Shown: positions 1 through 64,000 of the stretch, piece by piece
Numbering within the stretch: position 1 is the first letter of the stretch
Layout: every line of letters begins with the position of its first letter
DNA from: an uncultured Gammaproteobacteria bacterium
GTDB taxonomy: Bacteria > Pseudomonadota > Gammaproteobacteria > CAWCPV01
Direction: 5' to 3'
DNA: 64,000 bases
Assembly (NCBI GenBank): GCA_963797555.1
Contig: CAWCPV010000014.1
Location: forward strand, 256,001 to 320,000
Position numbers and translations under genes: made by a program
Notes under the pieces: generated by a model
The model's database searches: none
The model's input: only the letters and a program-made list of their open reading frames with translations
What the model was told of the DNA's origin: nothing

Positions 1-1357
1 GCAGGTAGCCCGCGAGATCGTCTTGCGCCTGTATATCCGTTTCGCCCAGCTCCCGGCATAGCTCCCGATAGCGGTCCAGGCTGAGGTAGTTCTCCTTCAT
101 GCCGGCCAGCCGGTCCTTGATGGCGAACCAACTGGCGGGGAAGCTCGCGCGCGCCTCGCTCATGTCGCTCAGGGCCTTTCGGATCTCCTCGCGCAGATCC
201 TCTATCCCCATCGCCGGTATCCCCATCGCCGGCCGCTCGCAGTCGGTGCTCACGAAGCCGCGGACCTGTGGGTACTTGGCTCTCAGCGCGCGATAGTTGA
301 GCTCGAAGGACTGTTGTCGCTGCTTGTTGAGCACGACCACCACCGGCGAATCTCCGCCGAAGCTCTCGATGAGCTTCAGCCAATACTCCGAGTCCAGATC
401 TTCGCCGCCCTCCCGGCCGTTCAACACCAAGAGATAGAGGCTGCGCTCGGTGAGGAAGAACTGGTGGGTGGCATGCATGATCTCCTGCCCGCCGAAGTCC
501 CAGATGTTGACGCGTACCATGTCCGGTCCCATCGGGACTTGCCACTGAGTGATCTGTATGCCCGGGGTCTTGCCCTCGTCCTTGTCGAAGCGGTCCCGGA
601 CCAGCTGGTTGACCAGCGAGGTTTTGCCGACACCGCCGCGACCCACCAGGATGAGCTTCGCCTCATTGAGCGCGCGGCTGCCGCCCCGTGTGCGGAAGTA
701 ATACTTGAGGATCTCTGCCGGGGCGGCTGGCTGCGCTCTTTCGTCCCCCTGCTTTTCTTGAGAGGACCTGAGGACATCCATGCGACTCGGTCCGAGGATC
801 GACGGCGGCAAGCCCAGAAGTTCGTTCTCGTGCAGGTATAGCTCTCGCAGCGAGGGCAGCCGACCCGGAGAAAGAGCCTCGGGCAGGGCGGCGAGCTGGT
901 TGCGCGAGATATCCAGCTCTTGGAGCTGGATGAGCTGGCCGATAGCCTCGGGCAGGGCGGTGAGCTGGTTGTGCGCGACATTGAGTGATTGGAGCTGGGT
1001 GAGCCGGCCGAGGGCCTCGGGCAGAGCGGTGAGCTGATTGCCCCAGACATGGAGTGACGGCAGTTGGGTGAGCCGGCCGAGGAGCTCGGGCAAGGCGGTG
1101 AGCTGGTTGGCCCAGACATCGAGTTCCTGGAGTTGGGTGAGCCGGCCGATGGCCTCGGGCAGGGCGGTGAGCTGGTTGTCCGCGACATTGAGTGATTGGA
1201 GCTGGGTGAGTTCTCCAACCGACGCGGGCAACTCCATCAGTCCCAGCCCCCGCAGATCCAGCTCCCGACTGCCCGCCCTTCCCGCCTCAGCGATGCGGTG
1301 CTTGGCGATGATTTCCGGTGACTCGCGTTCTTGGCCTTTCTCGGGCTCTTTGCTCAT
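1..1357 (-). CDS. Leucine-rich repeat Roc-COR (Roco) GTPase, 5' part; runs off the window start
   Basis: Manual translation from ATG at 1357 (absent from the ORF track because there is no stop in the window): 23-aa LRRs (LTQLQSLNVADNQLTALPEAIGR), P-loop GRGGVGKTS, WDFGGQEIMHATHQFFL, VVVLNK, then the COR start FPASWFAIK. Confidence 0.9.
   Translation of the reverse strand, partial: MSKEPEKGQERESPEIIAKHRIAEAGRAGSRELDLRGLGLMELPASVGELTQLQSLNVADNQLTALPEAIGRLTQLQELDVWANQLTALPELLGRLTQLPSLHVWGNQLTALPEALGRLTQLQSLNVAHNQLTALPEAIGQLIQLQELDISRNQLAALPEALSPGRLPSLRELYLHENELLGLPPSILGPSRMDVLRSSQEKQGDERAQPAAPAEILKYYFRTRGGSRALNEAKLILVGRGGVGKTSLVNQLVRDRFDKDEGKTPGIQITQWQVPMGPDMVRVNIWDFGGQEIMHATHQFFLTERSLYLLVLNGREGGEDLDSEYWLKLIESFGGDSPVVVVLNKQRQQSFELNYRALRAKYPQVRGFVSTDCERPAMGIPAMGIEDLREEIRKALSDMSEARASFPASWFAIKDRLAGMKENYLSLDRYRELCRELGETDIQAQDDLAGYL
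880..1215 (-). repeat. 69-bp tandem coding repeats (LRR units)
   Basis: About five recurrences of gcctcgggcagggcggtgagctggttg and agctgggtgagccggccga with 69-nt period; boundaries approximate. Confidence 0.85.
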
Positions 1358-1390
1358 GGTGCTTCCCTGGTTCATTTGCCAGAACGTTGC

Positions 1391-1418
1391 TAGGTCGGGT
1401 TAGCGTAGCGTAACCCGC
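1391..1418 (+). repeat. REP-like extragenic palindrome
   Basis: TAGGTCGGGTTAGCGTAGCGTAACCCG: CGGGTTA/TAACCCG stem resembling GTAG-type REPs; single copy in the window. Confidence 0.45.
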
Positions 1419-1752
1419 CGTCCAAATCTTCATTCGCTGCCCATGCCCTCTGGTAGGTCAACGGCGTTGACCTATCTCGCGAGACATTGCGCCCGCGGCT
1501 GGAGCCTGGACGTCAGTGCCTCGTTTCCTCCATGCTTCGTGGGAACCCCGCCGGGCGGTCCCGTGCCGAAGCCCTCTGGTGCGAAGAGCCGGTGGCCGCG
1601 AACCGGGCTGTGGGCCAGAAGACGCGCTGTGGGTGTCCCGATCCTCGGGCACATGGTGCGAGGCTGGACGACGGGCTTCGCATGCGCGACCATGCGGTCT
1701 CGCCGGGGCGCCTAAACCGGGCGCTCCTCACGGACCAACAAAGGAGATCGCG

Positions 1753-2561
1753 ATGAAGAACGAGATTTTCACGGCGACTGCCGTAGGCTTGCTCGGTTTG
1801 TGTCTCGCCGCACCCGCGTTCGCCGCAGGCGGGTGCGACGGCTTACCCAATCACGGTGCGCTCAAGGCGGCGCTCGCTGCAGCGGTCGCGGCGGAGAAGA
1901 GCGGGCTCGACAACCAGATGTGGGCGACGCTCGTGGACCGGGATGGAGTCGTCTGCGCGGTAGCGTTCTCCGGCACGAACCGCGCCGCCCAGTGGCCCGG
2001 CAGCCGCCTGATCTCGGCGCAGAAGGCCAATACCGCCAACGCCTTCAGCCTGGATGCGGCTCTTCGAGCAGCGGCTCGGGCCAGCCCAAGGGCTTGGCCC
2101 TGTCCACCGCGAACCTCTATTCGGCGGTCCAGCCGGGGGGGAACCTTTACGGCTTGCAGCAGAGCAATCCGGTCAACACTGACGTTGCGTATCGCGGCAA
2201 TCCGGCCCTGTTCGGCATGGGGACAGACCCGATGGTGGGCGGCCGCATCGGCGGCGTGAACGTGTTCGGCGGCGGCCTTGCGCTCTACGGCGCCGGAGGG
2301 AAGCTGCTCGGGGGTCTCGGGGTGAGCGGCGACACCTCTTGTGCCGACCATGATATTGGCTGGCGAGTGCGGAAGAACTTGGGCCTGGACCACCTGAAGG
2401 GGATCGCGGGCGTATCCGGCGATGCCGAGCGCCCGGATAATATCGTCTTCGACATCACTCCGAATCCGGCCGGAGGCACCGGGACAAGCGCTGGAGGCTT
2501 CGGCCATCCCAAGTGTATGAACACTGCAGACCCGGCCATGCTGCCAGCAGTCCAGCCGTAG
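1753..2561 (+). CDS. Exported GlcG/HbpS-like heme-binding protein (frameshift near 2058)
   Basis: RBS AAGGAG and ATG 1753, signal peptide, motifs VDRDG, SAQKANTA, GGVNVFGGGLALY, GGLGVSGDTSCADH split over two frames. Confidence 0.75.
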
Positions 2562-2703
2562 CTTGGCTCCAAGCCGCTATCGAGTCGATGACGCGCGGGC
2601 TTCGTAACGCCCGCGCGGGGAGAAAGAAGGTCAACAAGGGGTCCCGACACCCGCAGTCCACTAGCAGGCGTCCGACCCCAGGAAACAGCGAGGTCATATC
2701 GCT

Positions 2704-3663
2704 ATGCGCAGATCTCTAGTCGCTCTCCTCACGTTCGCCGTCGTCGGGATCGCTGCGGCCGAGCAGGTGCGCTACTTCGATCTGCCCCATGGGTCCGGTC
2801 CCCACGACGTTGCACCCGCCCCGGACGGTACAGTCTGGTACACGGCCCAGCGCCAGGGTGCGCTCGGACGGCTCGACCCGAAGAGCGGCCGAGTCGAGCA
2901 GATCCCGCTCGGCGTCGGCTCGGCGCCCCACGGTGTCATCGTTGGACCGGACGGCGCAGCTTGGGTCACCGACGGCGGATTGAACGCCATCGTGCGGGTC
3001 GACCCGGTAGCGAAGGCGGTCCGGAGCTTTCCCCTTCCATCCGGGCGTTCCTCCGCCAACCTCAATACGGCGACCTTTGACAAGAAGGGAGTGCTCTGGT
3101 TTACCGGTCAGAGTGGTATCTACGGAAGACTCGACACCAAGAGCGGCGCGATGCAGGTGTTCGATGCCCCGCGCGGCCGTGGCCCTTACGGCATCACGAC
3201 AACGCCGAGCGGCCGGGTGTATTACGCCTCCCTTGCCGGCAATTACATCGCCCGGATCGACTCATCCACGGGCCAGGCTACAGTCATCGAGCCGCCCACA
3301 CCCAACCAGGGAGCGCGGCGAGTGTGGTCGGACTCCAAGGGGCGCGTGTGGGTGAGCGAATGGAACGCCGGTCAGGTGAGTGTCTACGACCCGGTGGCCG
3401 GCCAGTGGCGTAGCTGGCGCCTGCCCGGTGACTCGCCCCGCGCCTACGCCATCTACGTGGATGAGGCCGACCAAGTGTGGCTGAGCGACTTCGGCGCCAA
3501 CGCCGTGCTGCGTTTCGACCCCCGAACCGAGACTTTCAAGCGCTTCCCGAGCGACCGGCCGGGCGCGAACGTGCGCCAACTGCTCGGACGCGTCGGCGAG
3601 GTCTGGGGAGCGGAATCCGGCACGGACCGGCTGGTGGTAATCAGGACGACGGGCAGACCCTGA
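2704..3663 (+). CDS. Virginiamycin B lyase (Vgb)-like beta-propeller protein
   Basis: Signal peptide and repeated blades (GPHDVAPAPDGTVWYT, APHGVIVGPDGAAWVT, GPYGITTTPSG). Confidence 0.85.
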   Translation: MRRSLVALLTFAVVGIAAAEQVRYFDLPHGSGPHDVAPAPDGTVWYTAQRQGALGRLDPKSGRVEQIPLGVGSAPHGVIVGPDGAAWVTDGGLNAIVRVDPVAKAVRSFPLPSGRSSANLNTATFDKKGVLWFTGQSGIYGRLDTKSGAMQVFDAPRGRGPYGITTTPSGRVYYASLAGNYIARIDSSTGQATVIEPPTPNQGARRVWSDSKGRVWVSEWNAGQVSVYDPVAGQWRSWRLPGDSPRAYAIYVDEADQVWLSDFGANAVLRFDPRTETFKRFPSDRPGANVRQLLGRVGEVWGAESGTDRLVVIRTTGRP

Positions 3664-3795
3664 ACCGGTCGCACCCGCGCGCGATCGAGTAAGGGGCAGT
3701 ACCATCCCTTCCGCGCCCGTCGCGCGGGGCTGGACCCGTGAGATCGCGGCACGGATCGGGGGGAGGGGTTCCCTTAGCAGAAGACCGCGAGGCCA

Positions 3796-5496
3796 CTAGA
3801 ATCCGTCTTGAGCCAGGGTTTCGGCAAGCTCCTTGTCCCGGCCGTATATGTCGTCGCGGAAGTTGACCGTGCCATCCTCGTCGACCCATGCCGTAAAGTA
3901 CACGATCTCCACAGAGATGGGATGAGGAAGGGTTACGGTTCGCTCCCTGCTGAAGTCGGTCGCGGCCAGCAGCCGCTCCCGATTCCAATTCTCATTGTCT
4001 TTCAAGAGGTAATCGGCTAAGTCGATAGCCTTTTCTATGCGTATGCACCCGTGACTGAATCCGCGGACGGCCCGTGCAAACAGCCCTCGACTTGGTGTGT
4101 CGTGTAGATAGACGTCAAAGGGGTTGGGGAAGATGAACTTCAGCCGACCCAGGGGATTCTTCGGCCCTGGATCCTGGCGGAACTGATAGGGGAAGTGGCG
4201 AGGGCTCACTTCGTGCCAGTCGATCGTCTCCGGGTCGACCTCCCTTCGGCCGGGACCCGAGCCCTCGAATACGCGAAGGTTCTCCCGGTCGAGATAGCCG
4301 GGGTCCCGGCGCAGTGCGGGCAGGATCTCCTTAATAGCGATACTTCGCGGCACGAGCCAGCGTGGATTGAGCACCATATAGGTCATCCTGGCGTTGAAGA
4401 CCGGGGTACTCAGGTAGGGCTTGCCGACTATGACCTTCATGGTCATCACCCGCTTCCCGGAGTCGAACAGCTCCAGACCGAAGCTCGGAATGTTCACAAG
4501 GATGTATCGGTCCCCGAGGTTTGGTGGGAGCCAGCGCCAGCGCTCCATGTTCTCCTCGATCTGACGCATCCGCTCTGCGGCCGGAACATTTAGCGCGCGA
4601 GTCGTTCCGGAGCCGACGATGCCGTCCGCCAGAAGCCCATGGCGCCCTTGAAAGCGACGCACGGCTTGGTCGAGCTGTGCGTCGAAGAGATCAGTATCTG
4701 CGACGGGCCCCGCAGTCAAGTCGCCGGACAGGATCAGCCGGCGCCGCAAGACCGGGACCCGGGCGTCGTGGTCGCCCGGTTCGAGCTTCGGGCCGGCGGG
4801 CACGACGGGGTACCCTCCGCGACCCGCGAGCGCCCGGTACCGGGCCAATGCGGCACGCAGTCGGCGGTACCCCGGCTGGGACGGACGCAGTGAGGCCAGA
4901 GCCTCTCGTACATGCCCGGAATCGACCGCGGCCGCGAGCACCTGCTCCGGCCCCCCCCCCTGGGGAATCCCCGGAGCCTGTCCATACGGGGTCTCGGGGT
5001 GAACCCGCCCGCGCAACATATGTGACGCGTATCGCAGGAACCCGTTGGTGAGCATCAGGTCGAGGTTGGCCAGCCCTTCCGCCGAAGCCTCGCCCGAGAC
5101 TCCCTGGCGGGCAGTGATGCGGGCCAGAGCGCTCTGCAGTGCCGTAACCTCATAGCTCTCCGGCCGCAGCCCATCGCTCGCGGCGTCGGCGAGCACGGCA
5201 ACCAGCTCACGCGCGGCGGGAAGAAGGCCTCGGTCGTCGCTCCACGCCGGTCGGAAGGCCCGAGCTGCATAGAACCGCAGCATCTCACCTGGAGGCCGCA
5301 CGGCCCCGCCATCGAGTTGGTCCAGCGCGGGGACCTCGAGGCGCGCTCGCAGCAACTCGCTGACCCGTGCCGACAGGGTTCCCGGTTGCGCAGGGTCAGA
5401 GGCATCCGTCAGCAGCGCGAAGAGCAGGAAGGCTGTCGACAGCAGTAGTCCGAGCGCCTTCGCCGGCGGCGTGTATTTTCCTCTACTCAAGCGCAT
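3796..5496 (-). CDS. L,D-transpeptidase, YcbB/LdtD type, with peptidoglycan-binding domain
   Basis: AVRRFQGRHGLLADGIVG, NMERWRWLP, YLHDTP...FSHGCIRI catalytic motif; start placed at ATG 5496 because the upstream ORF extension is antisense to an IS630 remnant. Confidence 0.88.
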   Translation of the reverse strand: MRLSRGKYTPPAKALGLLLSTAFLLFALLTDASDPAQPGTLSARVSELLRARLEVPALDQLDGGAVRPPGEMLRFYAARAFRPAWSDDRGLLPAARELVAVLADAASDGLRPESYEVTALQSALARITARQGVSGEASAEGLANLDLMLTNGFLRYASHMLRGRVHPETPYGQAPGIPQGGGPEQVLAAAVDSGHVREALASLRPSQPGYRRLRAALARYRALAGRGGYPVVPAGPKLEPGDHDARVPVLRRRLILSGDLTAGPVADTDLFDAQLDQAVRRFQGRHGLLADGIVGSGTTRALNVPAAERMRQIEENMERWRWLPPNLGDRYILVNIPSFGLELFDSGKRVMTMKVIVGKPYLSTPVFNARMTYMVLNPRWLVPRSIAIKEILPALRRDPGYLDRENLRVFEGSGPGRREVDPETIDWHEVSPRHFPYQFRQDPGPKNPLGRLKFIFPNPFDVYLHDTPSRGLFARAVRGFSHGCIRIEKAIDLADYLLKDNENWNRERLLAATDFSRERTVTLPHPISVEIVYFTAWVDEDGTVNFRDDIYGRDKELAETLAQDGF

Positions 5497-5504
5497 GGCT
5501 GGCT

Positions 5505-6412
5505 TCCCTGCGATGATCGGCAGCGCGCGAGAATCATTCTGCTGGCTGTTGAAGGACTGGATCAGAAGGCCATCGCCGCGAAGCTGGGCACCACGCGGGC
5601 GACCGTCGGGCAGTGGTGCCGGCGCTATCGGCAGCGGAGCTTGGCGGGGCTGGCGGATGCGCCCGGACGAGGGCGCAAGCCCAGGCTCTCGCAGACGAAG
5701 GTGAGGCGGGTGCTGGAGACGGTCGGTAAGCCGCCGGCGCATCTGGGGCGCTGGAGCTGCCGCACCATGGCTTGCCGCCGCGGGCATCTCGAAGGCGAGT
5801 GTGCAGCGGCTGTGGGCGGCCAATGACATCAAGCCGCACCTGAACCGCCAGTTCAAGCTGTCCAAGGACAAGCACTTTGAGGCGAAATTCTGGAAGGCGG
5901 TCGTGCTCTGCTGCGACGAGAAGACCCAGATGCAGGCGCTGGAGCGCACCCAGCCAGGGCTGCCCCTCGGCATCGGTCACCTCAGGACGCGCACCCACGA
6001 CTACATCCGTCACGGCACGCTCACCCTGTTCGCGGCGCTCAACTACTTGGAGGGCAAGCTCACCACCGCCCTGGCGCGCAAGCACCGCCATCAGGAGTGG
6101 CTCGCGTTTCTGCGCCGCATCGACCGGGAAACCCCCCAGGACCTCGACCTCCATCTTATCCTCGACAATTACGCCACCCACAAGCATCAGGCGGTCAAGG
6201 CGTGGCTCGCGAAGCACCCGCGCATGCACCTGCACTTCACCCCCACCTCTTCGTCCTGGATGAATCTGGTCGAGCGGTTCTTCCGCGATCTGGGCGATTT
6301 TCTCGCCGAAGGCAGCTTTGGCTCCGTCAAGGCGCTCGCCGAGGCTATCATCGCCTTTCTCGCTGAGCGTAACGCCCACCCCAAGCGCTATGTTTGGAAC
6401 GCACTGCACTAG
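5505..6412 (+). mobile_element. IS630-family transposase remnant (5' truncated, frameshifted)
   Basis: HTH RARIILLAVEG...LADAPGRGRKP, DDE motifs CCDEKTQMQALER, THDYIRHGT, LILDNYATHK, FTPTSSSWMNLVER; ends in CACTAG. Confidence 0.85.
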
Positions 6413-6548
6413 CGCGCCGGCCGGCCCACTGGGTCGGCTGGAAGCGCCGAGAGGGACAGGATTCGGGTGGCGCGGGGTGCGCACCTGGCCCTAGACGCTG
6501 CGGTCAGGACTCACCTGCACTTTCGCATCAATCGGTTGGAGACCGTTT

Positions 6549-6894
6549 CTAGAGCCCGTTCTGAGAACGTCAGATACTTCACCAAGGCATCGACATCGGC
6601 ATCCGGTATTGGGCACCCGAATACCTTGCGCATCTTTTCAACGCCCGCCTTCCACTTGGCGGCGGGCAGGGGCGGCTGTGTGTAGACATAATCGGCCGAG
6701 TGACAGATCAGACAACGGGCGCGTGCCAAGTCCTCCCCGGGACCTGCCTTGAACGTCGCGCTCTCTGGGGGTAGCTGGATGGAGACTACGCCATCCGCAC
6801 CCTGCGCGCCGCTCGAGGACAGGCCTGCCGCAAGCACGGCACTCACCAAAACAACGGGCGACAAATTGTAACTCACCCTGCGTGCGGTTTTCAT
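6549..6894 (-). CDS. sorB: Sulfite:cytochrome c oxidoreductase subunit B (monoheme cytochrome c)
   Basis: Signal peptide, CLICHSADY, MRKVFGCPI; one extra base near 6567 would restore the ending YLTSQNGL* (TAG at 6549); the ORF track reads on to 6511. Confidence 0.8.
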
Positions 6895-6905
6895 GACTAT
6901 CCTCC

Positions 6906-8167
6906 CTATACCGCTCGGATGCGGACGTTTTCGACCACGTTACGCAAGTAGCCGCCAGGGTTCCACCGCGGAGTCAGGCGCTGGGTCTCCCCGAGCCCGT
7001 TGATGGCCACGGACATCAGCTCGTACGAGCTGCCTCGTTCCGGTTTGAAGGCGGCACTCCACGGGCGGAAACTATACTTCCCGTAATCCTTTCCTAGGGT
7101 TGCATCCGCCCAGTGCTTGCCTCCATCGCTGGAGAAGAGCACCCGGAGAATTCCGCCGCCTGCGTCGAAGGCGATGCCATGCACCATGAGCGGGTGTCCG
7201 CCCCTGACCTGGGCGCCCTCCGCAACACTGGTGACGAAGGAGCGCACCGTCAGGCGATTGATGGGAACGGTCTTTGCCGGGTTCCGGCCGGGCTCGACAC
7301 AGCCGCAGGGATCGGCTGGGATGCGATACGCGGTCTTCATCCAGAAGTTCTGGTCTTCCTGATTCAGGACCTCGACATCGTTCAGCATCTTCACCCAGTA
7401 GGTGGCATACCATCCGGGCACCACCAGGCGCAGCGGATAGCCGTTCAGCAGCGGCAGCGGCTGGCTGTTCATCTCGTACGCGAGTAGCACGTCCTCGCTT
7501 AGGGCGACGTCCATGTCGAGCGCCTTGATGAAATCGGGCGTCTGCGGCATGACCGGACGGTCCAGGCCGTTGAAGCGGACCTGAACCGCGTCGGCCTCGA
7601 TGCCCGCCTTGCTCAGCACGTCACGCAGGCGCGCCCCTTTCCACAGGGCGTTACCCATAGCCCCGTTTGCCCACTGGCCGCCGGGGACACGGGGGGTGAA
7701 GAGTCCTCGGCTGTTACCCGAGCATTCGCAGACGGCAGCAAGTTCCACTGCATCGAAGTCCTTCTTGAGGGCTGCCGAGATCGAGCTCCAGCGGTCGCTT
7801 CACGCGCCCGTGGACCCTGATCCGAAAGGCGGTCCCGTCGACGCTGGTCGGTACGTCGGCCAAATGCCACCTCACGAAAAAGGCGTCGTTCGGAGTGAAC
7901 ACGGTGTCGTTGAAGATGTGGAAAGGGGTCTCGAGCTGAACCGGGCGTTCGGTCATGACCAGGAGAGCCCGCTTTTGAGGATAGGCGATGAGCGGTCGTT
8001 GTCCGTTGGCGAAGGGGAGTCGCGCGCTCTCGGCCGCGGCCAGGGCCAGCGCTTCGCGTTCCAGCAACGCCAATCCTCCGAGGGCCGCACCGACACGCAG
8101 GATCTTGCGTCGCCCCGGGTCGGGCTGGTCGTTTGAACGTCAGGGACCGGCGCGTTCTGTGTTTCAT
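6906..8167 (-). CDS. sorA: Sulfite dehydrogenase molybdopterin subunit (several frameshifts)
   Basis: RPVQLETP, FTPNDAFFVRWH, CECSGNSR, GGQWANGAMGNA, LPLLNGYPLRLVVPGWYATYWVK, WNPGGYLRN; directly upstream of sorB. Confidence 0.85.
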
Positions 8168-8245
8168 GGAGTCTCCCTCCACCTGTTCTTCGACATGAGC
8201 GTCCGGCTTGGCGGGTCGGGTAACATAGCCCGCTTTAGGCAGAGC

Positions 8246-8267
8246 CGGGCTAGTCTATTCTAGCCCG
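8246..8267. promoter_or_regulatory. Inverted repeat upstream of sorA (possible operator or terminator)
   Basis: CGGGCTAG-N6-CTAGCCCG perfect 8-bp dyad. Confidence 0.3.
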
Positions 8268-8387
8268 AGGGAGGCGCCGTGGGGAATTGACCGGGAATCG
8301 GTCATCGAGCATCGGCCCCGCAGAACCGCCCCGCTGAATTAGTTAATTATACGAACCTAGGCCCGTTGGCGCAGCGCCGGCAGCCCT

Positions 8388-8849
8388 TTACCTGAGCAAA
8401 CGCAGATCGAAGTTGAACGGCTCGGCTCTCGCGGCGCCCTTGACTGCGGCGAAATCGGGATGCGCCGGGTTGAGCAGGACGTTGCGCTGCTGCGGGACAA
8501 GCGTACTGGGCACAGCAAGCACGAGCGAAAACGCGCTCGCCGTCCACTTGTCTCCGATCACAGCCGTGGAGGACGACGGCGGATCGCGACGCCAGTCGGC
8601 GGGAAGCGCGGCGTCGTCCAGTACCATGACGGCCTCGTCCGGCAGTTCCAGGGTAAAGAGGATATAGCGGTTCAGCACCTCGCTGCGATGCAGATGCACC
8701 AGTAGCTCCAGAGCCGCCAAGGCCACACTGTCGGAGGCATACACCACGGCCACACCCTTGCTGTTCCATCGTCCTCCGTGCGTCCTGGCGCCGGAGCCGT
8801 CCAAGGCTGAGTCCGCATAGCGCTCCTTTATCAGGCGGTACACCCGCAC
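8388..8849 (-). CDS. RES-domain toxin (NAD+ phosphorylase type)
   Basis: VYRL...GGRWNSKG...YAS...ALE...VPS...NVLLNPAHPDF; coupled to the upstream antitoxin. Confidence 0.9.
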   Translation of the reverse strand: MRVYRLIKERYADSALDGSGARTHGGRWNSKGVAVVYASDSVALAALELLVHLHRSEVLNRYILFTLELPDEAVMVLDDAALPADWRRDPPSSSTAVIGDKWTASAFSLVLAVPSTLVPQQRNVLLNPAHPDFAAVKGAARAEPFNFDLRLLR

Positions 8850-9337
8850 TACGTGTACACGCCGTGCTCCAGGCGGCCAATCAGGTCCCGCACCTCGGCA
8901 GCCCCGGCCTCGGTGACGAGATGCTGCAACGGGCTATCGCCCCCCAGTGCCTTCGCGGGCTCGTTCAACCAGCGCCGCGCTGATTCCGCATCGCCTTCGA
9001 AGAGCTGCAGAGCGTCGCGGTAGGCCGCCGCGATTCGGTACACCCGGTCGCTTTCCTCCGATGACAGCCGCCCGGAGGCGCTTTTACGGCGGCGGGCGAG
9101 CGTCGCGGATGCAATCCCGGCGACCTTCAACACGGTCTGCTGAGACACGCGAAGTTCACTTGCGAGCTTCTCCACGGCCGCGACGCGAAAGCCGCGCTGG
9201 ACCTGCTGGACGAGCTCGGCTCGGTCTCGTATGAGACCGAGCCGGCGGAACACTTCGTTGACGGGAAGTCTCCCAGCTTCTGTACTTGCGGCGTGCTCGG
9301 TCGACCGAGGCTTGAAAGGTCTCGTAGATGCAGCCAC
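8849..9337 (-). CDS. Xre/MbcA/ParS-type antitoxin
   Basis: TLARRRK...LSSEESDR HTH, ARRWLNEPAKALGGDSPL...GAAEVRDLIGRLEHGV. Confidence 0.9.
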   Translation of the reverse strand: MAASTRPFKPRSTEHAASTEAGRLPVNEVFRRLGLIRDRAELVQQVQRGFRVAAVEKLASELRVSQQTVLKVAGIASATLARRRKSASGRLSSEESDRVYRIAAAYRDALQLFEGDAESARRWLNEPAKALGGDSPLQHLVTEAGAAEVRDLIGRLEHGVYT

Positions 9338-9399
9338 TGAACGTCCCCTAAGATTTCATTTGGAGAATCATATATGGTCAAACGGAGGCATGGCAAGGA

Positions 9400-10243
9400 T
9401 CACCACTGCGCGGGGCTCAACCACTTGGATCTAGAGCACGATTGCCTCGCTCCCTCACTGGTGGCAAAGATCTGCTTGTACGTCCGCGGCTTCACCTCGT
9501 AGTGGCGATAGACGTGGCGCAGGCCAGCCTCGAAAAGTGATCCCAGTGCGGCGTGGACCTCGTCGGCGTGGTGCCGGTCAAAATAGGTGGCTAACGGGAT
9601 CACATCCGCCAGGTTGTGCGCCGCCGTCGCATCACCGTAGACGACGGCCGCTTGTAACGCTCGCTCGGCGTAGCCCGAAATCGGAGCGGCGTTGGGCAGC
9701 GTTTCCTTGAAGTTGTTCCTCGTAGGCAACGCGCTCACCCCGTGTCACGTCGCGCGCCCCGATCTTCACTACTTGCGATACAAGCGGTCTGCCGTTGGCA
9801 TCGAATGTCTGCACCTTCAAGACCCGGCTGCCGCCGAAGCCTCCACCGAACTGCTGCAGAATGTGAAGCTCCTTCTTGTCCCAATAGAGCGTGCGAAGCA
9901 GGCTCTCTTCGAGCGCTGAGAGCTGGATATCCCCATGAAAGTCGAGAAAGACCGTGGTTACGTAAATAAAGCGTTCCTTCCCAGTGCGCTGACGAGGATC
10001 GGGCATGCGCCGTCACCTTTTCCGCTTGCTCACCTGCGCTCAATCGTATGCATGCTTTGCCGTCGGCATCGGTCGTGATTGTCTTGTCGGCGAGCCTGGT
10101 CGAGCGACTCTGGGCGAGCGAAAGCTGCAGCCTCACATCTGCCTTGGGATCTCCGTGGCCGTCACGAACCGTCAGCTCAAAGCAGGCTTCCTCCCAGTGT
10201 CGACCACCTGGGTGTCGGTAAGGGCTTCTATTGTGAGGGACAT
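9400..10243 (-). pseudogene. Fragmented gene: Ig-like segment plus kinase-like (TCAD9/phosphotransferase-like) domain
   Basis: Frames stitched by eye: TITTDADGKACIRLSAG; GGGFGGSRVLKV...VVKIG...E..AYEE; truncated next to the TA pair. Confidence 0.45.
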
Positions 10244-10713
10244 GGTTTGTTACTCCGCTGTCTTGGGGCCTTTGGGTCTCTTGGTCCCCTCTGTTGGGTC
10301 CGAATCACAGCTTGTCGCTCATGTCTCGGGAGGGGCTTTGCCGTAACCGCGCACCGCAAAGAATCCGGGCTGGGGCATAGCGCCGTCCCTCATCGGGCGC
10401 AAACTGGCGCCAGTCTATCGGGCAGCTCCGCACAGTGCCAATTTTTCGAGGTGCCCTCAACCTGAAAGGAGACTCGATTCGCAAGAAACGCTCATCCTTG
10501 ACCCAAACCGATCAGTTGCGGTAGAAGTGAACGGCCCTGCGTCGCTTGGCTCCGACCACCGATCGGCTTCACGGGTCTGGGTGATCACTTTGCCGTGGCT
10601 GGGAATCTGTGGTCTGCACGGGGGCAGTCTGCTGGCTTGCACCCATCGGGCGGTCGATTGACATCCCCTCTGGTCGCTGCCATAAAGACCCAGAATGCAG
10701 CGGGAGGAGGGGA

Positions 10714-11103
10714 ATGTTCAGGTATCGGCCCGCGCCATCGGCTGCCGAGGGCCTTCCCGACTGGGCGAGTGGCACCTGCTCCCTCGCGCGGCAGTCGCAG
10801 CTCCTCTTCGGATGCGATCGCCGTAATCCCGTGGAATGGCGCCCGTCCGTGTCTCTCGCTCGCCGTGAGGACCGCATCGTCGTGCTCCCCGCGACCACCC
10901 GCCGCGACCCGAGCTTTTTCCACCTTGCGGCTGGGCAGTGCTTCTTGACTCGTAAGCGCGACGAGCCCGAGCGAGATTCTTACCTCTGCCCGCGGTACGA
11001 ATCATTGCCGCTTAGTGGGCTAATCGCCTATGGAGTGTTACCGCACGCGGTTCGGGTGCAAATTGCCCATTGGCTGCGCGACCTTGTGTCCAAGAGACCC
11101 TGA
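10714..11103 (+). CDS. Hypothetical protein, weakly PemK/MazF-like
   Basis: Strong RBS GGAGGAGG before ATG 10714; WRPSVSL...IVVLPATT pattern. Confidence 0.5.
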   Translation: MFRYRPAPSAAEGLPDWASGTCSLARQSQLLFGCDRRNPVEWRPSVSLARREDRIVVLPATTRRDPSFFHLAAGQCFLTRKRDEPERDSYLCPRYESLPLSGLIAYGVLPHAVRVQIAHWLRDLVSKRP

Positions 11104-11115
11104 GGAGCGCACCGC

Positions 11116-11619
11116 GTGTCCTACATGCCGGAAGAAGAGTCTCTCAAGCAGCTCTGGAGTCGCCGCGAGCAGCTTTCGGAGCAGGAGTGGGCAGAGATCT
11201 ACCGGCTAGTGGCGCGGCTGCTCCAGGCAGGTGTCCCAACAGAGCTCGACGGGCTACCCGGCCCCGACGACCGGGCAGCGAAGAACCGCGAGTACGTCGC
11301 GAGTTTTTTCGTCGATAAGGTTTTCCACCCCACGGGCGGGGGTGCACTGTACCACGCCGGGGCTCTTCGCGAGTTCTATCGGCGCTACCTCAGGGACCAC
11401 CTGCGTCGCCAGAGGCCGGTTGAGGCGGGTAATGATGAGCAGAACAGCCCGTTGCACCACATCCCCGCGGAACCGTCGCTCACGGAGCGCGAGGAGACCC
11501 TACTGCAGGATACGGGGCTTACGTGGCAGGGAGTCGAAGGGGCCGCGCGGGCTTTTTGGGCACCGCTGAAGCCTGTCCTCAACCGGGTTTATCCCGTCAA
11601 TCTGTGCGGCGCCCTTTAG
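11116..11619 (+). CDS. Hypothetical helical protein, probably 3' truncated
   Basis: RBS GAGGAG, follows the previous ORF by 12 bp; C-terminus runs into IS-derived sequence. Confidence 0.5.
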   Translation: MSYMPEEESLKQLWSRREQLSEQEWAEIYRLVARLLQAGVPTELDGLPGPDDRAAKNREYVASFFVDKVFHPTGGGALYHAGALREFYRRYLRDHLRRQRPVEAGNDEQNSPLHHIPAEPSLTEREETLLQDTGLTWQGVEGAARAFWAPLKPVLNRVYPVNLCGAL

Positions 11620-11639
11620 TCGGGCGTACCTTGGGAAGG

Positions 11640-11815
11640 GGATGCCGGGCGATCTGGATCATGGTTTGGGAAAAGTCGCCGTGGATGCGCCAGTCGCGGG
11701 CCTTGTTCGTGTTGGCCAGCGTGTTTTGGGGGACGCCCTCGCTAATGCCCATGTGGTAGAGTCTGTTGTGCTGGGCGCATAGCCAGAACTTCGATGTCGC
11801 GCAGACTCTCGCGGC
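11640..11815 (-). mobile_element. IS4-family (DUF4372-type) transposase fragment
   Basis: Minus-strand pieces RESLRDIEV and LYHMGISEGVPQNTLANTNKARDWRIHGDF match the N-terminal region of this transposase group. Confidence 0.7.
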
Positions 11816-12000
11816 CTCGGTATCCTTATCTCCTGTTCGGGGTATGGACGCAGACCTGGCTGGCGGCCGCGGCCGTGGCTTGCGCGTTTCTGAACCGGTT
11901 CGTCTGACCGCTATTTAACATAATATACATTATACGTATGAAAGGCTTGGCGCACTGGCGCGACGGAGGGCAACCATGCCGTGAGCCGTCGAAGCCGAAC

Positions 12001-13143
12001 ATGGTCGGTATCCAGCAAGAGTTTGGGCTCCGCTCGGACATTATTTATCTCAACCACGCCGGCACTTCACCGTGGCCACGCCGCACGGCCGACGCCGTGC
12101 GACGCTTCGCTCGAGAGAACGTCGTCCAGGGAGCTGTGGACTATCCGTCTTGGGTAGCCATCGAGACGGCCCTGCGCGTACAACTGCGGGATGTGCTCAA
12201 CGCCAAGTCCATCGACGACATCGCATTGTTGAAGAACACCTCGGAGGCCCTGTCGGTCGTGGCCTATGGTTTGCCCTGGCACCCCGGAGACAATGTGGTG
12301 ACTACCGACCAAGAGTTTCCGTCGAACCGCATCCCGTGGGAGTCGCTGGCGCCCCTAGGGGTGGAGCTGCGGGAGGTATCGGTCACCGGCCCTGACGTCG
12401 AAGAGGCGTTGCTGGACGCGGTAGACAAGCGCACTCGGCTACTCACCGTCAGCTCGGTCCAATACGCGACGGGCCTGCGGATGGATCTGGAGCGTATCGG
12501 CGACTTCTGCGCCCGACACGGTGTCCTCTTCTGTGTGGACGCGATCCAGAGTCTCGGCGCGCTATGCATGGACGTCCAGACCGTCCGGGCCGACTTCGCG
12601 ATGGCCGACGGTCATAAGTGGATGTTGGGGCCGGAGGGCCTCGCCGTGTTCTATACTCGCGCCGAGGCGCGTGATCGTTTGCGCCTGACCCAGTACGGGT
12701 GGCACATGGTGGAGCGCCACGGGGAGTTCGAGCGGCGCGATTGGCAGGCGGCGGCGGGTGCGCGCCGCTTCGAGTGCGGCAGCCCCAACATGCTGGGCGC
12801 ACACGCATTGCATGCCAGCCTCTCGCTGCTGCTGGAAGTCGGCTTGGACGAGGTGGAACGCTATGTACTGGAGCACGCGGCGTACCTGATGGAGCGCATC
12901 CGTGCCGACCCCGATCTGGAACTGGTGACGCCGCAGGCCGCTGGCCGCCATGGAGGAATCGTCACTTTCCGGTCCCGCCATTGTCCACCGGACGCCCTGT
13001 TTCACCATTTACAGACCAGGGGGGTCGTGTGCGCACAGCGTGCGGGCGGCACTCGATTCTCGCCGCATTTCTACACGACCGACGAACAGCTTGACCAGGC
13101 CCTTGGCTACACGAGGGACTTCATAAGCGCCTATCCCCGGTGA
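12001..13143 (+). CDS. Class V PLP aminotransferase (cysteine desulfurase/kynureninase-like)
   Basis: [41 protein letters not shown]. Confidence 0.88.
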
Positions 13144-13591
13144 GCGGAGCGCGCGCCAGCCACTCGTCGATCGCCTGATTGGCCAGCGCGTCTGCGCGTT
13201 CGTTGCCGGGATGGCCGCGGTGACCCCGTACCCAGTGCCATTGGATGTCGTGAGGCGCAGCGGCACGGTCCAACCGCTGCCACAGGTCGTCGTTCTTGAC
13301 CGGGCGCTTATCGGAAGTCCGCCAGCCGCGCCGTTTCCAAGGACCGATCCATTCGGTGATGCCCTTCTTCAGGTATTCCGAGTCTGTAGTGAGCGCTACC
13401 TTGCTAGGCCGCTTCAGGGCCTCGATGGCCATTATGGCAGCCATGAGTTCCATCCGGTTGTTGGTAGTGCGCTCCTCGGAGCCCCATAGGAACCTCTCGC
13501 GGTCCCTGTAGCGCAGGACAGCCCCCCAGCCCCCGGGGCCGGGATTTCCCCGACAGGCCCCGTCGGTATAAATCTCTACTCGCTCATCCAA
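13121..13591 (-). CDS. rnhA: Ribonuclease HI
   Basis: [43 protein letters not shown]. Confidence 0.97.
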
Positions 13592-14336
13592 GAGCCGTCC
13601 CCGTCCGGACGCCAGATTCTATGGCGCCGGCGGCAATAACGCTGCGACGGGGCCGCCACCGCGGCCGGATCGGCGTGAGGGCCACGACGCGTTTCCTTGC
13701 CGTCAACAGGTAGATGCCCGCGGGGATCGGCCACCCTCGCCCTCCGAATCGCTCCAAGGAGTTCAGCCGTCGCATAATCCCTTCCCGGCTCAGCGGGGGA
13801 CGGAAAAAGAAGGTCTCCACACTCAGCGTGTCAAATCCGAGCAGCCCCAGCCAGTCCTTCAAACGCGCCACGCCCAAGAATCGCCCACACCAGGGGGGGT
13901 CGTTTCGTCCCATGAGTCTGCGCCTGAGACCCCAGAGGCTCCAGGGATTGAAGCCGAGGATGACAACATGCCCCTCCGCGATCAGGGTGCGGTCAGCCTC
14001 TCGCAGAACGCGGTGGGGGTCGCGGCAGAACTCCAAGGTATGTGGAAGCAGCAGTACGTCCAGACTGTCCGACGTGATCGGAAGTGCTTCCGGCTGCGCG
14101 TAGATCTGCGCCGGCGAGCGCGGGGCGCCGACAACCAACCGGTGCCGGATGCGACTCGATACAAGCAGATCGACTCCCCCCAAACTGCCGACCTGCAGCG
14201 CGTGATATCCAAAGAGATCGGGCAGGACCTGATCGAGTCGCTCCCGTTCTGCATCGAGGACCTCCCGGCCTAAGGAGCATGAGAACCATGCCCGCAGCCG
14301 ATCCTGGGGCGAGCTTGAAGGTGTGGAAATCTCCAT
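13584..14336 (-). CDS. Class I SAM-dependent methyltransferase (YafS-like)
   Basis: [17 protein letters not shown]...[19 protein letters not shown]; conserved position upstream of rnhA. Confidence 0.88.
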
Positions 14337-14676
14337 GCGAGTGGATGTTGTTGACCATGGCCGTCGAAGCTGTCAGGATTATACTGCCGCGGCATGGGGG
14401 ACATACCCCGGCCAACTAGACAACAAGGGCAAACGGACAGAATGAGTTCTGGCGGACCGCTGCCGGGGAGCAGCGCAGGCGAGTTGGCAGGATCCTGCCG
14501 GTGACGCACGGGGGCACGCGATCGGCGGCGCAGCCCGGAGTGTCGCAGCGCCGAGCGGACTACCGCAGACGCCGATGTAGTAAATTCCCTCCTCGGGTGG
14601 TGGCGCCGGCCCAGGCCGCTGGGCCCACTCGCCAAGCCCAGGGTTTTGCAAGCTCCTGCTCAAGGGGGGCCTGGGG

Positions 14677-16254
14677 TTGATCCCGCCTGCGGCCAGGGCC
14701 CCAGCCGCTCTCATACTGCCGCTGATGGGCGCTTTGCTGGCTGCAGGCTGTGCCCCGATCGAAACCTATCCCAACCACCCCTCCTCCGCACCCGCCGCCA
14801 GCGACGAGAACGACAACCCCGAGGGCTTCGGCGGCGCAGAGTCCGAAAGCGGGCCGATAGTGTCGCCGTCGGTCAGTGACCTGCGGCATCTACGGGATGC
14901 CGCGTTCGACCGAGAATCGGCCACTCTTTGGAGCCGCATTCGGAGGGGTTTCCGGCTCACCGACCGGGACCACTGGCTGGCGCGGGAGTACAGTCAGTGG
15001 TATGCCTCTCACCCGAGACATCTCGACCAAGTGATGGAGCAGGCGGAGCCGTACCTCTACCTGGTGGTCGAAGCCGTGGAGGAACGCGGCATTCCAACGG
15101 AAATTGCGTTGCTCCCCATGGTAGAGAGTGCGTACAACCCGTTCGCGAACTCCCCCAGCCACGCGGCCGGTCTGTGGCAGTTCCTGCCTTCCACGGGCGA
15201 TGCCTACGGCCTGAAGCGGAACAGTTGGTACGACGGCCGCCGGGATATCGTGGAATCGACGCGTGCGGCACTCGATTACCTACAGAAGTTGAATGACGAA
15301 TTCAACGGGGACTGGCTGCTTGCAATCGCCGCATACAATGCCGGAGAAGGCACCGTGATGCGCGCCGTGGAGAAGAACCGGCAGAACGGACGGCGCGTCG
15401 ACTTTTGGTCGCTGGACCTCCCTGCAGTCACCCAGGCTTACGTTCCCAAGCTGCTAGGGATCGCGGCCCTGGTCGAGAACCCTGACCAGTTCGGGGTGGC
15501 GCTGAAGCCTATTCCCAACCGGCCGCTGGTGCAGGAAATTCACCTCAATTCCCAGGTGAGCCTCGCACACGCCGCCCGGGCGGCTGATCTGAGCCTGGAC
15601 CTGATCCGGCAACTGAATCCCTGCTACAAGCGTTCGGCAACCGACCCACAGGGTCCGCATCGCCTGCTGCTTCCGGTGAGCAGCGCCGATCTGTTCAAGG
15701 AGCGTTTCGTGGCCACGGCCTCTGCCTCCGCCGCTACCGACCGTGAGCCGGGGGACTTGGTCCACGAGGGTGAAACGCTGACGGGGCTGGTAGAACGTCG
15801 GGGCGCGGGCCAACTCGTCCACACAGCGGGGCGGGACGGTGGAGCGGCGGGCAGACAAGGCGACTCCGGACCGAAGGCGGGTGGGCGGACAGATCTTTAC
15901 ACGGTAGCGTCCGGCGAAACCCTGTGGTCCATCGCCCGTGATCAGGGTGTGGCCGTCAAAGAGCTGTTGCGCTGGAACGGGCTACGCGCTTCCGAGGCGC
16001 TTAAGGCGGGCCAGCGCCTCGCCGTGATGCGCCCGTCTAGCAGCGCCGAACTCGCGGCGAACTCCGACGCCCCCCCGGACTCCCTGTTGAGTTACAAGGT
16101 GCGCCCGGGCGACACGCTCTGGAGCGTAGCGCGCCGCTTCCAGGTGGACGTCGACTCGCTGCGCAGATGGAATCGAGTGCGCGTCGGCGTCGCACTGCAG
16201 CCTGGCCAGAGCCTGCGCGTCTACGTGGACCCGGCGACGTTGACCGGCGGCTGA
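14677..16254 (+). CDS. mltD: Membrane-bound lytic murein transglycosylase D with LysM domains
   Basis: Lipobox LAAGC, LPMVESAYNP, AAGLWQF, AIAAYNAGEG, C-terminal LysM repeats; start uncertain. Confidence 0.9.
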   Translation: MIPPAARAPAALILPLMGALLAAGCAPIETYPNHPSSAPAASDENDNPEGFGGAESESGPIVSPSVSDLRHLRDAAFDRESATLWSRIRRGFRLTDRDHWLAREYSQWYASHPRHLDQVMEQAEPYLYLVVEAVEERGIPTEIALLPMVESAYNPFANSPSHAAGLWQFLPSTGDAYGLKRNSWYDGRRDIVESTRAALDYLQKLNDEFNGDWLLAIAAYNAGEGTVMRAVEKNRQNGRRVDFWSLDLPAVTQAYVPKLLGIAALVENPDQFGVALKPIPNRPLVQEIHLNSQVSLAHAARAADLSLDLIRQLNPCYKRSATDPQGPHRLLLPVSSADLFKERFVATASASAATDREPGDLVHEGETLTGLVERRGAGQLVHTAGRDGGAAGRQGDSGPKAGGRTDLYTVASGETLWSIARDQGVAVKELLRWNGLRASEALKAGQRLAVMRPSSSAELAANSDAPPDSLLSYKVRPGDTLWSVARRFQVDVDSLRRWNRVRVGVALQPGQSLRVYVDPATLTGG

Positions 16255-16258
16255 TTCA

Positions 16259-17149
16259 TCAGTTCAGAGCCGGCACGAACGCCCGCAGGTAGTCAGCGAA
16301 GGCCCGTCGCAACTCGGGGTGCTTGAGGCCGTACTCAACGGTCGCCTTGAGGTAGCCCAACCTGTCACCGCAGTCGTAACGTCGGCCCACAAATTCATAG
16401 GCGAGAATCTCCTCATCCCTGAGCAGCGCCGCAATGGCATCAGTCAACTGGATCTCTCCGCCCGCGCCCTGCCCGGTAGCCTCCAGTAGTCCGAAGATGC
16501 GTGGCGTCAGCACGTAACGCCCCACCACGGCCAGCGTCGACGGCGCCGTCCCCGGCTTGGGTTTCTCTACGATTCCACTGACGCGCGACAATCGCTTGCT
16601 CAAGCCGTCGACGGCGACGATCCCATACTTGTCGGTTTCCTTGGGCGCCACCTCTTCCACACCCACTATACTGCAGCCGTGGCGTTCGTATTGACGGACC
16701 ATCTGGGTGAGGCAGCCTGGCTCATTGCCAGCATCGATGAGGTCGTCGGCGAGGATGACTGCGAACGGATCGTCGTTGACCACGGGCCTTGCGCACAGCA
16801 CGGCGTGGCCCAGTCCGAGCGCCTCTGGTTGGCGGATATACACGCAGGACACATGGCTTGGGACGACTGAGCGCACGACCTGCAGCACTTGCGTCTTGCC
16901 TCGGGCCTGAAGCTCGGCCTCCAGCTCATAGGCTTTGTCGAAGTGATCGAGGATGGCGTTCTTGTTGCGGCCGGTGACAAAGATGAGCACCTCCGCTCCG
17001 GCAGCCACTGCTTCCTCGGCAGCGTACTGGATAAGCGGCTTGTCGACGACGGGGAGCATCTCCTTCGGGCTCGCCTTGGTGGCCGGCAGGAACCGCGTGC
17101 CCAGCCCGCCAACAGGGAAGACGACCTTTCTTATCCGCAACGCCTTCAT
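16259..17149 (-). CDS. galU: UTP-glucose-1-phosphate uridylyltransferase
   Basis: [37 protein letters not shown]. Confidence 0.96.
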
Positions 17150-19044
17150 GCCTTCATCTGATGCAGGGACACGACCTTATTGGGTAGGTCATAACTGGTC
17201 CGTTTGAGTTCTGGGACTAACTGCGCCACGAGCGCGGCGATGTGGGGTTCGTCGTAGTGCTCGCACGCCCGCTCCAGATCGTTCAGTACCGGCTGCACCG
17301 CCTGCCAGTCGAGGGCGCGTTGCTGTGCGAGCAGGATCTTAGCGTGGTCGGTGGTGGACAGATTCTCTTGCGAGTGGAAAAGCTCCTCAAACAGCTTCTC
17401 TCCTGGGCGCAGCCCTGTGTAGACGATGTGGATGTCCCTTGCGGGAACCTTTCCCGCCAGTCGGATCATCTGCTCGGCAAGGTACGGGATGCTTACGGGC
17501 TCGCCCATGTCTAGCACGAAGATTTCTCCTCCACGCCCCATGACTGCCGCCTGCATGATGAGCTGACAGGCCTCGGGAATGGTCATGAAATAACGCGTAA
17601 CCTTCGGGTGAGTAACCGTCACCGGCCCGCCGGAAGCGATCTGTTTCTGGAACAGCGGGACCACGCTGCCGGCGGAGCCCAGGACATTCCCGAAACGCAC
17701 CGTGATGAAGCGGGTGTTTGAGCGCTGGTCCAGACCCTGGCAGAGCATCTCCGCGATGCGCTTGCTGGCTCCCATGATGTTGGCCGGGTTGACGGCCTTG
17801 TCGGTCGAGATCAAGACGAAGGACTCGCATCCGTGCCCCGCCGCCGCGATTGCCAAGACCCTCGTCCCCAGGACGTTGTTGCGGATCGCTTCGCGTCTGC
17901 GCATTTCGAGCATCGGCACGTGCTTGTACGCTGCGGCGTGGAAGATGATCTGCGGCCGATACTTATCCATCAGGTGACCGACCGCCCCGTGGTCGCAAAC
18001 GTCCGCCAGACAGGCGTGCAGCACGAGATGGGGAAAATCTCGGCGCAGCCCCATCTCCACGCAATAGAGGTTGAACTCGTTGCGCTCCAGCACCACCAAC
18101 TCCTTGGGTCCCAGGCGCGCGACCTGTCGGCACAGCTCGGCGCCGATCGAGCCCCCTCCTCCGCTGATGAGCACGGTCTTGTCGCGTAGCCCGCGGCTGA
18201 TGCCCTCCCAATCGAGAGAAATGGGCTCGCGCCCCAGCAGGTCGTCGATGGCCACCTCCCTCAGCTCGTTGACACTGGAGTATCCGCTGACCAAGTCGTG
18301 CAGCCGCGGCAGAGTGCGGAACGGGACACCCACCTGCTCACACAGCGCGACGACGCGCTGCATCTGCGGGCTGCTCGCGGACGGTATGGCGATGACCACG
18401 AGGTGGACGTCCATGTCGGCTACCGTCTGAGCCAACTCGTTCAGGGTGCCGAGCACCGGGATACCGTGAACCTTTGCCCCCTTGAGGGTTGGCTGATCAT
18501 CAAGGAACCCCACGACCAAGTGCTTGCCGTTGCGGGCCAAGTCGCGCGCCAGGGTCTCACCAGCGCGGCCCGCACCGAGGATGAGCACTCGCGCGCGGCC
18601 TGCGCTTTCCCCCAGCGTGAAGCGGTGGTCCTTCCACATCCGGAAGATCATGCGCGGCGCGCTGAGCAAAAAGAACAGCAGCAATGGGTAGAGGAGGACG
18701 AAGGTGCGCGGAACGCCCTGCAGACGATTGACGACGAATAGGGAGATCCCGACACCTACGACGCCAGCAATGACGGCGCGCATGATGTTCCACAGATCCG
18801 GGATGCTTGCGAAGCGCCACACACCCCGATAGAGCCCCAGCTGCCAGAGGACGATTCCCTGGGCCAGCAGGACCACGGGTAAGAGCTGCAGGAAGGAAAA
18901 TCCCAATATGCTCAGCGAGAAGTTGTAGGGGATTAGGTAGCTGAGGGTCCAAGCCGCGGCTACCATGGCCAGGTCGTGCGCCACCACTGCAGTGCGGTAG
19001 TTGACCAGGCGGGTTATGGTTGTTGCTTTTTCCGCTGCTCCCAT
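17146..19044 (-). CDS. Polysaccharide biosynthesis nucleotide-sugar dehydratase (CapD/WbpM/PglF type)
   Basis: N-terminal TM helices, [53 protein letters not shown]. Confidence 0.92.
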
Positions 19045-20063
19045 CGTTGGATGCCCCTCCAAAGCCCTGCACAACTCAGCATCGTCGCTGCGAGCACCCC
19101 CGGTAGGAGGGCCGGCTCGGCCCAGGCGAGGCACGCAGCAGGCCAGAACCAAAAGATATCGAGCATGAGCACCGCCATCGTGACCCCTAGGTGGCTCATA
19201 CCCCCCTCAACCGCACGCTGGTAGGCGTGACAGCGGTGCGCATTATACCACCGTTCCCCGCGTGTTATGCGGGCCAACAGGGTGAAGGTGGCATCCCAGA
19301 TGAAGACCGAAAGGAGGACCACCCAGACCGCCGCCGGTAGCGCCCCGGTCTGTTCCCCCGCGATGATCAAGGTCCCAAAGCTAAAACCGAGCCAGCCGCT
19401 GCCGACGTCGCCCATGAAGACCTTCGCTGGTGGCCAGTTCCAGAAGAGGAAGCCGGCACTGGCGGCAGCCATGACCAGGCATGCGGCCGCGAGCGCATCT
19501 GCCCCCGCAGCCCAAAGGATTGCGCCTGCGACCGCCGACGTGCCGACGGCCTGTGTGGCGGCCAGGCCATCGATGCCGTCCATGAAGTTGTAAAGATTGG
19601 TCAGCCACACAATGCCGAGCACGGGCAGCAAGGCGCCGATCGGTCCTAGACTGACCGTCGCCAGCCCCAGATCGATCTGCGGCAGCCCGCCCATCCAAAG
19701 GACTGCCCAGGAAGCAGCCGCAGTATGGACAAGCAAGCGCGTTGCTGGCCCGACGCTACGGTGGTCGTCGCGCCAGCCGACGGCTGCCACCGCAAGGCCG
19801 CCGACAATCCACGCGACCAGCCATGGATGCGGGATCAGGCCCCACATCCACAGCGTCGTGACGGCAGCCACCCACGCCAGGACCATAGCGACACCGCCGC
19901 CCCGCGGGGTCGGAGCGCGATGGGAACTGCGCTCGTTGGGAATGTCCAGGAGGAGAGCGCGTCGGGCGTAGACGAGGGCCAACCAAGTGAGGAGCCATGC
20001 GACAGCCAGGGTAGTCGCGAGGAGCAAGGCCAGGGCCGTGATGGAGACTGGATGTGAAGACAT
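19014..20063 (-). CDS. MraY/WecA-family undecaprenyl-phosphate glycosyltransferase (WbpL-like)
   Basis: PNERSSH..PTPRGGG, NLYNFMDGIDG, WNWPPAKVFMGDVGS. Confidence 0.92.
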   Translation of the reverse strand: MSSHPVSITALALLLATTLAVAWLLTWLALVYARRALLLDIPNERSSHRAPTPRGGGVAMVLAWVAAVTTLWMWGLIPHPWLVAWIVGGLAVAAVGWRDDHRSVGPATRLLVHTAAASWAVLWMGGLPQIDLGLATVSLGPIGALLPVLGIVWLTNLYNFMDGIDGLAATQAVGTSAVAGAILWAAGADALAAACLVMAAASAGFLFWNWPPAKVFMGDVGSGWLGFSFGTLIIAGEQTGALPAAVWVVLLSVFIWDATFTLLARITRGERWYNAHRCHAYQRAVEGGMSHLGVTMAVLMLDIFWFWPAACLAWAEPALLPGVLAATMLSCAGLWRGIQRWEQRKKQQP

Positions 20064-20165
20064 GGGAGAACAGGAGCCTGTATCCGTAAGTAGTTGTATA
20101 AGGATAAGAAATTAAAGGATTGCGATGAACGGATTTGGAGTGGATGGCGGGCGGTTGAGATCCGG

Positions 20166-20199
20166 TTGCCAGCCTGCCGATACCTGTATATAATTACAG
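20166..20199 (+). promoter_or_regulatory. Sigma70 promoter of lexA overlapped by an SOS box
   Basis: TTGCCA (20166-20171), 17 bp, TATAAT (20189-20194); CTGTATATAATTACAG (20184-20199) fits CTGT-N8-ACAG. Confidence 0.9.
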
Positions 20200-20216
20200 T
20201 TCTCTTGGAGATTTCT

Positions 20217-20819
20217 ATGCTCCCTCTGACCGAACGCCAGGCTCAAATCCTACAGTTGATCCGGGAACTTGTGGAGACGACGGGTATCCCTCCGACTCGC
20301 GCCGAGATCGCCCGCGCCCTGGGATTCCGATCCGTCAACGCCGCCGAGGATCACCTACGAGCGCTGCAACGCAAGGGCGTGATTGAGATCTTGCCAGGAG
20401 CCTCCCGCGGTATCCGTCTGAAAGACAGCCCGGGTATCCCGGTAGTGGGCCGCGTGGCGGCCGGTAGCCCCATCCTGGCGGAGCAACACATCGAGGGACG
20501 CTATCACTTGGACCGCACGTTGTTTCGACCGCCCGCCGACTACCTGCTGCGGGTACGCGGCATGAGCATGCGGGACGCCGGGATCCTGGACGGCGACCTG
20601 TTGGCCGTACACCGGATCTCCGAGGCGAGAAACGGTCAGATCGTGGTGGCCCGGCTGCATGACGAAGTCACCGTCAAGCGGTTCCGACGGCGGGGATACG
20701 AGGTGCTGCTCTTGCCGGAGAACCCAGAGTTCCAGCCCATCCGGGTGGATCTGCGTCGTGAAGCATTGGTGATCGAGGGGCGTGGCGTGGGGCTGATACG
20801 CAACGGCAGAGTCCTATGA
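20217..20819 (+). CDS. lexA: SOS repressor LexA
   Basis: PPTRAEIA...[15 protein letters not shown] cleavage site, GMSM, VTVKR. Confidence 0.96.
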
Positions 20820-21463
20820 ATCCGGTGTTGGAGAAGTTGCTCGCACACCCCGGCATCTTCCGCGCCACGCAAGGTCTCCGGAGCCCGGCAAACAATCTGC
20901 CGTCAGGATTCCCGGCTCTGGATGCCGAGTTGCCGGGAGGTGGCTGGCCCCTGGGGGCATTGACCGAGATCCTGCCTTCTCAGGAGGGTATCGGAGAGTT
21001 GCGGCTGCTGATGCCTGCCCTGGCACGCCTGAGCCGCGAGGGCCGTTGGCTGGTCTGGGTATCCCCTCCCCATGTCCCCTATGCCCCGGCTTTGCTGAGA
21101 TACCAAGTCAGTCTGGCGCATCTGCTGCTCGTCCATCCTTCGGACATCAGGGATCTGCTCTGGGCGGTGGAGCAGTCGCTGCGCTCCGGCGTCTGCGGAG
21201 CGGTCCTGGCCTGGCTGCAGGCAGCGGATGACAGGACCCTGCGGCGCCTGCAGCTAGCGGCTGAGGCGGGTGGCAGCTGGGGGGTGTTGTTCCGCCCGCC
21301 GCAAGCTGCCGGCCATGCCTCTCCGGCGGCCCTGCGCCTGGGCCTGGCGCCCGCATTCCAGGGAGTTACCGCGCACATCCTCAAACGGCGCGGCAGTTGG
21401 GCCGCCGAGCCAATGTTGGTGGGTTTCGAATCAGCAGAGCCGCTCGCCGCTGCCGCTCCCTGA
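20816..21463 (+). CDS. imuA: Translesion synthesis accessory protein ImuA
   Basis: [37 protein letters not shown]; ATGA overlap with lexA. Confidence 0.92.
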
Positions 21464-21482
21464 CAGCCCATGGGGGGGAGAT

Positions 21483-23072
21483 ATGTTGTGGCTGTGTCTC
21501 TTCCTGCCCCACCTTCCCCTGGAGATATATACCCGGGGCGACGTTGCGGAGGGGCCGCTGGCCGTCGCGCAGGGAGACTCGGAGCTTGTGAAGAAATCGT
21601 CGCGAGCGGCCCGAAGGCAAGGTAAGCGAAGCGCCGCGACGAGACCCCTCCAGCAGATTAGCGAGGAGCGAGCACCGCACAACGCCGCTATCGGGACGCG
21701 CAGCAGATTTATTCACAAGCTCTCAGGAAAACGCCAGATCTTGATGGCATGCAATACCCGGGCACGGAACTTGGGCGTGCGTCCCGGCATGACGTGCAGC
21801 GCCGCCCTTGCCCTGCTCCCCGAGCTGCGGGTGTTCCCCAGAGACGAGCAGGAAGAAGCGGCTATGCTGAAGCATATTGCCGCCTGGGCCGGCCAGTTCA
21901 CGTCCCTGGTCAGCCTGGTCCCGCCGCGTAGCGTACTGCTGGAGGCGGCAGGGAGCCTGAGACTATTCGGCGGTGCGGCGGGACTGTGCCGACGGGTCAA
22001 GGAGGAGATGAAGTCACTGGGATACGACATCTCCCTGGCGCTCGCGCCGACCCCCCTCGGCGCCTGGCTGCTAGCTTGCGCCGGCCTGGAGCGGTGCGTC
22101 ACGGATCTCCATCAGCTTCATCGTGAGGTGGCAGGGGTGTCTTTGCCCCTCCTCCAGCTTTCGGGCGAGATCCTCGAAGATTTGCGGGGTCTGGGTCTAC
22201 AAACCGTGGGGGACTGCCTGCGTCTTCCGCGGGAAGGACTGGCGCGGCGCTTCGGCCCGGGGCTGATCGACTACCTGGACAGAATGTTGGGCAGGACGCC
22301 GGACCCGCGCATTCCGTTCGAGCTCCCTCCCCGCTTCCGGGGTCACTTGGAGCTGCCCGCCGATACTTCTGCCTGTGAGGCACTGCTCTTCCCCCTCCGC
22401 CGCCTGCTCTCGGAGCTGACCGGATTCCTCCGGGCAAGGCAGGGGGGAATCCAACGTCTGGAGGTGAGGCTTGGCCATGGACGGGCGACCCCTAGCCGCC
22501 TGGCCATCGATCTGGTGGCTCCCAGCCGCGATCCCCAGCATCTGTTGGATCTGCTGCGTGAGCGCCTGGAACGGGTCAATCTGCCCGAGCCGGTCCAGGA
22601 CATCCAGCTCACGGCCGGCGAGGTGCTTAGCCTACCGCCCGAGAATCAGAGGCTGTTTCGAGAAGCTGGGAGGCAGCCAGATGACTGGAAGAGACTGGTG
22701 GAGCGGCTCCGTGCCCGTCTGGGCAGGAATGCTGTGCACGGTCTCAAGGCGGTTCCCGACTACCGCCCGGAGCGCGCCTGGTGCCACTGTCCCGCCGGAG
22801 AGACAGCATCGCAGACGCAGACACCCCCTCTCCCCCGCCCCCTCTGGCTGCTGCTCGACCCTTTACCTCTGTCGACGGTGGACGGTAGACCTTATCTGGA
22901 GGGCTCCCTAACTCTGCATCAGGGGCCCGAGTGCATCGAGAGCGGCTGGTGGGATGGCGCGGATGTGGTGCGTGATTATTACGTAGCGGCGAATCCCTTC
23001 GGCTCCCGGCTGTGGGTGTACCGAGAGCGCACAGGATCCAGAGGGTGGTTCCTGCATGGGGTCTTTGGATGA
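21483..23072 (+). CDS. imuB: Inactive Y-family polymerase ImuB, carrying an in-frame palindromic insertion
   Basis: MLWLCL start, GVRPGM, RPLWLL, GPECIESGWWD, RDYY, WFLHG. Confidence 0.92.
   Translation: MLWLCLFLPHLPLEIYTRGDVAEGPLAVAQGDSELVKKSSRAARRQGKRSAATRPLQQISEERAPHNAAIGTRSRFIHKLSGKRQILMACNTRARNLGVRPGMTCSAALALLPELRVFPRDEQEEAAMLKHIAAWAGQFTSLVSLVPPRSVLLEAAGSLRLFGGAAGLCRRVKEEMKSLGYDISLALAPTPLGAWLLACAGLERCVTDLHQLHREVAGVSLPLLQLSGEILEDLRGLGLQTVGDCLRLPREGLARRFGPGLIDYLDRMLGRTPDPRIPFELPPRFRGHLELPADTSACEALLFPLRRLLSELTGFLRARQGGIQRLEVRLGHGRATPSRLAIDLVAPSRDPQHLLDLLRERLERVNLPEPVQDIQLTAGEVLSLPPENQRLFREAGRQPDDWKRLVERLRARLGRNAVHGLKAVPDYRPERAWCHCPAGETASQTQTPPLPRPLWLLLDPLPLSTVDGRPYLEGSLTLHQGPECIESGWWDGADVVRDYYVAANPFGSRLWVYRERTGSRGWFLHGVFG
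21582..21722 (+). mobile_element. MITE-like palindromic element, copy A (141 bp), in frame within imuB
   Basis: 17-bp terminal inverted repeats with one mismatch (GAGCTTGTGAAGAAATC / GATTTATTCACAAGCTC), flanks TCG/TCA; homologous to 63287-63502. Confidence 0.9.
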
Positions 23073-23088
23073 GGGGGGTCGGCATCCC

Positions 23089-26000
23089 GTGTCACTGCCA
23101 TCGCCTGCATACGCGGAGCTGCACTGCCTCAGCAATTTCACCTTCCTGCGCGGGGCCTCCCACCCCGAGGAGCTGGTGGCCCGGGCGGCAAGGCTGGGCT
23201 ATGCGGCTCTGGCACTCACCGACGAGTGCTCTCTGGCAGGGGTGGTGCGCGCCCATGTCGCCGCCAAGGACGACCGCCTCAAGCTTCTCATAGGCAGCGA
23301 GGTCCGCCTGCAGGATGGACCGCGCCTGGTATTGCTGGCGATAAACCGGGAAGGCTATGGGAACCTCGCGGAGATCATCACCCAGGGGCGCAGGGCAGCC
23401 CCTAAGGGGCAGTATTGCCTCAGGCGTGCGGATCTGGCCGATGGCATGGCGGGATGTCTGGCCCTGCTTTGCCCTGATGAGGCGTTGGAGCTGGAGCACG
23501 CCCGGTGGGTCGGGGATATCTTCCGAGAAGGCGTCTGGCTCGCCGTGGAGCTCTTCGGGGGACCAGACGACGCTGGCCGACTCGCCGCCCTGCGGCGGCT
23601 GGGGGGAGAAGCCGGCCTTCCTCTGGTGGCGGCAGGGGACGTGCACATGCACGTGCGCGCACGGCGGGCACTACAGGATACCCTGACCGCCATCCGTCTG
23701 GGCTGCACCCTGACCGAGGCGGGCTTAAGGCTCCATCCCAACGGCGAACGCCATCTGAGGCCCCGCAGGGCGCTTGTCCGCTTCTATCCTCCCGAGCTGC
23801 TGGAAGAATCCCTGCGGGTCGTGGAGCGGTGCCGCTTCTCCCTCGACGAGCTGCGCTACGAGTATCCCCAGGAGCTGGTCCCGCCCGGACAGACCCCGGC
23901 GAGCTACCTGCGCTGCCTTACCGAGGCCGGCATTCGGGAGCGTTGGCCAGAAGGCCCGCCGGACAGGGTACACCGCTTGGTGGAGCACGAGCTGGATCTC
24001 ATCTCCGAGACTCGCTTACGAGCCCTATTTTCTGACGGTCCACGACATCGTCCGGTTCGCCCGCTCCCGGAGCATTCTGTGCCAAGGACGCGGCTCTGCG
24101 GCCAACTCCGTGGTGTGCTATTGCCTGGGAATTACCGAGGTAGACCCGGCGCGCATGGAAGTGCTGTTCGAGCGCTTCATCTCCAAGGAGCGCAACGAGC
24201 CGCCCGACATCGACGTGGACTTCGAGCACGAGAGACGCGAGGAGGTCATCCAGTACATCTACGAGAAGTACGGTCGGCATCGGGCGGCCCTGGCCGCCAC
24301 CGTCATCACATACCGGCCGAAGAGCGCGGTCCGGGACGTGGGCAAAGCCCTGGGGCTGAGCCTCTCACAGGTCGACCGTCTGGCCCGGACCCTGGCTTGG
24401 TGGGACAGCAAACACGTTGCCCCCGAGCGGATCCGGGAAGCCGGCCTCGAACTGGACAGCCCGGCGATCACCCGGCTGCTCGCCCTGGTACACACCCTGC
24501 TGGGTTTCCCGCGCCATCTCTCCCAGCACGTCGGCGGCTTAGTGATGTCCCAGAGCCCCCTGTGCCGCCTAGTCCCCATCGAGAACGCCACGATGCCTGG
24601 ACGGACCGTCATCCAGTGGGACAAGGACGACCTGGATTCCCTGGGTCTGCTCAAGGTGGATGTGCTGGGACTGGGTATGCTGTCCGCCATCCGGCGCGCC
24701 CTGGAGAGCGTCAGCCGCTTCCGCGGCAAGCGCCTCGACTTGGCCGACGTGCCGCCCGAAGACGCGGCCGTCTACCAGATGATGCAGCGAGCCGATACGG
24801 TAGGGGTATTCCAGATCGAATCGCGGGCGCAGATGGCCATGCTGCCCCGTCTCAAGCCCGCCTGTTTCTACGACTTGGTGATTGAGGTGGCCATCGTGCG
24901 CCCCGGCCCCATCCAGGGGAACATGGTGCATCCCTATTTGCGCCGCCGGCGGGGCGAGGAGCCCGTCACCTACCCCAGCCTGGAGGTGCGCGAGGTCCTG
25001 GAGCGGACCCTGGGCGTACCCATCTTCCAGGAGCAGGTGATCAAGCTCGCCGTGGTGGCGGCGGGCTTCTCCGCCGGCGAGGCCGAACGGCTGCGCCGAG
25101 CCATGGCGGCCTGGCGTCGTAAGGGGGGATTGGAGCCCTTCGAGAACAGACTCATCGAGGGGATGCGCAGCCGAGGCTATCCGGATCTCTTCGCCCGCCA
25201 AATCTTCCAGCAAATCCTGGGGTTCGGGGAGTATGGCTTTCCGGAGTCCCACGCGGCGAGCTTCGCCCTGCTCGTGTACGTGTCGGCCTGGCTCAAACGC
25301 CACGAGCCGGCCGCCTTCACCTGTGCTCTGCTCAACAGCCAGCCCATGGGGTTCTATGCCCCCTCCCAGCTTGTCCAGGATGCGACAAGACACGACGTTG
25401 AGGTGCGTCCGCCTGACGTGGCCGAGAGTCTCTGGGACTGCAGCCTGGAGCCGGATGCGAAAGGCGAGCCAGCGCTGCGCCTGGGGCTGCGGATGATCAA
25501 GGGCCTGAGCCGACAGGCTGGCGAACGTCTGCTCACCGCCCGTCATGAGCGCCCCTTCACCAGCGTCCAGGACTTGATCCGGCGCAGCGGGCTGAACCGC
25601 TCCGATGTTCAGGCGCTAACCGCAGGTGGTGCCCTGGAGAGCCTCGCAGGGAACCGCCATCAAGCCCGTTGGCAGGTGCTCGGCGTGGAGCCGTCTTTCC
25701 CTTTGCTGGCGAATACTGCCATCTGCGAGCCCATGTCGCCGCTCCCTGTGCCTACGGAAGGCCAAGACATCGCAGCCGACTATGCGAGCCTGGGCCTCTC
25801 CCTGCGCCGCCACCCCCTGGCCCTCCTACGTCAGCAACTGCATGGGCTGCATGTGCTGAGCGCCGCAAAGTTGCATGCCGTGCCCCATGGTCGTCGAGTA
25901 CGTACGGCAGGTCTTGTGATCACTCGTCAGCGCCCCGCCTCGGCCTCGGGCGTTACTTTTCTCACCCTGGAAGACGAGACCGGTACCGTCAACGTGGTGG

Positions 26001-26173
26001 TCTGGCGCGACCTGGCCGATCGACAGCGAGCACCCCTGTTGGGCGCCCAACTGTTGAGCGTGTCCGGAGTCTTGGAGCGCGACGGTCAGGTGGTGCACCT
26101 GATCGCCTCTCGCTTAGAGGACTATAGCGCCCTCTTGGGCAGACTGGTGACCCGCTCGCGAGACTTCCGCTGA
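23089..26173 (+). CDS. dnaE2: Error-prone DNA polymerase III alpha (one extra base near 24010)
   Basis: [53 protein letters not shown]-terminal SRDFR; start approximate. Confidence 0.93.
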
Positions 26174-26271
26174 AGAGGTTGTGGATAAGTCTACTGCACG
26201 AGCCGTCACCAAAACTTGACAAATCCACTCAACATTCCTAGGTTTTAAGTAATTACGTCAAGGAGGCTCTC

Positions 26272-26505
26272 ATGAACATCCAGCTAGCGGACGTGATGTT
26301 GCACGTGGATCAGGCCCTCGACGCCGACCGTCGGCATAGGTTGACGGAAGCCGTCCGCGAGGACCAGGGCGTCGTGGGCGTGGGTCTACATGACTTCGCG
26401 CCCCATCTGATGCTCATCGCTTACAACCCCGCCAGCACGAGCGCCGCCAGCATTCTCCAGCGTGCAACGGCCGAGGGGCTGCGAGCGGAGTTGGTCGGTT
26501 TCTGA
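26272..26505 (+). CDS. Small hypothetical protein, HMA-like fold
   Basis: RBS AAGGAGG; alternating beta/alpha pattern, no CxxC. Confidence 0.7.
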   Translation: MNIQLADVMLHVDQALDADRRHRLTEAVREDQGVVGVGLHDFAPHLMLIAYNPASTSAASILQRATAEGLRAELVGF

Positions 26506-26585
26506 GATCACGGCCGAGGTACACACAGCGGTGGGCGAAAGTTAGCAGTAACTCCAGCGTAGCGGGACGTGGAAAAGGAGGCGCC

Positions 26586-27092
26586 ATGAAACGGAGGCTC
26601 TACTTTCTGCTCCCTGAGCCAGACAAAGCCCGGCGCGTCGTGGCGGAGCTTGTCGAGGTGGGTGTAGACGAGCGCCAGATGCATGTCCTGGCGCGTGACG
26701 GCGTCGATCTATCGGGATTGCCGGCGGCCACCGCGGAGCAGCGGCGTGATCTTGCCGAACGCATCGAACGGCTGTTGTGGGGCGGCAACTTGGCGGTCTT
26801 CTGGATCGCGCTCATGGCGTTTCTCGCCACTCTGTTCACCGGTCTTTCGGCGTGGTCGGTGGTGGCGGTCGCCGTGATGATTGCGACGTTCGTGGCCGGC
26901 GCGCTCTTCGCTCTGCTGGTCCCGAACGTGCATCTGGAAGAGTTCCGAGATGCCCTGGCGCACGGCGACCTGCTCCTGATGGTGGACGTCCCGCGACGCC
27001 GTGTCGCGGAGGTGGAGGATCGGGTCCACCGGCATCACCCTGAGGCTGCGGTAGGCGGGGTGAGCTGGACGATCGGTGCGCTGCGGGCCTGA
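26586..27092 (+). CDS. Membrane protein (DUF1269-related)
   Basis: RBS AAGGAGG; MKRRLYFLLP, two TM helices, LLLMVDVP...HHPEA. Confidence 0.75.
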   Translation: MKRRLYFLLPEPDKARRVVAELVEVGVDERQMHVLARDGVDLSGLPAATAEQRRDLAERIERLLWGGNLAVFWIALMAFLATLFTGLSAWSVVAVAVMIATFVAGALFALLVPNVHLEEFRDALAHGDLLLMVDVPRRRVAEVEDRVHRHHPEAAVGGVSWTIGALRA

Positions 27093-27096
27093 GACG

Positions 27097-27119
27097 CAGG
27101 TATCGATATTCGATACCTG
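27097..27119. terminator. Perfect 10-bp dyad after the stop codon (terminator or operator)
   Basis: CAGGTATCGA-TAT-TCGATACCTG; no U-tract. Confidence 0.35.
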
Positions 27120-27362
27120 AAGAACTCACAGTCTTGAGGCGGCCAGTCGCCGCCCGCGAGCGGGTGCTTTCTCACGTGCGGTCCGCCGTGGGGGGGGTTG
27201 TTGGCTGTCATCAGGTGGCCTTCCCGGGAAGACCACCGGCACCTCATCCTCTGCGCGCAGCGCGATCCGGACGCCGTCGCGGCCACCGCGTAGGGGGCGC
27301 GCAATGTGCACTTCGCGGTTAGAATGGTTCCTCGAGTCGCGGGGCTCGGGGAGGGCGAGGAA

Positions 27363-28490
27363 ATGGAGCGTCTTGTCGCTGCAGGTGGAGCCGATCTCGA
27401 TCCCCAGGCGGCTGTGGCCATGCTTGGGCAACGTGCAGTACAGCACGCGCCGCTGGCAGACCTGATGCATGAGGCACTCCTGCAAGTGCAGGAGGTCCTC
27501 AGGCCGCACGGCGCACACATTTTGGAGTGGTCACCGGAAACGAACGTGCTGGTGCTCCGCGCAGCCGTCGGAGGACAGACAGAGCAAACCCCCAGTGCGG
27601 CTCCCGGCGCAGGGCCATCTACCCAAGCGGCATACCTCGCGAAGTCCGCCACGCCGCTGATCATCGACGACGTGAATGTCGACACGTCCGTCGATTTGCC
27701 TCCCCTCCTGTCCGAGCAGGGTGCCCGGAGCGTCGTGAGCGTAGCGATCGGCCGGACGGAGAGTCCGTGGGGTGTTCTGGGGGCCTTCGGTCGTTCGCCG
27801 AGTCAGTTCAGTTTGCGCGACGCGCACTTTCTCCAAGCTGTCGCCAACGTGCTCGCGGCGGCGCTCCAGCGCGAAGGCGTGGAGGCACAGTGTCAAGAGC
27901 GCCTCGATCGGCAGCGCAACGCGATGCTGGAGGCGTTGCAGTCGATGGCCGTCGCCCTGGAGGCGCGCGACCCATACACTGTCGGGCACCAGCGGCGTGT
28001 GGCGAAGCTCGCGGTAGCGATTGGCGAGGTGCTGGGGCTGGACTCCCAGCGCCTTCAGGGCATCAGGCTGGCAGGAATCGTCCACAATATCGGCAAGGTG
28101 TTTCTGCCGATCGACATCCTGGGACGGGAAGGTCCTCTCAACGCGATAGAATTCGGCCTCGTCAAGACTCACCCTCAGCTCGGTCACGACCTTCTGCAAG
28201 GCATGGAGTTTCCCTGGCCGTTGGCGGAGATCGTGTTCCAGCATCACGAACGGCTCGACGGCTCCGGATACCCGCGAGGTCTCCGGGAGGAACAGATTCT
28301 GCCGGAGGCACGCATCATCACCGTGGCAGACGTCGTCGAGGCCATGGTCTCCGACCGGCGCTACCGCCCTGCTCGGGATATAGCAACTGCGTTGGAAGAG
28401 ATCGCGGAGAACAAGGGGCGGTACTACGACCCCCGGGTGGTGGAGGTGTGCTTAGAGCTGTTCAGGGAAAAGTCCTTTGACTTCGACTGA
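27363..28490 (+). CDS. GAF plus HD-GYP domain protein
   Basis: RDPYTVGHQRRV, HHERLDGSGYPRGL, ARIITVADVVEAM; HD dyad reads HN. Confidence 0.88.
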   Translation: MERLVAAGGADLDPQAAVAMLGQRAVQHAPLADLMHEALLQVQEVLRPHGAHILEWSPETNVLVLRAAVGGQTEQTPSAAPGAGPSTQAAYLAKSATPLIIDDVNVDTSVDLPPLLSEQGARSVVSVAIGRTESPWGVLGAFGRSPSQFSLRDAHFLQAVANVLAAALQREGVEAQCQERLDRQRNAMLEALQSMAVALEARDPYTVGHQRRVAKLAVAIGEVLGLDSQRLQGIRLAGIVHNIGKVFLPIDILGREGPLNAIEFGLVKTHPQLGHDLLQGMEFPWPLAEIVFQHHERLDGSGYPRGLREEQILPEARIITVADVVEAMVSDRRYRPARDIATALEEIAENKGRYYDPRVVEVCLELFREKSFDFD

Positions 28491-28513
28491 CGGCCATCGC
28501 CGGACGCTGGCGT

Positions 28514-29076
28514 TCACCGAGCTGGGTTCTTCGGGAACCTGTTCAGGCGCCTGCGGGCCATGTCTGCCGTCGCAGCATCATCGCGCCCGATGGCCTTTCT
28601 GAGCACGGTGCGCAGCTCTCTCTCCGTGAGCTCACGCTCGATGAAAGAGGCATACTGGGCAGCCTGTTCCAGAGAACCCGCCTGGACAGCCCGGCGAATA
28701 TCCTTCTCCATCAGCCGGGTCAGGCGGCGCGGCCCGAGAAACGTCGCGCGCCTGTCCTTGGGCAGGGTGAACAACAGGCTCCGGCGGAGGCTCGATCGTG
28801 TCTCAGATAATACTTGAAGACCTCTCGCAATAGATGCTGTCTGACGGAGCCTTCTGGCAAACGAAGTCCGATCTCCTCGAGGCGCGGGTAGTCGCGTGCC
28901 CGCACGGCTTCTCCGATGAGCATGCGATCCCCGCGTCGCAGTCGTGGTCCATAGAGCCGGCGGAACCACAGGCTCCGAGCCCATCGCCTCACGCCCCGCA
29001 GGCCGACGCATAGCGCCCAAACGAGGACCACGACCGAGAGGCTGACAAGGATGCCTGGCAGAAGCAGTGCCGACAT
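28514..29076 (-). CDS. Hypothetical membrane-anchored protein (frameshift near 28790)
   Basis: N-terminal TM helix; two overlapping ORFs that join plausibly. Confidence 0.5.
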
Positions 29077-29238
29077 GGGTTCGGGAGAGGGGCGGCTTCG
29101 ATTACATCATTTATATATAACCCAACGGGCGTCCAGCGCCTACGGTTTTGGTCGAGGCTTGCGGTCGCGCTCGCTGCTCCTGCGGCGCATCAGGCGCGCG
29201 TCGACGGGCAGTAGCGGGAACTGCTATCAGTCGTGGCG

Positions 29239-30393
29239 ATGAAAGGCCTGCAGATACAAGGTCTCGTGTCCCTCGCCGCCCGTCTGCGGCAGGAGCTCAC
29301 GTGTCCCATCCCCCAACCGCGCGCAGCGAGCTTACGCCGGCTCGTCGACGACACTCTTTCGGCCGTGGATGGCCTTCTAGCCCGATACGGGGTCACGGCT
29401 ACCGCCCTTTCGCCGCGGTCGCGACAGGCCGTGCAGTTTTTGCGCGGCCTCGACCTGGGCGCAGCACACCCCACCGCCGGTGCAAGGACCGCACCGGTAC
29501 ATTTCCCTGGCCTGCGGCGAGCCTTCCTGGACCTGCTCGCCCAACTCGAAGCGCCCGGCAAGACCCATCTGCCCGCCACACTGGCGCGAATCGCGCGACA
29601 CACCGAGTGCCTGGAGCGGACGATCGCCGACCACAACCTCTCTCCCGAGGCAATTAGCGAGGAGAGCCGCTGCGTCCGGGGTTGGCTCGCCTTCTTCTCC
29701 CGGCGAGAGAATCTGCAGGCTTATGCGGCTGCCGTGACCTGCACAGCGGACGTGTTCAGGGGGGCACTGCGCGGCACCCCGGGTCATCATCTTCCGCTGT
29801 CCGTCCACCTGCGCCCCATGCGGGGGCTGTTTCGGTGGCGTTTCGGCCCAAAGGGCGGTCAGGTCTCGTTGCCGACCCCGACCATCACCTTCGAAGGGGA
29901 CCTCTTCGCAGTGTTGGCAGGGCTCGCGCTGCGCCAGCGCCGCAACCGCCACCCGGTGCTGGAGGCCATGGTGGGTGATGCCTACCAAGGCGTTCAGGCC
30001 GAGATCGATTCTCTGGGGGGCGTGGTGGAGCACCCGCGCGGGCTCCACCACGACTTGGCCGCCGCCTTCGAGCGCGTGAACGCGGCCTATTTCGGAGACG
30101 GCCTCGCGCGGCCCCGGCTGGCTTGGAGCCACAACTTTTCGCGACGCAAGTTCGGGCATTACGACCCCATTCGCGACACCGTCATGGTGAGTTCCTCACT
30201 CGACCAGGCCCGGGTTCCACAGACAGCAGTGGACTTCGTCATGTACCACGAACTGCTGCACAAGCGGCTCGGCATCTCCTGGGACCGCGGCCGAGCGCGG
30301 GTGCATACCCCGGAGTTTAGGCGCGCGGAGCGCTGCTTCCACGCGTATGCCGAAGCGGAGCGCATCCTGGCTCGGCTCGCCCGACCAGACTGA
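29239..30393 (+). CDS. SprT/YgjP-like zinc metallopeptidase with long N-terminal extension
   Basis: FERVNAAYF, FGHYD, DFVMYHELLH, HTPEFR. Confidence 0.75.
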   Translation: MKGLQIQGLVSLAARLRQELTCPIPQPRAASLRRLVDDTLSAVDGLLARYGVTATALSPRSRQAVQFLRGLDLGAAHPTAGARTAPVHFPGLRRAFLDLLAQLEAPGKTHLPATLARIARHTECLERTIADHNLSPEAISEESRCVRGWLAFFSRRENLQAYAAAVTCTADVFRGALRGTPGHHLPLSVHLRPMRGLFRWRFGPKGGQVSLPTPTITFEGDLFAVLAGLALRQRRNRHPVLEAMVGDAYQGVQAEIDSLGGVVEHPRGLHHDLAAAFERVNAAYFGDGLARPRLAWSHNFSRRKFGHYDPIRDTVMVSSSLDQARVPQTAVDFVMYHELLHKRLGISWDRGRARVHTPEFRRAERCFHAYAEAERILARLARPD

Positions 30394-30423
30394 CCGTTTC
30401 CGGGTCCGCATCGAGGGGAACGG

Positions 30424-31827
30424 ATGGTCGTTTTCCGCATTACGGCCTTCCTGCTCTGGGCCAATTTCCTGCCACCGATGGCGAACTTGATCTGGGGGGA
30501 GCGCCTCGGCTACGCTCTGGACGGCGGTCATACCTGGCCGGACGGGCGACCGCTTTTCGGTCCGCACAAGACCGTGCGTGGAATCGTCGCCAGCGCGGTG
30601 GGCGGTACAGCCGCTTATCCGCTACTGGGGACCCCGTGGTGGATTGCCGGTGCCGCCGCACTTCTCGCCATGGCAGGGGACCTGCTTTCCAGCTTCATTA
30701 AGCGGCGCCTGGATCATCCCAGTGGTGATCCCAGCGTGGTGCTGGACCAGATATTCGAGGGGTTGTTTCCGACAGTCTTGTTGGCGACCTACCTGCCGCT
30801 GGCGCTTTGGCAAGTGCTCGTCGTGCTCCTGCTATTCATTCCCGTGACCTACCTGGGGTCCCGGTTTTGGAGCTACGTGCTCTACCGTCCTCCCGGAAAG
30901 AACTACCCGCGCATCATCCGGTCGCGAGTGCGACTACGGGAGTGGCGGGCTTGCCACGAACCCTTGGCCCGCTGGCAGAAGTGGCTGAACTTCGAGGACT
31001 ACGTCTACTACCGAGTGTTCATGACCTGGTTCTTCCGCTGGGTCGGGCTCTACGCTCAAGGCGTCGAGAACGCGTTGAATATGCGTGTCGAGACACCAGT
31101 CTTCTGGTTCGCGGACCTACCGGCCGCCTTTGACGGCTTCCGCATCCTTCTGCTTACCGACCTGCACTTGGACGGCCTAGACGGCCTGACCGAGGCGATC
31201 GCTCGGCGAGTCAGCGACTTGAAGGTCGACCTTTGCCTGGTTGGCGGCGACCTGCGTATGGAGATGTACGGCCCCACGGGTCCCTGTCTGCGCCGGCTGC
31301 GCCAACTCTTGCCCCACGTGCGTGCAAAGCACGGGGTGCTCGGCGTTCTGGGAAACCACGACTGCATCGAAATGGTCCCGGACCTCGAGGACGCGGGGAT
31401 GTTGATGCTCATCAACGACGCGCGGCGCCTTCAGCAAAACGGGGAGCGGATCTGGGTGGTAGGCATCGACGATCCCCACTACTACCGCTGCCACGATCTT
31501 GAGCAGGCGTTCCGGGGCGTTCCCTGCGACGACTTCAGCATCCTGCTCGCCCACTCCCCCGAGGCATACGGGGAGGCGTCCGGCTTCCGCCCTCGACTCT
31601 ACCTCTGCGGCCACACTCACGGCGGCCAGATCTGCATCCCACGTTGGGGGCCCCTATACACTCATAGCAGCGCGCCGCGAACGATGGCCGCGGGACCCTG
31701 GGAATACCGAGGAATGAACGGCTACACCAGCCGCGGGGCGGGAACCTCCGGCGTTCCGCTGCGGTTCAACTGTCCGGGCGAGATCACCCTAATTACGCTG
31801 TATCGCGGGGACACCCCTGCGCCGTAG
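30424..31827 (+). CDS. CDP-archaeol synthase (CarS)-like domain fused to a metallophosphoesterase
   Basis: DGG..WPDGRPLFGPHKTVRG, GDLLSSFIKRR, LDQ; then TDLH, GGD, LGNHD, LAHSP, GHTHGGQ. Confidence 0.82.
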   Translation: MVVFRITAFLLWANFLPPMANLIWGERLGYALDGGHTWPDGRPLFGPHKTVRGIVASAVGGTAAYPLLGTPWWIAGAAALLAMAGDLLSSFIKRRLDHPSGDPSVVLDQIFEGLFPTVLLATYLPLALWQVLVVLLLFIPVTYLGSRFWSYVLYRPPGKNYPRIIRSRVRLREWRACHEPLARWQKWLNFEDYVYYRVFMTWFFRWVGLYAQGVENALNMRVETPVFWFADLPAAFDGFRILLLTDLHLDGLDGLTEAIARRVSDLKVDLCLVGGDLRMEMYGPTGPCLRRLRQLLPHVRAKHGVLGVLGNHDCIEMVPDLEDAGMLMLINDARRLQQNGERIWVVGIDDPHYYRCHDLEQAFRGVPCDDFSILLAHSPEAYGEASGFRPRLYLCGHTHGGQICIPRWGPLYTHSSAPRTMAAGPWEYRGMNGYTSRGAGTSGVPLRFNCPGEITLITLYRGDTPAP

Positions 31828-32285
31828 TCGGCCGGCGGACGTTTCCGGCGTGTCTTGCACCCACACCCGCCCGCCCGTGCCGCGCTCGCCTGCTGGACCG
31901 CGGTACGCTTAAGGCGAATGATGCGCTTGCCCTATAGAGGATGGCGGCGGCCTGGTATGACTTATAACGCTATATCCATTACTTACAGAGTTTACATGCA
32001 GTATTTACTCAGTAATGACATGTGCTCGCTGCTTTATCCAGCTCGACCCCAGCGCCGACCGCCGCCTCCCGATGCACTGCCCGTGCGCATCCCTACAAGG
32101 TTCTCCACGAGCGACTGCTCGCGGGCGACGCCGCGGCCACAGGGATCGCAGAGCACACCCGGGTGAACGTCTTTCGCCAGCTAGGGGGCAAACCTTTGCC
32201 GACGCTACTGTCCGCTCCCACAGTAGTCCGGGGCGCCGGGGACGGGGCCGAGCCCGCTTTATCTTGTCCGCAGTGGAGGACGACC

Positions 32286-32927
32286 ATGGCTGTGAAAGGG
32301 AACTACTGGATGACCCACGCGCTCTTCGCCTCGCTCGTACTCCTCATGCTGCCCAGCCTGGCCGACGGTTCGGGGACAGCCGTGACGATGCCGCGGGGCC
32401 TCGCCAAGGCAACGTTCGCCGGGGGTTGTTTCTGGTGCATGCAGCCGCCCTTCGACAAGGTGAAGGGAGTCGTGTCCACGACCGCGGGCTACACCGGCGG
32501 GCATACGCCGCAGCCCACTTACGAGCAGGTATCGGCCGGAGGGACGGGCCACGTGGAGGCCGTTCAGGTGGTTTACGATCCAGCGCAGGTCAGCTACGCG
32601 AACCTACTCGAGGTCTTCTGGCACAACGTCGACCCAATCGACGCGGCAGGCCAGTTCTGCGACAAAGGCAGCCAGTACCGCTCAATCATCTTCTATTACA
32701 ATGACGAGCAGAAGCGCTTGGCCGAGGCATCCAAGGCAGCTCTGGAAAGCTCCGGTCGATTCAGTCAGCCCGTCGTGACGGAGATCCGGCCCGCCGCCGA
32801 ATTCTATCCCGCCGAGGACTACCACCAGGACTATTACCGGAAGAATCCTCTGCGTTATAAGTTCTATCGCTTCGCCTGCGGACGGGACGCACGCCTGCAG
32901 ACGCTCTGGGGCAGCTCAAAGGAGTAG
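32286..32927 (+). CDS. msrA: Peptide methionine sulfoxide reductase A, with signal peptide
   Basis: FAGGCFWC, GYTGG, GQFCDKG, AEDYHQDYY. Confidence 0.93.
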   Translation: MAVKGNYWMTHALFASLVLLMLPSLADGSGTAVTMPRGLAKATFAGGCFWCMQPPFDKVKGVVSTTAGYTGGHTPQPTYEQVSAGGTGHVEAVQVVYDPAQVSYANLLEVFWHNVDPIDAAGQFCDKGSQYRSIIFYYNDEQKRLAEASKAALESSGRFSQPVVTEIRPAAEFYPAEDYHQDYYRKNPLRYKFYRFACGRDARLQTLWGSSKE

Positions 32928-33087
32928 GCGGGGTGGGATCGGGCGGGGCCAAGTCTTCTGCGATTGGCGCATGACTGGCGGCTTCGCTGAGGGCGCCGGC
33001 TTCGTGCCGATTTGATCCGCATCCAGGCTGCGTGCTACAAGACCGGTTCACGCATCCCGGCCTTGATACCCCAATAGGACACCAGTC

Positions 33088-33789
33088 ATGAGCACGCATT
33101 GGGAGACCGTGCCCGTCGAGGACGGCGACATGCGCTGTTACGTTGCATCTTCGGCTGGGCCCGCCCCTGCGCCCGGGGTCGTCGTGTGCATGCATGCACC
33201 GGGAGTGGATCCTTTCATCCAGGACATCGTGGGACGGCTCGGCAAGGCGGGCTTCGCTGCCATCGCGCCCGACCTGTACCACCGTGATCCCGCTACGGAC
33301 GACGATCCTCTCATCCGCATGGGCAGGCTCCGCGACCATCTCATCCTGCGGGACCTGAGCGCTGCAACCAGCTACCTCCGATGCCTGCCCCAGGTGGACC
33401 GGAAACGGGTCGGGAGTGTCGGCTTCTGCATGGGAGGCCGCATCGCGTACCTCCACGCGGCTTCGGACCCAGGGCTGGGGATCGCGGTGGTGTTTTATGG
33501 CGGCAATATCCTGGTGTCCTGGGGCGACGGTCCCAGCCCATTCGAGCGGACCGCGGACATTGCCTGCCCGGTGTTGGGTTTGTTCGGCCAAGAGGACAGG
33601 AACCCGAGCCCCGCGGACGTGACCAGGATCGACGCGGAGCTCACGCGCCTTGGCAAGCCGCACGAGTTCCACAGCTACGCCGGTGCGGGTCACGCGTTCT
33701 TGAACTTTACACGGCCCAGCTATCGGCCGGAGGCCGCGGCCGACGCTTGGGAAAAGTGCCTGAGTGCCCTGCTGCGGTATCTCGACTAG
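33088..33789 (+). CDS. Dienelactone hydrolase family protein
   Basis: APDLYHR, GFCMGG, YAGAGHAF. Confidence 0.9.
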   Translation: MSTHWETVPVEDGDMRCYVASSAGPAPAPGVVVCMHAPGVDPFIQDIVGRLGKAGFAAIAPDLYHRDPATDDDPLIRMGRLRDHLILRDLSAATSYLRCLPQVDRKRVGSVGFCMGGRIAYLHAASDPGLGIAVVFYGGNILVSWGDGPSPFERTADIACPVLGLFGQEDRNPSPADVTRIDAELTRLGKPHEFHSYAGAGHAFLNFTRPSYRPEAAADAWEKCLSALLRYLD

Positions 33790-33870
33790 GGCTGGAAGCG
33801 GGAACCGCATCGAGCACTAGAGACACCATGGTTCTCCTTAGTTTAGAAGGCATAGAGGGCGAGAGTCGCG

Positions 33871-34269
33871 ATGAGAGAGAATCCGGAGCTGTGCAGATAC
33901 GTCGCTTACGCCATCGTGGTCGCAGGTTTCATGCTGTCCTTCGCGCAAGCCATCGTGCCTCAGCTGGGGATGACGGGCTACAGGTTGGCGTTCGGCATCT
34001 TCGCCTGGGCGGTCGTCCCATACGTTGTCTACCTGTTCCTCACGGACATCGTGCACGGCTTCGCCTTGCTCGTGCCCGGAACGCTGATGTTGGCCATCAA
34101 CGCCGTGATCGCCTGGAGTGGGCGGTTCGGTCCGGATCATCCTGCCGTTGGCACACTGTTGCAGTCGGTCCCGGTGTGGCTAACCTTCGTGGTTCTTCCC
34201 CTCGGAGTGCTGGCCGGACGCCTGCTATCGCTGGCCATCGCCGACGGCAAGCCCCCCTTGGAGCACTAA
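33871..34269 (+). CDS. Four-TM hypothetical membrane protein
   Basis: ORF with four hydrophobic segments. Confidence 0.65.
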   Translation: MRENPELCRYVAYAIVVAGFMLSFAQAIVPQLGMTGYRLAFGIFAWAVVPYVVYLFLTDIVHGFALLVPGTLMLAINAVIAWSGRFGPDHPAVGTLLQSVPVWLTFVVLPLGVLAGRLLSLAIADGKPPLEH

Positions 34270-34318
34270 CAGGCTCGCGCGCCTCCGGGAGCCCCGTTGG
34301 GTTCCGCTTGGCCGGTCC

Positions 34319-34789
34319 TCAAGCGCCGGTCTTCAAGGCCTCCAGCACCTTGGCAGGGTGCTCCTCGGCGTTGGCCACCCTCTTCCAGTGCCTGCGGACC
34401 TTTCCGTCCGGGCCCACCCATACCGTGGAGCGGATGATGCCCATCGTCTTCTTCCCGTACATAGTCTTCTCTCCATATGCACCGTAATGCGCCATCACCG
34501 TCTTGTCGGGGTCGCAGAGCAGGGTGAAGGGCAGGTCGTATTTGGTCGCAAACTTGGAATGGGACGCGTCGTCATCGGGGGAGACCCCGAGCACCATGGC
34601 GTCGAGCGACTGGATCTCCTGCCACAGGTCGCGGAATCCGCACGCCTCCTTGGTGCATCCAGGCGTGTCGTCCTTCGGATAGAAGTAAAGGACTACGTTC
34701 TTGCCACGCAGGTCCTTGAGTGAGACCTTGTTGCCGTGGCTATCCTGCAAGGTGAACAGCGGTGCGGGCTTGCCTTCTTCGATCGCCAT
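34319..34789 (-). CDS. bcp: Peroxiredoxin Q / Bcp
   Basis: RBS AGGAGG; YFYPKDDTPGCTKEAC, GIIRST. Confidence 0.93.
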   Translation of the reverse strand: MAIEEGKPAPLFTLQDSHGNKVSLKDLRGKNVVLYFYPKDDTPGCTKEACGFRDLWQEIQSLDAMVLGVSPDDDASHSKFATKYDLPFTLLCDPDKTVMAHYGAYGEKTMYGKKTMGIIRSTVWVGPDGKVRRHWKRVANAEEHPAKVLEALKTGA

Positions 34790-34953
34790 GGTACCCTCCT
34801 TGATGCGGACGAACAGGCTGCGGCTGCAAGTCGAAGACGCCTTCCGCGGATGATCGGGGAGGCGGCCTGAAGCTTGCGGCCCCATTGTAAGACTGATGCG
34901 GGCGTGCCGGGCCGCGTGGGGCGGGACGCACGGCCGGCTGGGAGCTGCCGGCC

Positions 34954-36108
34954 CTAGCGACTCCGGCTCACACTCCCCCAGAGCAAACGAAGATAGTTGC
35001 GTGCACTGCAGACCATGGTCCGATATGTGGCCTCTCCCGCGATGATCCGCGCCATGGCCTCGCACAGCGAAGGTCCGCAGCGCCTGAACAGCCACCCGGA
35101 GGCGCGCGGGTAATCGTAAAGCAGTTGCCCAAGCCACCGCGCGATGCGCACCTCCGACAAGATTTCGCGGTCGACCGCTCGGCAATAAGCGTGCGCGGTC
35201 GCTTCGGGATGCAGCCCAGACGTCAAAAGCGCCTCGCCGGCGAGCTGGCCGCTTTGGCGCGCGTAACTGATCCCCTCCCACAGGACCGGATCCACGAGGC
35301 CGGCAGCGTCTCCGGCGAGCAACACCCGGCCGCGAGCCACCTGGGTTCGTGCCCGGCCCGGCAGCACGTGGCCGTGGCGTTCGATGCGCTGGATGTCGCT
35401 CACGCGCAGGCGATCGAGGTAACCCTGGATGAGCCGGCGACACCCGAGCGGCCCGGCGCGGACCCGCAGAATTCCGACCGAGAGATGGTCGCGTTTCGGA
35501 AAAACCCAGGCGTAGCCGGCGGACAGCAGCTCGAAATCGAACCGGGCCGAATCCCGGAAGCGGTCCAGCGTATTCGCTCCGACGTAGACCTCGCACTCGC
35601 AGGCGGGCAGCATGGGAATCCTCCCCGCTGGGCCGAAGTGGCGCGCCACCCTACTCCCGGCGCCGTCGCAGCCTAGCACGAAGCGCGCGGCCACCGAGCC
35701 GCGGTCTGTCCTGACCTTCACCGTCTCCGGCTCTTCGTCCAAGCCCTCGACCGTGCAGGGAGAGAGCACCTCGGCGCCCGCCTCCACCGCCTGGAGCAGG
35801 AGGCGGTGGTCGAGCGCGGCGCGCATGGTCATATGGATGAGGGGTATGTCCTCGGTGATCCGATGGTGCAGCCCGGAGCGCAGGAAGCGGAGGTCCGCCT
35901 GTCGGCATTCCAGCTCCACCGCGGAGCCCAGCTCGAAGGGGATCTGCCGGGCGGCGCGCCGGACGAGACCGCCACCACAAGTCTTGTAGCGGGGTAGGCG
36001 CGCGCGCTCGATGACACATACGCGAGCGCCTCCGCGAGAAAGCGCATACGCCGCCGCGGACCCGGCCGGACCGGCGCCTACGACGGCGACATCAAAGATG
36101 CGGGAAAT
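34954..36108 (-). CDS. Geranylgeranyl reductase family flavoprotein
   Basis: FDVAVVGAGPAGS, PRYKTCGGG, GCDGAGS, YAWVFPK, AGDAAGLVDP..EGISYA; no ATG/GTG/TTG before the FAD motif (ATT at 36108). Confidence 0.82.
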   Translation of the reverse strand: MSRIFDVAVVGAGPAGSAAAYALSRGGARVCVIERARLPRYKTCGGGLVRRAARQIPFELGSAVELECRQADLRFLRSGLHHRITEDIPLIHMTMRAALDHRLLLQAVEAGAEVLSPCTVEGLDEEPETVKVRTDRGSVAARFVLGCDGAGSRVARHFGPAGRIPMLPACECEVYVGANTLDRFRDSARFDFELLSAGYAWVFPKRDHLSVGILRVRAGPLGCRRLIQGYLDRLRVSDIQRIERHGHVLPGRARTQVARGRVLLAGDAAGLVDPVLWEGISYARQSGQLAGEALLTSGLHPEATAHAYCRAVDREILSEVRIARWLGQLLYDYPRASGWLFRRCGPSLCEAMARIIAGEATYRTMVCSARNYLRLLWGSVSRSR

Positions 36109-36216
36109 AGCTGCGGTCCGCGAATATACTCTCAGAGCGTGTGAAGAGACACGGTGCGCGGTTAGAGCCGCTCCTGCGCAATTGCTTTTTCGGCTGCAGT
36201 ATCCTCTGCCTTACGT

Positions 36217-37631
36217 CATCCCATTACACACAACTTGATGACAATCGTGTAACATCCTGACATAACGTCACAAGATGGGGTGTCGGGATGAGCTGGGCGG
36301 CGGAGGAATTTAGGGGCATCGATTTGGGCGACAAGCGGCTGGGCAAGCGGGCCGTGTTGCTTGCCGAGCGGCTGGCGGAGAAGCCGAGCGCGAGCATTCC
36401 CGGAGCGTGTGGGGGCTGGGCCGAGACCCAGGGAGCTTACCGGTTTTTTGCCCACGACGAGATGGACTGGCGGGACATCCTGGAGCCGCACTGGCAGTGT
36501 TCTGCGGCCCGGATGCGGGAGCACGAAATCGTGCTGTGCATCCAAGACACCACGGAGGTGGACTTCAACGGGCAGGACATCGCTGGCCTGGGGCCGTTGA
36601 GCTATGAGGCGCAACGCGGTATGTACCTGCATCCGACGTATGCCGTGACGCTCGCGCGCGAGCCCTTGGGCGTGCTGGATGCGTGGATGTGGGCACGCGA
36701 GCCGAAGGACGCCGAAGGCCCTCGGGGAGGTGTTCTGGAAAGCACCCGCTGGGTGGAGGGCTATGAGCGCATGGCAGAGCTGGCGTCCGAACTTCCACAG
36801 ACCCGCCTGGTGTATGTAGCCGACCGGGAGGCTGACATCGTAGCCCTGATGGCCAAAGCGCGCGACCTGGGGCAGCCGGCCGACTGGTTGGTCCGCTCCC
36901 GGCACAACCGTGCGCTGCCCGAGGGCGGCAAGCTGTGGGAGGAGGTGACCCGAGGCGAATGCCTGGGCGGGATACGCTTCACGATGCCGTCGCGCCACGG
37001 ACAAAAAGCGCGGCAAGTCTGCCAACAGGTGTGGGCGAGGCGTGTGAAGCTCTCCGACGGCAAGGGGGGTCGGTTGGAGGCCACCTGCATCGTGGCCCGG
37101 GAAGTGGACGCGCCAGCAGGCGTGAAGCCCGTCGAATGGCGCCTGCTCACCAACCGTGAGGCCGCCAGCTTGGAGGCGGCGGCCGAGCTCATCGACTGGT
37201 ATCGCGCCCGCTGGGAGATTGAACTCTTCTTCCACGTGCTGAAGAACGCCTGCCGCGTGGAGGCGTTGCAGCTCAGCACCATGGAACGCCTGGAACGGGC
37301 GCTGGCGCTATTCATGGTGGTCGCCTGGCGCATCGCCCGGCTGATGCGCCTGGGGCGCACCTGTCCGGACTTGGAGGCCGAGTGGTTGTTCGAGCGCGAG
37401 GAGTGGGAGGCAGCCTTCCTCCTGAACAAGAAACGCCCACCGAAGACGCCACCCCGACTGAACCAAGTGGTGCATCTCATCGCCAGGCTCGGCGGCTTCC
37501 TGGGGCGCAAGGGCGACGGCGAGCCCGGCGTGAAAACCCTCTGGCAAGGGCTCACGCGCGTCATGGACTTCGCGGCAGGACTGCACTACGCGCGTGAGGC
37601 TCAAGTCCTTTGAGTTGTGTGTAATGGGATG
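36217..37631 (+). mobile_element. Complete IS4-family (IS50/Tn5-like) insertion sequence, 1415 bp
   Basis: Perfect 19-bp TIRs CATCCCATTACACACAACT / AGTTGTGTGTAATGGGATG; 9-bp target duplication GCCTTACGT (36208-36216, 37632-37640). Confidence 0.96.
36288..37613 (+). CDS. IS4-family transposase
   Basis: LGDKRL, IQDTT, ADREAD, YRARWEIELFFHVLK, LGGFLGRKGDGEPG. Confidence 0.96.
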   Translation: MSWAAEEFRGIDLGDKRLGKRAVLLAERLAEKPSASIPGACGGWAETQGAYRFFAHDEMDWRDILEPHWQCSAARMREHEIVLCIQDTTEVDFNGQDIAGLGPLSYEAQRGMYLHPTYAVTLAREPLGVLDAWMWAREPKDAEGPRGGVLESTRWVEGYERMAELASELPQTRLVYVADREADIVALMAKARDLGQPADWLVRSRHNRALPEGGKLWEEVTRGECLGGIRFTMPSRHGQKARQVCQQVWARRVKLSDGKGGRLEATCIVAREVDAPAGVKPVEWRLLTNREAASLEAAAELIDWYRARWEIELFFHVLKNACRVEALQLSTMERLERALALFMVVAWRIARLMRLGRTCPDLEAEWLFEREEWEAAFLLNKKRPPKTPPRLNQVVHLIARLGGFLGRKGDGEPGVKTLWQGLTRVMDFAAGLHYAREAQVL

Positions 37632-37669
37632 GCCTTACGTCGGTACGGCGAAAAATTCATGAGATCTCA

Positions 37670-37788
37670 GTGCTTGCAAAGCAATCGTCGCGAGGGGACG
37701 CCAAAAAGGGCGTAACGTACATGGACTTACGTCCATGCACCGCGCAACGTCGCTATCGGGACACGCCAGCAGATTTATTCACGAACTG
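37670..37788 (+). mobile_element. MITE-like element, degenerate copy D
   Basis: TCA|GTGCTTGCAAAGCAATCGTCGCGAG ... CGCTATCGGGACACGCCAGCAGATTTATTCACGAACTG aligns with copies A and B. Confidence 0.75.
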
Positions 37789-37821
37789 TTCGGTATCCCG
37801 CTTTCCCGAAGCGGACGGCGA

Positions 37822-38487
37822 TCAAAGCCCACATGGGGCACCTGCCTCAATGTGGTGCATCTTCTCACCGCGTGACATCCGGTAGAAGCGCCGCAGTTCC
37901 CGCATTAGATGAGGGTGCTCCGGATCGCCGCCGTAGTGCGTCTCCAATGCCTGGCAGTAACGGGCGGCGAGCCGGTTGGCTTCGTGATAGCGGTGGCGCT
38001 CGCTGTCGTCCAGGCCGGCGCGAAGACGCATGTCCTCGAACAGAACGCGCCGGAGAGGGCGGAGGGCCACGCTTCCCTGCTGGCGCTGGAGCAGCGCCGC
38101 CGTGGCCACGAATTTGTCCACTTCGGCCACGAGTTCCATCTCCAGCGGGGTGATCCGGCGTTGAAACCCAGCATTCCAGGCCAGGTAGAGAAAATGGCTT
38201 ACCCCTTCCAGCGCGAACCAATAATCCTGCAGGTTGCCCGCATGGAGGGACTCCGCCGGATCGTCCCGCTTGAGGCGAGCCAGCACTGCGCGGTGCAGGA
38301 ACAGGCTCACATCCAGACTATCCTCGGTCTGGGCGACCAATAGCCGTTCCGGGCAGTGGCGCGGGGATGTCTGCGGAGCCAATTGGCAGGCCAGGTCCGG
38401 GTCCTCCAAGAGGAAGTCTTCGACCCGATGAGGGGTGCTGACGTCGTAAATACGCTCCAACTCGGACTGTAGCTCGTTCAGCTTCAT
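37822..38487 (-). CDS. Hypothetical protein
   Basis: ATG 38487; motifs ALEGVSHF, EMELVAEVDKF, RELRRFYR. Confidence 0.7.
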   Translation of the reverse strand: MKLNELQSELERIYDVSTPHRVEDFLLEDPDLACQLAPQTSPRHCPERLLVAQTEDSLDVSLFLHRAVLARLKRDDPAESLHAGNLQDYWFALEGVSHFLYLAWNAGFQRRITPLEMELVAEVDKFVATAALLQRQQGSVALRPLRRVLFEDMRLRAGLDDSERHRYHEANRLAARYCQALETHYGGDPEHPHLMRELRRFYRMSRGEKMHHIEAGAPCGL

Positions 38488-38497
38488 TGAGCGAGAT

Positions 38498-39142
38498 TCA
38501 GTGTGCCCGCGCGAATCGACCGGGCGTAATTCCCAGGCGCCGCAGCTTACGCTCCAGCCGCACGCTCCCCGTCTTGGACCAGATTTCGTACAGGCGCAGG
38601 ACGTCGCCATCGTCCGCCCCGAAGGAGGTCTCGCCCACCTCTGCCAGCACATCCACGAAGCTCGTAAACTCCCGCGAGAGCTGGCGAAAGACGCCGGCGA
38701 GCGACTGCTCTCTCACGGATCCCTGGGCGGTGTCGCAGAGATAGCCATAGGCCCTGCCTCCCATGGCGATGTAGTAGTCAACGTCCACCAGACGCCGCCG
38801 GCGCCGGAAGAATCCCGAAAACAGTCCGGAGACGAACAGTGCGACGTTGCCCAGACGCCGGAGCACCAGCTTGCGCTCGCTCTCCGAGGACGCACCTGCG
38901 GCCTCTGCATAGAGATCCGCGACGGCCCGGAGGCTCAGGCGGTGCTGGGTGGCGTCGAACAGCCGCTCGGAGCGGGAGAACTCGGTCAGCAGGTTTGTGA
39001 GGTACCAGACCGTAGTGTCCTCGGCGTCCACCTGCTGGCTCCGGATGGCTTGGTTGACCGAGTCGTAAAAGAAGGACCTAAGGCTGGATTCGGTCAATGG
39101 TTTGTGGCGGTGCTGGGCTAAGGTCATGAGCGGCACCCTCAT
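38498..39142 (-). CDS. Hypothetical protein, co-oriented with the previous gene
   Basis: LRRLGNVALFVSGLF, VDVDYYIAMGGRAY, LRLYEIWSKTGS; 10-bp spacing. Confidence 0.72.
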   Translation of the reverse strand: MRVPLMTLAQHRHKPLTESSLRSFFYDSVNQAIRSQQVDAEDTTVWYLTNLLTEFSRSERLFDATQHRLSLRAVADLYAEAAGASSESERKLVLRRLGNVALFVSGLFSGFFRRRRRLVDVDYYIAMGGRAYGYLCDTAQGSVREQSLAGVFRQLSREFTSFVDVLAEVGETSFGADDGDVLRLYEIWSKTGSVRLERKLRRLGITPGRFARAH

Positions 39143-39436
39143 GGCTGAATGCCTTCTTCCGAATAGACCAAAAGCGCCGGCCTGTCAAGAAAAAGCCCGC
39201 TTAGCATCAGGCATCCGTTCCTCATACTGGCGAGGAAGTTCTGCCGAGACCGTCCAGCAGAGCTATCGAGGCCCCGTGGCCGATCGATTTTGCGGGCCAC
39301 GCGCGCCGGGACGGCCGGCGCCTTGGCCGCTCTACCGCCCGCAGCAACTGCGCAGCTCTGGCGCAGTGAGCGGAAGTTACTCGCCTGAGGAGCGGCCAGA
39401 GCCCGGCCGAAACGTTGTGGGCCCAGGCTCGCGCTC

Positions 39437-39743
39437 CGGCATCCGCGCAATGCCGCGGTCGAGGCCTGCCGCAGCCAAGGCCGCTCGGCCTGGAAGCGCA
39501 CGGTGGGCTACCACCGGCGCAGCACTGCCGAGACCGCCATGTTCCGCTATAAACAGATCCTCGGCCCCTGTCTCACCGCCCGGCTGCCGCAGACCCAGAT
39601 CACCGAGGCCTACGTCGGGGTGTCCGTTCTCAACCGCATGAACAGGCTCGGTCTGCCCAAACGCACCACATAGGGCAGAAATGCCCGTCCTGAGCCCCAC
39701 AGCGCATTTAATGCGCCCATAAATTTATTTGATCTACAACGCC
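39437..39743 (+). mobile_element. IS5-family (IS903 group) 3' remnant
   Basis: Translation WKRTVGYHRRSTAETAMFRYKQILG...VLNRMNRLGLP* (stop 39671-39673) and a decayed right end. Confidence 0.8.
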
Positions 39744-39782
39744 GATCTCTGTCGCAGGCTCTCAGTCCTCACAGGAAGGGAA

Positions 39783-41134
39783 ATGCCCATGATCAACCAA
39801 CCAGAAGCACGCGTTCGCATGTCGAGGATGTTGAGGGCGGCGGGGACTCGGCCTTGCGCTGCTCGCCTTCGGCCGGGCGAACGCCGGCGGACTGCTGCTC
39901 TATGAGGTCGGCACGGCCGACGTGGGCCTCGCCTCGGCGGGCTACAGCGCGCGCGCCCAGGATGCCTCGACGGTGCTGACCAATCCGGCGGGCATGACGC
40001 GCCTCGAAGGCACCCAAGTGCTGGCCGGCGCGCAGCTTCTCCACGGCGATCTGGGATTCTCGATCGGCTCGGGCACATCCCCGGAGCTGGGCGGTAACGA
40101 TGGCGGCAACCCGGTGGGGTGGTTCCCGGGCGGCAGCTTCTTCACCACCCGCAACGTCTCTCCGGGAGCTCACGCTGGGGTTCGGCCTCGCCGGGAACTT
40201 CGGCCTGGCCGAGGAGTACGACTACAACTGGGTAGGCCGCTACGACTCCCAGGAGGCAACGCTGCTCGGCCTGTCGCTCCTGCCTTCCATTGCGTACCGC
40301 GTGAACGACCAGCTCTCTCTCGGCGCGAGCCTTAACGCGATGTACGGGGCGCTCAAACAGCAAGTCGCGGTCAACAACCCGGGCCTGCCCGGCGAGGTGA
40401 TCCCAAGCGAGCCACGTCCCGACAGCCGGCTCGTGCTCGACGACAGGGCGTGGGGGTTCGGCGCCAATGTGGGCCTCCTCTATCAGGTTGGTCCCGCAAC
40501 CCGGCTCGGGCTCACCTACAATTCGCAGGTCAAGCTCGATTTCAGCGCGCAGGCGCAGTTCTCAGGGCTGTCCCCCGGGCTGGAGAACATACTCCGGAAC
40601 CGTGGGCTGCTCGACGCCAACCTCGCTGTCGGCATCGATGTCCCGCAGGGCGTGATGGGGAGCGTCTTCGAGCAACTGAACGACCGCTGGGCGGTGCTGG
40701 GGAGCGTGGGCTGGCAGCAGTGGTCCAAATTCGGCGAGGTCAGCATCGGCGTCGATTCGAATGACCCGCTCAGCCTGACCACGAGTATCGGATTCAAGGA
40801 CACCTGGCACGGGGCGCTGGGTGCTCAATATCGGCTGTCGGAGCCCTGGCTACTGAACTTCGGAATTGCGTACGACTCTGCGTTTCAGAACAATCCCGTC
40901 GTCTCGCCGGTCCTCGCGGCGAACTCCGCCTGGCGTTTCGGCGTGGGCGCCCAGAACCAGGTGAGCAAAACCTTCGACTGGGGGGTCGCGGCCGAGTATA
41001 TTTACGGCGGGACCCTCGACGTTAACACTCACAGCGCGGCACCGGTGGCGCTCGGCGGGCGAGGCGACCTGGTCGGCTCCTACAACAACGCGGGGATTTT
41101 CTTCCTCGCCGCCAATTTCAATTGGAAGTTCTGA
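39783..41134 (+). CDS. FadL/OmpP1/TodX-family outer membrane transporter (frameshifted)
   Basis: GGLLLYEVG, ARAQDASTVLTNPAGMTRL, DTWHGALG, terminal FNWKF. Confidence 0.82.
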
Positions 41135-41207
41135 GCGGCCCCGACTGCGGGTGCCGGCCGGGGCGGCAATGCGTGCGCGGCGGAATCGGTGGCCGTCGGG
41201 AGTGACG

Positions 41208-41528
41208 ATGGGCATGAGTCGATTGCGCAGCCACAGGTACCTCATCCTCCTGCTGACGTTTGTCTGCTTTCTGGTGGTGCGGTCCCTGAACCGAGTTCTG
41301 GTGGGCGGTCCATTGCTGTCCGATATCCTGGTAACCCTGAGTGTGCTCGCCATGTTCTTCGTCGTTCAAGCAGAGACGATGGCGCTTGGTAGCGCTGTGG
41401 TCAGCAGTGGTCGCGGTCACCGTCAGTTGGGGTCAGTACGCCCTGCCGATGCGGGCGGCGCAGGTGCGGGCGAACACTGTCACCTCATGCCAAGCGCGAG
41501 ACCTCAGTCGCCTGGCGCTGCTTCAGAA
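41208..41528 (+). pseudogene. Membrane protein fragment, ending at the MITE-like element
   Basis: Hydrophobic segments in two frames ending at element copy C. Confidence 0.35.
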
Positions 41529-41531
41529 TCA

Positions 41532-41720
41532 AACGTTATAAAGAAATCGTCGCGGCGGGGCGAGTGCGCGGCGCACGGAGCGCAGCGACGAGCGACCGAA
41601 TGGCAGGATAGCCATTCGGCACGTCCGCAGGACGCCCCGAAGGGGTGGTGTACAGGGAGGTACGCCATGACACCGCGCTACGCCGCCATCGGGACGTGCG
41701 GCAGATCCAGTCGCAACCTC
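41532..41720 (+). mobile_element. MITE-like element, copy C (189 bp) with 75-bp GGA-hairpin module
   Basis: Decayed TIRs, flanks TCA/TCG; 41596-41670 nearly identical to 63377-63451. Confidence 0.85.
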
Positions 41721-41845
41721 TCGGTCAAGATTGCAGGAAACCGGCACTGGTTCCTTCCGAGGCGCGTTGGTATAGCATAACGGTCCCGCCGCGTGCCACT
41801 CCGGCATGAGTGGGATTCCCACAAACCTTCAGCAGGAGTACGTCG

Positions 41846-42676
41846 ATGATGAGACATGGTTGGCCAGTCCTTGGTGCAGTCGCCGCCGGCTTGCTGTACC
41901 CAATGGCAGGTACGGCCGTCGCCGGGGAGACGCCGCCGGGGCCCACCGCGCAGAGCGCACTCCCCGCGGCCCCGATCAAGCCGGTCAAGGATCCGCGCGC
42001 ACTCGACTTGCTCAAGAAGATGAGCGAACGGCTCGCCGCGGCGAAATCGTTCACGGTCCGCGCTCGCGACATTGTGCCGATGGCCGGGCCCAACGGTCAG
42101 TGGATCAGCCTGATCGGCAGCGTGCATGTAGCGCTGGAACGACCGAACAAGCTGTTGGTGGAGAGAGGCGGCGACCTGACCCCGATGGATTTCTATTACG
42201 ACGGCCGCAGCCTCACGCTGTATGCGCCGGTGGAGAAGCTCTACGCCCAGACCCAGGCTCCCTCCACCATCGACGCCATGCTGCACGGGGCGTTCGACTA
42301 TGCGGAGCACGATTTCCCCTATATCGAGGTGCTGCTGTCCGACCCGTACGCCGCGATGACTCAGGACCTGAACGGCGCCCTCTATGTCGGTGAATCGACC
42401 ATCGACGGCGTCAAAACCGAGCACGTGGCGCTCAGCAGCACGGGAGTCGACTGGGAGATCTGGATCGACGCGCAGGACAACCTGCCGCGCGTGGTGTTCG
42501 CGAAGTACGTCCAGATCGAGAAGGTGCCGACCGTCCTGACGGAAATGTACGACTGGAAGCTGAACCCGCAGATCCCGTCCGCAACGTTCGTATTCGAGAA
42601 GGCGCCAGAGGCGCAGAAAATCGAGTACAAGAGGTCGCCCAAACCGGCGCCGGCCAAGGCGGGAACGGGTCAATGA
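41846..42676 (+). CDS. DUF2092 periplasmic protein
   Basis: Signal peptide, ALDLLKKMSERLAAAKSF, RPNKL, DWEIWID. Confidence 0.82.
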   Translation: MMRHGWPVLGAVAAGLLYPMAGTAVAGETPPGPTAQSALPAAPIKPVKDPRALDLLKKMSERLAAAKSFTVRARDIVPMAGPNGQWISLIGSVHVALERPNKLLVERGGDLTPMDFYYDGRSLTLYAPVEKLYAQTQAPSTIDAMLHGAFDYAEHDFPYIEVLLSDPYAAMTQDLNGALYVGESTIDGVKTEHVALSSTGVDWEIWIDAQDNLPRVVFAKYVQIEKVPTVLTEMYDWKLNPQIPSATFVFEKAPEAQKIEYKRSPKPAPAKAGTGQ

Positions 42677-42728
42677 TGCCGCGCAGAGACCAGACCACAC
42701 GACAGCTCAGCCTGAAAGGAGTGCGACG

Positions 42729-43316
42729 ATGAAAGCTATGAAAGATTGGATGCTTGGAGCGGCGCTGACGGCGCTCGGAATGGTCCCGTTGCAGGATGTC
42801 AGCGCGTGGGCGCACTTCGGCGGCGGACGTGGCTCCTGGGGTCACATTGGGGCAGGAGGTGCTACGTGGGGCCATGCCGGCTTCGGTGGTGCAAGCTGGG
42901 GCCACGCCGGGGTGGGAGGCACGACCTGGGGCCATACCGGCGTGGGAGGTACGACCTGGGGCCATACCGACACCTGGGGCACCCACAATACCTTCGTGGG
43001 CGTGCACAATACATACGTCGGCGGCGCCTATCCCGTTGGCGGCTGTTACAATTGCGGGGCTGCGGCTGCCGCCGTGGGCGGTCTGGCGGTAGGAGCCCTT
43101 GCCGGTGCCGCCATCGCCAGTGCCTCCCAGCCATCGACCACGATCGTGGTGCAGCAGCCACCGACCGTGGTGATCGGGACCCAGGTGCCGACCCTGCCCG
43201 GCGGATGCCAGAAGATGACAGTGAACGGCAACCCTTACTATCAGTGCGGAGCGTCCTGGTACCAGCCGGAACTCGGGGCAAGCGGCGTCTACTACCAGGC
43301 CGTGGGCGCACCATAA
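42729..43316 (+). CDS. Exported Gly/His-repeat protein with C-terminal DUF6515-like segment
   Basis: Signal peptide, GGxxWGHxG decapeptide repeats, LPGGC...YYQCGASWYQP. Confidence 0.75.
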   Translation: MKAMKDWMLGAALTALGMVPLQDVSAWAHFGGGRGSWGHIGAGGATWGHAGFGGASWGHAGVGGTTWGHTGVGGTTWGHTDTWGTHNTFVGVHNTYVGGAYPVGGCYNCGAAAAAVGGLAVGALAGAAIASASQPSTTIVVQQPPTVVIGTQVPTLPGGCQKMTVNGNPYYQCGASWYQPELGASGVYYQAVGAP

Positions 43317-43575
43317 CCCTTGCCATCGACGCGCGGGCGGCAGCGGCAACGCGGCCCGCGCGGAGACGGCCGCGGAGCAGCGGTTCAGGCATCGGTAAAG
43401 CAGAGTGCGGGTGAGGTACGATTGGGGCGGCACGCACGCCGGTTCGCACCACTCCTCTCGCGGCCGCCTCGATCTCCGCTCGGCGAACCGAAACCGATCA
43501 CGACACTGCACACCTGCCCCTTGGGACGGGCGGACGGCCTCTCGTAGAGTAGCTGCGCGAAGACAAACTTCCCGT

Positions 43576-44347
43576 TTAATGTGCGCGCAGGGATTCGGCA
43601 AGGCTGATCAAATTTTGGGGGCTCACGAGAATGATGCCGTGGCGTGGGGTGTCAATGTCCGCTATGAGCATGAACGCGATGGAGACAACAAGCGTGAGAA
43701 CCAAAAACAGTTTGGCTCCGTCTTTAACGCTTCGCAAACCAAAGCCGACCAACACGTTGCAACAGAAGGCGATCGCCGCCATCAGACCCCATGCCGCAGT
43801 TGGGATTCGATTCCACCAAGCAGCCTGCGTGTATCCCTGTGAGTTCAACACATCGTTCATGCCCGAAACGGCCAGCGCGACAATGGGTGTCGGCTGCGCT
43901 GCGGCGGCATCAGCCCGGACTGCCGACCACAGCCCGGTCTGCAGTTGAGCCGTACGGGCGTTGATCGCCTCGAGCGATCCCCGATCGTGGGCCGGCCCTA
44001 TAGAACAAGATACGTTGATCGAGGTAGTTCCTGAGCAGCGCGCGGATTCTCGCCACATCGGCTGCAGGCAGCAGGTCGGCCCGGACGTATTCCGTACCGA
44101 TCGCGTTGGCCTCTGCCTCCTCGTAGTTCTTGCGTTGGTCGTAGCGCTCTGTGGCCATCGAAAAGCTGAACCCGATGATGAGCCCGAGCAGTGTCAGCGT
44201 TGCGGCCAGGATAAAGCCGAAGTCCTGACGCATCTCCTCGTCCAGGTTGTGATGCCTTCTGAGAAAGGCCCCGAACCGCGCCGAGAGCCACAGCACGATG
44301 AAGGACAGCGCGAAAAGAAGCAATGGGTAATGAGTTACGTCGTCCAT
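43576..44347 (-). CDS. DUF4239/bestrophin-like membrane protein (frameshifted)
   Basis: LTLLGLIIGFSFSMA..RYDQRK..EANAIGT; ADIDTPRHGII. Confidence 0.75.
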
Positions 44348-44507
44348 ACTCTATCATGAAGAAAACGGGCGCCCCGTGATGAGGCGCTTGCGGAGTCCAG
44401 AACAAATCTGCCCTGCCTTGCCATCCGGCAAATAGTCTGCAGCGTCGACATATGCAGCTTTAGGGCGCCTGCAATCGCTAAGCGGCTGTTGCCGAATTCA
44501 ACCGAAT

Positions 44508-45290
44508 TCAAAAGAAACGCGCCGGCTCCGGCTGGAATATGACCGGCGCAGCACCGTGGAATTTCGGCCGGGAGTGGGTCAGCACAAAGGTTGCGACGTC
44601 GACCGCCTCTTGCGCCGATAGTGTGTTCGGCGGCGCGCCTGCCGGCATGTTGGTCCGCACGAACGCTGCCATCGTGTCGACGCGATGCATACCCGCGCCC
44701 GTGTTAAAGGAGCGAGGTCCCCAGAGTGGCGGTGCGATCGCGGTCCCGCCGCCGTCCGCGCCGTGACAGGCGGCGCAGCGCAGCTTGAAAACGGCGGAGC
44801 CTCGCGTCGCATCGCCGGACTGCGCGGTCTGCACCGGAATCAAGTCGGGCGGCCTGGGTGAACCGACCGGGTCACCTTTCGAGAGTGAGGCGATGTAGGC
44901 GACGATCGCGATCATTTCGCGGCTTTCGTAGGCGGGCGGCTTTCCGTTCATGCTGTAGAGGAAACATTCGGCGACGCGGTCCTGGATCTCGATGAATCGC
45001 TTGGCACGCGCGTTCCATTGCGGGAAGGCGGCGTACGATCCGAGCAGCGCGAGACCATGCGGGTGCATACCGGCGTCGATATGGCAAGAAGCGCACGTCA
45101 GCGATGCGCCGACATTGTGCGGCATCAGAGTGTTCGTCTCCACGAACAGTTGCTTGCCGTATCCGATGAATGCGGCTGCCGAACTCATCGCCGGGGGCTG
45201 AGCCGCAACCGATGCGGTAGTTGATGCTGCCAGTTGCGATGCGATTCCAAGCGAAGTAAAACCTGCGATAAGGAAGATTGCCTTGTTCAT
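44508..45290 (-). CDS. tsdA: Diheme cytochrome c, thiosulfate dehydrogenase TsdA-like
   Basis: CASCH, RVAECFLYSMNG (conserved Cys ligand position), CAACH, PPLWGPRSFNTGAGM. Confidence 0.78.
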   Translation of the reverse strand: MNKAIFLIAGFTSLGIASQLAASTTASVAAQPPAMSSAAAFIGYGKQLFVETNTLMPHNVGASLTCASCHIDAGMHPHGLALLGSYAAFPQWNARAKRFIEIQDRVAECFLYSMNGKPPAYESREMIAIVAYIASLSKGDPVGSPRPPDLIPVQTAQSGDATRGSAVFKLRCAACHGADGGGTAIAPPLWGPRSFNTGAGMHRVDTMAAFVRTNMPAGAPPNTLSAQEAVDVATFVLTHSRPKFHGAAPVIFQPEPARFF

Positions 45291-45297
45291 TAGCGCG

Positions 45298-45460
45298 TCA
45301 CTTTGGAAACATGAGCAGCACCTGCGCGCGAATCTGCCAATGCGGCCCGAAATCGGGCGTCACGTTGTAGTGGCGGACAATTGCGTGTTCACGGGCAGCT
45401 TGCCGATGCGGAACAGGCGCGGGATAGACGGAAAAGCGCCGCCGAACTCGGGCACCTGGG
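45298..45460 (-). pseudogene. C-terminal remnant of an outer-membrane beta-barrel protein
   Basis: FRIGKLPVN ... YNVTPDFGPHWQIRAQVLLMFPK*. Confidence 0.55.
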
Positions 45461-45744
45461 CTCCTATCGGCCCGCTCCGGCCCGCTCCGGGTGCGCCGAG
45501 TTTTTCAACCAGCCGACATCCAAGGTCTCGCCGATCGATGCGCGCCTAATCCGCCCCTCTTGCGTCGTCTCCGCCGGCCGCTTCGCCGCCCATGGAGCCC
45601 GTGAAGCGGAACGGCATCGGGCGGTCCTAGTCATCCACCAGCGCGCCGGTGTCGGGCCGTCCTCGACCAAGGCTCTCGGGAATCGATGCGGTCCACGATT
45701 TCCCTCCGCCAATGGAGGGTTCCATTCCTGGGCCGGGGCGGGGG

Positions 45745-46353
45745 TCAGCTTCCGCGAATCGACCATCCCATCATCAGCAGGCCGCTTGCGGCGATCCAGC
45801 TTCCGCCGACCCGCACCGCGATTCGCGCCCAGTGCGCGCGCAGCGTCACGACCAGCGCGGCGACGAGGACGACCAGCACGAACACCCCTGAGGCGAGCCC
45901 CAGGGCGACAACGATCGAGTTTGCAGAAAAGCCCATGCCCGTTCCGTTGAGATAGCCGTGAACGAGCCCGAGCAATGCGCTGAGCGCAGTCATCGCCCGC
46001 AGTGAAAGCTTCGCGTCGGCCAGCAACAATCCGCCCAACACCAGAAACCAGATCGATGCGCCGAGGGTACCGGTGCTGGAGACGGCTGCGGTCAGTCCGC
46101 AAAGAACGCCCAGCAGCCACGCGGCCGGGAGCGTGAAGAGCGCGCGCCGTCCGTAAGGTGCGCCGCGCAGCCCGGCCAGGAGGGCCACCGCGAGTGCGGG
46201 CACCAGATCCTCGGGGCTCATCAGAAAGTGCATCAAGCCGTCGTAGATCGGGCCCATGCCGGTGGCATTGAGATGCGCCTCGGCAGGTCCGCAGGTCAGG
46301 GCGACAGCGAGTGCGACGACGGCGCGCGCCCGCGGTGACATCGCAGTGCTCAC
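45745..46353 (-). CDS. HupE/UreJ family membrane protein
   Basis: AEAH, DGLMHF, GLVHGYLNG, RVGGSWIAASG. Confidence 0.8.
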   Translation of the reverse strand: MSTAMSPRARAVVALAVALTCGPAEAHLNATGMGPIYDGLMHFLMSPEDLVPALAVALLAGLRGAPYGRRALFTLPAAWLLGVLCGLTAAVSSTGTLGASIWFLVLGGLLLADAKLSLRAMTALSALLGLVHGYLNGTGMGFSANSIVVALGLASGVFVLVVLVAALVVTLRAHWARIAVRVGGSWIAASGLLMMGWSIRGS

Positions 46354-46952
46354 GCGACCGCCTTCCACAGGAAGAAAACTCCGCCCGCAGCGACCATCGT
46401 GCCGCTGGCGCGCAAGAGCTTCTGACCCCAGGTCCAGCGGTGGACGGTGCCGATACCGATGCCCAGCGCGTGCAAGCATCCGGTCGCGATCACGAAGCCC
46501 ATGCTGTAGAGCAGCGCGCTCTGGCCTGGCGGCAGCTCGGTTCCATGCGCATGGCCGTGGAAGATGGCGAAGAATCCGACCAGCAGCCCGGCCACGACGA
46601 TGGGCGGGCGCACTTCGAACGCGACCGCCGCGCCGAGCAGAATGGCCGAAGCGGCGATGCCGTACTCGACGCCGGGGATCGGCACACCCAGAAAGCCGAG
46701 CATGCCGCCCATTGCCATGACCAGCGGAAACGCCACCGGCAACATCCAGATGGCGGGGGCGCCGAGCTGCGCACCCCACAGTCCAACGGCGACCATCGCG
46801 AGCACGTGGTCCAGGCCGGAGATCGGATGCAGAAATCCGGTCAGAAAGCCGTACGCTTCGCCCTTCAACACATGCGCGCAGGCGGTCTGCGCCCAAAGCG
46901 TCGCCAGCAAGGCTACCGCTTGCGCCGACCGATGCTGAAGTCTTGTGTTCAT
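46350..46952 (-). CDS. HupE/UreJ family protein
   Basis: GFLHPISGLDHVLAMVAVGLW, FHGHAHGTE. Confidence 0.9.
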   Translation of the reverse strand: MNTRLQHRSAQAVALLATLWAQTACAHVLKGEAYGFLTGFLHPISGLDHVLAMVAVGLWGAQLGAPAIWMLPVAFPLVMAMGGMLGFLGVPIPGVEYGIAASAILLGAAVAFEVRPPIVVAGLLVGFFAIFHGHAHGTELPPGQSALLYSMGFVIATGCLHALGIGIGTVHRWTWGQKLLRASGTMVAAGGVFFLWKAVA

Positions 46953-48022
46953 CGCAATGCTCCGACGAGCAGCGCCACGCGCTGCAGGGTCCAGAATGCG
47001 CCGAGCGCGCCGACCGTGTAACCCGGGAGCACCTGCACCCAGCGCGGCCAATCGATCTCAAGAATCCGGAATGAACGGGCCATGGCCAAAATCAGCGCCA
47101 CGAAGCCCAACTGCCCGATCTCGACGCCGACGTTGAAGGAAAGGAGCGCCGGGGGCAGGTCGGCATGCGGCAGCCCCGCGCTGGTCAGCGCGGTGGCAAA
47201 ACCGAACCCGTGCAGCAGCCCGAAAGCAAACGCCACCACCCACGGATGGCGGATGGTGAAGCTCGTCTCGCCCCGCCACACGCGCACGATCTCCGGCCCG
47301 AGGAAGAGGATGCTCAAGGCGATCGCGGCGTTGAGCGGCAGCGCGGGCGCGCTCGCATAGCCGAGCGTCGCGATGGCGAGCGTGATGCTGTGGGCGAGCG
47401 TGAACGCCGTGATCGTCTTCACCAGCATCCAGCCGTCCTTCACGATCAGCAGCAGGCCCAGCACGAACAGCAGGTGGTCGGCGCCGAACAGGATGTGCCG
47501 GATCCCCTCGACGACATAGGTGCCCATCACCTGCCACCACGACTGCGAGGCGGCAATCTCGACCCACGGGTGCGACGGGCGCGCGATCATCTGCATGGTC
47601 CTGCCGTCGAGCAGCTCGACACGCACCAGCGCATCGGTGATCGTGAGCTGCAGCCCTGCAATGTCAATGCGCTTTCCGGCGAGACCTTCGGGCCCGGCGT
47701 CGATCCAGCGTCGCTCGACGAGGGAATCGGCGAGATCCTGAACCACGGGGTCCTTCAGCTTCCTCACGCCATCGGGCATCTGCAGCACGACGGGCAGCCG
47801 CATGCCCGCGAGCACCGGGGTGCGCCAGAGTACGGAGTACTGCCCGGGCGCCGTCTCCTTGATTTCGAGGTACGCAGGCCGCGACTCGTGCGCGTTCGCT
47901 GCAGGCGCGAACAGCCCCGCCGCGAGCAGCAGGCACGCGAAGAAACCGCGGAACCTGGTCAACCGGCTCACGATGGTGGTGTTTCCGCCGCCGGCGCCGG
48001 GCTGCCTTTGGTGGCCGGACAC
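46949..48022 (-). CDS. HupE/UreJ family 2 protein with periplasmic N-terminal domain
   Basis: AHESRPAYL, GIRHILFGADHLLF, AFTLAHSITL, FGLLHGFGFA, FNVGVEIGQL; start uncertain. Confidence 0.88.
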   Translation of the reverse strand: MSGHQRQPGAGGGNTTIVSRLTRFRGFFACLLLAAGLFAPAANAHESRPAYLEIKETAPGQYSVLWRTPVLAGMRLPVVLQMPDGVRKLKDPVVQDLADSLVERRWIDAGPEGLAGKRIDIAGLQLTITDALVRVELLDGRTMQMIARPSHPWVEIAASQSWWQVMGTYVVEGIRHILFGADHLLFVLGLLLIVKDGWMLVKTITAFTLAHSITLAIATLGYASAPALPLNAAIALSILFLGPEIVRVWRGETSFTIRHPWVVAFAFGLLHGFGFATALTSAGLPHADLPPALLSFNVGVEIGQLGFVALILAMARSFRILEIDWPRWVQVLPGYTVGALGAFWTLQRVALLVGALR

Positions 48023-48109
48023 GCCTCGTGGCCCCGTGCGGCGGGAGCGGCGGATCCTATGGCGAGCACGAGCGCCGCCGCGCCCACCCGATCCGCTCCT
48101 CGCGGCGGT

Positions 48110-49125
48110 TCATAGCGCTCCCTCGCCCGATGGCGTGGGGACCCGCGTGGGGGCCGGCGGCGTGGGCGGCGCGGGCGAGTTCTTATCGGGGGGCGCGGGC
48201 AACAGCACCGTGTACTTCGCGCGCATCTCTTTGTACGCCTTCTGCCAGGCGAGCGTCTTCTGCTCGCCGAGCCACGCGGTCTTCACGTCCGACTCGATCT
48301 CCTCGAAGGCCGGCACGCGGCCGGGAATCACGGTGTCGACGAAGACCAGGTGCCAGCCGAATCCCGACTCGATCGGCCCCTGCCACGATCCGGGCGTCAG
48401 CTTTTCGACCGCCAGCGCGAACTGCGGCCCGAACTCCTTGCCGAGATACTCGGGCGCGCGGTCGCGGTAGTAGTCCTGGAACATGAACCGATCGGCGAGC
48501 GCGGCGGCGAGCGGCGAGTCCTCGGGCTGGCCGGCGAGCTTCGCGAGCGCCTTCGCCGCATCCTCTCGCGCGCGGGCGCCGCGCCGATCGGGCGAGAAGT
48601 AGAGATGCCGGAAGCTCAGCCGGGGGGGCAGCGCGAACATGGCGCTGTGCTTCTCGAACCAGCTCTTCAGCTCGGCCGTCGTCGGCTCGTGCGCGGCGGC
48701 CACGTCCTCGGCCAGAAACTGCATCTTCTGCGCCATGCGGCGCTTGACGATCTCGTCGTCCTTGTCGAGGCCCATCGCCAGCGCCTCGCGGTAGAGGACC
48801 TCCTCCTGAACCTTGTTCTCGACCAGGTGGCGGAACTCGTCGGGGGTCGGCTGGCGGCGCCACTGCGACTCGAATACATGGTCGAGCTGGCGCAGGTCGT
48901 CGAGCGTGAGCGCGATCTGCTGGGACGACTCGACGCCGCCGGCCGGGCCTGCAGATACACGTACACGGCGAACAGCGCGGCGCCGAGCAGCAGGAAGTGC
49001 AGCAGCGGCTCGCGCAGCCAGCGTCTCGCCCGCTCCCGCAGGAAGCGGGCACGACCGCGACGGATCGTGCCCACTAGAGGCTGCTGCGTCTCGGCGTTCA
49101 TCCGGCTCCGTGCGGTCGAGCTCAT
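48110..49125 (-). CDS. PpiC/parvulin-like peptidylprolyl isomerase (frameshift near 48950)
   Basis: LREPLLHFLLLG, EEVLYREALAMGLDKDDEIVKRR, WQGPIESGFGWHLV. Confidence 0.85.
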
Positions 49126-49253
49126 GGGGCCTCGCCGGCTCCCGGCGCCTCGAAGCGCGTTGCATTCTGGGCTCGCGGCGGCACCGCGACCCGCGCGCAG
49201 CGCAAGTCCCGCAACGTCTGCGACCGAAATTCGCCTGCTCGATACTCCTGTCC

Positions 49254-51577
49254 TCACCCTTCCCGCGGTCCCGGAGGGACAGCGCGTGTGGCTGCGCCTC
49301 CTCGCCCTTGCCCAGCGGATTCAGGAATAGCGGCGGCTTGGGCAGGATCTCGTAGTTGGCGTAGCCGAACTCGTTGCTGCGCGCGCCGTAGAACGTGTCG
49401 CCCATCTTGTAGAAGGCGACCTCGAACGGGGTCTCCTGCGAGCATGGTCACGAGCTTGCCGTTCTTGATCGAGTAGGCTTGGGTCATGCCGTGATAGCCG
49501 TTCGCTGCGACGTCGCCGACCTCGCTCGGCTGCGGGACGTTCCGGCCGACGTGCCAGACGGTGCTCTGGCCTTCGCGCTGTAGCTGACCTTGAACTGCTC
49601 GCCCGTCACGTCGTTGCGCACCCAGAGGGCCTTGCCCACGAGCAGCTTCTTGACCTGCGCCTCGTTCAGGGCCGTCGCGCCCTTCTGGTCGAGATCGGCG
49701 ACCGTGAGGCCCGGCTTCGCGCTCTTGCGCGCCTCGGCGCTCGGCGTGTACCAGATCGGCGAACTCCACGCGCGCTCCTGTACCGTGGGCGGCACCACGT
49801 CCGGCGGCGCGATGCCGAGCTGGTGGGCCTGGATGGTCGTCCAGCGCGGCGTCGGGATCTCGAGCACCCGCGCATAGTAGAACGCGTGCAGGCTCGGATC
49901 GAACTCCGGATCGGTCCAGACAGTCTTCAGCTCCACCGCGCCGACGGTGTTGGTGTAGGTGGCGTTGTCGATGTCCACAGTGCTCTGGATCGGCGGCACG
50001 ATGCCCGTCCACTTGTCCGGCTTGCGGTCGCCCGCCCAGACCACGTCGAAGATCTTCTCGAAGCTCTGGCCGTCCTTCGTCCAGCCCTTCACGACCTGGA
50101 TGCGGTCGAGGTTGCCCGAGGTCGGGATCCTTCACCGCCCACACGAGGAAGGTCGGCGCCTTGGACTTCAGCGGCGGCAGGTCGCCGCCCATCGGGACGC
50201 CCTCGGCGTAGCCGGTCTTCACCCAGTCGGGCTGGCCGAACGTCTCGGCCCCGTACTCCCAGCCGCCGAAGAAGCGCACCTTGATGTGCGGGCCGGAGAC
50301 GACGAAGGTCTCCTTGCGGTACATCGCGTCCCAGATCGACGCGCGCGTGTTCTCCTCCGCCCACGCCCCCGTCAGCCCGCCGGGGTTCTCGTAGCGCACG
50401 TCGATGCCCGCGAAATTGTGTCCGGCCATGCGGACCTCCGGGGTTCCGTCCTCCTGCGCGTGCCCGCCGTAGAAGTTGTCCTGGCGGTAGGGGCTACCGG
50501 TGTTGTGCGAGTCGGACGCAGCCTTCGAAGCCGAACTTGTAGGGGTTGTAGCCCCGCACGTCCTGCATCGTGAGCCCGTCCTTCAGGGCCTGGCGCGCAT
50601 AGCTGCCGACGATGCCATCGACGCGACCGGACTCCGCGGGCAGCCCGAGCAGCACGCTCACGATCTCGTAGTTGGCGAACTCGTCGTTGGGCGAGAGCAG
50701 GGGGTGGGTCTCGGACTGCCCCTTGATCTGCTTGATCTCGACCAGCCTCTCGTTGCGGTCGCGCGAGGCCGCCCAGGCCGCGTCGATCGGCCGCCCCAGG
50801 CTGTCGACGTCGGTCGGGTACATCCAGCCGTCTGAGAGGTTCGCGTTGTGCGAGATCGCGAGCAGCTCGTTGCCCGCCTTGCGCTGCACGTCCATCCACT
50901 TCCACAGCTCCTCGGGATGCCAGGAGTCGAGGGCGCTGAACGGCATCTCCGGGACCTTGGCGCAGTCGCGGAAGAAGATGTTGCGGTGCAGGTTGCGATT
51001 GTCGAACTGGGAGGTCCACTCGTAGGAGCAGAAGGCGGTGAACTTGCCGGGCTGGTTGGCCTCGTCGGCGATATCGACGTTCTCCTTCCAGATCGTGCCG
51101 GCCACCTGCGGCGTCATCAGGGCCTTGATGGGCGGGCTGGCCATTATCTTGAGCAGCGCCAGGAAGGCGCGCTGTTGCTGCTCCTTGCTGTTCGGGTCGG
51201 TCATGATCAGGTCCTGGACCTCGGGCATCTTGCTGATCGGCGACCCCGGCGTGTTGGCCTCCTTGGTGACCCCGACGTACTCGGAGTGGTCGGTCACGCC
51301 CATGAAGTCGAGCGGCGTGTCGATCTTGATCTCGTAGCCCAGGGGGTGCTTGATCGGTCTCGCCCTTCGCGTACTTGTAGGCGTCCGCGGGACCGGTGAG
51401 GTGGTTGCCGAACAGCCACGCGTCCACCGACCAGCTAGTGTGGATGTGCGTCTCACCGAAGTACGCGTTGCGCTCCGGGTTGGGCTGCGGCGCCGCGGCG
51501 GGAGCCGGCGCCGGGGCGCCGAGCGTGAGGAGCGCAAGGACGGCTAAGGGCGTTGCGAAAAGGCGTGGAGCGGTCAT
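49254..51577 (-). CDS. DUF3604 domain protein (PHP-like metallohydrolase), several frameshifts
   Basis: YFGETHIHTSWSVDA, VTDHSEY, NLHRN, ISHNANLS, KGQSETHP, FYYARVLEIPTPRW, QERAWSSPIWY; 3' end approximate. Confidence 0.85.
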
Positions 51578-51754
51578 GGCGACCTCCTAACAACGATGTG
51601 CAGTACTGATTCGAGACCGGTCCGATGCGCCGGGCCCAGTCCTGCGCGGCCCAGCGCGCCTCTTTCTTGCTTGCCGCTTTTTTGTGAACCGCGGGTGCTA
51701 CTTCACTTCGCTTTCCAGCTTGTGCTGCGCCTCGGATCCAATCTCCTCGGTCGC

Positions 51755-52357
51755 TCAGGCGGCGGCCGGCTGCGCTCCTGCCTTGCCCGCCTTGCGGGCG
51801 GCCAGCGCCACGAACACGTACGACCAGCCGTTGAAGATCAGCTCGATGGACACGAACAGTCCGATGACCCAGAGGCCGGACAGGGGCCAGTGAGCGACGA
51901 TCATGCCGCCGAGCAGCACGGATATTGCGCCGGACAGCAGCGGCCAATACCACCCCTGCGCCGACCGAAGCTGGAAGGCCAGTATGATGCGCGATACGCC
52001 GACACCGATCAGCAGACCCGCAAGCACCAGCGTCAGCGTCACCGAGGCGAGGAGCGGGTCGTCGACGATGACCACACCCGCCGCCACGTACAGCACAGCG
52101 ATCAACACGTGCCACAGGATGCTCTTCCAGCCCTTGCAGGAGATCGCCTGGATGAGCTGCGAAACACCGCCCACCACCAGCAGGACCCCGAACAGCAGAA
52201 TGCTGGCGAGGGTCATTTCGAAGGTCATCCAGAGCCCGACGGTGCCGAGCGCCAGCGACAGAATGCCCAGGGCGAGCAGCCAGCCCCAGTGTTTCTGCAG
52301 ATCGCCGAATGGCGTGCCTTGCAGGGCTGCGAAGACGGATTCATTGGTCGCGGACAT
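51755..52357 (-). CDS. hdeD: HdeD family (DUF308) acid-resistance membrane protein
   Basis: WGWLLALGI, six TM helices, WP...WVIGLFVSIELIFNG. Confidence 0.82.
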   Translation of the reverse strand: MSATNESVFAALQGTPFGDLQKHWGWLLALGILSLALGTVGLWMTFEMTLASILLFGVLLVVGGVSQLIQAISCKGWKSILWHVLIAVLYVAAGVVIVDDPLLASVTLTLVLAGLLIGVGVSRIILAFQLRSAQGWYWPLLSGAISVLLGGMIVAHWPLSGLWVIGLFVSIELIFNGWSYVFVALAARKAGKAGAQPAAA

Positions 52358-52719
52358 GATGCGGTTCCCCCTGGATGCTTAGAGTGCTCTACAGGCTACC
52401 GCTCGCTTGCCCTGCGGGCGCGGGTAGACGGTAGTGCGTTAAAGCTAAGCGGCTCCGCTCTGACAGCCTCGTAACTCTCATTGGCTTGTCGTAATCCGTG
52501 CGCGCCAGCCGCCGTTGTAACCTCGCCGAATCGTATTCGGCCTATGCACCGTAAGTCAATGTTGGAGGGAAACCGGCGGGAACCGGGGACCCTCCGGCAG
52601 GCAGGCACCCGGCCGACGCCTCGATATCTTGTTGGGAGCTGCCGGAAATCGGGCGGCGGTACGCGTGCATCTCCGGCGCTTTGCAGTCGGCTCATCTGCG
52701 CTGCCACGAACGGCGCGGC

Positions 52720-52931
52720 GTGGCGCAGCCTGGACCCAGGGATAGATGGTCGGCAGCAGGCCGGCCCAGCCGAGCAGCTTGACCGCCTCCGCCTCCGGGT
52801 GCTTGCGGGCGATGGCGGTCCGCCCGGGCAGTCCGGCGAGCCAGACCCAAAACGCCACGCCCGCAACCACCGCCGGGAACAGCGTGACGAAGGTCAGGTA
52901 ATCCCAGATGTCCAGATCGAACCCGAGCATG
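52720..52931 (-). pseudogene. DUF3302 membrane protein, truncated
   Basis: MLGFDLDIWDY...LAGLPGRTAIARKHPEAEAV..LGWAG. Confidence 0.6.
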
Positions 52932-53081
52932 GCGTACCTCCGTCCCAGTGCGCGACGGGCAACAAGGTCAGCGGCCGGCATCCTCTTGCCGGCCACTCAC
53001 GGAGGCTAACGGCGTCAGCGGCCCCCGCGCCGGTTGGTGGCGGCAGGGGCTGCGCTTGTGGTTTGCCCGCTAACGCGACCT

Positions 53082-53429
53082 CTACATCTTCTTTTCGACC
53101 TTTTTCGTCTCGGCCTTCGCTGCCGCCTTGACCTTCGCCCAGTCGGCCTTTAGCCGCTGCCAGAAAGAAGCCGGCGGATCCTTGGTGCAGTCGTCGATGA
53201 TCATCGGGATGACTTTCTCGGTGCCATCGATGTCGATCACCGAGCCCTCGGCCTTGCCCGCCTTAGAGTAGGCCGTGGCCGCATACACCACCTTGGGCTT
53301 GAACTGGTCGTCGACGGCGAGAAACTCCTCGCAGGTCCACTTCGAGACCGGCTTCTTGTTCTCGGCAGCGATGGCCGAGGTCGCGACGGCGATGACGATC
53401 ACCGGAAGGGTGAGTTGCTTGAGCTTCAT
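53082..53429 (-). CDS. hdeA: HdeA-family periplasmic acid chaperone
   Basis: Signal peptide, KKPVSKWTCEEFLAVDDQFKP, second Cys in DCTKDP. Confidence 0.85.
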   Translation of the reverse strand: MKLKQLTLPVIVIAVATSAIAAENKKPVSKWTCEEFLAVDDQFKPKVVYAATAYSKAGKAEGSVIDIDGTEKVIPMIIDDCTKDPPASFWQRLKADWAKVKAAAKAETKKVEKKM

Positions 53430-53573
53430 CGGAGTCTCTCCGTGGTTGAGTTGAGAAGAATTGCACAGACGAAAATGCACCGGGCGGACTCACGCAGTCA
53501 TGACTGAATGAACGTCGCGGCGAAACTCTGGCGACGTCCTTCATCGTCACCTTCGCCAACCTGCCGATCCAGG

Positions 53574-54098
53574 TCAGTTGATCGGGACCGGCCGCCCACC
53601 GTCCGCCTGCGCCTTGGCGGCGTCCAGCGCTGCCTGCAGCTTCGCTTCCTGCTCGTGGGTCAGCGAGGTCTTGATGACCTTGCCGCCGGTGCCCTGCAGT
53701 TCGGCCAACACCTTGTCGGGCGTGACCTTGCGCACCAACACGAAGAGCAGAGAGCTGCCGTTCTTGAAATTGCCGGCGAGCTCCCTGATGAACTCGTCGC
53801 TGATGCCCGCGTCACTCAGCGCACCGCCGACGGCACCTGCCGCCGCACCGGCCGCCAGGCCGAGCAGCGGGGCGAAGAATATCAGGCCGATCAGGGCACC
53901 CCAGAAGCCCCCGCTCACCGCGCCCATAGCGGTGAGGTTGTGGGCCTGATGCAGCTTCACCTTGCCCTTGCCGTCCTTGACCGCGACGACGGAATCCTCC
54001 AGGTCGACGAGGTACTCCTGCTGCAGCTTGCGCAGCTTGGTACGCACTTCCTCGGCCTTGAACTGATCATCGTAGGCAATTACCACCAGGTCGCTCAT
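53574..54098 (-). CDS. DUF1269 membrane protein
   Basis: MSDLVVIAY, GGFWGALIGLIF, VTPDKVL. Confidence 0.88.
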   Translation of the reverse strand: MSDLVVIAYDDQFKAEEVRTKLRKLQQEYLVDLEDSVVAVKDGKGKVKLHQAHNLTAMGAVSGGFWGALIGLIFFAPLLGLAAGAAAGAVGGALSDAGISDEFIRELAGNFKNGSSLLFVLVRKVTPDKVLAELQGTGGKVIKTSLTHEQEAKLQAALDAAKAQADGGRPVPIN

Positions 54099-54218
54099 GA
54101 GTCGTTTCCTCCGTTCTCGGTCAATTAGACGCAATGAAGGGCTGCTGTGCAAGTCTACAATCGGTTCGGCATGCGCTGGCCTGCCAATCCAAGGCGATGA
54201 GGCGCGCGGCTACTCTGT

Positions 54219-54621
54219 CTAGACGAATTTGCTCACGTGCCACGTATTGCCCTCCTTGCTGAGCCAGAGCCGGGCGGTGATCGGGTGGATGCCCGGCACA
54301 TCCGAGCTGATGCGGTACACGTAAAGGGTCTCAGCGGGAGACAGGGCTTGCGTTTCCAATAGCGTCTGCTTGACCAGCGGCCTGTCCTTGGCCGGCTCTT
54401 TGGCACCGACCGCCTCGATCTGTCGCAGCAATCCTTCGAGCTGCACCCTGGCGCTGCCGCTGGCCAGCTCGACGGCCTGCGCCATGTTTGTCCTCGACGA
54501 AGTAGGCGCGAACGAATTTGCCGGCAATGGTATCGGCGTTCAGCTCCTTGCTGCAAGCCGTCGCAGACACCGCTATTGCCAGGAGGACCAGAGCAGCCGA
54601 TGGGGTGCGCCCAAAGCGCAT
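54219..54621 (-). CDS. Hypothetical lipoprotein (frameshift near 54487)
   Basis: Lipobox ATAC; two joinable ORFs. Confidence 0.6.
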
Positions 54622-54653
54622 ACTGCCATCTCCTTCGGGGTTCATGGCTCGTT

Positions 54654-54848
54654 TCACGATCGGCTCTCGATCCGTCCGATGGCTTGCTTGATCTCGTCGA
54701 TCACCAGCCGCCGCGCCTTGGGCTCGTCGATATCAGGCACCTCCCACTCCATGATCTTGAGGAACTTGTCCACCAAGTGCTCGACTTCTTTGTCTAGCTG
54801 CTGTCGGCGCTTTTGCATTTCGATTTCTTCTATCCCGGCCATCGCCAT
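54654..54848 (-). CDS. Small hypothetical protein
   Basis: RBS GGAGGA before ATG 54848; LVDKFLKIMEWEVPDIDE. Confidence 0.65.
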   Translation of the reverse strand: MAMAGIEEIEMQKRRQQLDKEVEHLVDKFLKIMEWEVPDIDEPKARRLVIDEIKQAIGRIESRS

Positions 54849-54879
54849 GGTCCTCCAGGTTGATGCACCATCTCGTGCG

Positions 54880-55079
54880 GTGCGCTGTTCGGTATCGTCC
54901 ACGATGACGGCATCAATTTGTTTGTCGTCGGCCCCATCGGTGATGTCGTCACGTGTTGCGGCATCATCTCGGAGAAGGACTCGCCGCAGATACCAAGGAA
55001 CGAACCGTTGGCCGTCGTTGGGAGAGTTACCCTGATAGCACGGGGCAGAGGCGATCTCTTGAAGGATTTGCTGGAGCAT
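54880..55079 (-). pseudogene. Second integron cassette gene, truncated; AIPR-like N-terminus
   Basis: Starts 24 bp after the attC core with RBS GGAGGTG; GQRFVPWYL...ITDGADDKQIDAVIVDD. Confidence 0.55.
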
Positions 55080-55102
55080 GGTCGTCTTCACCTCCATCTT
55101 TG

Positions 55103-55175
55103 GCCCAACGCCGAGGTTCAGGCGCGGGCCGAGCGCGCAGTGCGGGGACCGTCGCCTGGAACCGCTGGTTGGGGC
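55103..55175 (-). other. Integron attC recombination site
   Basis: Minus strand GCCCCAAC-CAGCGGTTCCAGGCG...CGCCTGAACCTCGGC-GTTGGGC, an imperfect hairpin with extrahelical bases. Confidence 0.85.
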
Positions 55176-55757
55176 CTTTGCGGTGTACGTTCAATTGCAC
55201 GGATGCATCCTCGAACCACAAGTGCTCGAAACTCCCGACAGGGTTAACGCCGCTATGACGTCGGGCTCCAAGTTCAGCATCGGTGTGTCGCCGTCATGGA
55301 AGTGGAAGCCCCAGTATTTACCCTCGTGTACGATGTCACACCGCGCGTCATAGAGGGCATCTGATGCCTGCTCTCAGAGACATCGGTGTTCTGTCATGAT
55401 GGGCTATGCCAGCACGGAAGATCCTCTGGTCCTCGGCCGAGAGGAACCAACTGAAGAAGTTGCGCACATAAGCTCGGGACCGGCCCTCTGCGTCGTATTT
55501 GTCCGCAAGCTTCGCAATGTTCTCTGCGCAGATCAGCAGGAACAAGAGGCGAAGCCCTTCGTTTGTCTTTCTTATCTGAGGCAGATCATCCGATAGAGAA
55601 ATCAACCTTTGAGTCTGATGCATCATGATCCGGGCCTGGTGCCGTGGATCGCTGAGCGGGAGAGATTCAAGCGGCTCAATGAATGATCGAGCAGCGGCAG
55701 GCAATGGAAAGAACGGTTCAAAGACGGAAGCCACCTATCTACGTCTACCGATCCCAT
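55118..55757 (-). CDS. First integron cassette gene, hypothetical (RxxxxH motif), frameshifted
   Basis: Lower GC than flanks; pieces IMMHQTQRLISL..., LYDARCDIVHEG; the last frame stops at a TGA inside the attC. Confidence 0.55.
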
Positions 55758-55764
55758 ATCAAAA

Positions 55765-55830
55765 GCCCCAACAGTTAGTGGACCTTAAAGTGCCGTGGTC
55801 AAACACGGTACTTTGCGGCCTTATCCGAAA
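55765..55830 (-). other. Putative attI site
   Basis: GTCCACTAACT|GTTGGGGC between the intI remnant and first cassette; the core is complementary to the attC inverse core GCCCCAAC. Confidence 0.6.
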
Positions 55831-56049
55831 TCACAAGGTGCTCGCCCGAGACCGCAACGGTCGGCACGATTAACTGACAAATCCAATGCATACGTTCACC
55901 GTCGCCCACAGCGGCGAGCCCGCTGAAGGCGCGATAGGCCGGACATTGGGGTCTATCCACACCCTTCTTGGCAGCGGCCTCCTGGGGAACGACTCTGTGG
56001 AGGTGCGGCACCTGAACGAGGCCGGCCCTCATGGAACCCTACCCGGAGC

Positions 56050-56160
56050 CCTCGCCGTTCTGCGTAAGGTCCGCGACGCCATATATGCGCTCGGCACTAA
56101 CGGCGTCCGTACAGAGGAGACGTATGGTCGCTGGATCAACCGGTTCATCCTCTACCACCC
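56050..56160 (+). pseudogene. intI: Integron integrase N-terminal remnant
   Basis: LRKVRDAI...RTEETYGRWINRFILYH resembles the IntI N-terminal domain; divergent from the cassettes; catalytic domain absent. Confidence 0.7.
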
Positions 56161-56851
56161 TCCGGTGTCATGTCGGGGCCTCAAGCGATTGCCGGCCGGG
56201 CCCGCCTGTGTCGCCCCCCCCGATAATCAGCCCGCAGGGTGCTGAGAGGCGCACATGAGGGGTCTTGGCGGGCCCGCAGGAGGTGAGCGCTGGACCGCTC
56301 TCACGCCTGGTTCTCCGAACCCTCCGATACTGCGGCGCGCTGCCTCGTGACGCGTCACCACAGCTCACGCGACCTTCTCCGCCTCTCCCAGCAGCTCCCG
56401 AATCGCCCCGATGAGCTTCCGGCGCGTGCTCTCCCTCGGCTCGGCGCTATTCAGGATAGCGTAGATTTGCCCGCGCGACACTCCTGAGCGGCGCCCCAGC
56501 TTCGGTGTCGCGGCGGCGCACGTGCTGCTCGATCTCCGCGAAGCCCTTGCCATGGGCGCCACGAACGGTACCCCCGCGAGCTGTCCGTACCGCTCCCATT
56601 CGGGCGACCCTAGCTAGCGGGGCCGCGCGCTGGCGGTCGAGGCACTCCGAGGGGCAGCAGCGCCGGGAGCACGGTGAAGAACGGAAACGGGGGCAGCCCC
56701 GGCAATGTCCCGGTACTGCAGCGGTGACGCTTACTCTGCCCCGAGTGGCATCCTGCAGGAGGAATCGGCGAGGGGAAGCGAGGGCAGGCTTCGGTAAGCG
56801 AACGCACCGAGATCGGGGGACACCCTGGGCACAGCTTCAGCGGTCAACGGT

Positions 56852-57715
56852 TCATCCCACGGTGCCCATCCATTGCACGAGGGACTCCAATTGATTCCGC
56901 ATGTGCAGCCGCGACAATCGGCAACTGCCGCCGTGACCGGCCAGGACCCACTCGAACTCGAATGACAGGAGCCGCTCGAGGGATCGGGTCTGCTCCGCCC
57001 AGGAATACCAGCAGGCACCTCGAAATGCTGTGAGGCGCTTCTCCGGGAAGCTCCACGCCAACGTATCGCCAGTGAACAGGTACGTGTTCTCAAGCAAGTA
57101 GACGACGCTGCCCTCGGTATGTCCCGGCACTGGAATGGCCTTCCAACCGGTCACGGGATCCGCCGGTCCCGTGCCGCGCAGGAGCTGAGTCGCGAAGGGC
57201 GCGGCATCCGCATCGCGTTCGTGGATCCAGACCTCGGCCTGAAAAGCCCGCGCATACTCGTTTGCATCCGCAACGTCGTCGCGGTGGGTCAGGAACACGT
57301 GCCGAAGCCCCCCGTGCTGAGCGATGAACTCGCTCACCTGCCGGGTCCAGCGCGGCGCATCGATGAGTACGTTGCCCGCCGGTCGCACCGCGAAATAGGA
57401 ATGCGCGCCATAGGAGGTCTTGGCGTTGTAGCCGCAACGGTAGATGCCCGAGGCGATCTCCTCGGGGTAAAGGCCCTTGGGCGGCACTCCTCCCGAAGTG
57501 CGACGCACGGACGCGGTCGGACAGACCAGCACTGCACGCCATGCTGCGTCCGTCTCGGCCTGCGTTGACGGTTGGTGCGCAAATACGGACTGGCCCGCAC
57601 GCCGCACGATGAGGTCGGGCGCGACCGTCCTCGATGCACCGCAATCGATGCAATGCACATCGACGTACCAGTCCCCCTCGGCATTTGCGGGATGACGTTC
57701 AGGACCCGATCTCAC
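56852..57715 (-). CDS. MBL-fold metallo-hydrolase with N-terminal ferredoxin-like domain
   Basis: CIDCGAS...CPTAS, LTHRDDVAD, PGHTEGS, FTGD, LAGHG. Confidence 0.85.
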   Translation of the reverse strand: MRSGPERHPANAEGDWYVDVHCIDCGASRTVAPDLIVRRAGQSVFAHQPSTQAETDAAWRAVLVCPTASVRRTSGGVPPKGLYPEEIASGIYRCGYNAKTSYGAHSYFAVRPAGNVLIDAPRWTRQVSEFIAQHGGLRHVFLTHRDDVADANEYARAFQAEVWIHERDADAAPFATQLLRGTGPADPVTGWKAIPVPGHTEGSVVYLLENTYLFTGDTLAWSFPEKRLTAFRGACWYSWAEQTRSLERLLSFEFEWVLAGHGGSCRLSRLHMRNQLESLVQWMGTVG

Positions 57716-58016
57716 CAGCGTCTCCGCCTCGGCACCTTTTCACGGTCCTCGCGACAGGCGTACGCACCTACCCGCCTGCAGTGCCGCTGGGTAGGTCGCC
57801 AAAACAGAATACCGACCCGCGCTCCCCGCTCTCTATTTGCTCTACCGCCGGTGCGGGCAGGTCTGGGGATGGCCGGACGCGACCAAGCGGCCTCTGCGAC
57901 TCTGGTCGTCGGCTGAGCGGGCCGGGCTTCTTGCACAGGCGCCGCAGGGCGCAGCCTGCCTCGCATGAAGACAGCCTGTGCAGGGGGAATCCCGGCGGGC
58001 AAGCTGACCCAGGGGA

Positions 58017-59145
58017 TCAGCCGCTCAGGCGCTTTAGCGCTGCACCCCCGTCGAGCACTTTGCGTACGGCATCGGCGGCCGCCGGCAGCGAGTCGTACCG
58101 ACGCAAGTGATGCAACACCAGGGCACCGCCGTAGACGAGACCGTCGTAGATGGGGCCGGCCTTGCCTCCCAAAGCCTCCACACCTGCCTTGGCGGCCACC
58201 TTGGCGAGGGCGTTCATGTCCACCGCGATGGCGATCTCGTCGCCGGGCCGGGCAGCTTTCGGGAGGTCTTCCGGCAGAGGCGCAGCGCGCACCCTCTGCT
58301 CGATCCCCAGTTCCGCCGGATTGGTATCCAAGGTCTGTTCTTCGCCCTTGTCGTGATAGTACACACACCTGCCGACTTGGCGCAGGGACGGGATCACACC
58401 GCCTTCGACGCCGCGCACCAACAGCAAGGAATCGAAATTCACGTGCCGGGCGAGCAGCGCATACAACCGTGGGTAGGGCTTGTGAACGTAGCCGGTGACC
58501 AGGTGGGTCTTGCGGCGGCCGCGCACGGGGCCGGTCATCACTTCGACCGTGGTCAGTGCCGGCCGTTTCACGATCTTGGTGCGCAGCTCGGTGAGCTTGT
58601 GCAGCTTTGGACAGAAGCGGCTCTGATCCACGTAGGCCCAGCCGATGCTCGGGTCGGCCAGCCGATCCGCCGCCTGCCCCGGTGTGAGGTCCACGGGGAT
58701 ACCGGCGGCACGCAGAATCTGCCGGTGCGTTACCCCGAACTTCGGCCCCATCGTCTCGACGCCCTCGCTGAGGGCCGGCACACCCAGTGCGGCCAACACC
58801 GGCGGCAAGAACGGCGAAGCCGGGATCGTGCGGTTGTAGCCGTCGTAAGGATCGGAAATGATCACGACATCATCCACCGCCGCCGTCGCCGTCTCGGTGA
58901 CCTCGCGAATCGCCTCCATCACGCCGATGTTCTCGTCGTCGGTCTCCCGCTTCATGCGCAAGGCGATAAGGAAGATCCCCGCCTGAACGGGATCGGCCAC
59001 TCCGTCCAGAATCATCCGCGTGCCGCGCCTGGCCTCCTCGCGGGAGATGTCTTTGCTCAATTCCGGCCCCGGTGGCGATGCGCTGGATGATCGAGCGCAT
59101 CAGCACCTGGGGGTCGCTCGGCGGGTTCTCGGCTGGGATGCTCAT
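58017..59145 (-). CDS. Anthranilate phosphoribosyltransferase-like (glycosyltransferase family 3) protein, frameshift near 59065
   Basis: IQRIATG / SKDIS, FLIALRMKRET, DPYDGY, GYVHKPYP, RGVEGG. Confidence 0.8.
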
Positions 59146-59164
59146 ATCCGCTCCTGAAAGCTTA

Positions 59165-59275
59165 GAGCTTGTGAAAGACTCGGCAGCGTCGCGTGTGCTG
59201 CGCGCACCATTCCACGAGAAATCGGGCGGCCAATCCGTGCGCCCAGCGCGCTCTGCAAAAAGTCCGCAGACGCTC
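59165..59275 (+). repeat. Related short element sharing the GAGCTTGTGAA end
   Basis: TTA|GAGCTTGTGAAAGACTC ... AAGTCCGCAGACGCTC; interior differs from copies A-D. Confidence 0.45.
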
Positions 59276-59600
59276 AGTCATGCCCTCCGCCCAAGTCGAC
59301 GAAGATATCGCGGCCTTCGAGACGCACCGCATAGATCCGCAAGGGATCCGAGGCCGGCTCTTCCATGGGCTCACCCGTTTGCAGATCGAAGCGGCTGCCG
59401 TGCAGGGGGCACTTCACGTAGCGGCCCCTGAGCGAACCGGTCGAGAGCGACGCATCTTCGTGGGTGCACATGTCGTCGGCGGCGAGAATTTGCCCGCCCA
59501 CGTTGGCCAGCAGGATATGCCCGCCCCCCACCTCGAAACGCCTCATCTTGCCGGGCTCGATATCGTCGATGACGGCAACCTTGACGAACTTCTCGGGCAT
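59274..59600 (-). CDS. Rieske [2Fe-2S] ferredoxin
   Basis: CTHE...CPLHGSRFDLQTG. Confidence 0.9.
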   Translation of the reverse strand: MPEKFVKVAVIDDIEPGKMRRFEVGGGHILLANVGGQILAADDMCTHEDASLSTGSLRGRYVKCPLHGSRFDLQTGEPMEEPASDPLRIYAVRLEGRDIFVDLGGGHD

Positions 59601-59696
59601 GACGCGCGTGTTTGAAGAGGAGCGCTTACGTCGGGGAAAGGAAAGCTTATCACGGATCCCCGTGCGGGGCTTAACCCACGCGCTTGCACACATCTC

Positions 59697-59791
59697 GTCA
59701 TTCCGTACAGGGAGTGTACGGAATCCGAGGGCAGGATGCCGAGCCATGCCGTCCGCGGCCTCTGGGTTTGCCGATTCCCCGCCGGAATGAC
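59697..59791. repeat. 95-bp palindromic element with GTCATTCCG/CGGAATGAC ends
   Basis: 9-bp perfect terminal IR; internal hairpins CCGTAC-AGGGAGT-GTACGG and GGC-AGGAT-GCC. Confidence 0.6.
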
Positions 59792-60174
59792 AGTGGGGAC
59801 CAGGAGTTGTGTGAATGGCATGGGCTTAACCAGGTAGGCCCTGGCCTTTAAGAGCCGCTGCAGGTCTCACCCTGCGATGACTCGCTTCCAACGCCCCGCC
59901 TGACGGATGGGCTGGGCACCGCCGGCATGGCGTCATGAATAACTTGACTTATCATAATCTTCCGATACCCTTGTTGATCGTTACTTCAACGAGGCTGGGT
60001 AACAGGCTGCGATGATACAGTTTTGTCGAATAGTCATCGCCGCTGCGGTGCCGCCTCGATTTGACCGGGATCGGCTGCCCGTCCCGACGGATCGACGGGT
60101 GAGAGCATTCCCCGACGGCGAGGTGCCGGGGAAGCGTTAGGTGAACAGAGATTCCAACGACGGGGTGATACGAG

Positions 60175-61518
60175 ATGAGCACCAGCAAAGGTCAGGCAAG
60201 GTTACTGAGCGTACTGTTAGGCGTGGCGGCGTGGTCCGCATCATGGAACGCGCAGGCGGTCCCAAGTTTCGCGCGCCAGACTGGCTTGCCGTGTCAGGCA
60301 TGCCACACCGTATTCCCGGAGCTGACCGGCTTCGGACGCCTGTTCAAACTCAATGGTTACGTCCTCACCGGGTTGCAACAGATCGAGGCGCCCAGCAGCA
60401 CGGCCTCCAGTGGGCTGAAGCTCAACGAGATTCCGCCCCTGTCAGCGATGTTTCAGGCCGGCTTCACCCATCTCAACCAGAGCCAGCCGGACACTCAGAA
60501 CAACGACGTTCAGTTCCCGCAGCAGTTCAGCCTGTTTTTCGCCGGTGAGATCACGCCGCACATCGGGACCTTCCTGCAGGCTTCATACAGCCAGCCGGAC
60601 GACCATGTCACATGGGACAACACCGATATCCGCTACGCGAACCACGCGCGACTGTACGGCGACACCATCTTCGGCATCACCGGCAACAACAACCCGACCG
60701 TGCAGGATGTCTGGAACTCGACACCGGCCTGGGGCTTCCCTTGGTCGGGATCGGCCACCGCCCCCACCCCTTCGGCTACTGCGCTGGTCGACGGTGCGTT
60801 GGCCGAGGACGTGGCGGGGCTGGGCGGCTACACCTTCCTCGGCCGGCACTTGTACATCGAGGCAACTGGCTACCGTTCGGCTCACATCGGGCAGCCGCAG
60901 CCCACCTCGGCCAGCAACGACACCATCAGCGGTTTGGCGCCGTACTGGCGCTTGGCCTGGCAGCAGGACGTCCCGAACGGCGATCTGGAGGTGGGCACCT
61001 ACGGGCTTTATGCCAGTCTGTATCCCAGCGGGATCTCGGGTCCGACGGACAATTACACCGACGTCGCCGTAGACACCCAGTACCAGTATTACCTGGGCAA
61101 TGAACGAAACGATAACATCTCGGCGCATGCCACCTTCATCCACGAGTACCAAAACCTCAACGGCACGTTTGCGGCGGGAGGAAGCAGCAAACCAAGTGAC
61201 AATCTGAACACGTTCCGGATGGACGGGACCTATCACTTCGGCAGCCACGCCGCACTCACGCTCGGCTACTTCAACGTCAACGGCAGCACGGATTCGGGGC
61301 TTTATGCACCCGAGTCCGTAACGGGCAGCGGCTCCGGTAGTCCCGACAGCAGCGGGTTCGTCGCGCAGGCCGCGTATCTGCCTTGGCAGAACACCAAGTT
61401 CGTGCTCCAGTATCGGGGATATACCAAGTTCAACGGCGGGAACAGCAACTACGACGGCTTCGGGCGTAGCGCCTCGGACAACAATACCCTGTACCTGCTG
61501 GCGTGGCTCGTGTGGTAG
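60175..61518 (+). CDS. cyc2: Cyc2-like fused monoheme cytochrome c / outer-membrane porin
   Basis: Signal peptide then AVPSFARQTGLPCQACHTVFPELTGFGRLFKLNGY, beta-barrel pattern, aromatic C-terminus. Confidence 0.8.
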   Translation: MSTSKGQARLLSVLLGVAAWSASWNAQAVPSFARQTGLPCQACHTVFPELTGFGRLFKLNGYVLTGLQQIEAPSSTASSGLKLNEIPPLSAMFQAGFTHLNQSQPDTQNNDVQFPQQFSLFFAGEITPHIGTFLQASYSQPDDHVTWDNTDIRYANHARLYGDTIFGITGNNNPTVQDVWNSTPAWGFPWSGSATAPTPSATALVDGALAEDVAGLGGYTFLGRHLYIEATGYRSAHIGQPQPTSASNDTISGLAPYWRLAWQQDVPNGDLEVGTYGLYASLYPSGISGPTDNYTDVAVDTQYQYYLGNERNDNISAHATFIHEYQNLNGTFAAGGSSKPSDNLNTFRMDGTYHFGSHAALTLGYFNVNGSTDSGLYAPESVTGSGSGSPDSSGFVAQAAYLPWQNTKFVLQYRGYTKFNGGNSNYDGFGRSASDNNTLYLLAWLVW

Positions 61519-61613
61519 CCGTGCAAGCTCGGGGGGCCGGGGAACAGGCCCGTCCCCCTCCTCATAACCTGATATCATGCCGCCTGCGCAGCGGCGAGAA
61601 GGGTCGGTCCGGG

Positions 61614-62387
61614 ATGAAAAGCACATCGAGGGGCGGTGGGCCCCGATTCGTTGGCCTCGCCGCGCTCAGAACTGCCCTGCTAGTCATACTGATCACGCCG
61701 CAAACGCAGCCAGCCCGCGCCGCGGAGGCTGCCGAGGCGTTACAGCAGCGGGTGGAGCAGTTGCAGCGTACGGTGGAGCGCCTCGAACGACAGGTGGGGA
61801 AGCTTCAGCGCACCGTGGAGCAACTCCAGCAACGGGTGCAGAAGCCAGAGAGCCAGGGCGCGGCGTCCCGCTCCGCGCCAGAAGCGCAGCAGCCGATCGA
61901 GGCCGCTTCCCCGTCCGCCGCGGCGCTTACCCCGATGCCTGCCCCAAACCAGCAGGAGCCGCAGGTGCAGCGCCCAACGCCAGCGCCCCACGCGGCATCC
62001 GAGGTTCGCCAGCCGCTCCAAACCGCCTCCCCCTCCACCGGAAAGCTTGCGGCGGCGCCGACCGCGACGGAGCAGAAGCCAGAAATGCACCCCGTGGTGG
62101 CGCCCACCGCGGCATCCGAGGCGCGCCAGCCGGTCCAGACCGCATCCCCTTCCACCGAGGGGCTCACTCTAACGCCTCAGACGAAAGAGCATTGGCGCAC
62201 GCTCCGGGAGGGCATGCCCGATCTCGAAGTGCGTGCGCTGCTGGGCGAGCCGAGCCGGACCTTCAAACTGAGCGGCAACACCGTTTGGTACTACTACTAC
62301 ACGGGCACAGGCGGAGGCTCCGTCATGCTCTCCAAGGGCGGAAAGGTTACGAGCTGGCAGCGTCCGCCTCTCGGCTGGTTGTGGTGA
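61614..62387 (+). CDS. Exported coiled-coil/Pro-Ala repeat protein with SmpA/BamE-like C-terminal domain
   Basis: Heptad repeats, repeated AASExRQPxQTASPST, WRTLREGM...VRALLGEP. Confidence 0.68.
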   Translation: MKSTSRGGGPRFVGLAALRTALLVILITPQTQPARAAEAAEALQQRVEQLQRTVERLERQVGKLQRTVEQLQQRVQKPESQGAASRSAPEAQQPIEAASPSAAALTPMPAPNQQEPQVQRPTPAPHAASEVRQPLQTASPSTGKLAAAPTATEQKPEMHPVVAPTAASEARQPVQTASPSTEGLTLTPQTKEHWRTLREGMPDLEVRALLGEPSRTFKLSGNTVWYYYYTGTGGGSVMLSKGGKVTSWQRPPLGWLW

Positions 62388-62436
62388 GTCCAACGGCCGG
62401 ATTGTACCAGGGCCACCCTGGGCATCCCCTCCTGGG

Positions 62437-63700
62437 TCAGCCCTCTTCGGGCTCGCGCGGCAGCGGCTCACCAGAAACCGAGTTTCGTCGCGCTGTAGCG
62501 ATCACCCGTGATTTCCATACCAGATAGACCGCTGGAATCACCGCAAGCGTGAGAAGGGCGACACTGACCATACCGCCCACCATGGGTGCCGCGATGCGCC
62601 GCATGACCTCCGATCCGGCCCCGTTCCTTAGCAGAATGGGCAGCAGCGCGGCGACGATCGCCGCCTTGGTCATGGTGACCGGCCGCAACCGCAGCAGCGC
62701 GCCCTCCACCACCGCAGCCTTGACGTCCTCCGGCGTCAGGCCGGCCGCGCCGCGCACCTCCCGCCGCCGCGCCAACGCTCGATCTAGGTAGAGCATCATC
62801 ACCACCCCGATCTCCACCACCACCCCGCCCAAGGCGATGAAGCCGATCGCCGAGGCCACCGAGAGATGGTAGCCGAGCAGGTACATGAGCCCGAAACCGC
62901 CCACCAGCGCGAGCGGCAAGGTCGCTAGGATGATAAGCATCCCCGTCAGGGTGCGGAAGTTGAGATACAGCAGCACCAAGATGAAGGCGAGGGTGAGCGG
63001 CACCACCAGCCACAGCCGCTCCTTCGCCCGCTCCCACTGCTCGTACTGGCCTGACCAGGCGACCGAGTAGCCCGGCAACAGCTCGACCCGGTCCGCCACC
63101 GCCTGTTTCGCCGCGGCCACCGACGATTCCCGGACCATGCTCAGAGACGGGCTCGCACCAAGGCGTCGGCTAACGCCGCGGGCTCGCACCAATGACATGT
63201 CGGTCATCTCGGCGCTGCCGCTCACCTTGTACCTCATCGGCGTTTCTTCCAGAACACCTGGCCCGCGCGCGGGATTGGGTGGCTCAGAGCTTGTGAAGAA
63301 ATCGTCGCGAGCGGCCCGAGAGCAAGGCGTACGGAGCGCAGCGACGAGACATATCAAGTAGATAGGCGAGGAGCGACCGAATGGCAGGACAGCCATTCGG
63401 CACGTCTGCGGGACGCCCCGAAGGGGTGGCGTACAGGGAGGTACGCCATGAACACCGCGCAACGCCGCTATCGGGACACGCACCAGATTTATTCACAAGC
63501 TCTCAGTCAGGTTCATGCCGCCTACTGCGGTGGCGATGACCTCGTGCACGTCTGCGACGTTCAGGCCGAGCCTCACCATTGCCCGGCGATCGGGGGTGAT
63601 CACGATGTATCTGCCCGCCGACAGCCGCTCGGCGATCGCCGGCCAGAAGCGCGAGTTTCATCGGTTCTCCTCTTCCTGCCGGCGAGTCCGGTCTCTGGCG
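62437..63700 (-). pseudogene. cusA: CusA/CzcA heavy-metal RND transporter fragments
   Basis: GRYIVITPDR...AVGGMNL (about 63505-63640) and PGYSVAWSGQYE...EGALLRLRPVTMT...RIAAPMVGG; N-terminal part missing, interrupted by the element. Confidence 0.78.
63287..63502 (+). mobile_element. MITE-like element, copy B (216 bp)
   Basis: Same 17-bp TIRs as copy A, exact TCA duplication on both sides, 75-bp internal module at 63377-63451. Confidence 0.92.
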
Positions 63701-63767
63701 CACAAAAAATCAGGGAAGGGATTGCTCCCTTCCCCGAGGCACAACGTCTTAGCGTCTTATGGCGTGT

Positions 63768-64000
63768 TTAGTTGATTGGTGCAGGGAACGGAAACGGCGT
63801 CGCGTTCACATACGCCGACGGCCCCGCTGCGTTGTAGGACTGGACGTGGAAATACCACGACGTGTTGCGTGCTAGGTTGTTCCCCGACGTCCACGTCGTA
63901 AGGTTGGCCCCAACCGTGGCCGTCTGGGTCACCGGCGCGAACCCCGCATTGTTGGCGAGCTGCATCCGGAAGCCCGTCTCGTTGGCGGAGTTGTCGGTCC
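63768..64000 (-). CDS. C-terminus of a fibronectin type III domain protein (partial)
   Basis: TDNSANETGFRMQ...LARNTSWYFHVQSYNAAGPSAY. Confidence 0.65.
   Translation of the reverse strand, partial: TDNSANETGFRMQLANNAGFAPVTQTATVGANLTTWTSGNNLARNTSWYFHVQSYNAAGPSAYVNATPFPFPAPIN

Follow-up and report, generated by a model that had tools for sequence, protein, structure and literature searches.

An in-frame MITE insertion in imuB of an uncultured G+C-rich gammaproteobacterium, probably a tolerated accident of a largely intergenic element family

Introduction

In-frame insertion of a MITE is one route to new protein loops, and to our knowledge the documented cases come mostly from the reduced genomes of intracellular bacteria. 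Intragenic ERIC/YPAL elements fused in frame were reportedly described by Delihas in 2007, and pneumococcal BOX elements are likewise said to have been found fused in frame, by Croucher in 2011. A palindromic element standing in frame within imuB, in a 64,000-nucleotide stretch of DNA (C14:256001-320000, here called the window) from an uncultured gammaproteobacterium, raises three questions: how it came to lie there, whether it belongs to a family that regularly inserts peptides into proteins, and whether the peptide has been put to use by the host protein. The first of the systems with which it invites comparison are the palindromic elements of Rickettsia (RPEs), reportedly described by Ogata et al. 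in 2000, nearly half of whose copies lie within genes according to a 2024 review (PMC10969869) and to Delihas 2011 (PMC3184786); these two accounts, together with that of the Coxiella MITEs (PMC5896051), treat in-frame MITE fusions as established for RPE, ERIC, BOX and QMITE.

Results

The imuB gene (21483..23072, forward strand, as are all features below) comprises 529 codons including a 48-codon insert, and its product matches the IMS model PF00817 with 58 bits (cut-off 23.2). The short form of a MITE, 141 bp in length, occupies positions 21582..21722 and encodes ImuB residues 34–80. Its left TIR, GAGCTTGTGAAGAAATC, lies at 21582-21598, and its right end, GATTTATTCACAAGCTC, at 21706-21722, approximates the reverse complement of the left, 16 of the 17 bp of the TIR being complementary in this copy. 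The element is bordered by two copies of a target duplication, the left one (21579..21581) now reading TCG (Ser33, codon 33) and the right one (21723..21725) TCA (Ser81); the two are one synonymous base apart, and the target of the family is TSA. Element and duplication together add 144 bases, i.e. 48 codons, to imuB; the frame has no stop through the element and remains open to 23072. The inserted peptide has a computed pI of 12 and a charge of +9. The particulars given by the first-pass annotation, namely the length of the element and of its TIRs, its position after codon 33, the TCG and TCA codons on its flanks and the peptide itself, were all reproduced, and its description as a palindromic mobile element inserted in frame is borne out by the TIRs, the TSA duplication and the roughly 190 loci of the family described below. 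The imuB copy folds as one long hairpin of −55.3 kcal/mol. A hairpin weakened so as to ease translation was considered and rejected, as this value lies within the range of 21 other copies (−44.7 to −72.7 kcal/mol).

Comparison with relatives revealed a clean gap exactly at the insert in all nine aligned orthologues from related genomes, an alignment from which L006 (match beginning at residue 169, contig end) and L012 (27% identical and probably another Y-family gene) were omitted. The insert columns were also empty in all 42 database homologues (49–71% identity), so that the clean 48-residue gap anticipated by the first-pass annotation was found throughout. The local sequence of imuB without the insert, AVAQGDSGKRQILMACN, agrees with the family consensus. 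As the nearest insert-less proteins in BLASTP are only 64% and 62% identical, there is no close relative with an empty site by which the insertion could be dated.

A second allele carrying the same insert was found in P0122, a 529-residue ‘protein ImuB’ from a separate metagenome assembly that falls into the 90% cluster of the database call. It aligns with the ImuB of the window without gaps and is identical at 504 of 529 residues, the differences being distributed as three of 48 in the insert (R45K, L56P and H78R), none of 33 in the N-terminal part and 22 of 448 in the remainder; the insert thus differs between the two alleles at least as much as the rest of the protein. A 31-base exact pattern from the centre of the element found no match to the DNA of P0122 among the metagenome contigs, and the 80 loci obtained in a scan guided by the protein were 37–50% identical and did not include the wanted contig. 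Contigs from four marsh-metagenome runs, approximately 2–3% different from the window, were aligned to the region. One of them (X3 record 18) leads from imuB sequence on the right flank 38 letters into the element, and three more records enter it from either flank for 27–30 letters, which is where 31-mer graphs break at repeats and just below the 31-letter rule for bridging. Among the joints listed for the four marsh runs, none was an empty-site joint, i.e. imuB without the element.

The assembly of the window contains indel errors and the element exists in many copies, and hence a repeat copy might have been misplaced into imuB during assembly. Against this, the short-read contigs of other runs connect single-copy imuB sequence with either end of the element, the centre of this copy recurs nowhere else, its target duplication is regular, and the separately assembled P0122 encodes the same insert with substitutions of its own; a misplaced repeat is practically out of the question. 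Because the ImuB of an independent assembly has the same insert, the insert is real and not an artefact of assembly. By comparison of these sequences, the insertion is older than the split of at least two haplotypes, and probably of three, since both P0122 and the marsh contigs carry the element.

The imuB gene is part of a cassette preceded by a LexA (SOS) box, CTGTATATAATTACAG, at 20184..20199, 17 bases upstream of lexA. Matches to CTGT-N8-ACAG, which we take to be the consensus of the LexA box, number three in the window against 0.71 expected, and one of them is that ahead of lexA. The first gene of the cassette, lexA (20217..20819), matches TIGR00498 with 238.2 bits (cut-off 110.95) and is followed by imuA (20816..21463; NF033429, ImuA_translesion, 221.9 bits, cut-off 150, with a SulA-like Pfam hit), imuB and dnaE2 (imuC; 23056..26173), the last in two frames whose pieces match NF004225 with 302.9 and 1104.5 bits. 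The order lexA-imuA-imuB-dnaE2 is confirmed by the LexA, ImuA and error-prone polymerase models, and imuB owes its name to homologues called ‘protein ImuB’ by their sources and to the operon. The frame break in dnaE2 amounts to one extra base near position 24010, which is missing at full depth from the contigs of all four marsh runs. As related contigs omit this base, the frameshift is probably an assembly error, or at most private to the assembly of the window (a genome of 20 contigs with a marker completeness of 84.6%), and the cassette looks intact.

Did the insertion nonetheless disable or truncate imuB, leaving either a protein restarted at Met88 without its first beta strands or a decaying cassette? 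Two public gene calls of the NCBI/ENA type, P0002 (442 residues) and P0123, do begin imuB at Met88, past the element, and dnaE2 is frameshifted in the assembly of the window. In addition, among the 40 of 118 differences from the marsh contigs that were listed, the SNPs in imuB comprise nine synonymous and 12 non-synonymous changes. On the other hand, JGI calls the sister allele P0122 at full length (529 residues), and the ATG at 21483, 20 bases past imuA, has a strong Shine-Dalgarno-like run (GGGGGAG) ahead of it, whereas none comparable precedes Met88. Residues 1–33 still match the conserved N-terminus of ImuB and are identical in both alleles, the listed SNPs in these 33 codons being three synonymous to one non-synonymous; the corresponding ratio for dnaE2 is 10:6. 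These ratios, from the listed differences, weakly suggest constraint, looser on imuB, where it is only moderate. Neither promoter-like nor terminator-like sites were found within the element, the insert of 48 codons is open in both alleles, and the extra base of dnaE2 is, as noted above, absent from all four runs. Truncation or decay is therefore improbable in our judgement, and we continue with imuB as a full-length gene, presumably translated through the element. The second lineage represented by P0122 also keeps the insert open, which agrees with the earlier proposal that the element is tolerated in the mutasome scaffold.

In order to describe the family, the 5.35-Mb, 20-contig genome was searched by nhmmer with two profiles, one of the short form and one of the long form, which gave 220 and 233 hits, respectively, and 190 family loci after merging. 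Two size classes were apparent, of approximately 141 bp (46 loci) and 216 bp (30 loci). The window itself holds an intergenic sister copy of the 216-bp long form (63287..63502, with a TCA/TCA duplication and TAG at the codon compared below), a diverged copy (41536..41719; C14:297536-297719) and a right-end fragment adjoining a Tn5-like IS (37672..37786; C14:293672-293786). A perfect 3-bp duplication flanks 42 of 66 two-ended copies, TGA/TGA in 24 and TCA/TCA in 18, and the target of the family is accordingly TSA. With TIRs that are conserved from copy to copy, a duplication of fixed length, small size, no transposase gene, many copies and ends matching those of an IS, the family is a MITE. As a side observation, among 61 paired copies not exceeding 240 bp, 41 have a length divisible by three; of the full-length short copies, 28 of 39 have one phase open, and the phase used in imuB is open in nine of 39.

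A candidate partner is a 1.63-kb IS present in at least five copies in the genome, 86–97% identical to one another. Its transposase matches NF033551 (IS1182 family) with 374 bits (cut-off 270), its ends have 15 of the 17 TIR bases in common with the MITE, and its copies are flanked by TCA/TCA or TGA/TGA duplications; past the approximately 17 terminal bases the sequences of MITE and IS are unrelated. The transposase of this resident IS is probably what moves the MITE in trans. A pair of family-like ends at 36135-37788 had also been considered as a partner IS; the two lie on either side of a Tn5-like transposase, are not flanked by a duplication, and were dismissed as a chance pairing.

Elsewhere, exact matches to the 28-base left end were found in 13 stretches, which come from 11 betaproteobacterial genomes (Tepidiphilus, Thauera, Azoarcus, Accumulibacter, Sulfuritalea and others), and 11 of the 13 carry a full-length element. 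By BLAST, the element was detected in 17 of 399 other genomes, an even sample of the class; one more was left unscored, and three of the 17 (G039, G140 and G307) are unpublished. Several of the genomes sampled showed 60–340 candidate copies at first look. Rfam had no match to the element or to any other part of the window, and neither a description of the family nor its 17-base TIR was found in a limited literature search, within the bounds of which the family appears to be undescribed.

The first-pass annotation had inferred an RPE-like family of protein-inserting elements. On a codon-usage gene map of our own (4178 genes, 72% coding), which undercalls genes, partly owing to assembly indels, 183 of the 190 loci lie between genes, five across gene ends and only two inside. 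The copy in imuB is the only whole one within a gene, the other inside locus being a 49-bp fragment 76 bases from the 3′ end of its gene. A control that dispenses with gene calls, scoring sites for a coding-like flank of 180 bases on either side, in both cases on one strand, was positive for four of 188 family loci as against 831 of 2000 random sites, and all four proved to lie between adjacent genes on the same strand. A six-frame scan of the family loci for read-through with coding flanks likewise detected none besides imuB: in 112 combinations of locus and frame, 90 bases or more were open to either side, but none of these had clearly coding flanks on both sides. Long spurious open frames are common at high G+C. 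Among the 11 full copies in other genomes none was intragenic, and two of these with open read-through were set aside, one being located upstream of metK and the other directly past a stop codon.

Tabulated over the genome, the imuB copy is thus in frame as had been reported, and other coding copies, which an RPE-like family should include, were not found. Since only one whole copy in 190 is intragenic and, as shown below, the stop codon is lost irrespective of coding, the RPE-like reading lacks support. The scarcity of intragenic copies reflects selection against them or target preference and not incapacity, because the lengths and phases of the element are frame-friendly (41/61 divisible by three; 28/39 open).

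The annotation had further noted that the stretch reading AGA CCC CTC CAG CAG in imuB is AGA CAT ATC AAG TAG in the sister copy at 63287, and these codons, with the stop absent from the former and TAG in the latter, were read exactly as stated. The link drawn from this between stop loss and coding does not hold. Over 134 aligned hits, a tally that includes a few doubtful alignments, the compared codon is TAG in 48, TCG in 27, CAG in 16 (imuB among them), TGG in 12, TAA in two and TGA in one, the rest being other codons. Hence 82 of the 133 copies other than that in imuB have no stop there, 15 of them with CAG, which comes close to the situation that the annotation had itself set against such a link. 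TAG marks the youngest burst of near-identical copies and not non-coding copies as such.

What sets the imuB copy apart is its centre. Compared with the young master it shows 16 differences, of which 15 fall within positions 34–80, a segment of 47 bases (Fisher P of 0.0 at six decimals), whereas 38 other diverged copies differ evenly over three parts of the element (0.18, 0.21 and 0.21 per site), and the clustering in imuB is exceptional within the genome. A centre of the imuB type was not found elsewhere in the assembly, where the best match agrees at 34 of 47 positions and no long exact word was detected; a donor for gene conversion was likewise not found, 11-mers of the centre giving only scattered chance hits. 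In the copies from other genomes both ends are conserved and the centre is variable (the left end, but not the right, was fixed by the search pattern). The changes in imuB include silent ones in four of the 16 central codons as compared with none in the 31 terminal codons. Given these four silent changes within the cluster and the variable centres in other genomes, inheritance of the centre from a separate active sublineage is favoured over selection on the peptide and is the most likely explanation.

The position of the insert in the protein was approached through E. coli Pol IV, chains of which align from ImuB residue 83, corresponding to Pol IV residue 38, with an E-value of ∼1e-4; the insertion site aligns with the GGSRERRG turn of Pol IV. 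An AlphaFold2 model of ImuB built from a 44-sequence alignment (mean pLDDT 83.5, pTM 0.72) places strands at residues 26–30 and 86–90 on either side of the insert. Alignment and model thus point to the beta2-beta3 hairpin of the N-terminal polymerase core, at the turn joining its two strands, as the site of the insert. In successive ten-residue blocks from residue 31 to 80 the pLDDT is 57, 51, 37, 32 and 44, as against 90 or more in the blocks from residue 91 to 380; a modelled helix at 33–47 is weakly supported and residues 49–79 lie below 50. Modelling, which the first-pass annotation had proposed as a check for a surface loop, therefore returned low pLDDT in the insert and confidence in the flanking strands and the downstream core. 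The insert is predicted to be a largely disordered, strongly basic surface loop compatible with the fold, whether function is kept being beyond the reach of the model.

Such a loop, with its charge of +9 and on the fingers side of ImuB, might be advantageous by contacting DNA or providing a new interface, and the central changes, the loss of the stop among them, would then be adaptive and later than the insertion. This co-option would fit an allele that is open in two lineages with no empty site listed, a copy that alone among approximately 190 is retained inside a gene, a cluster of central differences for which the genome offers no donor, and two of the changes, E to R and A to K, which raise the positive charge. 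However, silent changes cluster in the centre as well, which indicates different ancestry, and copies in other genomes likewise combine conserved ends with a variable centre. Between the two alleles the insert has diverged no less than the remainder of ImuB (3/48 versus 22/448), its residues 49–79 have no confident structure in the model, and 15 other copies also read CAG at the compared codon. We consider co-option unlikely, and prefer a near-neutral insertion whose centre was inherited.

Discussion

The history that we propose begins with a single insertion of the MITE at a TCA triplet, then one of the serine codons of imuB. Transposition probably took place in trans by the resident IS1182-family transposase, the ends of the IS being near-identical to those of the MITE and its 3-bp TSA duplication the same. 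As the addition amounted to 144 bases, or 48 codons, and is free of stops in the phase in which it landed, imuB stayed open, and the stop-free state as well as the odd centre were most likely present already in the source copy. In the model, the resulting basic loop emerges from the beta2-beta3 turn of a Y-family core presumed catalytically dead, and the allele is kept open in at least two lineages differing at 5% of ImuB residues, with the cassette otherwise intact. We think it probable, if well short of certain, that this single insertion was an accident, near-neutral and tolerated by a permissive loop; neither the copy nor the family bears marks of adaptation to a place within proteins. That it has been domesticated, i.e. 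that a flexible arm of charge +9 was kept across lineages and its centre rebuilt following the insertion because it helps the mutasome to hold DNA or a partner, seems to us a rather remote prospect; if true, a free-living bacterium would offer a datable instance in which a mobile element gave rise to a functional part of a protein.

The likeness to RPEs concerns the single event: as in the published descriptions of RPEs, a palindromic mobile element of approximately 100–150 bp stands in frame in a housekeeping-type gene and adds a peptide loop without breaking the protein. The difference concerns the family, nearly half of RPE copies being in genes according to the same accounts, compared with one of approximately 190 here. 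The present family is also marked by clear TIRs, by the duplication of a 3-bp TSA target and by a candidate partner of the IS1182 family, distinctions that are drawn from descriptions of RPEs and not from their sequences, and its host is a free-living proteobacterium of 65% G+C, unlike the Rickettsia that harbour RPEs. The imuB case works like an RPE insertion, in a family that lacks the RPE hallmark of frequent coding copies.

ERIC/YPAL, BOX and QMITE1/2 resemble the present family in being mostly intergenic with occasional in-frame internal or C-terminal fusions, although they differ from the imuB element in sequence family, duplication and host. QMITE1 copies of Coxiella encode very basic peptides, as does the insert in imuB, and QMITE2 copies overlap the 3′ ends of genes, as copies of the present family sit on stop codons (PMC5896051). 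The available parts of the accounts of these elements make no mention of imuB as a gene with a MITE fusion (PMC5896051, PMC3184786, PMC10969869). The MITE agrees with the resident IS of the IS1182 family (NF033551) in the TSA duplication and in 15 of the 17 bases at the termini, but it lacks a transposase and the likeness is confined to the ends. The cassette, for its part, resembles the ImuA-ImuB-DnaE2 mutasome in the order lexA-imuA-imuB-dnaE2, the Y-family scaffold, presumably dead here too, and the C-terminal ImuB-C region, and departs from it in the 48 additional residues within the N-terminal polymerase-like core of ImuB (PMC6511836).

The mechanism is ordinary, an in-frame MITE insertion of a known kind, and the data do not require co-option. 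Its value lies in being a clean case in a large, G+C-rich, free-living genome, with a defined family, a TSA target, a candidate transposase and two diverged alleles, and in a host protein with an assayable function. One copy in a gene out of approximately 190 also points to strong filtering of such insertions. Finally, the disagreement of gene callers over imuB, 442 as against 529 residues, illustrates how such inserts cause truncated annotations.

Genome-wide location, length and coding capacity of the MITE copies

Genome-wide analysis of the source genome revealed that 10 of the 61 paired MITE copies (those up to 240 bp with both ends recognized) had inserted precisely at the TGA that terminates a called gene, and in each of these 10 the stop was one of the two copies of the 3 bp duplication. 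Examples are the copies at C3:32601-32741, C3:621457-621597 and C14:344472-344703 (contig:positions). Outside this genome, a copy in a Thauera MAG (L097:401-543) is placed in the same way. Insertion of the MITE into a TGA stop regenerates the stop, a possible reason for the harmlessness of the family. Lengths divisible by three were found in 41/61 paired copies, with 141 and 216 bp prevailing, and 28 of the 39 short copies, the young master among them, possess one reading phase free of stop codons.

Gene calls for imuB and dnaE2

The start prediction of imuB is misled by the in-frame repeat. In the public gene calls for the source genome, imuB starts at Met88 (window 21744) and encodes 442 aa (P0002), and in a second assembly the gene is broken up further (P0123 and P0124); the JGI call for the sister allele, from a separate metagenome assembly, is 529 aa. 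The dnaE2 gene is placed in two frames by one extra base at window 24010, which was missing in the contigs of all four related metagenome runs and is probably an assembly error.

An IS1182-family element and the distribution of the MITE family

A 1.63 kb IS1182-family IS of the source genome showed MITE-like ends and the TSA duplication, with copies at C2:6614-8244, C4:839761-841389, C7:439180-440804, C8:89586-91214 and C3:1025979-1027608. The transposase of the C2 copy is split over two frames, and the C4 copy contains a 457 aa frame.

The MITE family, with its identical 28-base end, showed a patchy distribution across numerous families within the class (stretches L095-L107; genomes G094, G140, G248, G394 and others), and some genomes of the class yielded 60-340 first-look MITE candidates. 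This patchy occurrence suggests that the IS and MITE pair spread horizontally. All of the 40 nearest genomes were related to the source genome as 'same class' only, every one being of a different family, and a close sequenced relative of the organism seems to be lacking among the genomes compared.

A MITE fragment also adjoins a Tn5/IS50-like transposase gene (window 36288-37613, + strand; Tnp_DNA_bind, DDE_Tnp_1 and Dimer_Tnp_Tn5 domains), the transposase being unrelated to the MITE.
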